DNA of 63,611 bases, the filler included, from Stramenopiles sp. TOSAG23-3 (taxonomy: Eukaryota), in the NCBI GenBank assembly GCA_900128585.1. It is 13 parts of 13 records of this genome, joined end to end, with 100 filler letters (N's around TTAATTAATTAA, not from the genome) between each part and the next. Parts side by side here need not be neighbours in the genome. Positions count along the whole stretch, not along the records: positions 1 to 6,468 come from LT643314.1; 12 more parts are not named here. One strand, written 5' to 3'. The translations under genes and the position numbers were made by a program. Positions 1 through 63,611 of the stretch are shown here, piece after piece (within the stretch, counting starts at the first letter, position 1; every line of letters begins with the position of its first letter). The notes under the pieces were generated by a model, which did no database searches, had not been told where the DNA came from, and worked only from the letters and a program-made list of their open reading frames with translations.

Positions 1-579
1 GAAGTAGTCCCCATGTCACTACAGTATGTCGTGCGTAGTGCTGTAGTGGGCGGTTCTTGTTCGAACTCCTTTTGCGTTTTGGTAAGTGCGGAAACAAAAA
101 AACAAACAAAACAAATGATGCATTGCACGCTTAAAATTTACATTTGTTTTTCAAGTTATTTTATTATTGAGAAGAACCTTGTTTGATAAAATATTGAATC
201 AGTATAAATAATAGTATTATAATACCAAAAAAAGAAGAAGAAGAAAAGAAGAAAAAGAAAAGAAGAAAGAAGTGTAGTATATAATATAATAAAGAAGAAG
301 AAAGGAAGAAGTGATTATAATTATTATTATAATTTATAAAAAAAAAAAAAAAAGGACCGCCGTCGGTCCGACGGACCCACCTAACAAATCATAGGTGTAT
401 ATCTATAGATTATAAAAATAAATATGATATACACAATGTGTCCTTATCTAATTAATATTATTTATATTGGAATTCATAAACTACAACTATTACTTAATTG
501 TATAGTACAACAATTATCAATTGTATTCTTGGTGGTGTTTTTTTTCACTTTTTTTTAAAAATATAATAATAGAAAAAGG

Positions 580-731
580 AGAGAGAAGAAGAAGAAGAAG
601 AAGAAGAAGAAGAAGAAGGAAGAAAGAAGATAGAAGAAGGAAGAAGAAAAAGAAGAAGAAGAAGAAAGAAGAAATGAGAAGAAGAAGAAGAAAGAAGAAG
701 AAGAAGAAAGAAGAAGAAGAAAAGGAAGAAG
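580..731. repeat. (GAA)n-rich microsatellite, one of many similar intergenic tracts
   Basis: Imperfect AAG/GAA run; it explains the spurious ORFs 517..873 and 521..814. Confidence 0.95.
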
Positions 732-820
732 ACAAGTTATTACTTACTATATACTCTATTAAAACTTTTACCAACTTATTGTACCGGTACTTCGTCAAAG
801 AAATATTTATGTAAATTACT

Positions 821-2071
821 TCACCGAGTAATAACTTCAACACCTTTCGATGCGAGGCGTTCGACCATCGCACTTACGGAGAATACGCCGCCTAATACGG
901 CACACAGTCGAACTATAAAATGAAAAAAACCTGGGCGTTCTTCTGTCCGGTGAACAACAAACGGAGACATGTCGTAAATGAAAAACACTCCTGGCAAGGC
1001 ACGAATAATCGACGGGTGGCGGTGCCCATGCCCTTGGTGCGGTTGGTGCTCCTTCTTTGCGGCTTCCGCTTCGGGATGGCCTTCGCCAACGCCAACAAAT
1101 TTCTGAGTGAAACTGTACTGGTTCGAATATGTAACCGAATAGCCATTCGCTGCGGTGTACTGGGTTGGGATCACTTTGATGTAGTACTGGAACACGCCCG
1201 TCAACGATTTCGTGGAATCGATCGCTTTGGACATTCCGTCCAGGGCATTTGTTTGCCCCGGAAACGTCTCCCCAAAGCCTAGCTGGTTGATCGTGTGGGT
1301 AGTATCGAAATGGTTCAACTGGTCTGGCGAAAACTGGTGAATCAGCCGCCCGTTGACACTCCTACTCTTTCCTAGCGCGATGTGAATGTTTCCGGCCACT
1401 TTGTTCACTGCCAAGTACCCCTCGACGTTGCAGCCTTCCCCCACTCTGGCAGCGGTGGCAGGGTTGTTCTTCTCCCGCTTGCACTGTTCCGCGGTATTCA
1501 AGACACCAGACACGTCCCACCCCTTGGCAGCATACGCCGTCTTGACATCCTCGCACGAGTTGCAGCAACTCTTCGGCTCTGCCCCCGCACCGTAACAGCT
1601 GCCGCAGTAGTTCTTCGGCAACGGTTTTATTTTCTCGGTATCGTGCTTTGTCTTCAGCTTTGACTTGAACTTTTCCCCTATTGTGCTCCCATCCTTGTCC
1701 AACCGGTGCTTGTGAATGGTGTGCTGGATGCCCAGCTGGTGCTCCCCGGCGACGTCCATCGCTACGAGGTCTGCGTCCGCGCAGGACAGGCGCGGAAACG
1801 TTAAATTAATATTAATTTTAAGGCGACCCTCTGCCTTGCTATCGACTTTCAAGTGCTCCGTGACCGTTGTGGTCGTGTAAGCGGTAAACTCGCTGCAGAA
1901 CAACGCGAACATAATAATGTAGGTTACTATTGAGATTGCACCACCTTGCTCCGACCGCACTTGGTATTCCTTATCAATTTTTGGGAACAAGTCCAACTTT
2001 GGCAACGTATCCGAAATCGACCCAGGCGAGGTCGGTTTCAGGTCGTGCGGGACGACTCGTCGACGCCTCAT
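821..2071 (-). CDS. ERGIC3: ER-Golgi intermediate compartment protein 3 / Erv46-like (ERGIC_N + COPII-coated ERV domain)
   Basis: LDLFPK, GGAISI + TM, INLTFPRLSC..DAMDVAGE-type motif, YCGSCYGA..CCNSCEDVK.AY..KGW, GEGCNVEGYLAVNKVAGNIH, FQYYIKVIPT, PGVFFIYDMSP, C-terminal TM. Intronless. Confidence 0.93.
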   Translation of the reverse strand: MRRRRVVPHDLKPTSPGSISDTLPKLDLFPKIDKEYQVRSEQGGAISIVTYIIMFALFCSEFTAYTTTTVTEHLKVDSKAEGRLKININLTFPRLSCADADLVAMDVAGEHQLGIQHTIHKHRLDKDGSTIGEKFKSKLKTKHDTEKIKPLPKNYCGSCYGAGAEPKSCCNSCEDVKTAYAAKGWDVSGVLNTAEQCKREKNNPATAARVGEGCNVEGYLAVNKVAGNIHIALGKSRSVNGRLIHQFSPDQLNHFDTTHTINQLGFGETFPGQTNALDGMSKAIDSTKSLTGVFQYYIKVIPTQYTAANGYSVTYSNQYSFTQKFVGVGEGHPEAEAAKKEHQPHQGHGHRHPSIIRALPGVFFIYDMSPFVVHRTEERPGFFHFIVRLCAVLGGVFSVSAMVERLASKGVEVITR

Positions 2072-2521
2072 TGTTGCCTTTTTCCAGAAGAAGAACCAAA
2101 CACCGTATGAGAAACGAATACAACGAGCTATGTACGTTTCAAAAATGAGATTGTTACATAGATGAAAATAACTTGTTTGTCCCTAACATTCCTCTCGTTT
2201 CTTTTCTTCTTCTAAATCACACACTTTTAATAAAATACACGGAGAGATAGAAACCATTCCAAATTCGTTTCTTCTTCTTTTTTTTTTCTTCTTTTCGACC
2301 CAAACTAGGTTAAGGATACGTTTGTCCATTAATTGTTCTTATCGTACTAAAATATACATTAAATACTATTATTAATGTATAGAAACGTTAGACACTAAAA
2401 TTATATGTACCTTAATTATTGAAGAGACATAATTTCAACCGTTCATTTCCTTTTGTTATAAGTACATAATTAGACTATATATATTATGTCCTATAATAAA
2501 GAAGAGAATGAGGTTTGCTTT

Positions 2522-2609
2522 ATGTGCAAGCCCACGCTGTCACATTGGCAAGTGAACTCTGCTCAGTATTAATACGCCCACATATTGCTTCATAAGTTCC
2601 TTAACAGTC
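2522..2609 (-). pseudogene. Decayed duplicate fragment of the adjacent ankyrin gene
   Basis: Blocks atgtgcaagcccacg, attggcaagtg, actctgctcagta, tacgcccacat and aagttccttRacagtc are collinear with 3258..3352, with indels. Confidence 0.8.
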
Positions 2610-2796
2610 GTACATTTAAGGTCAGGTTGGGTTGGGTTGCCAAAGTTAGTGATTTTTCGTTCATCGTATAATAAGTATATTATTTAATAGGTAAATTAGT
2701 ATAGGCCACGAGATTCAGGATCCTCACTCAATACTCAATACTCAATACTTTTTCCAAACGTTTTTTCTTTCCATGTTTTTGAGTTTTTGTATGCAT

Positions 2797-3501
2797 TTAA
2801 ACTCGTGGTAACAGATAAACAATGTCTTTGTTTCCTTCTTCGTTGGCAATGTCCAATGGCGTTTGGTTGCGTTTGTTTTTCATTTTTGTGGACTCAGGAT
2901 AGTTTTGAACAAGGTAGTTTATTAAATGCCGGTGCCCATTGCTCGTTGCAACGTGCAGTAGGGTAAACCCATCGCTCTTTCTTTGCCATGTAATTCCTAG
3001 TTTATTGTTCTCGTGCAAGAATGCTACGACTTTTCTTGCCGCGCCATACTTGACAGCATACGATATAGGCAGTTCCCCGAACCGGTCTAGTTCCGAATAG
3101 CTGTTGCCTGGCTGCAACGCAGCTTGTTTAATATCCTCGACGGTTGTTCTCCGCCATCTCCAGCCGTTCTGGTCGTGCAAGGACTCTACTGTGAGGCGAA
3201 CACCCCCTCGTTTCATTTCGTCTAATATATAATCAATTACTTTCACTCTGGCATTGCATGTGCAAGCCCACGTTATTGGCAAGTGCATTCCACTGTGCGC
3301 ATCTACTCTGCTCAGTACGCCCACATCTTTCTTCGCAAGTTCCTTGACAGTCTTTACGGTCGTGTTGGGCCACTTCTCATAATCGCGGGCGTTCAAAGAC
3401 GTTATCTCCGATCCTCCCCCTGGCCCAAAGAAATTAAACATATGACGAAGTACGAACGGTTGATTCAATGGACCCAACAAACTTTGGAAGGCTGAACTCA
3501 C
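2797..3501 (-). CDS. Ankyrin-repeat protein (5' end uncertain)
   Basis: GELPISYAVKYG, GFTLLHVATSNGH.HLINYLV, NQTPLDIANEEG.KDIVYLL. The ORF starts at GTG inside tttttag|TGAG, which may be a splice acceptor. Confidence 0.8.
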   Translation of the reverse strand: MSSAFQSLLGPLNQPFVLRHMFNFFGPGGGSEITSLNARDYEKWPNTTVKTVKELAKKDVGVLSRVDAHSGMHLPITWACTCNARVKVIDYILDEMKRGGVRLTVESLHDQNGWRWRRTTVEDIKQAALQPGNSYSELDRFGELPISYAVKYGAARKVVAFLHENNKLGITWQRKSDGFTLLHVATSNGHRHLINYLVQNYPESTKMKNKRNQTPLDIANEEGNKDIVYLLPRV

Positions 3502-4014
3502 TAAAAATGTATCTACTTTTGCTCAAAACACATCACAATATCATTCTACCCGATTGAATTCTTTCTATCAATTTTAATAAGAAATGGTCACATTCGATTG
3601 AACATGAACCATTACCGTTACACATATTTGAATGATATAAGATATAATATATAAAATCTTCGTTCTTTTTCTTCGTCGTCTTCTCTCATAATAATATTTT
3701 CATATTTTATTTAATTAATAAAGTAAAGGAAGAGGAAAGTATTTAAAACAACCACATGATAGGATATTTGTTGTACTTATAATGTACTTCAATTAATATT
3801 GTCAGAAGAGTTATATAGGAGAATATAGAATATTTAGGCAGCAGGGGATAGGGAGGGGTCAGGAAGGAAGGGACAGGCAGGCAGGACGGACGGAAGAGTT
3901 ACTCTTTAAAAAAATAAATAAGGGAGGAGCGTATAAAGTAAAACAAAGTCCTAAGAGCGTTATTCTTATCAACTGTTGACAAAAAGCAATATAATAGCAT
4001 TTAGAAGGTTGTCA

Positions 4015-4569
4015 TCATTTACCGCATCGGTATTGCTGGCCAATATTCTGCCCCGGTCTCCTTTGCCATGGAATCGAAGCGCGAGTCAAGCGCGGTTCCA
4101 CGGCTTTTTCCTCCGGGGACAACCCCACCTCGATCGGGTCAATGTCCTCGACGTGTTTCTTTGGGATGTAATTCTTGTACCACGCCGTCCCCTTCCCCTT
4201 CGTTCGTTTTTTATTTTTTCTTAGCCGTTTCTGCTCGGCCTGCTCGATCATCTCCTGGTGCCCCTCCGCCTGCCGGCGCTCACGAAACTGTGCCAACCAG
4301 TGCTGGTTGAATACTAGACTGCCTCGGCGGGCACCGCCCGTCCTCGGGTGGTGGCGATGCGAGTTCGCCACGCTGTTATCCCGTCCTGTGCCTTGTTCCG
4401 CGTGGCAATATTGCGTGTGATGAAACGAAAAATTGTGACCAGGGCGCATCCATTTTGCCGACCCGCCACCAGGGGGCAGCGGGCTCGCAAACACTCGATC
4501 CCATAAAAACGGAGAAGGGTACGGCGGCGGGATCGCCAGTCCACCCCTCCGGCCCAGCGCTTGCTCCAT
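4015..4569 (-). CDS. Hypothetical basic protein
   Basis: GC-rich ORF between AT-rich spacers; first ATG gives MEQALGRRGG. No family recognised. Confidence 0.5.
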   Translation of the reverse strand: MEQALGRRGGLAIPPPYPSPFLWDRVFASPLPPGGGSAKWMRPGHNFSFHHTQYCHAEQGTGRDNSVANSHRHHPRTGGARRGSLVFNQHWLAQFRERRQAEGHQEMIEQAEQKRLRKNKKRTKGKGTAWYKNYIPKKHVEDIDPIEVGLSPEEKAVEPRLTRASIPWQRRPGQNIGQQYRCGK

Positions 4570-5043
4570 TGCACTACCCTCTCTATTTATACTCAACTTC
4601 AATCGTCGTTCTGTTTCATATGTTCATAATTCCTGTTTCTTTTAATTGCAAGAAGAGACGGGAGAAGCTGAAGAAAAATCAGATGCACTTAGTGTATTAT
4701 TATATCCGAACGATCCGCGGCGTGGGAACAAAAAAAAAGAAGAACACAACAAAAAACAACAGAAGAAAATAATAATGGAAAAGAAGCAAGAAAGAAGAAG
4801 AAGAAGAACGAACGAACAACATCATCCAAAAAAATAATAAAAAATATCAATAATAATATATATAATAAATAACAGGTATACAGGAAGGGTTCGTGGCGAC
4901 GACGACGGGCGTTCTTCTTCTTCTTCTTCAAACTTGGGAAGTGAGAAAAAATGATATAATTTACAAGAGAGCAAACAGGAGAGAGGCTTAAATTAATTGT
5001 GTTAAGTAATATCGATGAACTACGAGTGGTAAAGTAATCCCAA

Positions 5044-5820
5044 TCACTTCTTTTCCGTCTGCCCTCCAGTGGGTTTCGATTGTCTGCGCATGAGAACGCT
5101 GTGGTTGTAAACCCGTGCTATGTTGACTTCGCTAGTTGTGATCTGGTCCTTCAAAAAGGAAAGATCGTTCCGGGTTTCGTCGCTTTTCTCCGTGGCTTTG
5201 ATCAAATTCGCATTTAAGATTTCCCATGCGTCGTCGTAGCAATATTCAAGCATGACGTTTGCCCCGAGCCACAAGTAGACTTTGTCCTCGGGCACTATGT
5301 GAGCTTTCGCCCACACGTTGTCTGCGAGGCTGTAGTTCAAGTCCAGCTCCTTGTCGTCGCCTTTCGCTGCCTTCAAACGATTGATCGCGTTCAGGGTCTT
5401 CTCAATTTCTGGGATCTTCTTCTTGTATTGCTGAAGATTGTAGACTAAATGCTGTTCCATCATCTTGAACTTACTGTATTCTGTTGGCGGGGTGAAAAAA
5501 GGGGGTCAAAACGGTTAGAAGAGGTTCGTTGCGATAGTCGTATTGGTTTCTACTCACCTTGTTGCATTATTTCCAGTATACCCTCTATAAACTGTTTGGT
5601 GTTGAAAAAAAGCGGTTAGGAGTGGTTCATTGCGATGTTCTTAGTGGTTTCTACTTACCTTGTCATTCACGTCTGCGCCATTGGACGTCTCGTCCAGAAA
5701 CTTGTTTACATCTTCGATGAACACAGCCTCCGGAATGTTTGACATGTTGCTCGATTTGACTACTGTGATACCTCCAACCTCGCGTGGTTTGTTCGGGTTT
5801 GGTTTTGCTAACGCTGCCAT
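5044..5820 (-). CDS. PFDN3: Prefoldin subunit 3 (VBP1/PAC10); exons 5820-5659, 5591-5558, 5480-5044
   Basis: Splicing two GT-AG introns gives IPEAVFIEDV...NDK|FIEGILEIMQQ|EYSKFKMMEQ...KIPEIEKTL...KVYLWLGANVMLEY...FLKDQITTSEVNIARVYN in one frame. Confidence 0.95.
5481..5557 (-). other. Spliceosomal intron 2 of PFDN3 (77 nt, phase 1)
   Basis: GTGAGT donor, CTAAC branch point, pyrimidine tract, CAG acceptor; removal restores the frame. Confidence 0.9.
5592..5658 (-). other. Spliceosomal intron 1 of PFDN3 (67 nt, phase 0)
   Basis: GTAAGT donor, CTAAC branch point, T-tract, CAG acceptor; removal restores the frame. Confidence 0.9.
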
Positions 5821-6468
5821 TGTGTTTCGTTTCGGATGGTGTCTGGTCTCTTTTAAATTCAATTCGTATTAATGATATACTCGAACAACGTTAAAGTTAC
5901 AAAATGTTCGATTGCGTATACGATTCGAGGTTGATCATTCAATTCCAATCGAAGATAAATAACTAAACCATATACTTCCATGCTTCGTAATCATAATTGA
6001 TCATATTCAAATTCTTCTTCTTCCTTTTTTTCCTTCTTCGTTGTTTGGTTTTTCAAGAGAGAGAAGAAGAAGAAGGTCTTCTTCCTCTTCTTCCTCTTCT
6101 TCCTCTTCTTCCTCTTCTTCTTTCTTTTCTTCTTTTCTTTTTAATAATTATTTTAAATGAATGCTGTGTAGGCTAAATAGAAATCAAAAATCTTTCTTTT
6201 TTTTGAAAAAGAAAGAAATATAAATAATAACGATAAATACAAATATAAAACTAACTATTACAAACCAATTTACATACTGTATAGTCATTAAAATAATAAC
6301 AATATTTAAACTAAATAAGAATGTTAAATTAGTCTTATTTCGTTTACACTGCCCAGATAGCATTGAACGATTTGACTGGTGAGAAGGTGAAAAAATAGAA
6401 ATATTCAATTTATTACGTATTTCCTGTTATTCCTATATTATATCATTTATTCTTATGCTCTGTACATA

Positions 6469-6568
6469 NNNNNNNNNNNNNNNNNNNNNNNNNNNNNNNN
6501 NNNNNNNNNNNNTTAATTAATTAANNNNNNNNNNNNNNNNNNNNNNNNNNNNNNNNNNNNNNNNNNNN
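6469..6568. other. Artificial contig spacer; also at 13034, 19597, 26159, 32714, 39267, 45819, 52365, 58902, 60080, 61258 and 62435 (each 100 nt)
   Basis: Identical N44-TTAATTAATTAA-N44 structure, which gives stops in all six frames. Confidence 0.99.
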
Positions 6569-7660
6569 GAGGGCAATCGCCTTTATCGTATTGACATGAT
6601 TTTGTATTGCATCCCGAGTCCAACTTTGGTTTAATGCCGGGTTTTAAGCGGCTGGAAAAGATAAAATTGTAATCATTATCATCGCACACAGAGTTACCCA
6701 GAAATAAAGAGGGGCAATCCATCGAGCACTGCGCATCACACAAACCTTTCGACCCTTCGAAATTATCGGGTAACTCCAGTACCTTGCACAACGGGTTGCC
6801 TTCAAGGTAAAAATACTCAACATTGCTCCACTGACTTACCGAAATCGGAAAAGTTGTCAAATTGTTATGACGGAGATCGACGATTTGTAACAATGACAAA
6901 CGGCCTATTGATTGTGGTAAGAACAGCAATGTGTTGTTGAAAATTGCTAAGGTTTTCAATTGCTGCAACAAGTTTCCAATGCCCTTCGGCAACGTTTTTA
7001 ACTGATTTCCATCTGCAAAAAAGCGAGTTAAACTTTTCAAATCCCAGATACTATCTGGAAGCGATGTGCAATTATTGTTGAAGACTCGTAATTGCAGCAA
7101 TTTGCTCAGCTCCCCAAAGTCGTCTGTCAATGTGCCCAGCCTATGTCCAAACACTCCCAGCCATACTTATCGTTTGTGGCTCTTTCCAAATGACGGGGGC
7201 AAACTTTTTAATTCGCCAGTGTATATTCCCAACTTATACAGCGCTGATAATTTTCCAGGATCAGAACGGTACAAAAAATAGACGTCAATCCCACCGGAAT
7301 CAAACATGTGCTTGCTTGTACGCTTCCGTCAAATACATTTTAGACATGTAATACTTTCCATTGACGTCAAAGATTTCACGTGCGCACGGCAAAGGAAGCA
7401 ACTATCAGTTCTGGGAGAACACCAAGCGTAAAGAGAACCCATAGCCCATCTCGTTTGAATCCATGACTGTAAGAATGAAACATTAATAAATTGACACCGC
7501 CCACAATCAGCATGATCAAAGATATCAACAGGCTTTCGCAGCCCCATATGACCCGGCATTTCTGTCATCGAGAAAGTTGTGACGTTTCCCCTTCAATCTG
7601 AAAGCGTGCTGGGCTGTCGCTGCTTTGGATAGGGTTCTTCGATGCTTTTCCTAACTCCAT
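6569..7660 (-). pseudogene. Disrupted TM-LRR-LNR paralogue of 8683..10788
   Basis: REIFDVNGKYYMSKMYLTE (about 7380-7324) matches SIFDPDGKYYVVKTYVSE. It is followed by frameshifts, loss of most of the TM region, in-frame TAA at 7169-7167, then intact LRRs, YLEGNPLC and an LNR-like C-terminus. Confidence 0.8.
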
Positions 7661-8682
7661 TGCAGCGTTGAAATGAACTGAAATACAATGTGGAATCAGG
7701 CTGTTGTCCGAATTTTGTTCGAATGGAAATGGTTATATTGTGACTAGTCCTTTGTTTTGCTTTGTAATTTGTAATTTACTTCGGTTCTAGTTATTGTTAA
7801 ATTACAAGATAGACAGAATAGTGAACAGCGAACATAACAAAAATTGTGAATATTGGAAAAAAGTAGAAGAAGAAGAGAAAAGAAAGAAGAAGAAACACAA
7901 CAAAGAAGGAAGAAGAAGTAGAGGAAACACTTTGATGTATTGGTAATGTATAGCATTTACGTGTACGTAAATTACTATCTTTCCGTTTAGCCAATTGAGC
8001 CCGTAAACAGTGCTAACGTAATGTAAACGTAAACGAATGAATATAAAACAAAGGGATATATAATAGAACTTATAGGCTAACTGTGTTGTTTTTTCTGTGG
8101 GGATTGTGTTTCTTCTTCGATGTCGTTTGCTCAATGAACTGTTGCATTTGAATGAATTCAATGTGCCGTTTGCGGTGTTAAAGGACGATCGATGACTAAG
8201 AAAGAGTCTTCACTGCTGTGTGCTGTTCGTGTCTTCCTTAATCTTCTTCTTCTTGATTTTTCTTCTTTCTTCGCGAACTAAGATTGTCGAGTTTCCGATC
8301 TTGATTGACGTGAACAACGAACGTTACTGGTTGAATTCACCAAACCACCTAATCTTCGAATATGTCAATGAGTGACACTTGCTTGTTCAAGCTGATATAG
8401 GCAAGAATAATACGGTAAACTGTGAGAGAAGATTAGAGTCGACGAAGCAAGACACAAGACAGGAAGACTTAAAACTTAAATCTTAATAATTAATATAACG
8501 AATAGGGAGAGTTAGATACTTACTATACAGTAAATTATGCTAACATCGGAGGGGAATGAAATCGAACATCATCTTATTATATTACGGTTTTCTAATAATA
8601 ACCCCCCCCCAAGAAAATTACTGGGTTTAAGCTCCTACCTTCAGGTGTTTAATGTTTATGTAACGCAAAGTCAAGAAAAAAT

Positions 8683-10788
8683 TTATGGAGAGCACACATT
8701 ATTTTGGAACTCGCACTGGGCAGAATTACACTCAGGGTAACAATTCGATGGGTCTTCTTTTAAAAAATTCGGGCAGTATGGTGAACATTGCTTCGTGCAA
8801 CTTTCACCTGCGGGAACATCGATTCTTTGAACTAACGCTTTGTCTGCAGTAGTCATCCACCCATTGGTGCAGATAGGATTGCCGTCAAAATATGCATACT
8901 GTAATGACTTCAACGACTTTAGTTTCTCTGGGAGATGCGCGATGCTGTTGTTTCTTGCATCAAGAAACAATAAGTTGTTCAGAACGGAAAACGTCTCAGG
9001 GATTGTCTTTATTCGTACGTTATTGTTGAAAGAGAATTCGCGAAGCTGGTCCAATTCACTGATTTCGGGTGGAAGGTGCAATAATTCGTTGCCATCTAGA
9101 AACAAGTACTTTAAAGATTGTTGCTTAAGAGCAATAGATGGTACCACACGGAGGCTGTTGTTGCTGAGGTATAAAGTTACCAGGCGCCCGTTAGCCTGGT
9201 CATATTCCGAAAGTTCGGCAATGTTGTTCGAAGCTACCGATAGATACACTAAGTGTTGATGGCCCCAGATGGACTTGGGGATATCCCGAAGTCGATTGAA
9301 CTGCAGCTGCAACTGCGTGATGCCAAGTGTCCCAAAATCGTCTGGAACAGTTTCTAAAATGTTATTGCTAAAATCGATAATACTGACTCTTTCGAACATC
9401 GTCATTTTTGGAAAGTGAGCCAGCGGGCCATTCTGAACCCTTATGGATTTAAGGGATTTCATCTCATATATTGGTTGCGGAAATTGGGTCCAGTTGTGAC
9501 GTCTAACCGACAGCACGGCACAATCGCACGATGGAGAAAACATATTCTGGCAAAATTGCACTTTTACCTCGCAGGAGTCCCACACTTTTTTGTTTACCGT
9601 TTCGGTGCTGCAGTGTAAAGTTGACGACACATATTCTCCAATTTGAACCACAGTTAGTGTCCACAAAAACACCATATAAAGAATTGAAAAAGCCAGAAAA
9701 ACGGTGTAGACCCACGCCGGGGTGTTTCTCATTTGGTTGACAGTAACGCAGAAATTTTCGTCCTCTAAAATGTTACGTCTCCGCCATGTGCTCAGAAACC
9801 GAAATTGTTTCTTCTTTATTCGTGTGTCCGCTTCTATCGCGTTTTGCCGTATGGACGCATCGGTCATTTCAAAAAGCTTGATCAGCGCAAAGCATGCAGG
9901 AATGAACCCCACCTTTACGAATTCGTCAATTGTTAGTCCTATGTGGTACACAAAGTGCATTAATCCCACAGCTGCTGTAGAGGACACCACTTCGACTAAA
10001 ATGTCTACCGTGACCCTATTGTTTCTTCGCTGAACATTGATGCCGTGCTTTCTTGCGACAAGCGTGTCAGCCGCATTGTACATCGCCTCCAAAGAGAAGA
10101 AAACATAAAACGCTACTGCGACGGGAATCGGAAACGAACACATGTAAATATTAATGCTGACAACCTGAAATGCGTATTCAAATATCTCTGATACGTACGT
10201 TTTCACAACGTAGTATTTTCCGTCCGGGTCGAATATAGAATTGTACACCCCCCAACTGTGCAATAAAAATTCATATTTTGGTTTCTGCATCTTAGGATCC
10301 CGCATTGTTTCCGCATCAGGGGCCTGATCGCCAAAAAAGCTGTTTGCTTTTGATGTCTGCCCGGAACTTTTCCGTTTTACTTCAACCTTTGCCATGGTGT
10401 CGTGACGTGTGGCGCAAAATGAATAGCACAACAACGCAACAAAAAAAAACGGCATCAAAAATGCAACAATTCCTGTCACAAGAATAAATATTGGGCGAGA
10501 GAGAAATGTAAAATAGGCGTGCAGGAATATACCACCAATGCAGAATGCTGTCAAAGAGCAAATTGCACTCCGAAGACCAAATACGCGCAGAGGAAGGCAA
10601 ACGTACGGATTCCTGTGCCTTCTCCCTTTAATTTCGGATGCTATGGAAGACACCAACACCACGCTAGAAAGTTTTGAAGTACCAGATGCCCGGGGTTCTT
10701 GCGACCTTTTCACGTATAGTGGATTATTGGTATACTCGCCATTGCCCAGCGAGAGTTCTCCCGTATCGACCGTATTTAGTACATTCAT
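8683..10788 (-). CDS. Multi-pass membrane protein with C-terminal leucine-rich repeats and an LNR/Notch-like Cys module
   Basis: Several hydrophobic segments, then LxxLxLxxNxLxxLP repeats, YFDGNPIC cap and CSPYCP...CYPECNSAQCEFQNNVC. Confidence 0.88.
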   Translation of the reverse strand: MNVLNTVDTGELSLGNGEYTNNPLYVKRSQEPRASGTSKLSSVVLVSSIASEIKGRRHRNPYVCLPLRVFGLRSAICSLTAFCIGGIFLHAYFTFLSRPIFILVTGIVAFLMPFFFVALLCYSFCATRHDTMAKVEVKRKSSGQTSKANSFFGDQAPDAETMRDPKMQKPKYEFLLHSWGVYNSIFDPDGKYYVVKTYVSEIFEYAFQVVSINIYMCSFPIPVAVAFYVFFSLEAMYNAADTLVARKHGINVQRRNNRVTVDILVEVVSSTAAVGLMHFVYHIGLTIDEFVKVGFIPACFALIKLFEMTDASIRQNAIEADTRIKKKQFRFLSTWRRRNILEDENFCVTVNQMRNTPAWVYTVFLAFSILYMVFLWTLTVVQIGEYVSSTLHCSTETVNKKVWDSCEVKVQFCQNMFSPSCDCAVLSVRRHNWTQFPQPIYEMKSLKSIRVQNGPLAHFPKMTMFERVSIIDFSNNILETVPDDFGTLGITQLQLQFNRLRDIPKSIWGHQHLVYLSVASNNIAELSEYDQANGRLVTLYLSNNSLRVVPSIALKQQSLKYLFLDGNELLHLPPEISELDQLREFSFNNNVRIKTIPETFSVLNNLLFLDARNNSIAHLPEKLKSLKSLQYAYFDGNPICTNGWMTTADKALVQRIDVPAGESCTKQCSPYCPNFLKEDPSNCYPECNSAQCEFQNNVCSP

Positions 10789-10900
10789 CTGCGTGCCTGC
10801 AACATTTGATTCAATTGGGTAATGAAACTGACTGCAATGATTCGTCTATTTCTGTTCTTTATCACGTACGCAAGTCCGTGCCATCCCATAATATTGTTCT

Positions 10901-21484: not shown

Positions 21485-22063
21485 GGGCAATTGCTAAGTT
21501 CGTGGACAGATTCGTGTACACTCGAATTTTGTTGTGTAAAGTCATACACCTGACATCTGCGTGTTTGTTCGTTGGTATATTTTATACCTTACGCGGTTTG
21601 ATTGAAATAATGTCACTTTGTAGTAACAAGTATAATGTTCTATTTGCGTTTTGCGTGTTCTATTTGTTGTATAGTAGTAGTAGTAAAATTATTATTAATT
21701 ATTATATAGAAATAGCATGCATTACACGATGATCATCCAATACTTATATAGGATAATTATAATACTTTTATTGTATTCTAAAAGTATAAAGTTTGTATTT
21801 CATAGTATACGTAGTATATAGTTATACATAAAAGTTGTATTAAATTATTGCAACCAACCTCTTTCGTGCTCTCACAATCACATCAGGGGAGTTAGGTTTA
21901 GTTAGTGCAACTCAAATTTCGAAGAAGCTTTATATATTTATATAAAACAAGAAAATTGGCTGTTATTTTTAAGTAATTAAATTTATCAACGCTAAGAAAT
22001 TTAATTAAAACAAATAGGAAACTTAGGATGATGCTTATCTATTCAACCGCTATGAACACAGTT

Positions 22064-24661
22064 TCAACTTTCTTTTGCAACAGCGGCAACCGTGGCCACC
22101 GGATCTTTGGTTGCCGTTGGTTTGTCGCTATCTCCAGTTACTATTTCACTATCCGGGGAATAAACTTTAGTCAATTCCATTTCTTTTATTGAAGCTTCTT
22201 CGAAATTTGTTGAGCTCTTTGCCATCGTGGGGTTTCGGCTGCACCCGTGCTTTATGGAGCAGTCGAAATTCTTGACATCGCTTAGATCTTGGCGTTGCCT
22301 CAACAATTTTTTCAGCGTGTGTTTGTCTGGCAGATGGCCTAACAATGCCTTGGCGCCTTTGTATCGCAAGAACGTGAACCCAAGCAGGGTGATGCCGGCC
22401 CCAAACCCAACAATTGCTAGCACGGGGATGAACTGAAGGTCCTGAGCCGCCTTGTCTTCGGACAGCAACAAACCGAACGTTAACGCGGAGATGGAGAGAA
22501 ACACTACCAACCAAAGGACAGCCCCGCAGACCTGCAGTTTCGCCACTTTCACGGTGTGGGCAGCCGCGGACGCGGGATCTTTCATGAACTTTTCGATGAT
22601 GTGGGCCTCCGGGAAATGGTCGAGCATCTCTTTCGACTCCATCTCCCCCGGTTCGAAGTGGACCGGTTGGTACATCTTTCCTGAGCATGGATCCTCCGCC
22701 GGTTCGCTCGCAATGTGGGTGGCGATCCCGACTTTGATTCTGTTCACGTGCTCCGGGGATGTGAGTGGAAACTTCATTTTCAAAATAAACGCCCCGAATG
22801 CCAGCATGGACGGTATGTATATAATGACGAAGCGAATGTATTGCCTGATCGAGGCCGGCTGGGGCTGCAGGACGCCGTCCAGCGGCGCAACGTGCCCGAA
22901 CGTCGAGAGCAGCGCTATGGGGACGGCCGACGCTGGGATCGCGGCAATCTTCGGCAGGAACCCTTTGAACATGGTGTACGTCGCCTCGGAGCGGGCCCCG
23001 GTGAGGAACTCGTCGTAATCGATTACGTCGGCCATGATGGAGTCGGCCAGGAACTTTCCGCCCATGGGGGCCCCGTTCAGGACGGACATGATGATGCACA
23101 ATTCGATTTGTCCCTTGCCGACGGGAACGTAGCACAGGAATGTGATCCCGTTCGTCAACGACCACAGCAGCCAGGCGTTCCGCTTCCCCAGCTTGGACGC
23201 GGCAATCTTCCACACCGGCGTGAACACGACGGCGCCGATCAGCAGGGCCATCACGCAGGCCCCGAGCACGGTGGACGAGCTGCAATGCCAATCTTCAGAC
23301 CCCCCCTGCGGCTTGCACCCATATTTCTCCTCGTTCGAGTACTCGGGCTGAACGATGTACCGGATGAAGAACGTCAGCAGGGAGGATATGATCGCGTTCG
23401 CCAACGAGTCCAGCACAAAGGCGGGGAGCAGGAGGGTGAACGGCTTGTTGTTCAGCGTGTTCAGGATCGAGGGCACCAGCGGCGCAGGCTTTGGCATCGG
23501 CGCGGGGTGGCCGCCGGCTTGCGCGGCGATCTGGCTTCGCTCCTTTACGAACTTGACACAAACCCACAGGGACACCCACGCCCAAAGGCCGAAGGCGAGG
23601 CCGGTCCAGAAGTACGCGTACCGCAAACTGTCCAAGTTGTGGAACACGTCGCTCTTCACCCGGCACTCGCACCAACAGGCAAAGTCCGTGGAGGAGTTGG
23701 TCCCGCAGTTCGGGATCACGCTCCCGAACTTCGCGCAGTCCGCCGGCACGAACGTGTCTGCCAAGCTCATATCGCTGCCCCAGTATTCCGTCAGGTTCTG
23801 CAGCTGCCCGCTCCAGCTCCGAACGCTCGGGGGGGCCGTCGACCGGCCGGTTCTGCTGGTCAGCCAGGGCCCGTCGTCGCTGAGCGCGTCGATGATCCCG
23901 GCGGCGGTAGGGAGGTTGCACGACTCGTAGCGCTGCTTGTTGGTCGCTCGGTTCCATCCCACTAGTTTGGTGAATCCGATGGGCAGGCAGGCCGCGAAAA
24001 TGGCCCCGAGCCCGTCAAACATGGTGCAGGTGAAGAAGAGGTTGTTCCGGTCCTCGTCCGTGTCCGTTAGCTCCGGGGCCAGCGCGTCGTACGGGATGTT
24101 GCAGTACGTGGCGGTGAGAAAGAACAGGATGTAAAAGAAGCCGAACCACGTCGACACCTCCACTTTGTTCAATGTCGGCTGCGGGAACAGCAGGAACACG
24201 AGCATGAACGCGTACACGGGTGCGCCTGTGAACAAGAACGGGCGGCGGCGACCGTGCTTGCTCCGGCAGGAGTCCGTCAGGTAGCTCATGGTCGGGTCCG
24301 TGATGACGTCGAAGCCACGGGCAAGGGCCTGGAAGAAGGCCAGCAGGCCGAGCGCGGCCCCCAGCTGCTCGTAGAACTGGATGACATACACGGATATCAG
24401 CAGCGTCAGGGGCACGGTAGTGAGGGACGGCGGGGCGTACGCCATCCGCACGCAGGTGGAGAGCCTCCTCCCCCGGACGTCGTCCCCCTCCGTAAACTCG
24501 TTCGCAAAGTTCCGCTCCTGCATTTGCCGCCGTAGTTTCGCCTCACGGGCGGACAGAACGCCGTTGTCCACCAGGCCCTTGTCATCCGGGTGCACCGGCG
24601 TGTCCGGAGACAACAACTTCTTCGTGTGCTCCGACTGCTCCCTATGAAACCTGGTCGACAT
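22064..24661 (-). CDS. MFS_2 / GPH-family sugar:cation symporter-like transporter
   Basis: ARGFDVITDP.MSYLTD...S.HGRRRPFL, NIPYDALAPELT...DR, KLGKR, MADVIDYDEFLTGARSEATY. Confidence 0.9.
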   Translation of the reverse strand: MSTRFHREQSEHTKKLLSPDTPVHPDDKGLVDNGVLSAREAKLRRQMQERNFANEFTEGDDVRGRRLSTCVRMAYAPPSLTTVPLTLLISVYVIQFYEQLGAALGLLAFFQALARGFDVITDPTMSYLTDSCRSKHGRRRPFLFTGAPVYAFMLVFLLFPQPTLNKVEVSTWFGFFYILFFLTATYCNIPYDALAPELTDTDEDRNNLFFTCTMFDGLGAIFAACLPIGFTKLVGWNRATNKQRYESCNLPTAAGIIDALSDDGPWLTSRTGRSTAPPSVRSWSGQLQNLTEYWGSDMSLADTFVPADCAKFGSVIPNCGTNSSTDFACWCECRVKSDVFHNLDSLRYAYFWTGLAFGLWAWVSLWVCVKFVKERSQIAAQAGGHPAPMPKPAPLVPSILNTLNNKPFTLLLPAFVLDSLANAIISSLLTFFIRYIVQPEYSNEEKYGCKPQGGSEDWHCSSSTVLGACVMALLIGAVVFTPVWKIAASKLGKRNAWLLWSLTNGITFLCYVPVGKGQIELCIIMSVLNGAPMGGKFLADSIMADVIDYDEFLTGARSEATYTMFKGFLPKIAAIPASAVPIALLSTFGHVAPLDGVLQPQPASIRQYIRFVIIYIPSMLAFGAFILKMKFPLTSPEHVNRIKVGIATHIASEPAEDPCSGKMYQPVHFEPGEMESKEMLDHFPEAHIIEKFMKDPASAAAHTVKVAKLQVCGAVLWLVVFLSISALTFGLLLSEDKAAQDLQFIPVLAIVGFGAGITLLGFTFLRYKGAKALLGHLPDKHTLKKLLRQRQDLSDVKNFDCSIKHGCSRNPTMAKSSTNFEEASIKEMELTKVYSPDSEIVTGDSDKPTATKDPVATVAAVAKES

Positions 24662-25349
24662 GGTTGGTTGTGTTTGTATACTAGTACGTACTATACCCGA
24701 TACCCGACTCGATAAAACCAACTGCTGTCTGTATTATACCCTATAGAAATATATACCGTGTGAATATATATTATATTTGTATGGATGTGCAATCACTAAA
24801 AGAGAGACGAAAGGAAGGAGTGAAGGAAGGGAGGTAAATGCAAAAATTTGCAAAGCTATAGTCTAAATTGACACTATCAGTTAATGCATAATCCTTTCTT
24901 GATGTGGGATTGTTAAATTTAAATACTGTCTATTATTCATTCAAAGAAGAAGAGAAAAGGAGGATCGATGGATGCACACAGACAGGTCAGGTGTCGTCGG
25001 TTGGTTCTCTTCTTCTTCCTTCTTCTTCTTGTTCTTGTTCTTGTTCTTCTTTCTTCTTTCTTTCTTCTTCAGAATTTTAATTAAAAAAAAATAGAAATGA
25101 TTCTTAAATTTTAACCCTACGCTAAGGTCTATACTATAAGAAGTGGAATAAGTAAAAAAATAAGTAAGGGAGGATGGAGGATGGATATTTAAATATTAAT
25201 GAATAATTTTCTCCCTATTTGCATGTATTCAAAACAAAATTGTACTCATTACTCATTATACTAAAGGGACACAATAGAAACCTTTATTTTCAAAAGGAAA
25301 GGATAAACCTTATTATTTGTGGTTAATGTGGTTTCTTTCGTCCACACTC

Positions 25350-25363
25350 CTTCCTTCCTTTCC

Positions 25364-25394
<31 letters not shown>

Positions 25395-25551
25395 TTCCTT
25401 TCCTTTCTTTCTTTCTTTCTTCCTTCCTTTCCTTTCTTCCTTTCCTTCTTTCTTTCTTTCGACTCTTTCTTTCTTTCGACTCTTTCTTTCTTTCTTTCTT
25501 TCGACTCTTTCTTTCTTTCGACTCTTTCTTTCTTTCGACTCTCTTTCTTTC
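25350..25551. repeat. TTTC/TTCC microsatellite with interspersed ttcgactctttc units
   Basis: ttcgactc recurs five times; another copy lies near 59284. Confidence 0.9.
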
Positions 25552-26348
25552 TTGAAAAAACTAATGTTGTTGTTTTATTTCATATAATTTTATACTGTGA
25601 TTAGTTTCATTATGTGTTGTAGTGTAAAAGTCGTTAATAGAATTGATGAATCGAATCGAATCGAATGGATGAAAAATTTGAGTTGAATTGTATAGAGTAT
25701 AGATTAGGGTTATTTAGTATAATAATATTTTGTTTTATCTTTATATATAGTTTTGTTATTTAATACAAGTATGTTTTTACATAGGCGGTAATCACATTCA
25801 CTACAACAAACTTTATTATAGTATTTATATATATTATAATATTCTATTAACAACATTGTTTTTAATTACAAAAAAAAGAAGAAAAAAAAGATATCTTCTT
25901 CTTTCTTCTTCTTTCTTCTTCTTTCTTCTTCTTCTTCTTTCTTCTTCTTTCTTCTTTCTTCTTTCTTCTTCTTTCTTCTTTCTTCTTCTTTCTTCTTCTT
26001 CTTTCTTCTTCTTTCTTCTTTCTTCTTTCTTCTTTCTTCTTTCTTCTTTCTGCTGAGAAAAAAATGAATCTCCTCCTCCTCTTCTGTGGTGATGAAAGAA
26101 CGACGACGCTGAAACAAAAAAAAAAGAAGAAGAGAAAGGAGAGGAAGAAAAGAAAGAANNNNNNNNNNNNNNNNNNNNNNNNNNNNNNNNNNNNNNNNNN
26201 NNTTAATTAATTAANNNNNNNNNNNNNNNNNNNNNNNNNNNNNNNNNNNNNNNNNNNNGGTTATATAAAAGAAATACTCCTCTCTCCTCTCTCTCATCCT
26301 CCCTCCTTCTTCTCTTCTTTTTCTAATAATGTCATGTATATCTCAAAC

Positions 26349-27098
26349 TCAAGACCGAGACCAAACACAAAAGGTTGTGTTCATTGGACCATTGTATCGA
26401 TTTTCATGGGCTTCGTTTTCCCCTAGTTGTTTTTCAAAGGTTTTTTTAAACCCATGGGGAGAGAGTAAGCTTTCTATAAGGTCTACAGTCATTGCATAAG
26501 GCGGGCCACCGCTTCGTTCCCCGATAGGAAAAACGGCCGTGAATAATTTCCCCTCTGTTTTCAGCAATCTGGCATAGGTTGCTGCCCATTCCGTTCGCAT
26601 GCTTGGATCTAGCGCACATAAAAACGTATAATCGTATGCAAAATCAAATTGACCGCCAACATCATTTGAGTTTAAATCAAAAAAAGAACCATGCATGTAC
26701 TCGCAAGGGCCACATCCATCCGTTTCCCCCTGTGCTGGAACGAAGGATTTCGCCGCATGGCAGGCGGTCTTTGAAACGTCCACCCCAAGAACACTCCGCC
26801 CCCCTTTCGACAGTGCTCGGACTGCATAGCCTCGCCCACACCCTGGAACTATCCCCCGACCTTTGGGTACCATACCCATTTCAAACACCTTTGCAAGAAA
26901 TGGAAGGGGTTTTGTGGCATCGAAGGCTTGGCCAGGCTTAAGCCCGCCATTTGCTGACCACATTTGCTCCCAATTCATGTTGTTTTGTAAGCTGCAAGCC
27001 GACGACGTGCAGGACGATCGAAGAAAACGAAGTTGTCGATACGATTTACAATAAAAACCAATGCAGAATTTCAAGCCTCTTGATATCGTGCACTTCAT
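26349..27098 (-). CDS. Thiol/halide (thiocyanate) S-methyltransferase, HOL-like, TPMT family; alternative start at 26978
   Basis: WEQMW...PGQAFD..P, GIVPGCGRGY, FDFAYDYTFLCAL.P.MR..WA, FPI....GGPPY. Confidence 0.88.
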   Translation of the reverse strand: MKCTISRGLKFCIGFYCKSYRQLRFLRSSCTSSACSLQNNMNWEQMWSANGGLKPGQAFDATKPLPFLAKVFEMGMVPKGRGIVPGCGRGYAVRALSKGGRSVLGVDVSKTACHAAKSFVPAQGETDGCGPCEYMHGSFFDLNSNDVGGQFDFAYDYTFLCALDPSMRTEWAATYARLLKTEGKLFTAVFPIGERSGGPPYAMTVDLIESLLSPHGFKKTFEKQLGENEAHENRYNGPMNTTFCVWSRS

Positions 27099-27863
27099 TA
27101 AATTCTGAATTTATATATACATGAGGAGATTTTGGTTTCCCCCTTCTTTCTTTTTCTTCCATCTTCTCGCCATATTGATTATTTTTGTTGTTGTCTTTGT
27201 TCTTTTTTGTTTTTTTTTTGTGTGTTGTCTTGTCTGGTGTGTTGTTGTTCTTCTTGTTGTTGTATGTTGGGTCTTCTCTTCTTCTTCTCTTCTTCTCTTC
27301 TTCTTCTCTTCTTCTCTTCTTCTTCGTTTTGTTGTTCTGTTCTTAGAACGGATGGCCTATTATATTCCTATATATATACTATATAAAATACAATATAAGT
27401 ACAAATATAAAGGCATATTGTAAATTCCATAGTACTTTTTTCGCGAATCATCCATCTTCTTCTTCTTCTCTCTCGTTTTTTGTTGTTTTTTTCTTTTATT
27501 ATAAATAATAAAATATTTATTATCCGTTTTTTATTTTTTATAATAAAATCTATATTATAATACAATGTAATAATATAGAGTCTAATATTATATCAGCAGA
27601 AATAGTAGTAGCTTAAAATCTCATAACCTTTATTAATATAACACAGCATGCACATAATATAATAATAATAAAGTGTAATAATTAAAAAAAAAAGCGAAGA
27701 AAAAAAAAAAGAAGAAAGAAATAATAATACCAGGTATAATTAATAATTATTAACAATATTTTTATTTTTTAAATTGATGATGAAGAAGAAAGAATATTAT
27801 TATAACATCAATACAGCGAAGGGAAAAAATGTAGTACGGTACTAAATATTTTTTTCATTTCTT

Positions 27864-27894
<31 letters not shown>

Positions 27895-28181
27895 ATTATT
27901 AAAAATAAATAATAAAAGATGATGATGATGTTACCAAGTATTACGATATATACCCAACCACCGACAGGAGCGACGACGTGACGATAGAGCCAAACCGAAC
28001 CGAACCGACTGGCAACTATTAAAAAATGAAACGTGAATGGCGATGGTAATGTTCTACTTTTAGAGTTCATTCCTTCTTCATTCCATAAAAGTTAGAAAAC
28101 GAACAATCAAAGCCGGCGATATAGGACACTGCAGCAACGGATTATTTTGTATAGTATCTCGCCGTGTTGCGCCGTGTGAAG

Positions 28182-30332
28182 ATGGCGCCAACAGAGACCC
28201 AAAGAAGCGCAGACGAGATGTTGGATGACGCGCAAGTGCTGGATCACGTGGGCAATTTGCTGCACCAACACCTTCACAAACATGTCGCAAAAATAAGCAG
28301 GGTCTTTAATGATTTTGACACGAGCGGGGACGGTCGGGTGGATAAAAAAGAATTCAGGATCGGTATCAAGAGCATTGTTGGGGACAAAATGACACCGGAG
28401 GAAGTCAAACTCGTTTGGAACTTTGTCGACAAAGACGGAGGGGGCACCGTGGATTACCTGGAGTTCGCCGAAACGATACGACAGTTAGACAAACAAAAGC
28501 AAACGGCAGCGGCAAAACGGCAGGGCAAAAAGTCAAAGTTACTTGACGTCAGCGGCGCAAACAAGGCCGCACGCGAGGCTGCTCTTGACGAAATCAAGCG
28601 AGAAAGGGAATCGAAAATGCACACCATAGACTCCAACGAGGACGCTGTCGAAGCCGTTGGGAATCGAGTAAAAAAGTATTTGCGAAAGAACATGGCGCGT
28701 GCAATCGATCTGTTCAGAAAGCTTGACACTAGCGGGGACGGTTACCTTGACGAGGGAGAGATGCGAGAAGGTTTGAAAGTTTTAGGGTTGAAGATGGGGC
28801 CGAGCGATTTTAAGTTGTTCTGGAAATCGATCGACGAGGATGGAGGCGGCTACGTAGATACTAAAGAACTCATGGACGCGTTGGGGAACAAGTCTGGAAA
28901 GAACAAACTGCGAAAGAAACAGCCCTCAAAAAAATACCGATCGCCAATCAAACGGATACAGTTTGGCGAGACTCGCCAAGGAAGTCTCGGGTGGCTGAAC
29001 CAAGGAAAAACGGCCAGCCAGAAAAATCGAAGTCGGCGAAGGATGCACAAACGCAGGCACTACAAGCAGTTGCCCGATACCCCGCCAGCGTTCATACCTA
29101 CCGGATCGGTGCGGTACAAGGACCTCTTCGACAAAAAGCAGAGAATGAAAGGGAGTTTGTCGTTGCCCAACATTCACGATGCGATGCCAAAAGTCAAGCA
29201 AGTCAAGCGGACAGTTGTAAAAGCCTCGAAAACTCAGAAGGTGCTTCGATGCATTGCCATGAGGGAAGGCTTGATTCGGCAGATTTACGACATGCTGCCG
29301 AGCCGAAGTCGGTCAAAAGGGAAGAGAGGCCGAAAGGCAAGGAAAGAGAAGCTTCAATTGTACGAACCAAACACCCGGTTGAGCTCGACAGGAAATTTGC
29401 TGTTCGAACTCAAGACTATTCAAGTCGAGACTGTAGAGGCGATAGAAGAATGGCGCAAGGAGCAGGACGACTTGTTGGAGAAAGGAGAAAGTTTCCAAGC
29501 CCTTGCCGCCCTTAGAGTAGCAGGTTCAGAGCCGTCCCCGACGCGAAACACCCGGGGCAAAAAATTCCCCTTAGTGTTCTCCTGGAACGGGCAGAACTAT
29601 TTGATGAAAATGTGCACAGATTTAAACTTTTTGAGTTCGTGGAGAAATTATCTGGTTCGGTCTTGCGTGTCTGAAATTCAAAACAAATACATCCGGCGAA
29701 AAGCGATGGAAATAGCCCTGGAAAGCGAGGATGGAAACTTGTTGGAAAAGATCCCTTCTGGTGTGATTGTAAAGCTCTTAAAGCAGAAAGAAAATTTTCA
29801 AATGTTGTTTGACAAGCACGATAGAAGTGGGGATGGCCAGCTGCAACGAAAGGAGCTACACTCATGCTTCAACGAGCTAGGAATTCGATTGAGCGCCACC
29901 GAAATTGCCGAGTTGTTCTACGCCTTGGACCGCGATGGAAACGGTGAAGTAGACACGAAAGAGCTACTGCGGGCTTTGGAAGACACGGAGACGGCTCATG
30001 TTCTGGAAAATGCCAGGTTTGAGAACGTCGAAGATATACTGCGCGAAGAGTGGATCGTAGCGCACGGCGGTGTTCCGAACCGGCGACGGACAAGAAAGCG
30101 CAAAGGCAATACGACCGGGGCCAACGAAGAGGGTGAACCTGAAAATGAAGAGGACGAAGAAGATGAAAGCGAGGAGATGAAGACGGAGCTGTGCCGCTTG
30201 ATGTACCATGCAAACACAGAACACACACTTTTGTTGAAAGTCAAAAAGTTGAAAGTGTTAAAATTTGGAAAAAGCAGAAAGAAAAGGCGCGACAAGAGCA
30301 AAGCCACCATGTCAAGAAGACGAGGCGAGTGA
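28182..30332 (+). CDS. Multi-EF-hand calcium-binding protein (three EF-hand pairs)
   Basis: DTSGDGRVDKKE, DKDGGGTVDYLE, DTSGDGYLDEGE, DEDGGGYVDTKE, DRSGDGQLQRKE, DRDGNGEVDTKE. Confidence 0.9.
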   Translation: MAPTETQRSADEMLDDAQVLDHVGNLLHQHLHKHVAKISRVFNDFDTSGDGRVDKKEFRIGIKSIVGDKMTPEEVKLVWNFVDKDGGGTVDYLEFAETIRQLDKQKQTAAAKRQGKKSKLLDVSGANKAAREAALDEIKRERESKMHTIDSNEDAVEAVGNRVKKYLRKNMARAIDLFRKLDTSGDGYLDEGEMREGLKVLGLKMGPSDFKLFWKSIDEDGGGYVDTKELMDALGNKSGKNKLRKKQPSKKYRSPIKRIQFGETRQGSLGWLNQGKTASQKNRSRRRMHKRRHYKQLPDTPPAFIPTGSVRYKDLFDKKQRMKGSLSLPNIHDAMPKVKQVKRTVVKASKTQKVLRCIAMREGLIRQIYDMLPSRSRSKGKRGRKARKEKLQLYEPNTRLSSTGNLLFELKTIQVETVEAIEEWRKEQDDLLEKGESFQALAALRVAGSEPSPTRNTRGKKFPLVFSWNGQNYLMKMCTDLNFLSSWRNYLVRSCVSEIQNKYIRRKAMEIALESEDGNLLEKIPSGVIVKLLKQKENFQMLFDKHDRSGDGQLQRKELHSCFNELGIRLSATEIAELFYALDRDGNGEVDTKELLRALEDTETAHVLENARFENVEDILREEWIVAHGGVPNRRRTRKRKGNTTGANEEGEPENEEDEEDESEEMKTELCRLMYHANTEHTLLLKVKKLKVLKFGKSRKKRRDKSKATMSRRRGE

Positions 30333-30709
30333 GATGATCAAAACGGCGCAAAAAGAGTATCATAAAAATATTCTTGAGTGTTTTATGAGAATGTAAAAAG
30401 AGTGATATATAAAAATACTATATAATTAGTGTTTTTTATAAAAATATTTGATTATGATACTAAAATCATTTATGATTAACTTAAAACAAAAAATTGGCTG
30501 ATTTTTAACTTATAACTCAACATCGGAGACTTTAAAGAAAATATTAAGACTGGGAGGTATAATTTGGGTTTTTTAAGACTGGGAGGTTATATGAAAAGCA
30601 TTAAACTTATCCGATCTCATGTGGCACACAACGGGCATGAATTTGATGTGTTCCATCGTAGTTCTTACACTCTTTTGGAGAATATTTGCCTTGCCTTGTT
30701 GGGAATGTT

Positions 30710-32374
30710 TTACTCCACTGGGCATCCATCGATGGATACGGTTGGCCACACTTCTCTCAGCGATTGGAGGGTGTGGAAAGAGAGTTCGCCTAGATGCAAC
30801 ACTTCTAAGTGGTTGGGCCCGACTTTACCAAGCATTTCACAGCTTCGTTCCGTAATTTTTGTCCCAATCAACCGAAGTTCGTTTAGTTTAGGCGCAAGGT
30901 GAACGATAGAAACAAGCGTGTCATCGTCTATTGCATTGCTCTCATCGTCGTTCCAAAATTTGAGAGAATGCAGCTGATCTCCTATTTTTTCTAAGAGTTC
31001 TAACTGCCCCTTTCGTGTCATTTTTGTGGAGTCCAACTGCAGCGATTTTAACTTCTTCATCTGCCCTATGTGCGCTATGGAATCGTCTGTGATTCGCGGG
31101 GAGTGCTGGGCCACCAGCATTTCTAGCACAGGGCAAGACTCTGCTATTCGACTAATTATGCGATCATTTAAATCGCTAAACGTCAATTTCTGCAAATAAG
31201 GCAGGTTTCCCACTAGCCGCAGTTTGCTATACTCCGTCGGCTGACCGCTGGAATAATTCAGGTAATCTTTGATTTCCACGGTCCGTATTTTTACTCGTTC
31301 CGAAATGTTGAGTAGCACATTCATCAGATGATGATTGACTTCATGGAACTTATGGAGCTGGATTTCTTCCACCATGGTGCATTTTTTCATCAGCCTAATA
31401 AGCGAACTTGTCAATATCGCTGGTGACCCTTTTGCAGTCATCGACAGAGAAGTCACTGCCACTGGCAAAGCATTCTCTTCAAAAATGTCCGATAACGTCC
31501 GCACTGTGATGTCTGTGGTGCGTCCAAAGTGCAGCCGGGACGCGCGCGAAATCATCGAACTGACATCTTTTATCATTTTTCCTGTGAATCGGCCCCCAAC
31601 TTGAAACTTCCTGACCTGGTTGGCGTCAAGCAATTGGCGCCGGAGACTTGACGGTAACCCTTCAACGTTGTTGTCGTAGCAGTGCCCACTGAAGTGGACC
31701 TCCCTAAGCTTTACGCAATTGGCAAGGCACGTAGCAAACGCTTCCCATGTCGTTGCGCAGTGCAAACTGGAGGAACCGATATCCAGTACTTCTATTGCAG
31801 GACAGGTTTCACCAAACACAAGCATTGCGGACGAGATATCCCCCGTCACGGTGCGCATACGCAGTAACTTCAAGTTCTGACATCGGCCGACAAGAGAGCT
31901 GATGTGCATAGACGCGTCCCCAGTGAGAGCTGTTGGGGGACCCCACTGCCGGTCTATTCTGTTCCCACCCCTAGGGGGAGAAATTGCAGCGTAATTGTCC
32001 GCTTCTTCAGCTAACGCAGGAATGTTAAAATCGATTTCTAAAATGTCTGGGAAAAGGGTCCCAATAGCCAGGATGTCTTCGTACAGAAATTTTTGAGGCG
32101 GGTGGGTAATGACCAGCCTCGTCGCTTTGGGATACAGGTGGGACAACGACAAGAGGGCGCGAGTCGGCTTTCTGAGCTTTCTCCACGGGCACAGCAATGT
32201 ATATTCCCCCTTCAAACGGTATTTACGAAACGCGCTGTTTGCAGACTTTGACAAAAGGCGGAAGTTGAGCTGTGCGTCCCTTGCGTCCAAGTAAAGCATA
32301 ACAGAGAGCAAGACGTCCGGGTTTTCCCAGAGCCTCCCCCTCCGAGGACTCATTTCTGCAACTTTCCCCTCCAT
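30710..32374 (-). CDS. F-box/LRR (FBXL/AMN1-like) protein
   Basis: N-terminal PDVLLSVMLYL...LLSK; repeats CPVLEML...ITDDSI and APKLNELRL.GTKITE. Confidence 0.7.
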   Translation of the reverse strand: MEGKVAEMSPRRGRLWENPDVLLSVMLYLDARDAQLNFRLLSKSANSAFRKYRLKGEYTLLCPWRKLRKPTRALLSLSHLYPKATRLVITHPPQKFLYEDILAIGTLFPDILEIDFNIPALAEEADNYAAISPPRGGNRIDRQWGPPTALTGDASMHISSLVGRCQNLKLLRMRTVTGDISSAMLVFGETCPAIEVLDIGSSSLHCATTWEAFATCLANCVKLREVHFSGHCYDNNVEGLPSSLRRQLLDANQVRKFQVGGRFTGKMIKDVSSMISRASRLHFGRTTDITVRTLSDIFEENALPVAVTSLSMTAKGSPAILTSSLIRLMKKCTMVEEIQLHKFHEVNHHLMNVLLNISERVKIRTVEIKDYLNYSSGQPTEYSKLRLVGNLPYLQKLTFSDLNDRIISRIAESCPVLEMLVAQHSPRITDDSIAHIGQMKKLKSLQLDSTKMTRKGQLELLEKIGDQLHSLKFWNDDESNAIDDDTLVSIVHLAPKLNELRLIGTKITERSCEMLGKVGPNHLEVLHLGELSFHTLQSLREVWPTVSIDGCPVE

Positions 32375-32813
32375 GTCTATTTTTGCGAAGAGACAAAAAG
32401 AGAACAGATACGCTGTCAATATTAGAAAAACACTGTTTAGTATGAAGTCAATAGACTACCATTGGCATGCATGTTTTTCTTCTACAATTTTTCTTAATTC
32501 TCTGGGAATAGTAATTCGTAATGATTCAGAATTGTTTAAGCTGACAGGTTGGATGTGATGGTGTGGCAGTTTAGTTCTTCTTCCTATTGTTGGTACTTCT
32601 TCTTCTTTCTTCTTCTTCTTCTTCGCGTATTTTTTAAAAAAAGAGTTGATGATCATCGATCAGAAATAAATGTTAATATGACGTACAGTACGGTATAATT
32701 TAATACCAGGTACNNNNNNNNNNNNNNNNNNNNNNNNNNNNNNNNNNNNNNNNNNNNTTAATTAATTAANNNNNNNNNNNNNNNNNNNNNNNNNNNNNNN
32801 NNNNNNNNNNNNN

Positions 32814-33278
32814 TGGAAACCGTACACCGACGAAGAAGCTCCGAACCGACAGGAACGCGAATCGCTTCACAACATGGCCGTACACTCCATGGCAATGGTC
32901 TTTGGAACCGCATGGTCTGGCTTCTATTTCAAACTGCTCCCACACTGTGAGAACAGCAAATGGTCCTGTACCATGCTGATGGTAGTGGTTGCTCTGGGAA
33001 ATGCGGCTTTTTTTGTCTACTGCCTCCTTCGGCTGGCCTATGCACACTGTAGGGATCGAATGCCTGATGTGCAGAAGCACAAGAAGCGAGCAAAGGCATA
33101 CTTCCGGCGGCAGGGCAAACGGGTTGTTTTGCAGAAGGCGGAGCCAAATCCATTGGCAGAGGCAGCCTTTGAGAACCCTATGTACCGGGCTAAACGAAAA
33201 TCAACTATGAAGACCAGCATGCAAGCAAAGCGGCTGGAAATGAGAAAAATCAGAGATGCCCTAGAAGACAGGGCATGA
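32814..33278 (+). CDS. 3' end of a multi-pass membrane protein (5' truncated by contig start)
   Basis: Frame open from the contig start (WKPYTDEE...LHNM), two TM segments, basic tail with ENPMY. Confidence 0.7.
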   Translation, partial: WKPYTDEEAPNRQERESLHNMAVHSMAMVFGTAWSGFYFKLLPHCENSKWSCTMLMVVVALGNAAFFVYCLLRLAYAHCRDRMPDVQKHKKRAKAYFRRQGKRVVLQKAEPNPLAEAAFENPMYRAKRKSTMKTSMQAKRLEMRKIRDALEDRA

Positions 33279-33580
33279 AGAGGGGCATGAAGAGGCCAGA
33301 TTTGCTGGCTAGCGAGCACGACAGACAGTGAGACAGAGATACAATCGGGGGACTTAACTGAGAGGAAGGGACTTGACAGAGCGCACCCGCTGCCACAGAA
33401 CCCTAGACACCGCCCGAGGCACAGGCGACGCCCATGAGGTGGATTCGTGCAACTGTGCCTTGTAATCTCGCGTCGATCTGAAGAAGAACCCTAAGCCGGC
33501 ACGTGCATGGGCTCGAGACGTCTGCAGAGGTCGTCAGGTGTTCCTAATGGCTGCCAATTTTGGCAAACAAATTAGTTGGG

Positions 33581-33588
33581 TATATAAA
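33581..33588 (+). promoter_or_regulatory. TATA box (TATATAA); also at 33901 and 34398
   Basis: The same heptamer lies 32 and 34 nt before the ATGs at 33613 and 33935, and upstream of the primase-like ORF. Confidence 0.55.
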
Positions 33589-33612
33589 GAACCTCCGAGT
33601 GGAAAGAAAACA

Positions 33613-33780
33613 ATGTGCCACTTCTGCTCCAGACCACCCACCCACGCGTACCATGGGACCCCTTTGTGTGGGAAATGCTACCGAGTGCAAATGTTACACT
33701 ATTTAACAGAATGGGAGGGTCTAAGTGCACGCAAAGCACTATCGGAGATCAAACGGGAGCGCGCCGCAAAACGTGCCTAA
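33613..33780 (+). CDS. Small C4 zinc-finger protein (55 aa)
   Basis: MCHFC...LCGKCYR; TATA box upstream. Confidence 0.5.
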   Translation: MCHFCSRPPTHAYHGTPLCGKCYRVQMLHYLTEWEGLSARKALSEIKRERAAKRA

Positions 33781-33934
33781 AGGAGTGTGCCTAGGCAGCC
33801 TGTACCCCTGCATGCCTTTCCGCTTTTGGCCATCGAGAATTAGCCCACAGTGGCTGCAGACGCATTCGTGGGACAGTCAACTGCATACGGCAAACGTGCC
33901 TATATAAGCACCCGCCCTCTCAGAAGAAACGACG

Positions 33935-34264
33935 ATGAAATTGACAAGGGCGCGAATTCAAGCTCAGCAGAATGCTCGGCTAATCTTCGAAAGCCTCGGC
34001 CTTCTCTCTGGCTGGGCCTCGAAGGAGGAGATCTTAGCAGGCGTGCCTCGACTTATGAAGACAAAAGACTACTGGAAGAAAGAAATTCCAAAGTATATTC
34101 TGGAAGATTTTTTCGAGCAGGAGGAGAAGACCTGTGCGCAGGTGATGACTTTCGCACGGAGACTTGCGCGACAGGCCGAATTTGCCGTCATTCGCAGGAA
34201 ATGGCAGCAGAGGGTGAAGGGAAAATCCACTACCATTTATTACTATAGAGCCCTAATGTCTTGA
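33935..34264 (+). CDS. Small basic protein (109 aa), virus-like
   Basis: ATG-started ORF with TATA box; C-terminal TFARRLAR...VIRRK...KGKSTTIYYY recalls small proteins of NCLDV/Polinton-like viruses (from memory, unverified). Confidence 0.55.
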   Translation: MKLTRARIQAQQNARLIFESLGLLSGWASKEEILAGVPRLMKTKDYWKKEIPKYILEDFFEQEEKTCAQVMTFARRLARQAEFAVIRRKWQQRVKGKSTTIYYYRALMS

Positions 34265-34477
34265 TAGGACTTTAGAGAGTGATAATTTTATACTATTATT
34301 ATATCCATATTTTATTATATAGATAATATATGTAATAGTATACGTAGAGTACATATATTTTTTTTGTGAGCTTCATTTGAGCTTTATTTTTTTACCCTAT
34401 ATAAGGCGCGGATGCGCTGTGTTAGTAAAATAGAGCAAACTATCATTTTCAGAAAATTACACATCACAGCATCCAAT

Positions 34478-35245
34478 ATGAATACAGTATATAATATAGA
34501 TACAGTATTGAACATAAACACAGCATCTGATAAAAAACGACCATCCGCGGCTGAGTGCCGAGCTGGTCCGAGCTCAAAGAAAGCAAAAGTTGGAATCGGT
34601 GAGGACTACGAGCAATGGGAAGCGCGCCTCTCTGAGTCATTCTTCGCGATTAGAGGGAAATCCACTGAAGAGATCATTCTCAAAGCCGTCAAGGACATCA
34701 GTGAATGGCCGAAACGGGCAGAAGCGTGGAGGCTTCTCGCGGCTGCCTTTGCCGCCTTTGAAAGACTGTTCCCAAGGCCGTCCACCGAGGACCTTTCGGG
34801 GCTGAGGCAGAGCCTATGCTCGCAGGTGGAGGCGGTAAGGCTGGCGTATCCGCAGATCGAGGAGTCGCGCATATTTCAGTCCTTTCAAGACAGTGCCCTG
34901 CTACCGGCATTGGAGATCTTCAATGCAACTTTCGAGGAGAGTTCCGCTGCGACAGCGCTGGACCCTCTGGCTGACTTTGAGGGAAAGGCACCAAAACAAA
35001 GGGCAGTAAGCTCCTTGAAAGCCCACGAGGACCCCAGCTTTCGACTCTGGCAATCCAATGCTGCCTGTGATAAGTCGTTTATGAAATACCATGTTGGAAC
35101 GGCCCTACAGATCTTCAGGAAAATGGAGGGAATCGAACGGCCCGAGGAACTTCATTTCTATGAACACTTACAGTCCAACCACAGCCAGCACGAAGGCCTT
35201 CGAAGCGGCGACTTGGCGACTGGTATTTTCTTTGACCTAGAGTAA
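34478..35245 (+). CDS. Truncated PrimPol/AEP-family primase (ends at catalytic motif I)
   Basis: ...KYHVGT..IF......LHFYEHL...IFFDLE* parallels PrimPol R.YLV.T...FW.....HCYEVI...KLYFDLE. No later motifs are present. Confidence 0.6.
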   Translation: MNTVYNIDTVLNINTASDKKRPSAAECRAGPSSKKAKVGIGEDYEQWEARLSESFFAIRGKSTEEIILKAVKDISEWPKRAEAWRLLAAAFAAFERLFPRPSTEDLSGLRQSLCSQVEAVRLAYPQIEESRIFQSFQDSALLPALEIFNATFEESSAATALDPLADFEGKAPKQRAVSSLKAHEDPSFRLWQSNAACDKSFMKYHVGTALQIFRKMEGIERPEELHFYEHLQSNHSQHEGLRSGDLATGIFFDLE

Positions 35246-35615
35246 GAAAAGAAAGAAAGAAGAAAGAAGGAAAGAAGAAGAAGAAAGAAGAAGAAGAAAG
35301 AAAGAAAGAAAGGAATGCAATCATCATCATCATCGTCTCTTCTTCTCTTTCTTTTCTTCTTCTTTCTTCTCTTCTTTTCTCTTCTTCTTCTTCTTTCTTC
35401 TTTTTTTAATTATTCTTCTTTCTTCTTCTTCTTTCTTTCTTTCTTCTTTCTTCTTCTTCTTCTTTCTTTCTTTCTTTCTTCTTCTTCTTTCTTCTTCTTT
35501 CTTTCTTTCTTTCTTCTTCTTCTTTCTTCTTCTTCTTTCCTTCTTTCTTCTTTCTTTCTTTCTTCTTTCTTCTTTCTTCTTTCTTCTTTCTTCTTTAATC
35601 TTCTTTCTTTCTTCA
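35245..35615. repeat. AAG-rich tract followed by a long TTC-rich tract
   Basis: Purine tract 35245-35313, pyrimidine tract about 35336-35615. Confidence 0.95.
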
Positions 35616-36113
35616 ATTTACTTTTTTTTATTCAAATTTTTTGTTTTTTTAAATAAAGATTAACAAGGTTTTCATTAAGGAAATAGAGTAACACAAAAGA
35701 TAAACGGATGATGTTAATCATATGAATATTATAAATTCAAATATTAACATGCCTTAAACATAAACAATCGACTTGAAAAATAACGGATGGAATAATTTCT
35801 TCATCTCTAACGTTAAGTACATTTAAATCGTATTCTAGACATTATCATCAATGCTATTATTATATTATATTGTTTGTTTCCCTATCAATATTAAAACAAA
35901 TCGGAAGAAAACAAACTGGAATAAAGGAGAAGAGGTAGATTGATTTAATATATAAAGTATATGATAAATGCGTAGTTGTTGGTTGTCATTCAGAGTTCAG
36001 AGTTCAGAATTAAAATGATCTTCCTGCCGCGGAAATGAAAATCTGCTGCTCTCCTTCTTTTTTGTCCGTTTTAAGTTTTAAAGTTAATATTATATGGAAG
36101 AGTACCTTCTTTT

Positions 36114-39100
36114 TCAGTTATTCTCGTCTCTACTTGCCGCCCGTGAAATTCCCCCAAACCGTTCGCGTGCGAGGTGCCTGACCCAGCCGGGAGGCTGTTG
36201 ATATTTTACTTCCTTTGTTAGGCGGTTTAAATAACATGTGCGCCCTTCCCCGTCAAGCAGCTGCCACCATACCGTCGTGTGTTTGATGCCTTCGGGCGGT
36301 TTTGCTCCCTGCCCTAATTTTGCCAAGTTCCGACGAGCGAGTGCCAGTTCGCTTGTGTCTGAAGTGTCGAGCTGAGCGTCGCCTAGATGTTGTGGGCGTG
36401 TCCATGTCACTCTACGCTGCCTGTACTCAAAGTATACTTCACTGGACGACGGGTCGATATGTTCCACAACTGTGGTACCGTCACCCAACGCAGATCTCTT
36501 CGCCCACGTCGTGCTTGTTCGCTCACATTCGTAGTACAATGACTTCGTTGCTGGGTCATAATGCTCAGTCCACGATTCTGTTGCATCTTCTTCCTCGCGG
36601 GCAACGACATCGAAGTCACCGGTGGTTGGGTCCTTTTCCACCGGCACCATTTCGACTTCAGCATTGGGTGGAACTTTTGGATTTGGGAATTCATATTTGT
36701 CCCCCATCATGGGATTGAGCACAGCGCTCTCATTTGGTCGAAACATGCTTGCAGCAGCCGAGTCGATTGCTCTTTTCTCTTCGTTTAAGATATCAAGGTT
36801 TTCCTTCTTCGCTCCTTGCAGCAGAACTGCGACAAACGCTGCCATCAGAACGGCTAGCAGCAACACCGTCGACCCCATGGCGATTGGTGCCAACCAAACG
36901 ACATGCTGTTCGCCATTTCCATCGAATGAAACAGGTGAGCTGCAATAATTTGTGAGCACATACAAAATCGAACACACGGACAGATAATTTCGGACATGCA
37001 ACATCCATCCATTGTCGGAGGTGAACGGTCTCTTTGCGCAGTACAAGCCGATGGTCAGCATCAGCGCAGTCACGTACCCAGCAAGATATGCATGGGCATC
37101 TTCATGCACCAGAATTGCATTGCAAATAGCCGTCATGAAAAATAGCGCAAGTTCGACATGGCGAAACCAAAACATGTGCGGATGATAATCAGCTGATAAA
37201 AAATATTTCCACATTGGTCTTTTGTCGAATTCTGCCATGGCTTCGGCGGCATTGTCGCGCAAATGCCGTTTGCGAACGTGAAAAATAATTAGTGCACTGC
37301 ATACTGGGAACAGTATTCCGTGAAACACTAATGCGAAGACTGCAGATGTGAAAAGAGTTGCGTGTTTGCCGACGTAGCAAAACACCAATGGGTTGCTTCC
37401 CATGACATACTCGCCATTTGTATTTTTTGTGCAATACAACGCTTCAAAAACAAAATTCACCATCAACGAGTATGTTAAGCAAAGCCATGTTAAAAGGAAT
37501 TGGCGAAAATAGCCTAGTTTTCTGACACGCTTGCGACAAAGGGCACTTTTGCGCAAGCATTGCAGCATTGAAATTCCCAGTGCAGCCATGCATATAACGG
37601 AGCCGTAGAACAAGATGATTTGCCGCAAAAACGGCTCATCCGTACAATCTGGTGATACGGGACCCACTACGTCTAATTGAAAGAGTGCCAGCTGCGCAGC
37701 TAATGCGTTCATGTACTCGGGCACCTTTCCCACGCACACGCGACTTACTTGTGACATCAGCGACATAGACATGAACAAATACACCATAAATCCTTGAACC
37801 CGCAGCATGCCGCCCTCCATGGTGCCCCCACTTCGTTTCATGGCAATATACGACGCTGCGACGGCAAATAGAAACAAAGCAAAGAACACTCCAAGTAGAA
37901 TAAGTACTGGAACGAGCATAGCGGCAATGAATGCGTTCGGGTCTGCTGCTGTGCATTGCAAGCACGTTTTTATCCCCACGTGACGGGCATAGTAGCCTTT
38001 CACACAGCCACCACACATCATCCCACCATATCCAATTGCACACAACTCTTTTTGCGATGGTTCGTTGAATCCAAGGCATCTAGAGGTCGGCGCCACGCAC
38101 GGTTTGACCTCGAATCCGATTTGATATCCCGATTTGATTGATGGAATTTTGCTAAAGCCAGGAAGGGCCCACAATTGATTCCCGCCAGGGCACCTAGCAC
38201 CAACGGGGCATTCCGTACATTTCTCAGATGATCGCAGCAAGCATTTTTGCTTTGGGTAGTCCCGAAAATCTTTGGGGACCGTCTTGCACTCCAGAGCAGA
38301 ATAGCCCGGAATATTCGTCGTTGGGCAAGGTTCTGCAACATAGTAGACTAGTTTCGCAGCACTCACACTTTTGTCCGGTCTTGTGTCGGTGACATGCACC
38401 CAAGCCCAAGCTTCGCAAGATGTTAATTTGGAGCAAATTTCCGGAAGGCTTCCGCTGTGTGGTGAGGTACACTGTATTGAGTGCCCACTGTCGGTAACTT
38501 TGCAATCGTGTATTTGAACTGATCCCAGGGACACTGCAGTCGTGTTTGGACCGAAAGGCGGTCGGGGTTCCTGCTGTTGGCCCAGTAACATCCGTCCCTC
38601 GCCACTGGCGCTAAGAGCACCCGCTACAATGCGAAAGGAGCCCCCTCCAAACAAAAAATTCCCCTGCGGCAAGGCAATATCAAATGGCGGTTCTGGCTCG
38701 GGCGGGATGCATTGTACACCAATATTGGTTTGTTCGTTTATTGTCCGGTCCAAACAAGAGTGATGCGGCTTATACGTGCATTGTTTTGGTGATTCTTCGC
38801 AGGTTTTTGGCCGACTGTTAGTCTTCTGAAAATCAATGACTGTGCTATTATCAATGGTCAAACCACTATAATTCAGATCAACTAGCTGAACGTGCACTTT
38901 GTTTTGGTAAATGGCAAGGATGCCCTCGGCACTATTGGCTGTTGTCGACAGTCTGCTTTCACGAACAGTGACATGTGACCCGTTTCCTTCAGCAAAAATT
39001 CCGTGACCATACTCAGGGTTTGTCACACCGTTGTTTATGGCAACATTTCCATACATTGTGGCCCTGGAAAGCGTCATAGTAAAATTGCGAGTCAGTATAT

Positions 39101-39266
39101 CCTTTATTCGGATATATGCCCCAGCCCCGCAACCATTTGAAGTTGTGCCATTCTTTTCGTGTATCAACGTGACCAAATCAGGATGAACGTAGCTACTGCC
39201 TCCGCCACCTCCAGTCCCCTGACAGCCAGATGCGCCAGAGCCCCCCCCCCAGTAACCCCCCTCCCC
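36114..39266 (-). CDS. Large receptor-like membrane protein: Gly-rich, Cys-rich, multi-TM, three WW-like repeats; 5' truncated
   Basis: Frame open to the contig end (GEGGYWGGGSG...GGGGGSSY); CPVGARCPGG, GYGGMMCGGCVKGYY; multiple TMs; WTEHYDP...LYYE...TTW, EHIDP...VYFE...VTWTRP, WWQLLD.EGR.CYLN..T.EV.YQQP. Confidence 0.85.
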   Translation of the reverse strand, partial: GEGGYWGGGSGASGCQGTGGGGGSSYVHPDLVTLIHEKNGTTSNGCGAGAYIRIKDILTRNFTMTLSRATMYGNVAINNGVTNPEYGHGIFAEGNGSHVTVRESRLSTTANSAEGILAIYQNKVHVQLVDLNYSGLTIDNSTVIDFQKTNSRPKTCEESPKQCTYKPHHSCLDRTINEQTNIGVQCIPPEPEPPFDIALPQGNFLFGGGSFRIVAGALSASGEGRMLLGQQQEPRPPFGPNTTAVSLGSVQIHDCKVTDSGHSIQCTSPHSGSLPEICSKLTSCEAWAWVHVTDTRPDKSVSAAKLVYYVAEPCPTTNIPGYSALECKTVPKDFRDYPKQKCLLRSSEKCTECPVGARCPGGNQLWALPGFSKIPSIKSGYQIGFEVKPCVAPTSRCLGFNEPSQKELCAIGYGGMMCGGCVKGYYARHVGIKTCLQCTAADPNAFIAAMLVPVLILLGVFFALFLFAVAASYIAMKRSGGTMEGGMLRVQGFMVYLFMSMSLMSQVSRVCVGKVPEYMNALAAQLALFQLDVVGPVSPDCTDEPFLRQIILFYGSVICMAALGISMLQCLRKSALCRKRVRKLGYFRQFLLTWLCLTYSLMVNFVFEALYCTKNTNGEYVMGSNPLVFCYVGKHATLFTSAVFALVFHGILFPVCSALIIFHVRKRHLRDNAAEAMAEFDKRPMWKYFLSADYHPHMFWFRHVELALFFMTAICNAILVHEDAHAYLAGYVTALMLTIGLYCAKRPFTSDNGWMLHVRNYLSVCSILYVLTNYCSSPVSFDGNGEQHVVWLAPIAMGSTVLLLAVLMAAFVAVLLQGAKKENLDILNEEKRAIDSAAASMFRPNESAVLNPMMGDKYEFPNPKVPPNAEVEMVPVEKDPTTGDFDVVAREEEDATESWTEHYDPATKSLYYECERTSTTWAKRSALGDGTTVVEHIDPSSSEVYFEYRQRRVTWTRPQHLGDAQLDTSDTSELALARRNLAKLGQGAKPPEGIKHTTVWWQLLDGEGRTCYLNRLTKEVKYQQPPGWVRHLARERFGGISRAASRDENN

Positions 39267-39366
39267 NNNNNNNNNNNNNNNNNNNNNNNNNNNNNNNNNN
39301 NNNNNNNNNNTTAATTAATTAANNNNNNNNNNNNNNNNNNNNNNNNNNNNNNNNNNNNNNNNNNNN

Positions 39367-42300
39367 CAGTTTGCCTGTATTTTTCTGTATACCCATGAAC
39401 CACGATCTTTCTTTTCCCATAACAATCCCATAATCATTCGAATATGAGTGTGTCACTGGATATACCCACGCGGCCATCGTTATGTTTTTCAGCAAGCGCC
39501 AAGGGGCTGAGCCGGTGTCAACAACAATCGAATTACCTTTTGAAAATGCAATTGCGTTGCCTCCATCGTATCCTTCTACGTATTTTAGCCCACGACCAAC
39601 AACAGCCCCATGTAACTTGTGTACACTCTCGTCAAGAGCTCTCATTGGCCCTTCGGTAACAGGTTCAAATGACCAATGCCCAAACAATGCATCGGGGAGT
39701 GGTTCTGGGTTGGTGGCCTGGCCACCTTCGCTAATATTGTACAACCCGTTCGATATGTACGTTGGGTTTTCATTTACATCTTGGATATGTATATTAACCA
39801 ATGATTTCGAACTCTTAGCGGGGATACCGTTGTCTATCGATTCTATTTCTAATTTGAACATTTTGTATGTTTCAAAATCGATCAGTGTATTATCTACCAC
39901 TGAAATGCTGCCTGACGCATCATTGACTGAAAATATTGTATTCCCGTCTATAGTACTGTTCCACTTGCATAGATCCGCTACATTATCAGAACAAACACCA
40001 ACCTGAGATACCGAGTAAGTAATCAATTGATCATAATCTTCGTCTTCGACGCCAATCGATGTCAGTACCGTCTGTCCAACACCTACATTTTCCGTTACAT
40101 AGACATTCCTAACAACCGAAGATGGTGGCTCATTTACATCGTAAATTTCAATTTCAAAACTGCTAGAAGCCGTTAAAGGCCCAGGAATAATTCCATTGTC
40201 GACCACGTCTAATTGGACAAAATGTCGTTGTTGTGTTTCGTAGTCCAGTTCATCGTTATTGGTTACGTAAAGTTGACCAGAGGATGATTGTTTAGCATGC
40301 AATCTAAATTTTCCACCATCATCGTTTGCAAGAGTAAACAAAAACGTGTTTGCAGCGTCTTCGTCGTACACAGAGATTGGGTTGCCAACGGCAGTTCCAT
40401 TTTCAGCCCCTTCTGCAACCGCAAGCCTTTGCGATTGCAAAACAGGGGGGTCATTGGCATCTAAGACATTTATTCGAACGTTAATCATTCCGGATAGATA
40501 AGGTGGGTTCACGCCATTATCTGTAGCTTTCACCAGTAAATCGTATTTATGCTTCTTTTCGAAGTTCAAATGGGGGAGGTTTACTTCAATTTGCCCACTG
40601 CAAGAGACAATTCGAAATATATTGTCGTGATTTCCAGCAACTATGGTGTATCGTAAAGCTTGATTTCTGTCTCGGTCGATTGCAGAGACCAACGTTCCGA
40701 CAGTTGTTCCTGGCCTCTCATTTTCTCGTATGCTTCGCATGACTACATCGCTGGAAGCGTATGGGTAAGAACACGTGGGAATCCGTAATGTTTCGACTTC
40801 TATTTCATCGCCATCTAACCAATAACCTTTTTTCCCATATGGGGTTCCCTTGAATCCATTAGGGTCTTCAATCAGTGCTTTTCCATTTAGAACAATTTTC
40901 CAGATACCAACAGCATCTGAACCGGAAAGCCTCAAAATAAGTTCCGAGGGAAAATATTTACTGTCGAGCGTGAGTGAATATTTATCTCCGGGGTTTTGGA
41001 TCTGTACGCGTGTAAGAGATGAATAGTCTGACCATTCTCCACCAATTAAATATTTAACAGAAAGGGAGTTCCTCGTCGTCGCATGCCGCTGCTCGGTCCC
41101 ATAGACATCTAATAAAACTTTTCCGTCGATTAAATTTCTGGTGCAAAGCGTGTCTCCTCTGAAATAGGGCGCCTCGTTTACATCTACAACTTCTATAGAA
41201 ATGTCCAAGTGCGCTGCTAGTTGACCCCCGTCTGTGACTTTCACTTCTGCATGCAACAACGGAAACGATTCATAATCGATTCCGGTCGCGTTGTACTTAA
41301 CCGCCAATTGCCCGTTCCTTGTAATGTTACAGAAAAAAATGGCATTTCCATCGATTAGAGCATATGTTAGCTGCCCAAATAAAGTCATTGGGTCGTCCGG
41401 GTCGGACGCAATAATTGGTGAACCAATAAGTACCCCAGGTGATGCCCCCTCTTGCACTTGCATTGGCAGCTGGCTACCAAACGAGGGAGGCTCGTTTACG
41501 TCTGAGATTGCAATGTTAATAACACCTGTTGCCGATAACCCATCTGCATCTTTTATCATGACAACAACATCAAATTGACCGCTAGTAATAAAATCTTCAT
41601 GGTTTAGAATCCCTTTAGTAACACGAATGTTTCCATTCTCCGTATTTATTGAAAATATTCCTTGTAAATTTCCTTGGGCCAAAAAGAATTCAATCACATC
41701 GTTTCTGTCAGGATCGGATGCTGACAAAGTCCCAACATCGGTTCCAGGCACGGCATTTTCTGGAACGGAGAAGCAAGCTACGTACCCGTCTTTTCCATCG
41801 CAATCGCCGGATATCTGATTGATGCCCAAGGTGACTTCGGTGGTACAACTAAATTCAACAGCTAGACTTCGCAAAATACCACCCGCCATTGGACAATCCG
41901 TACCGAAAGTGTTTTCTGAAACTTCAATGTAACATTCCCGTTTATTAATGCATTGCGAACTCACCAAATTTCTAGAATTTGCTACATGGCAGGATCCTTT
42001 TGAATACGACCCGCATGAACCATTTACGTACCCAAAACTAGCAAAATCAATATTGGATATAAAACTCCCAGATGGACATTTTACATGGGATACAGAAGTA
42101 GAAGATTGCCGTTCAACACTTAACTTACAGAACTGTGTGACTTCAGCCTGGTCGGGAACGGTGTTTACCACTGTAACCGGTGGAGCAAGATTGTTTGAAT
42201 GCAATAAATTAGCTTTCTTAAAACATTTTGTTTCTTTTTTCCGGGTATCACAGGCACGATTCAGGTCCGTTGGTAATTCTACTAGATTTGAAGCAGAATT

Positions 42301-45300
42301 ATGCAGTCTACAAGCAACTTTTTCTTTTCTAGGTTGGGAGTCTACCGCGACACATTTTGAAGCCATTTGGCATAAAAAGACACACGTGTTTTCGTTTGAG
42401 ACCAATATTTCCTCTACCAATAACTGAGTAAATCGATACTTACAGCAGCCATGACCTACAAAATTCATCGTTGACGATAATGACTCTTGTTGAACTATTA
42501 TTGCCGATGTGAAGACGGGGTATCTGCCCCATTCAACAGGAATTATACCAACGTAGCGGGCCATTACATCGTTGCGAAATGTAATTTCTTTGTTTTGAGC
42601 CGACCATTTTGACCCTACGGTAAACGCAGCTCCATTATCGACCGGCTCCCAACTGCCACTGTTATGATATTTGGTAACAATTTGTACCGACTTTAGAAAG
42701 CCGTTCCGAAATGATGGATGTGCGCCGATGATAACTCCGTGAATGGTTTGAATACTCTCAGCATCAATAACATATATTTGTTTGTTTCCACCTCTGTAAT
42801 TCGACATCCACATTGCTCTGTTCGAATCGAGAACCCCACCGTAAGCTTTCCATTTTACGTTGCTATTTGCATATTGAATTGTGCGTTTTGCTGAACCAGG
42901 GTTTAATACTTTATGCGGAGAAGAATTTGCAATCGCAGCACTGCAGTGCCACTCTGCCAACCTGTCATTTGCAAATATAGCGTTTGCTGAACCTTTAACT
43001 GCATGAAAGGACAATGCACAGGTTAGGCCTTCCGATTTCGCATACACCCTTCCATTTTCAAAGCGAATTTCATCCGCAACCCCCGAGCAGTCAAACATGG
43101 CCGTCTTCTTTACTGGAGGTAACTGCGCATTTCGTGCATACGGTTCTACTCGTAGGCCACATTTGCTACCATTTATATATGCAAACACTCTGTTGCCTTC
43201 TAGATACACTGCATTTGCGCTTCCATCGCATCGCCATACAGCATATTTGTCTGTCACTTGAAACCCAGAGGCATTAATCGGGATGTCTATAAATCGAAAA
43301 CCGCATGTTTCCAGTTTAATACTCTTCTCTGGTTTCAAAATAATCCCAAGATTATATCCTTTGCAAGGCCGTTCGCCACCGTGATTAGCGATGCACTGCG
43401 CGCTTGTTTTGCAACAGTAATCCGCTCCACCATCGCAATCATGGGGATTTGCGCACATAGAAGGATAATTGTTTGGGCACTGACTTCGGCCTCCTCTGCT
43501 CTTACAGCATGACCATTTTTCTGGTGATGTTTCAACATTACAGTTGGAACCGTCAATGCACTTTAATACGTTGTCTAAACCGGTAGAACCATCTATCCAA
43601 GGGCACGTAGGTCTGCTTTTTGGAAATTTTATCGAATTTGTCGTTCCAGTAGATTTGGAAAAGACTTCAAGAGTGTGAAGCTTATTCAAGACCATCCATT
43701 GCACCGTTATTGCTTCCTTGTTCCAGCCTTCTGCCTCATAACTTGCAATAGTGTTAGCATTTAGGCTCGGCGGTAGGCACGCGTATACTTTCGTTGGGAC
43801 GATTGTATTTATAATTATTTCCTCCCCTCCCGTTTCCCCGTTCGTTGGGCTTAAATGAAGCAGCTTTGACCCTGATAACACCTTTGGAAGATTGGCATAT
43901 TTAAAGGACCGTTTCCCCGGAAATACTGGCGATCCACGTTCCAAATTGATTGTTGAGACAGTGGTTAGTGTTCGAGTAACGGGAAAGACAGTCAAACCAG
44001 TTATTTGAACGTAGCCTTTCGTGTTTTGCAACGCTTTACCTACCAGTGTATTAAACGAACACACCATTTTGCCTCTACTTGGAAATGTGCCTTGAAGCTT
44101 TACCCACTCGTTATCACATGTTTGTGGGAAAAGAGTGGCGGATGACCCCAGCTTTACACCATATCTATCATAGTATGTCGTAGCCAGTATGTCTCGGCTA
44201 CCATCAAAATCTGCAGTACATCGGACCCATACACTGGTAGTGAACAAGGATGCCATGCAGACCATTTCTGTGTTTCTTGCCAAATAATTAAACGCAGTTT
44301 CAATTGTGCCAATGTTCAGGCCGTATATTGGCGAACCCTTTGGGCCATTGGGGATATGAACGATTTCCATTCCTGACATGCTTAATGCCGTTGCATTAGA
44401 ATAAGTCAGAGGCTGCCCGTTTTTGAAGTCGCCATTTCCGATGTAGTTCCCTTTACGAAATGTGACAGATGAAACAATATTATTGCTGGATTCTATTTTG
44501 GCATATGCTTTTACAAGCCGATTGACAATTTCTGCCCTAGGACTAATTCGATAAACCACATTTTGATCAACCCATCCGAAGTATTCGTCTTCCGTGGGGT
44601 ATGGGCACTCGTTGTTTGGGTAGTACTTAACACCGTACCTTCCATAAGAATTGCCACACATACATTTACCCCACCACTGTAGCGAAAAGTAAGAATATCC
44701 AGTTTGGTAGCACGCCCGTTCGCAGGAGCTAATAGATGCTCCAATTGGAATACTTTCAATCTCAAAGTCTGGGTAATTGTTGACACCAATAAATGGTTTG
44801 AGAGAACCATCACCCACAACTCCTGCACCCCACACATTTCTGCGGTATTGACGGTAGCACCCGAGTCGTACAGGGGGTGCTGGTAAGCTGGGCGGGAGAC
44901 TGGCTCCAAACACGGGAGCATCGTTTGCATCAAGCACTTCAATGGTCACCGTCCCCGTTCCACTTAAAGGAGGATTTCCAGTATCTGTAGCAATTATTTT
45001 TACGCCATAAATATCTCGACTCTCATAATCAAGAACATTGTTTGCTACAGTCAAATATAATTGCCCGTCCTCATTTCCAGCACTCAGTTTAAAAACATTT
45101 TTGTCGTGTTTCGTTTCTTGCGGAAGGCACACTTCTCTAAAATCCCCCTTGGCTCCAAGTCCCGATGCAAATGCAAAACTAGTGAAGTGTGAAACGTTAA
45201 ATTCTTTTGACAAAAGAGGACTTTCGTTAAAGAAACTGACAGACAAAATACCAGTTTCAGGGCTTGTGGTTATTTCCCATGTTTTGCTGCCGTCTAAAGG

Positions 45301-45816
45301 TGCCATTTCTATCTCTGCAGAGTCTAATAGTACACACCCACTTGGTGTCAGTCGTACTCCATCGATAGAAACCTGTCCGCATGAATAAATATTTACGCTG
45401 TCTTCGTGCAAAGAAACTTCGATGGAAGCCCCCATGGTATTGTACATTAATACATATGCAATGTATTGTGTCGTCACAGAGAATGACAATGATTGAGGGG
45501 CATTTCTGTGATAACTTGGCGGCAACTGGGTATAAATTTTCTCTTTTCTGGTTTCAAATGCGAAACAGTTTTCCCGGTCAATGGCAAACCTCAAGGGAGC
45601 TGATTGGTCCCTGTCGGGGTCTATGGCCGCAAGCGGGCGTCCAATTTTTGTTCCAACAGTGCTGTCTTCGGCTATTGAAAATATGACATCAGTAAACACT
45701 GGAGGTTCATTGACATCCAAAACATTGATATGCATCCATCCGTAACCATATTTTCCCATACGATCTCCGGCAACACCATTGTCCTTGACACGTACAGAAA
45801 AGTGTGAATAAGCCCG
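39367..45816 (-). CDS. Internal fragment (>2100 aa) of a giant cadherin-repeat mosaic protein with WSC, F5/8C, PAN, SUEL-lectin and LamG-like modules
   Basis: Frame open across the whole contig; repeated DVNEPP/DANDAP, A.DPD, LDYE; RLGCY...C...C...YF.LQW..KCMCGN; CPSG.FI..IDFASFG...GSCG.Y..G.CH; ITMAAWVYP. Confidence 0.9.
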
Positions 45817-46048
45817 TGNNNNNNNNNNNNNNNNNNNNNNNNNNNNNNNNNNNNNNNNNNNNTTAATTAATTAANNNNNNNNNNNNNNNNNNNNNNNNNN
45901 NNNNNNNNNNNNNNNNNNCATCTGATTCTAAGTCTGAGTCGGGCTGTGCGTGTGCGTGGTTTACCTTTTTCCTTTTGAAAAAAGTGGGTGGGTCAAAAGT
46001 AGTAGAAGTTGTTGTTGTTGTCTGTGCAATAGAGAGGGTTTTAAAAGG

Positions 46049-49000
46049 ATGGGGAATTTGATGCAGCGTAGGCGGTTTGGGAATGGTGACGGGCCCTCAA
46101 AGGGGGAGAGAAAGAATAAAAAGAAAAGGGGGTCCGCGAAAGGCAGCCGGCCGGTGTCTGCGTTGCTGCCGACGGCCAAGGTGTCCAACAAGCTGGCGAA
46201 CTCGCAGCGGCTGTTTCTCCAGCAAACGGGTTTATTCCCGGACAAAGTCGGGGTATTGGAATACTCCGACATGATTGCACGGAAAATGCCAATCTGGGGC
46301 TTTCACTGGCGCAGGGGGTACTTTTCCCTGTGCGGAAACACCATGTACGTATTGTCTATGAAAGGAAAGGTGCTGCGGTGCTACGTGCTCGAAAATGCTA
46401 CGTGCAAGGAAGGCAAACCGCCCTTGAACGCTCTCGGAAAGGCCGTTGGGCGGCCAACGATACTCCTGTTTGATAAACCCACCGACGGGAAGAAAATCGT
46501 ACCGGTGGGGGGGGGGGGGGGGGGGACGCGTCCGTGCCCCGCGACGTGGCAGAAGAAGATGAGGCGGGGGGGGGCACGACGACGGCCGCAACGACACCCT
46601 CGTCGGGGGGCGACACAGGCAACGACGTCGACACCAACCCCGTCGAAATGGCCACCACCCCGTGGCTCAAGCTGAAGGCGGGCGATCCCCTGGAACACTT
46701 GAGCTGGTACAGCGCCCTTCGAAAGATGACGGGAGAGTACCAGGCGTATGGGGGCCACCTCCACGACGCCAACAGCTCGGGCGCGACGGAGCGTTGCGAC
46801 GTGTCACCGACCAGTCGCGCCAGCAGCAGCAGCATGGGCGACGTCGGAGCAGACGCCGTGGTCACCCCGCGAAAACAACCCATGAAACAGGGCAATGCAA
46901 AGGTTGGGGAGCAAGATCTGGCGTCCTCGTTGCCGTTGCTGGCGTCGCCGTCGTCCCCGATGACGCTGAAACGATTGGCGTCGTACGATGTTATCGAAGA
47001 AGAAAGCCTCGAAGCGCGAAGGCAGCAGGAAGTCCAAGGCCTTGCGAGGGAGCTGAACCTGTCCGTCACCGAGGCCACGACCCTACTGCGGGAAAAGAAG
47101 TGGGACCGGGAACAGCTGGTACGGGATTACATCAACAAAGCCCTCTCGATACCCGGGCCCGCGGGCGAACAGGGTGGTGGCGGCGGCGGCGGGAATGTCC
47201 CCGCCGCGACGACGACGGAGAAAGGCCCGTTGCCCGAGGAGGCCGCCGCCGCCCCTGCATCAGCAACCGTCCCTCCATCGAACGAATGCTCCATTTGCAT
47301 GGGCGTCTCGGAGGAAAACTGCAGCCTGGCGTGTGGCCACACGTTTTGCAAAGGGTGCTGGGGCGACTTTTTGACCAACGCGCTGAAGAGCGGCGCGGCA
47401 GAGCTGTGGGGAAAGGGCAGCACGTGCCCTGCCCAAGGGTGCAGGGAGCCAATTCCGGAATCTTTTTTCGAAAAAGTCTTACCGAAAGATCTCTATTCCA
47501 AGTACAGGCAATACGCCACAAACAATTTCGTAGACAGCAACCTGAATGCCAGGTGGTGCCCGAGCGCAACGTGCAACCGCGCCCTGTACATACGCAATGA
47601 AGCGGGGGCAACCGTCGGGCCGATGAGGGACGTCAAGTGCGCGTGCGGGGTGGAGTTCTGCTTTAGTTGCGGGCAGGCCCCCCACTCCCCTGCCACGTGC
47701 GCGATTGCAACGCGCTGGTGGGAGGAGCAGGACGATCGGCGAAGGAGCAATGCCGCCAAAGGCACGGCATCGGCCACGGGGGGGGAACCGCGCCCCCCTC
47801 CCTCGGCGGCAGGTGGCTCGGACGACTCCCCGAAGAAAGCAGCCGCCCGGAGACCCACTCGCCGCGCCTCCGATGAGGACGACGGGATGGTAGAAACGCT
47901 CTCCGGGGACGAAGAGGAAAACATGCGGGACGTTGTGTGGCTCGCAAAGAACACCAGGCCCTGCCCAAAGTGCAAAGTGCCGATACAAAAATTTCACGGG
48001 TGCAACCACATGACGTGCCACAACCAGCGTTGCCAGCACGAATTCTGCTGGGTCTGCCTGAAGGACTGGAAGACCCACGGGGTGGCAACGGGGGGGTACT
48101 TCAACTGTACGGTGAACGACCCGAAAGTCACCCGCCAAAAGCTGAAACAACTTCGGTTTGAACAAAACGATGTCCAGTCGTCGGGCAAGCGGAGCGTAAT
48201 GCTTCGGCGGCTGGGGGACTTGGCGCTCAACGCGCGGATCGCCCGCCGCATGAAACAAGACTTGAAGCAAAGTGGGAACGTTGCGAGGGCATTCGACCCC
48301 CACGTCCGAGACGTTCTGATCGACGCGGCCTATTTGCTGGCCAAGTACCACCGTTTCCTGCGCTGGGTGGAGATCGTGGTGTACGTAAAATCAGAAATGG
48401 ACGAAGAGGAGGCGGAGGCGCGAAAGATGACGCCAGGCTATAAAAGCAAAAACACCAAAGGCATCAGGGGGCAGGTGCTCAAATCGTTGGCGGCGGACGT
48501 TCTTCGGGCGAAAGCCCGGATCATGGAGGAGAAGACGCTGGAACTCTGGTACTTGCTGGAGCCGATCCATCGCATTTTTGCACCGGGCGAGGGAAAGCAG
48601 GGGCCGAAAAACGCTCTCGCGATGGCTGGCCCGAGCGTCCGGGCGCGCGTAACGACCGTCCAGCAAGCGTGCGACAGGTGCGAGGGGGCGATCACGGAGT
48701 GCCGCGCGTTCGCGGTGCTGTGGCAAACCACGGACGAGGCGAAGATGAAACGGATCGAGGCCGAGAAAGCGGCCCCGGCCCTCGGGGCTACGAGCGCGGT
48801 GGCCTTGAAACGGTACGAGAGCATGAAGGCACGGCTCTCCGAGATGGGGTCCCAAAACCCAGACAACAACTCCAAAACCATGAAAGAGATACAGCTCAGC
48901 GTGGAGATACTGAAGGAGGGCTTCCAGACGCTGCTGAGCATGAAGAGGGGGGGCGACGAGCACACGAATGGTGGCGACGCAAAGGATGGGAAAGATGGGG

Positions 49001-49452
49001 CAGGGAGCTTTGACAAGGAAGACTGGACATGCCTCTTGTGCCACTTGAAGAACAAGAGCTCCAAGCACCGGTACCATTGCCCTGGGTGCCTAACGAAGCG
49101 AGAGCCCAAGGAACTGAACGACCTCATCGCGGCCCAGCTGAAGAACATGAACGTGACAGGCGGGTTACCCGACTTGGCAGATCGCTGGTCGATGGTGCAA
49201 CTGAGACATGCGCAGCCGGCGACTGGGCGAATGGACCGACTCTCTGAAGCTAGGCGGAATCGCAATCGCCGTTTACCGCGAGCTAACTCCAGGCGGTCAT
49301 ACTCTGAAGGAAACTTGACCCCAGAACAGGAGTCGCAAGTGCAAACATTGGAAGCGATGGGGTTCTCCAACCGAAGGCAGACGTTACGGGCCCTGCAACG
49401 CTCGAATGGCAACATCAACGAGTCCGTGGAGCTCCTGTTGCGAGGCACTTGA
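46049..49452 (+). CDS. PH domain + Ariadne-like RBR E3 ligase + RanBP2-type Zn finger + UBA; frameshift in the G19 run 46507-46525
   Basis: WRRGYFSL.G..MY ... WYSALRK (PH); CSIC..CGH.FC..CW..CP; WCP..C..C.CG..FCF.C...H.P..C; TRPCPKC..PIQK..GCNHMTC...C.HEFCWVC; WTCLLC...C.GC; LEAMGF...AL..SNGNI..SVELL. Confidence 0.85.
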
Positions 49453-49844
49453 GGGAGGTGCCCGTTATTCAATATTGCAAAAACGTTCGGTGCAAACAAA
49501 GTACAATTCGAATTCTTTAAATTAGAGATTATTCATGTTTTTATTTTATTAATCTCGAATAACAGCTATCATGAAAAAAATTGTTTTTAGTGAGAGGCTG
49601 TGTTATAATTTAAAAAAACTAATGATATAGTATTGCGTGTTAAAAACAAATTATAATTCGCAGTGTATGAAAAGGGAAGTAAACCTTTTAAAAACAAAAA
49701 CTTTAATAGTACACCAGGAGCAGAATTGTATTCGCGGTTTGCATGAAGAAGATAAATTTTTAAAACCTAAACAACAGCCAATTTTCTTGTTTTTAATCTC
49801 AAAACGTACACTCTTAATTTCATTTTAGACACCCCTGACACAGC

Positions 49845-51722
49845 TCAGCGCAAGACTCCCATCGCCGTGATGGAGGCGAACAGCCCGTCCGCATCGATGT
49901 TCTCTGGAAAGCGCCTCTGGAGTATGTTCATGCAAGTGCTAAATTCTCCCCGTAGAATGTCCTGCCTGCACGCGTGGAGGATTCCAAGGCTCACGTTGAC
50001 CAGGTAGGGGTCCCCGACAAGCATATACATGTCCCACACCCGAGTGGACAATTCCAGGCTGAGGTATTTGCTGAACACCGTCATCCACCATGGGAGCAAG
50101 TACGATTTCGACGTTATTCCTAGCTTATCGTTCAAGTGCTCGTAGACGTCGGGCATCTTTGCCTTGAACTCGTTGTCGAACTCGGCGTACCGCACCTCGT
50201 GGCGATCCAAGTCCATTTGGTAAAACTGGAGCAGAGCCCCGTCGTCCCGGCCCATTATGCTCGCCATCGCCACGAACGTGTCGTACGGGTTTTCCATTTG
50301 CAGCAGCAGCATGGCGGCCAAAAACGACATCCCTTGGACGTACCCGCAATCCGGTCGGTAAAAGCAGTACGCTCCGAGCACCTGCTGCAAGGGGCGGTGG
50401 TACGTGCCCCCACGAGAGAAAAATGCGAGCTGTGGGAACGTCCGGGTCAGGTCCACGTCGATGGCAAAGACGGACGTTTCTCGGCCAAATATGGAGTTTC
50501 GCCGCGCGATCAGCGTGGCCCGGCCGTCTGGCGTCAGGGACGACGAGGACACGGACGAGGCCGGGGAGGCAGCGCGCTTCCTCCCTTCGGCGGCGGCGGG
50601 TGGTGGGGATTCCCCTGCTTGCTCGGAGAGGCTGGCCAGGGTCAGCGGCACGAGAGAGGGCGCCGGCGCCGGCTTGATGATGGGGGACGCGGTGATGGTC
50701 CCCTCCCCCATGTGCTGGGGGGCGTGGGGGTACTCGACGGCCGGGGGCCCGGCCGGGGCCGTCTCCACCACGACCGGGACCTTCACGGCGACGTTTTGGT
50801 CAGCCTCTTCCCCCCCACTGTTTCCGCTCGCGACGGCCTCGACACCCTGCATCTCCCTCGCCTTCTCTTCTATTTCCAGCATGGCCGCCTGGTCCAACGC
50901 CTCGTTGATCGCGGCCTTTTCGCTCGCGACGTCCTCGGCCCGCTGGAGAAAGACTTGGAACAGCTCTTCTGTTATGTTCAACCGGTTCCCCAGCGTGAGC
51001 TTCCACACCTTCTGCCTTAATTTGGTCGGGACCCCGTACTTGAGGACCAGCCACTCCAGGGTCGGGCGTATCTTTTCCAAGTGCTTCTCCGCGTCGCTGG
51101 ATCCCTTGGTCGTGCACACCTTTTCCCACCCCAAAAAATCGACCTTGCTGTCCCACATCTTCTGCCCCTCGGCAAGGAGCCGGTCCCGTTTCTCCCGACG
51201 CTTGACCGAGAGGGCCCGCTCCCGGGCCTCCTTCTCTAGCTTTTTTCGGTACCGCTCCTGCAGGCTCTTGGACTCCTTCGCGACCTGCTTCTTGTACAGG
51301 CGTTTCGATGGGGACGGGGTGTACTTTCGCGACGTCCCATACACCGTCTGACCCCGCCTGCCGGACCCCGGGGAAGGGGTCTGTTTCTGCCGGCGGTGGG
51401 GCGCCGACTTTATCATTCGCGCGGGGTTGTCCCCGCGCGGCCGCCTCGTCGGGGTGGCAAACGCCATGTTTGCCGCAAGGCCCACGTTCCCAGTCGCCAC
51501 GATGGGGGAGGTTCTCCCCATAAAACTTTGGTTGGTCTCGCCCTCGTCCCGCCCGGGCGTGGTCATGAGCCCTTCATCGGCGGTCGTGCTGCGGTTCGCT
51601 CTCCTCCCGCCTGCTTTTTGCCCTGGCGACGAATTCGGGGTGGTGAACGCCGACTTTGCAGACGGTGGTGCCCCCGCCGCGGCACTCCGTCCGGCCTCCT
51701 CGGACGACCCCGCGTTACCCAT
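49845..51722 (-). CDS. Rab-GAP TBC domain protein, TBC1D12/14-like
   Basis: GVPTKLRQKVW...LGNRLNIT, IDVDLTRTFP, YRPDCGYVQGMSFLAAMLLL, RVWD; start MGNAGS. Confidence 0.92.
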   Translation of the reverse strand: MGNAGSSEEAGRSAAAGAPPSAKSAFTTPNSSPGQKAGGRRANRSTTADEGLMTTPGRDEGETNQSFMGRTSPIVATGNVGLAANMAFATPTRRPRGDNPARMIKSAPHRRQKQTPSPGSGRRGQTVYGTSRKYTPSPSKRLYKKQVAKESKSLQERYRKKLEKEARERALSVKRREKRDRLLAEGQKMWDSKVDFLGWEKVCTTKGSSDAEKHLEKIRPTLEWLVLKYGVPTKLRQKVWKLTLGNRLNITEELFQVFLQRAEDVASEKAAINEALDQAAMLEIEEKAREMQGVEAVASGNSGGEEADQNVAVKVPVVVETAPAGPPAVEYPHAPQHMGEGTITASPIIKPAPAPSLVPLTLASLSEQAGESPPPAAAEGRKRAASPASSVSSSSLTPDGRATLIARRNSIFGRETSVFAIDVDLTRTFPQLAFFSRGGTYHRPLQQVLGAYCFYRPDCGYVQGMSFLAAMLLLQMENPYDTFVAMASIMGRDDGALLQFYQMDLDRHEVRYAEFDNEFKAKMPDVYEHLNDKLGITSKSYLLPWWMTVFSKYLSLELSTRVWDMYMLVGDPYLVNVSLGILHACRQDILRGEFSTCMNILQRRFPENIDADGLFASITAMGVLR

Positions 51723-52464
51723 GAGCAACTGCAAAAGCTTCAAAAACGAACTTCGACGCTGGCAAGAGGTTTAGAAAGAAGAAGAAGAAAAATCCGTTTC
51801 CTGTCGTTCGTTCCTTCGTCCGTTGCCCGCCCGCTACAAATACTTCTATCGCCGCCGGCCTCTCTCTCGCTCACACACACTCCGCAACCAGACAAGTCCG
51901 TCCAGTTGGCATATAAATAAACAAAAAAACCAACAAAAGCAACAAGAACAAAAATAATTAAAAAAGAATCCTTCGCAACGGCAACCTACCAACAACTGCA
52001 ACACGCAATGCAATCGTAGAAAGGAAGAAAACAAATAATGAATCTTCTAAAGTTTCTCCTCCTTTTCTTTTTTTTGTCAATAATAATATAATTTCGTTTC
52101 TCTAAAACTACTATAATATTTTTCTTCTTTTCTTCTTCTTCAACTTTTTTTTTAAATTTTATAAGTGTTTGTACTTGTATGTATTATTATAGTTTAATTT
52201 ATAATATCCTATCAAAATAATCCAAACCCAACTTATACAAATGCTATAGTTATATAGTGTAGGTCGAATATCTTCTTTATCAAAATGGTATTCAAATATA
52301 CATTATACTACATATGTATATAGGATCAAGAAGAAAGAAAGAAGAAGAAGAAAGAAAGAAAGAANNNNNNNNNNNNNNNNNNNNNNNNNNNNNNNNNNNN
52401 NNNNNNNNTTAATTAATTAANNNNNNNNNNNNNNNNNNNNNNNNNNNNNNNNNNNNNNNNNNNN

Positions 52465-52953
52465 TGGCCGCCCGGACGGGGCGGCCAGCCGGCGAGGGGG
52501 ACGCGGCCGAGGGCGAGGTTGAATGGCTTCGGGAGGACGGTGCCCCCGTTCTTCTGCCAGGAGAGCGTCTCGTGGCGACCTCCTACGACACGCTGGAGGA
52601 AGTGCGGGAAAAGTACAACGATTTCGACGCGATCGCCGAGGAGGTGAGGGCGGCGGGGGGGGCGGTGGTCCACGGGGTCGATGGGACGGCCCTCCACACG
52701 AACATCGAGCTCCTGACGCAGCTTTTGCCCAAGACAGCGTCGCGAAAGTTTGACAAGATCGTGTTCAATTTTCCCCACACCGCCTGTGGCATCAAAGACA
52801 CGGCCGAGAACAACCGGGTCCACCAACGGTTCCTTGCGGCGTTCTTCCAGAGCGCCGTGCACCTGGTCAAGGACACGCCTTTGGAGGTAAAGAAGAAGAA
52901 GAAGGCGCCAATCCCGACGCCAAAGGGGAAAAAGAATAAGAAGAAAAAGAAGC

Positions 52954-52985
<32 letters not shown>

Positions 52986-53390
52986 GCCCAACAATCCCTT
53001 GGTTCAGTCCAGCACGGCGGGGAAATACACGTCACACTGAAGAAGGGCGAACCGTACGACTCGTGGAACATAAAACGCATTGCACGGACGGCCCACTGCG
53101 GCATTCGATTGAAAACAGCGTTTGACTTCTACCATACCATGTACGATGGGTACGAGCACCGTCGAACCCTTGGCGGGCTGGAGGAACTCTTGGAGGAACG
53201 GAGCGACGACGGGCAAACGGGGAAGAAAGGGAAGAAGAACAGAAAGAATCCAACGGGCACACAAAACAACGTTCATGCCCAGGTGAAAGTACAACCAAAC
53301 AAAGACATTAAGAAGTTTGGTGCACGAACGTGGGTCTTTGTTAAAACAAATGCAGACCCAAACGATGATGATTCAACAAACGCTATTTAA
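52465..53390 (+). CDS. 25S rRNA (uridine-N3)-methyltransferase BMT5-like (DUF2431), 5' truncated
   Basis: ATSYD, HGVDGT, FDKIVFNFPH, FFQSA, GEIHVTL..GEPYDSWNI, Y.GYEHRRT. Confidence 0.88.
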
Positions 53391-53912
53391 AATAAATAAG
53401 AAAAAAAAGAAGAAGAAAGAAAGAAGAAAAAAAGGTAAACATTTTTTTTTCGCGAATTTTATATTTTCTTCTACTACAACACTGTATTATACATTGTATA
53501 GTATTGTTTGTACAAAACTTATACAACAACAACATAATTTAAATTTCGCGAAGAAGAACGACGCGACGACGACGACGACGAAAAAAGAAGAAGAACGATC
53601 CTAACCACAAAAAAAGGAAACCAAGTTCATTCCTTCCCTTTCACAAAACAAAAACAATAGATACTTTCAATCTTAGCAAATGTACTTCAAGATGGTTAAA
53701 CCATTTCTGTTCTGTGTTTTCATTTGTTCTTCTGTTTGTTCTGGTGCGTAACCTTTGTGTGTGCCACTCCATTCGTTTTTTCTGGTTGCCCATCGCTCGT
53801 GCTCAACCGTTTTCTCTCCTCATTTACATTACATTTTTTGTCCGTCCCTTCCCTGCCTTGGGTAGCCAGCCGACCATATTGTTCTAGGCATACCCGTACC
53901 TACCTATCTACG

Positions 53913-55701
53913 ATGTCTGCGCTGTCTGATTACGCAAAATTCGACAAGCTCGAGGTCTCGGACGACGAGGCCGAAGCGGAGAGTGCGCCGTCGCTGACAC
54001 TGTCGAACCGAGGCGAGAGCGTCAAGTTCGACCAGTACGACGCGGTCGAGTTCACGGCCGCAAAGAACATCAAAAAGACACCGTTGTCTGAGATGGGAAA
54101 CGCGGAGTCTTCCGAAGATGACAGCGACGAGGGCCTTATGCCGATATTTAGAGACAGGCTGTCGAAGAAGGCGGTCAACAGCGAGTTCGTCAAGTCCTTG
54201 CAGGCCATTGCGGACGAGGCCACCCCGCTGGACTCGATCGAGTCGTACAAGGACCAGGGGAACGAGCACTACAAGCGCTTGATGGAGCTGGCCCGGGACA
54301 AGAAGGGGCTGAAGCGGGACTTGAAGAAGAAAGAAAAGTTCCAGTACTACCAGCGGACGGCGATTCGTTTCTACACGGACGCCGTTCTCGTGGACATTTC
54401 CGAGCCGAAGACGGAGGAGGGGTTGACGGGCGAGGAGCTGCGCCAGAAGCTCGTCAAGACCAAGGCGCAGGCGCTCACGAACCGAGCGATGGTCCACTTT
54501 CAGCGCGGCAACTTTAGAAAATGCCTTCGGGACTGCAAGGCCGCGCTTCGGCTGTGCCGGCAGGGGGAGGAGAGCGACGTGGCCGGGGACGTCGAGCGGG
54601 CGAATGCCAAGGTGAGCGGGTACGAGGACTACATTTACCGGCCCACCGCGTTGGACTCGACGCGGATGAAGGCGTGCTTCCACGCCGCAAAGGCCTGCAA
54701 CACGTTGCAACGGTACAAGAACAGCCTGCAGTACTTGAAGCGTGGGTTTCGGTGCTTGGGGAAGGTTCCCGTGTTGGGGGAGGGGGGGGGGAAGCCGAAG
54801 AGAGGAAGCTGGAGAAGGAGAGGACGGGCGGCATGGACGCCGCGGCGATTGCGAAAAACAATAAGGCGCTGACGAAGCTGAAGAAAGGTAAGTTGTCCCC
54901 ACGAACTTCTGTTCTCTGCAAAAGAAGTTCAGACTGTTCCGCTCACCACCACCACCACCACGAGACTAACCCCCTTCCTTCCATACTACTCACCCTTCTT
55001 TCTCCCTTGCAGCCGCCACCGCAGGGCTGAAGCGCGAGGTCGAGAAGGCCGTCAAGTTGGCCTCGGAGATCGAGATGATAAAGCAGAAGAACACGATGCT
55101 TCGGGAAGCGTGCAACATTCGGGCGGTGCGCATGGGGCCCCCCGTGTTCGAGTACGGCGCGCAGCAGCGCGGGGTCGAGAGCCCGGTCCTGAGCGACCAG
55201 GGGGAGCTGTACTGGCCCCTTCTCCTGCTCTACGACGAGTCGGCCCAGACGGACTTTATCCAGCAAGTGTCGGAGGGGCACACGCTCCTCGACCAGCTCA
55301 GGATGGTGTTCCCGGCCCTGACGAACAACCAGGCCCCGCCGATCCCATGGGACGAGGAGCGGAAGTATTTCTTGGAGTACGTGGAGGTCTGGTTCGAAGT
55401 GAACCAGGTCCCCGCCTTTGACCCGAAACGGTCGTGGGACGAGCCGGCGCTGCGGCGGGACGTGAAGCCGATCACCCGAAAGCAGGCCCTTGTCGGGAGC
55501 GCGACGCCAAAGTGGGCCAAGGTTCCGCTGACCTGCACCTTGGGGGAAGTGCTCTCGTCGCCGCAATACGTCGTCCCTCAGATCCCCGTCGTCCATGTCG
55601 TGAGCCGGGGGAACCACGGCCGCGCGTCGAACGGGAGCGACAAGTTCTACAGGAAGTGGAAGGAAGGGATGGACGTCGTCCGGTTCGTTCCAGGGAAGTG
55701 A
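53913..55701 (+). CDS. TTC4: TPR co-chaperone TTC4/CNS1; frameshift in the G10 run 54782-54791 and intron 54888-55012
   Basis: DYAKFD.L..SDDE, YKDQGNE.YK, NRAM.HF..GNFRKCL.DC..AL, wheel domain LYWPLLLLYDE..QTDFIQ...PWD. Splicing gives KK|AATAGLKREVEKAVKLASE in frame. Confidence 0.85.
54888..55012 (+). other. Spliceosomal intron (125 nt)
   Basis: GTAAGT donor, ACTAAC branch point, pyrimidine tract, TGCAG acceptor. Confidence 0.88.
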
Positions 55702-56511
55702 GGTGGGTCTGAGAGGGGAAACGTAAATTGACCGTAGAAGGTACGTTTGGAGATGAACTTGTTTGATGCATCAATTACTGAAATTGCAATTGGTATAAAA
55801 TGAGAGTCTTAAAGCATACTGTACAATTTGTTTCTTGTACCGCACATACATTTTCATAAATACACTGCCAAATACCGTAGATTCGTGAGTTGGATTCGCG
55901 TGCGTTGGGCGACAACATATGATAACATACGTAAAGGGTGATCGGCGGTCTCCTATATTCAAGCAACACACAGACCGGTCATGAGCGAAATGAAGTTCGG
56001 AACGGGAGAAGCGTGGTAGACGGGGTAGTTGTACGTACGTTTTAAAGAACTGGGTTGATACAATGTCCATTCTGTTTCTTAAAAGAGTAAATAAACGTGC
56101 TAATAGCGATTATGAAGTGCGTGCGACTCTAACGCGCGCAGGGCCAAAAAAGGCGGCGGCGTGGGGCTTGCTTGCTTGCGCCCCTTTTCCCTGCCTCCCT
56201 CCCTCCCTCCCTCCAGTGTTTCCTTCCTCTTCCGTGTGTGTGTGTGCTTCCTCTTTCCTTCTCGTCCGTGCTTCCGTTCCTGCCCCCAGTCTTCTGAGTT
56301 CAGGGTGGCAGGCACCAGTCATGTTTAAATCAAGCGCAGTTCGTCCGCCGCCCCCACCCCAAACCGGGAGGGGCGAGGCGACGAACGGAAAAAACTGCGA
56401 CACTACGCCGTCTGGGACGACGTATGCATACAATATACAATGGGTTTATTTAAAATGCGTGGTGCCCGCCGCGCACGAGCTCGCGTGGGCCGAGTCCAGC
56501 CGGTCGGTCGC

Positions 56512-56871
56512 TTACTCGGCGGTGCGAACGTTCTCGGTTTCCAAGAATTTAAAGGAGTCGACTTCTACAACGGACACGTGGGTGTAAAGCTTTTCTTTGG
56601 CCTCCTCGTCGTCGTTCTTCCGTCGGGAGAGGCGCACGCGTACGCGGTACGGTACGTTGCGGATCCCTTTGCTCCAGATGAACTTGTTCAGGCCGACATC
56701 AAGACGAACGTCGGTGGTTCGCATGGCTTTGGTGGCGAACTTTTTGATCTCACGGATGGCACGGGGGGCCTTCTTTTTGAACCCCAAACGGTGCAACCGT
56801 TTGTGAAGGTTGATGGTGTAGTCACGGGTGACCACGTCTGGTGCTCGGGAGGCGTTTCCTGTCTTTGGCAT
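56512..56871 (-). CDS. RPL31: 60S ribosomal protein L31 (eL31)
   Basis: [15 protein letters not shown]...[47 protein letters not shown]. Confidence 0.98.
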
Positions 56872-57143
56872 GATGAATGATATTGATGGGGGTGGTGCTG
56901 ATGAAATGTGTAACTATTCGTCGTTTAATTGAGTTAGAGGTGTTGAGAGGACTGGAAACGGAAATCGAAACGGGATTACTATTCTTCACGCTAGTCTTGG
57001 CTTCGTTCGATCCACGAATCAATCCCTTACCATTCGTTCGATTCCTTTTTATTAACTTTTCTTCCTTTTTTCTTCTTCTATTTTTTAACATAGAAATACA
57101 ATCGAAAGAAAGAAAAAGAATTAAAAAAAGACTTTTGACTTGG

Positions 57144-57945
57144 AAGAAAGGGTTTGATAGGATAAGAGAATACTATATATTTATTATAAGTACATATTCT
57201 ATTCTTTCCTTTCTTCTTCTTTTGTGTACTCTCGGAACCAGTCAAAATTAACAGGTACACAGCATACGCAACAAAGCATGAAATGAACGAAACAATGGTA
57301 TTTCCATAGTATTCATTTATATTCAGTGCTATCCCTATATTATATACTATGAAATGATGCTGTGTACATGGATTGTAAAGTATTGTGTACTTATAGTTTA
57401 TATTTGGTAGTGTAATATTCCTATCTATTACATTAGCAACCTTTCTTCAAATGACAAGGATTATGTACTTGTATTATTATTAATAGTATTGTTTATATCC
57501 TATCAAAAAGAGAATCCTACATTTATTATACTTGTAATGGAATTAGAATACTAACATTTCCTATCTCAAATGAATTGTAAGAATAGAATGGATTCCTTCC
57601 AAAGGGGGATCATTTTAATATATTGTACTTATAAGGAATGAATGTATTCTTTATTAATATTATCTCCTATCAAATGTATCTTCGATTCTAAAGTTGATTT
57701 CTTCCTTGGAGAAAAAAGGAAAGAAAAAAATAGAAGGTATACTTATAAGGAATAAATAGTATTCTAGTAGATTATACAACCCTATCAATAACAATGAAAA
57801 GAATAGAATATATACTTGTAATGAATATATCGTATTCTATTCGATTATATTATCCTATCAAAGAGAAAGAGAAAAGGAAGACAAACTAGAATATGTACTT
57901 ATAATAAATATATAGTATTCTATGTTTCCTATCAAATCCTTTCTT
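57144..57945. repeat. Foldback-like element: ~58-bp inverted termini with internal direct subrepeats
   Basis: Perfect 35-bp inverted repeat 57167-57201 / 57887-57921; the TACTTRTA...CCTATC module occurs seven times on the + strand. Confidence 0.7.
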
Positions 57946-58428
57946 TTTCATTTGGGTGAAATGAATTCATTTCACCGAATCCATTATATATTAGAATACA
58001 ATAAAGTGTAGTTATAATATATAAAAATATCCTATTCAATCCCTTTTCTTTTGTTTTTTTACCCAAAAAAAAAAAAAAAAAAAAACAAATCTCAAATTGA
58101 ATGAACCTTAGATCCAAGTTCTTCCAAGTTCAATTAGAAAAGTACACACCATGTAATCCAATACTTTTACACAACAAAAGAAAAGAAAGCATGATCTCAA
58201 GCCTACCCGAACCGAGTCCGTCATTTTTAAAGTCAAACCTTTTCAAGGTGTAAAGTAAGTTAGCGAGTGATTGACTTCTTTGCCTTTCTAGTTCCGATCG
58301 ATCCCATACCGGTTGGACCGACTCAAAATACCCAACCGTTCTGTAACACTGTGAACTACAACAGTTGTTGAAGGGATAGATAGACTTTAAACCGCCTGCC
58401 TGCCTGCCTTCCGGCCTGCGTCCGACCG

Positions 58429-58901
58429 ATGGACCACGACTCCTCGTCTCCCCCCTCCTCGACTACCGTGGGCAAAAGCAACAGCAACATCGGCACCAGC
58501 ACGTCGGTGGGGACGAACTTTGCGCCACTCTTTGGCGACCGCCTTGGGAGCTCCGGCCTCACCCCAGGGGTCAGCGCGAACGCGTGGGAGACGCCCCCCC
58601 CCTTCCCGCCACCCCGCATCCCTCGCCGATGACTTGGCCCCCGCGACGTCCGTGCTGACCGTCGACGACGAGAACGCCCTCGACCTTGACATCGCCGCAG
58701 TGATGAACTCGCAGCTCGGGAGCGAGGGCCTTCCGCCGACCCCGGAGGCGACCACGGGGAAGAAGACGCCCGCCGCCGCCGCCGCCGACGACGCCGCCGC
58801 CCAGGAACCGGCGGCGAAGAAGCCGAAAGAGACCCGGATCTTTCTGTCCGGGGGGCAAGGCGGGAACAACTACGGGAGGCCGGTGAGCTCCGCAGCGTCC
58901 T
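58429..58901 (+). CDS. 5' part of a low-complexity protein gene; apparent frameshift at the C9 run 58594-58602
   Basis: ATG ORF (MDHDSSS) overlaps a second GC-rich frame ending NNYGRP, followed by a possible GTGAG donor. Confidence 0.45.
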
Positions 58902-59869
58902 NNNNNNNNNNNNNNNNNNNNNNNNNNNNNNNNNNNNNNNNNNNNTTAATTAATTAANNNNNNNNNNNNNNNNNNNNNNNNNNNNNNNNNNNNNNNNNNN
59001 NTATAATAATTCATAATTCTCCTATGCTATGTGATGTTATTATATTATGAATTATAACAACACATCTGATTGTTTTTTTTTATGATGTAAACGTTACTCC
59101 TCCTCTTCTTCTTCTTTCTTTCTTTCTCCTTCTTACTATAGTTATATAAACCTGTATTGTGATGCTATTATTATGTTATGTATGACATTCTAGGATAGGA
59201 TCTAGGATGAACGTTGGTCTTTCTTTCTTTCTTTTGAGTTCTTTCTTTCTTTCTTTCTTCTCTTTTCTCTTTTCTTTCTTTCTTTCGACTCTTTCTTTCT
59301 TAGAGAAAGTGGGTGGGGTGAGGTTGGATTGGTTCTTCTTTCTTCTTCTTCTTTCTTTTCTTCTTCTTCTTTCTTCTTCAGAAGAACAACTGGAGAGATA
59401 TATACTTAAGGATATATATATATATATATTATATTATATACTGTGTATATATAAAAGAAGTATACTTTATCATTTTGTTTCATTCTATTTAGTTTTATTC
59501 ATATCATTTATAATAAATCATCTAAATCCATATATATACATACACTTAGCATTTAAAAGGATATCTCATCGTTATCTCTGTAAACACAAATCCTTAATAG
59601 TTGGATTATTTTGTCCATCCCTAATAATAAATAATAATAATTATTTATTATTATTGAATTTTCGCTAAAATTATCCACATCCAGATTATCTATTATTCAT
59701 CGCATTTGTTTCTAGAAGAGATGATGAATCAATTAAATTCAAAACGAAGGGAAAAGATAAGGAAGGATTGGGTTCTTTTGTTAGCTTTTGTCTTTGGGGT
59801 ACTTTCTTACGTTGGATAGACATCGACGAATACAATACGATACATACAATACCCACCCACCTGCCTACC

Positions 59870-60079
59870 ATGTCGTCTCGGAAAGGGGGGAACCGGCGAC
59901 GGGGGAAAAAGAACGCACCGTCCGGGGCAAGCACTTCGAACCCTTCCACCGCTTCCAACCCGTCCACCGCCTCGAATCCTTCCACCACAACCGATGCGGG
60001 TGGAAAACGGTCGAATACCCAATCGTTGGTCGACGAAACGAACGTGCTCCCGTCGTCCTCGAACGTGCTCCCGTCGTCC
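59870..60079 (+). CDS. 5' end of a gene with tandem peptide repeats (SNPSTA x3, NVLPSSS x2), truncated
   Basis: ATG at the AT-to-GC transition; 18-nt and 21-nt in-frame repeats. Confidence 0.55.
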
Positions 60080-60698
60080 NNNNNNNNNNNNNNNNNNNNN
60101 NNNNNNNNNNNNNNNNNNNNNNNTTAATTAATTAANNNNNNNNNNNNNNNNNNNNNNNNNNNNNNNNNNNNNNNNNNNNACTCAAGTCAATTAATCCAGT
60201 TCAAGCGACAAACGTTTAATAAATAACTGGGAAGGTATTTATTTGCAAAAGATTTTTTAAAAATCAAGTGTGAACCGAAGTATTTAAACAAGAACCGTCG
60301 TTTGTCTGTTGGAATACGCGTTCAACGACGCATCGATTGGTTCTATCCTTAAATACGCTTAATAATGATACATTACACAGGCACCACATGTTTCTATAAA
60401 TCCCAATTTGTCATCAAATTCAATATAAAAAAAAATCAACGACGGAACGAAAAGAAGAAGAAAAAAGAGGACCTCAGGAAAGGTTGGGCGCGTAGAGAAA
60501 GTGGAATCTAAGGAAATACGTACCACAATTCTCAATCGATGATTCTTCTCCTTTGAGATTTCTCGTCCAAGTACTAACGTCTATTTATACATTACACAGT
60601 GTTGTAAAACAGCTCTCGTCAGAGGCTACCAACGTTAGGTCGTTTATAAGAATGGAGGTCTTATGGTCCAATCTATGTACATACACTGTTTGTTTTTA

Positions 60699-60849
60699 GC
60701 CCTACCTATTGCATGCTGCTAGCGTGCAATAGGGAGGGCAACAAAAAAAAAATTCGTCGGCCGAGCGCTTCCGGGCACGAATTCGGGCACGAAATGTTTT
60801 TTTTTTAATCCAAGCCTATTGCATGTTGCTAGCGTGCAACAGGGAGGGC
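60699..60849. repeat. Pair of ~35-bp palindromic direct repeats
   Basis: cctattgcatgYtgctagcgtgcaaYagggagggc at 60705 and 60815. Confidence 0.85.
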
Positions 60850-61012
60850 GAAAAGGGAGAAAAAAATAGTCTCTCTTTTTCCTTGCTATTTCTATGGTAA
60901 TTATATTTAACATGGCAACAGCATTTGATACTGACTATTCAGGTAATAGACAATAATTACTACTCCTGGTGTGGAAACCTAAACGCCACTCAGCACCAAA
61001 TGCCAGAATCGA

Positions 61013-61124
61013 TAGAACACGGCTAAACTCTGGTAATGGTATTCCAAGTATTATCGGCCATTTTTTCTTTGTTTTTTGACCGATAATACCTAGAATACCA
61101 TAAACAACGTTTAGCCGTGTTCTA
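61013..61124. repeat. 112-bp foldback hairpin (MITE-like or structured RNA)
   Basis: Perfect 16-bp outer inverted repeat plus a 25-bp inner inverted repeat with 3 mismatches. Confidence 0.85.
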
Positions 61125-61357
61125 CCTCAATGGCCATACGGTGCGACTACGGGACACAGCGTTCGTTTTGTGGTTCGATGTTTATACTAATGCTGTGTTT
61201 ATATTGAAGTATAATACTATTAACATCTCAATAGCAGAGCAAAGTAGGCGATGATAANNNNNNNNNNNNNNNNNNNNNNNNNNNNNNNNNNNNNNNNNNN
61301 NTTAATTAATTAANNNNNNNNNNNNNNNNNNNNNNNNNNNNNNNNNNNNNNNNNNNN

Positions 61358-61459
61358 TGGTCAGAGCCCGATATGCCGGACAGTGCCGGCGATGAATACG
61401 GGGGAAGCGATTTAGACAGCTATTACAGTGAAGGTACAGATTCAAACGTTGGCGACTGA
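61358..61459 (+). CDS. 3' end of an unknown gene (acidic tail)
   Basis: Open frame WSEPDMPDSAGDEYGGSDLDSYYSEGTDSNVGD* then AT-rich DNA. Confidence 0.45.
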   Translation, partial: WSEPDMPDSAGDEYGGSDLDSYYSEGTDSNVGD

Positions 61460-61682
61460 TTATAATTCCGTTTTTTATTTTTGTAACTAATTTAAAACAA
61501 AACAATTGGCTGTTATTTAAGTGTATGATAACTAATTTATTTTTAAAAAACCTAATTCAAAGTAAATTATTCAAAAAAAAAACAACACATATTGTATGGC
61601 ATTGACATATAGAGTAAACATACTAATAATTTGTTTTTTTTTAGAGTAAATGTTTTAAACTCTCACTTTTATATACTAAATT

Positions 61683-61900
61683 AAAAACAAAAAATTGGCT
61701 GTTATTTAGATAGTTAGAGTAATTGAAATATCATACATATATATTTAAAGTATAAGTATCGATTAGTAAGACCAAAAGAGCAAAGATAAGTTCGCAGTTC
61801 ATGAAAGAATGCAAACCTAGAATTTGTCTAAATCTAGATTTCAGTTCGCAGTACATTAATTTTAAATTACACTTAAATAACAGCCAATTTTTCTTGTTTT
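61683..61900. repeat. Most complete copy of the 3'-associated repeat family, bounded by inverted AAACAA-AAATTGGCTGTTATTTA motifs
   Basis: aaaaacaaaaaattggctgttattta (61683) versus taaataacagccaatttttcttgttttt (61874). Confidence 0.7.
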
Positions 61901-62028
61901 TTTTTTTTAAATTAATCGAAAATTGTAGATTTTTTTTACCTTGATTTTAAAAAACAAATTTATATTAGTAAAATGCTACCTTGATTTTAATATTTAATTC
62001 TGATACTTTGTATTCGTCTTTTTCTTTT

Positions 62029-62433
62029 TTAGTTACTATTATTTTTCCCTTGCTCGTATTCGCGAATAATGACAGGCACGCTTGTTGGCGGCATCATGCC
62101 TACTTCTGTTACTATCATTGTTATAAATTTGCTCGGGGTAATATCGTAGGCAATATTCAACAGCTTGAGGTGTTCCATATCTCGCCAATCGCGTAGGACC
62201 CTAGCCCCTTTATCTGTCTCTATCAATTCGTCGGGATTCAGCAATTCGTTGTCAACGATACTGTCCAACTGCACGCGTGGCGTAAACTTATAAGTTTCAC
62301 AGCAAAATATAACTGGTTTTTGGTAATCGTACGCCATCATAGACACCATTGCTGTACCAACCCGAGCCGACGCAGCACCATTCGCCATCATTCCCGATGC
62401 GCCAAGAAAAACTTTCGTAATCTCTTTCATCAC
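62029..62433 (-). CDS. EIF2B4: Translation initiation factor eIF2B delta subunit, C-terminal part
   Basis: VFLGA..MMANG....RVGTA.V, PVI.CCETYKF..RVQLDSI..NEL.NP, LLN..YDITP...I.M.VTEVGM.PPTSVPVIIRE. Confidence 0.92.
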   Translation of the reverse strand: MMKEITKVFLGASGMMANGAASARVGTAMVSMMAYDYQKPVIFCCETYKFTPRVQLDSIVDNELLNPDELIETDKGARVLRDWRDMEHLKLLNIAYDITPSKFITMIVTEVGMMPPTSVPVIIREYEQGKNNSN

Positions 62434-62534
62434 TNNNNNNNNNNNNNNNNNNNNNNNNNNNNNNNNNNNNNNNNNNNNTTAATTAATTAANNNNNNNNNN
62501 NNNNNNNNNNNNNNNNNNNNNNNNNNNNNNNNNN

Positions 62535-62606
62535 TTTGGTTGCGAGCTGCTTGCGTGGGGCTTTACCACCGGTGGATTTGCGTGCGGTTTGCTTTGTGCG
62601 GGCCAT
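62535..62606 (-). CDS. H3: Histone H3, N-terminal 24 codons (missed by the ORF track)
   Basis: MARTKQTARKSTGGKAPRKQLATK. Confidence 0.97.
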
Positions 62607-63481
62607 TTTGTTTATTTGTTTTTAAATATGTATTTATATTATGTTTTGGTTGCTTTCTTTCATTCTTTTTACTCTACGATTCCTCTCGATACAATTTCTT
62701 AGTGGGCGTTGGGTTGGTCGGCGGCCAACTCCTTGTCGGGAAGGACGGCAGTGGGGTTAGTACTCCTCATAATAATAATAAGAAAAAAAAAATTAACAAA
62801 AAAATGGAGGAGGAAGAAGGAAAGTAAAAAAACAAAATAATGGATCATTTAGTATAGAAATAGCAAAGGAGAGGAAATGAAAGAAAACGATGATTTCCTC
62901 TACGATGCTGTGTATATGTATGACAGTATGAAATTAGAAATTTTTGAATTAGTTTCGCGGGTGAATATTAATCCCTATCAAGAATTTATTTGAATAAAAT
63001 AGATCGTATTTCTATGTAAAGAATATCTTAAAACTAGCCTCGTTTTTCTACTTTGAGAATCATTGAGTTTATATATATTATATAAATACAATATAAATAT
63101 ATCCCTTTTGAGTACAATTTATTTAAATTAATACAATTTATACTTATAAGTATACAAAATAGAAAACATAATTTCTTATTAGATTTTATTTTTATTATCG
63201 CGACGGAAGCATTATTCCTTTTTAGAATAGTGTGTATACACCATTGAAATCAAACAAACCTTCTTCTACTTTTTTCTTTCATCTTCCTTCTTCTTCTTCT
63301 CTTCTCTTCTATCTTTTTCTCTCCTCTATTACCTCCTATTAACACAACGAACGATTCACACCACACTTCACTTGAGAAGCAATCACGGGAGGTTGATACT
63401 GACAAGAAAGGTGAAAATAAAGAAGCTAATTTGAAGAAGGAGTGGAAAGAAAACCAACCAAAAAATTATATTAAACTTTAA

Positions 63482-63611
<130 letters not shown>

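What the first reader, a model, noticed from the sequence alone, without database searches (positions are those of the whole stretch)
5481..5658. Twin introns in prefoldin 3: candidate introner-like intron family
Seen: intron 1 begins GTAAGTAGAAACCACTAAGAACATCGCAATGAACCACTCCTAACCG and intron 2 begins GTGAGTAGAAACCAATACGACTATCGCAACGAACCTCTTCTAACCG. They match at 38 of 46 positions without gaps, far beyond the splice signals. Both follow exonic ACAAG and end in AACAG. They have different phases (0 and 1) and flank a 34-nt exon that continues into conserved prefoldin sequence. Most other genes here are intronless. Known: introner elements create sequence-similar introns in Micromonas, Aureococcus and fungi. 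Inference: recent copying of one intron or element into a similar target site. No TIRs are visible, so it may be a non-MITE type or local reverse-splicing-like copying.
Basis: partly seen in the sequence, partly recalled or inferred. Interest (0 to 1): 0.72.

Follow-up and report, generated by a model that had tools for sequence, protein, structure and literature searches.

The report
Intron copied within a prefoldin gene
Two neighbouring spliced introns in the prefoldin-3 gene of an intron-poor marine protist are diverged copies of each other at positions where relatives have no intron, a clean example of a known but rarely seen way of gaining introns by local copying, not a genome-wide introner family.

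Summary
Both introns (67 and 77 nt, around a 34-nt exon) are spliced at the stated sites in RNA contigs from two studies. They align end to end at 55 of 67 positions. Two syntenic relatives lack both, with colinear coding sequence, so both were probably gained in this lineage. The introner reading fails: no third copy appeared in five assembly searches or among 360 candidate introns, and there is no TIR or stable fold. Intron-only look-alike pairs are strongly local in this genome: 3 of 264 pairs within 3 kb against 2 of 64,356 distant pairs (2 of 263 without this pair). Best reading: one whole intron was copied 34 nt away, more likely through the spliced RNA (0.5) than by DNA template switching (0.3); neither is shown. 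The kind is known (fungal same-gene duplications, Oikopleura pairs). This scan had already noted such pairs elsewhere in this genome and in other genomes. What is added here is RNA support, polarity and a genome-wide count.

The parts
5659..5820 (-). PFDN3 coding exon 1 (54 codons), ending in ACAAG
   Evidence: RNA contigs cover it and extend to 5876 and 5896
5592..5658 (-). Intron 1, 67 nt, phase 0, GTAAGT donor, CTAAC branch-type motif at 5619-5615, AACAG acceptor
   Evidence: joint 5591-5659 in X15 and X16; absent in L026, L027, L028
5558..5591 (-). 34-nt exon 2 (FIEGILEIMQQ plus the first base of E), ending in ACAAG; colinear with the intronless orthologues
5481..5557 (-). Intron 2, 77 nt, phase 1, GTGAGT donor, CTAAC motif at 5518-5514, AACAG acceptor; homologous to intron 1 end to end
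   Evidence: (joint 5480-5558)
5489..5511 (-). Imperfect 10-nt repeat inside intron 2 (5511-5502 and 5498-5489) that probably accounts for its extra length
   Evidence: 9 of 10 identical; slippage is inferred
5044..5480 (-). PFDN3 coding exon 3 with stop codon; a poly(A)-like loose end lies at 4974

Best explanation
A same-gene intron duplication. After this lineage split from two intronless relatives, PFDN3 gained one ordinary U2 intron of unknown source. A whole copy of it, from GT to AG, was then inserted 34 nt away in the coding sequence without adding or removing any codon, and the two drifted apart. Most likely route: the excised intron, still held by the spliceosome at its own transcription site, was reverse-spliced into nearby single-stranded DNA (an R-loop) or into a nascent transcript, and then fixed by DNA repair or reverse transcription. 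Shown: splicing, homology, absence in relatives, colinear protein, no close third copy, local excess of such pairs. Inferred: gain rather than loss, the RNA intermediate, the reverse-splicing step. Not resolved: which intron is the donor. I put 0.8 on local copying by any route; the confidence given here is for the RNA route.
For: Exact GT-to-AG homology with no exon sequence gained. All seven pairwise alignments from the five intron-only groups run end to end; they share 0-2 nt of the next exon, and four of the five groups share only 0-3 nt of the preceding exon, including a 67-of-77 pair in unrelated genes. The unit copied therefore looks like the unit the spliceosome cuts out. Local excess: score >=44 with unshared flanks in 3 of 264 local pairs against 2 of 64,356 distant pairs; Fisher p 7e-7, or 1e-4 without the PFDN3 pair. 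The introns do not resemble own or relatives' coding sequence (12 tests, lowest p 0.41). L027 and L028 are syntenic genomic contigs without either intron and branch as successive outgroups (support 95/94 and 100/100). The R-loop model is published (PMC4540971, passages), and two laboratory intron transpositions in yeast are cited in PMC10996645 (passages).
Against: No intermediate was seen. [quoted passage not shown] Selection would remove imprecise DNA-level copies, so precise ends do not prove an RNA route. This pair shares 5 nt of upstream exon (ACAAG; 38 of 24,976 census pairs share 5 or more, 0.15%), which suits DNA template switching. 19 of 23 closely spaced intron pairs score under 40, so most clustering is not visibly due to copying. 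Two intron-only pairs lie on different contigs. Polarity rests on DNA from two species only; the closest relatives (P0002, P0126, P0003) are known here as proteins only, and P0003 starts at the same methionine as the gene caller's fragment of this gene, which may mean it shares an intron near site 2.
Confidence: 0.5

Rival explanations
1. DNA-level local copying: during replication or break repair the nascent strand ending in ACAAG slipped back 101 nt to the other ACAAG, copied the intron, and returned at the AG-ending exon end. Selection retained the one product that splices cleanly.
For: Shared 5-nt exon end, rare among census pairs (0.15%). Both junctions can slide by 2 nt, whereas 20 of 224 census introns follow AG. 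The site-2 CAACAAG is older than the intron, being present in L027 and L028. Short distance.
Against: Needs two switches that land exactly on both splice sites. The other four intron-only groups share only 0-3 nt upstream and 0-2 nt downstream. The AAG at site 1 is not in L027 or L028 and may post-date insertion. No partial or antisense copy of the twins in 625 kb.
Confidence: 0.3
2. A decayed or low-copy introner: both introns are independent insertions of a mobile element whose other copies are too diverged, lost, or in unassembled DNA.
For: Two intron-only pairs lie on different contigs (C4422/C6513, 67 of 77; C760/C3213, 53 of 65). An AG-only target duplication cannot be excluded (PMC passage makes the same point). 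The assembly has 7,088 contigs and unknown completeness. The strict census may hold under half of the short introns (44 strict against 54 other neighbours).
Against: Only the twins were found by two 3-mismatch patterns. Simulated detection per copy is 0.72-0.87 at 10% divergence from the ancestor, falling to 0.31-0.39 at 20%. The next-best census scores to the twins are 39 and 28, against 56 for each other. No TIR; fold energies -0.4 and -4.2 kcal/mol; ordinary length. The only two copies lie 101 nt apart.
Confidence: 0.12
3. Two independently gained introns were later homogenised by gene conversion, one overwriting the other.
For: Clusters of unrelated-looking introns exist here: 8 strict same-strand pairs within 200 nt against 0.12 expected under uniform placement; most close pairs are not alike.
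Against: Needs two gains 34 nt apart plus a conversion tract that stops at both splice sites. No remnant of a different intron is visible.
Confidence: 0.06
4. Tandem duplication of intron 1 plus exon 2, with the spare exon copy absorbed into intron 2 (related to the potato RdRp case).
For: Exon 2 ends in AG and could act as an acceptor. Tandem duplication across an intron-exon boundary is documented (PMC4974935, abstract).
Against: Intron 2 is 77 nt, not 101. It aligns better to intron 1 alone (score 84) than to intron 1 plus exon 2 (65.5). It shows no similarity to coding sequence, and its extra 10 nt are an internal repeat.
Confidence: 0.02

Closest known systems
Same-gene duplications (SGD) of near-identical introns in fungi, non-segmental half (PMC3609843; abstract and passages read)
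   Same: Two sequence-related introns in one gene, flanking exons not duplicated, ordinary length and folding energy, no high-copy family.
   Different: A marine protist, not a fungus. Copies are 82% identical. Splicing and absence from relatives were tested here. SGDs are 82 of 1,610 duplicated introns in 24 fungi, whereas 3 of the 5 intron-only groups found here are same-gene (small numbers, different method).
Nearly identical intron pairs of Oikopleura dioica (Denoeud et al. 2010; seen only as reported in a passage of PMC3879977)
   Same: Both members of a pair lie in one gene; attributed to reverse splicing.
   Different: Four pairs among about 75,000 introns there, against three same-gene groups among 360 candidates here. 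The copies here are more diverged, so the thresholds are not comparable.
Introners and introner-like elements (bioRxiv 2022.06.06.494994, PMC4540971, PMC3609843; passages read)
   Same: Whole spliceosomal introns with shared internal sequence at new positions, leaving the mRNA unchanged. TIR-less and TSD-less families exist.
   Different: Two copies only, in one gene. Not longer or more stably folded than other introns.
Intron gain by tandem duplication across an intron-exon boundary, potato RdRp (PMC4974935; abstract only)
   Same: A new intron beside an older one, inheriting its branch site and acceptor.
   Different: There the donor site comes from former exon sequence. Here the donor and the whole body are intron-derived and no exon sequence is duplicated.

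Membership tests
U2-type spliceosomal intron | GT..AG ends with a branch-type motif, removed from mRNA | tested here: met
   branch use itself was not tested
Same-gene intron duplication (SGD / NII) | Sequence-related introns within one gene | tested here: met
   55 of 67 aligned positions; core z 9.7 against shuffles
Same-gene intron duplication (SGD / NII) | No copies in other genes | tested here: met
   limited to close copies in an assembly of unknown completeness (power)
Same-gene intron duplication (SGD / NII) | Non-segmental type: flanking exons not duplicated | tested here: met
   flank identity 7 of 20 on each side; protein colinear with intronless orthologues
Introner | At least 4 similar introns (threshold read) | tested here: not met
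   2 copies
Introner | Copies dispersed in unrelated genes | tested here: not met
   both in PFDN3, 101 nt apart
Introner (MITE type) | Terminal inverted repeats of 6 nt or more | tested here: not met
   best inverted match 6 of 7, off the ends, score 5
Introner (MITE type) | Target-site duplication | tested here: inconclusive
   only AG is repeated at both junctions, which cannot be told from a target preference
Fungal introner-like element | Longer and more stably folded than ordinary introns | tested here: not met
   67 and 77 nt against a median of 75.5; 98% and 66% of census introns fold more stably per base
Introner | Presence/absence polymorphism or lineage-specific gain | tested here: inconclusive
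   absent in two relatives; no within-species polymorphism seen, but contigs drop rare alleles
Reverse-splicing product | RNA or RNA-DNA intermediate with the intron at a new site | not testable with these tools
   only contigs were available

The most novel reading that the evidence does not exclude
In this intron-poor marine lineage ordinary introns, with no element-like features, seed new introns near their own transcription site by spliceosomal reverse splicing often enough to be a main route of intron gain. Close intron clusters, and perhaps the mRNA-type introns in its tRNA genes, would be older products of the same process. That would make it a natural system for testing whether the spliceosome inserts introns into DNA.
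Probability: 0.2. Interest if true: 0.75.

Novelty: new member of a known kind. Interest (0 to 1): 0.42.

Why it matters
How new spliceosomal introns arise without transposons is an open question, and cases with a traceable source are few. This one has RNA-confirmed boundaries, empty sites in relatives and an unchanged protein, which excludes exon duplication. Three same-gene groups among a few hundred introns suggest that local copying is unusually visible in this genome, and the species is well sampled in public marine data (20 holding runs, 14 studies), so polymorphic young copies could be sought. Taken alone, the locus is one more example of a described class and not a new introner family.

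Tried and rejected
DNA search of the assembly with both introns and the exon: 1 match, the locus itself; this search skips common words, so it is weak evidence. Exact 14-mer: 2 matches, the twins. 13-mer core: 8 matches, of which 6 are not introns and share nothing else. Viral contigs: 0 matches to a 22-place pattern. Rfam: one chance-level hit, Histone3 at 14.5 bits against a cut-off of 34. A search for relatives' exon-1 read-through peptides returned only a same-species allele that has intron 1, so the intron state of the closest relatives stays unknown. The MAFFT alignment of window against L027 and L028 was misaligned and is not used; it hinted that intron 2 resembled exon sequence, which a shuffle test rejected. 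The reversed-pattern control for the intron census exceeded the forward count (366 against 244), so it gives no false-positive rate; the census may hold chance matches, especially among the 138 relaxed candidates. Dropped before the intron-only count: 3 of the 8 pairs scoring 44 or more, because their flanks are duplicated too (C159/C2103; two pairs between tRNA-Glu paralogues on C404). The cut-off of 44 was chosen after seeing the scores. With per-pair shuffles, 6 of 111 local pairs reach z of 5 (2 of them the C404 paralogues), against 40 among the 400 top-scoring of 34,869 distant pairs, so weaker distant pairs cannot be told from composition. No end overlap links C4422 with C6513 or C760 with C3213; whether they are neighbours is unknown. 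One DNA run (X6) barely covered the gene. No supplements were read; the introner family tables of bioRxiv 2022.06.06.494994 could list this lineage and were not seen.

Full report
1. The observation. The minus strand carries a prefoldin-3 gene: exon 1 at 5820-5659, intron 1 at 5658-5592 (67 nt, phase 0), a 34-nt exon, intron 2 at 5557-5481 (77 nt, phase 1) and exon 3 to the stop at 5044. The spliced 210-aa product matches Pfam Prefoldin and reads the same as database protein P0123. The first 46 nt match at 38 positions as stated; the best other match in the window is 25 of 47. Globally the introns are identical at 55 of 67 aligned positions, and the extra length of intron 2 looks like an internal 10-nt repeat. 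One contig in each of two RNA runs from different studies skips exactly these intervals; DNA run X13 covers all of intron 1 and 31 nt of intron 2 with no difference.

2. Relatives. A metagenome scan confirmed 4 loci out of 141 candidate stretches. Three are full matches (L026 and L027, one sequence type at 79% identity; L028 at 76%) and the fourth is a 15-residue hit that I did not use. All three read through both positions with no intron and no indel around exon 2. L027 and L028 also carry a homologue of the neighbouring gene, so they are genomic. In a 24-row tree they are successive outgroups to the window protein. Two gains on this branch are simpler than two losses in each of two lineages, but intron-poor lineages do lose introns and only two species were seen as DNA. 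The closest proteins are unresolved: P0002 and P0126 read through both sites but may be transcripts, and P0003 begins at the same methionine as this gene's own post-intron fragment. Within the species, gene-caller fragments show intron 1 on 31, 14 and 2 contigs (P0121, P0124, P0136), and none of the 6 cluster members suggests an allele with only one intron. The organism is marine; 'stramenopile' comes from earlier scan notes and my recall, not from a test here.

3. Is there a family? Five searches of the 28.4-Mb assembly found no third copy. Simulation gives the two mismatch-tolerant patterns 72-87% power per copy at the twins' own level of divergence and 31-39% at twice that. I then listed all 244 matches to GTRAGT..CTAAC..YAG, fetched their surroundings (625 kb on 195 contigs) and reduced them to 222 strict introns plus relaxed candidates, 360 in all. 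The twins score 56 with each other; their next-best partners score 39 and 28. Other introns share only the splice signals, so this is not a long consensus. The twins have no TIR, almost no fold and ordinary length. The introner criteria of four copies and dispersal are not met.

4. The genome-wide pattern. Of 64,620 pairs, 8 score 44 or more. Three have duplicated flanks and were set aside. Of the other five, three are same-gene neighbours: PFDN3, a gene on C26 with a 67-nt exon between the introns, and an EF-hand gene on C2387 with three related introns in its first codons. Two lie on different contigs. That is 3 of 264 local pairs against 2 of 64,356 distant pairs (p 7e-7), or 2 of 263 without the pair that prompted the search (p 1e-4). 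The cut-off was chosen after seeing the scores. Removing these introns gives open frames (for the first C26 intron this is inferred, because the script took an upstream GT). Their splicing was not checked in RNA. Each group has its own sequence. All align from GT to AG and share little flank. Introns also cluster: 8 strict same-strand pairs within 200 nt against 0.12 expected. But 19 of 23 close pairs score under 40, and 10 of the 23 come from a ubiquitin locus and the tRNA locus, so copying visibly explains only a minority. Earlier AI notes on this genome prompted this census. I recovered what appears to be their cap-methyltransferase pair (C26) and their tRNA-Glu introns (C404), and could not locate their sulfite-oxidase or neighbouring-gene pairs. 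Notes from other genomes describe the same kind.

5. Mechanism. Shown: a whole intron is present twice in one gene with the coding sequence intact. Inferred: one was copied from the other. The end-to-end unit, seen also between unrelated genes with no useful microhomology, points to the spliced intron RNA as the template, and a spliceosome acting near its own transcription site would explain the local bias (model in PMC4540971, passages; discussion in PMC10996645, passages). [quoted passage not shown] I give the RNA route 0.5, DNA template switching 0.3, a decayed introner 0.12, conversion 0.06 and absorbed tandem duplication 0.02. [quoted passage not shown]

6. Known kinds and novelty. This is a non-segmental same-gene intron duplication as classified in fungi (PMC3609843; abstract and passages) and resembles the four Oikopleura pairs (second-hand, from a passage of PMC3879977). 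It works like a TIR-less introner in leaving the mRNA unchanged, but it is not a member of that class. Searches for intron duplication or introners in uncultured marine stramenopiles returned nothing on this point (listings only, 0 papers). The library lacks most subscription papers and no supplements were read. PMC3488318 and PMC4122922 (passages) added only background.

7. Verdict. Real and well supported, a new member of a known kind, not an introner family. Interest 0.42, mostly for the local excess across the genome and because the species is sampled well enough for the mechanism to be tested.

Noticed in passing
G000:C2387:747-1294 (L015, L230): EF-hand (calcineurin-B-like, label recalled) gene with three related introns separated by 14- and 17-nt exons in its first codons; the first intron has an internal tandem repeat of the branch motif and is flanked by a near-repeat of two codons.
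   Followed up: partly
   Followed up: partly
G000:C4422:2972-3048 and C6513:1115-1191 (L231, L232): 77-nt introns identical at 67 positions in unrelated genes on different contigs; both contigs end in AT-rich sequence in an orientation that would allow them to be neighbours, which could not be tested.
   Followed up: partly
G000:C760:8832 and C3213:2595 (L233, L234): Weaker intron-only pair (53 of 65 aligned) between an EF-hand gene and a leucine-rich-repeat gene.
   Followed up: partly
G000:C404:492-1470 (L063): Two tRNA-Glu genes are found by ARAGORN only after five mRNA-type intron candidates are removed in silico; agrees with earlier notes; splicing untested.
   Followed up: partly
   Followed up: no
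census introns: The exon side of the 5' splice site is nearly random: only 20 of 224 GTAAGT introns follow AG, which fits insertion without target preference and relatively young introns.
   Followed up: no
P0002: A close PFDN3 relative whose N-terminus departs from the family just before VEKF, suggesting a further intron or a frameshift at another position.
   Followed up: no
window 54888-55012 (+): A 125-nt GTAAGT..CTAAC..CAG intron candidate in a TPR-type gene (label recalled), unrelated to the twins and too long for the census pattern.
   Followed up: no
window 2548-2602 and about 3305-3352; also many fetched loci: Short intergenic repeats recur locally and across contigs in the BLAST of candidates against fetched DNA; they are not introns.
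   Followed up: no
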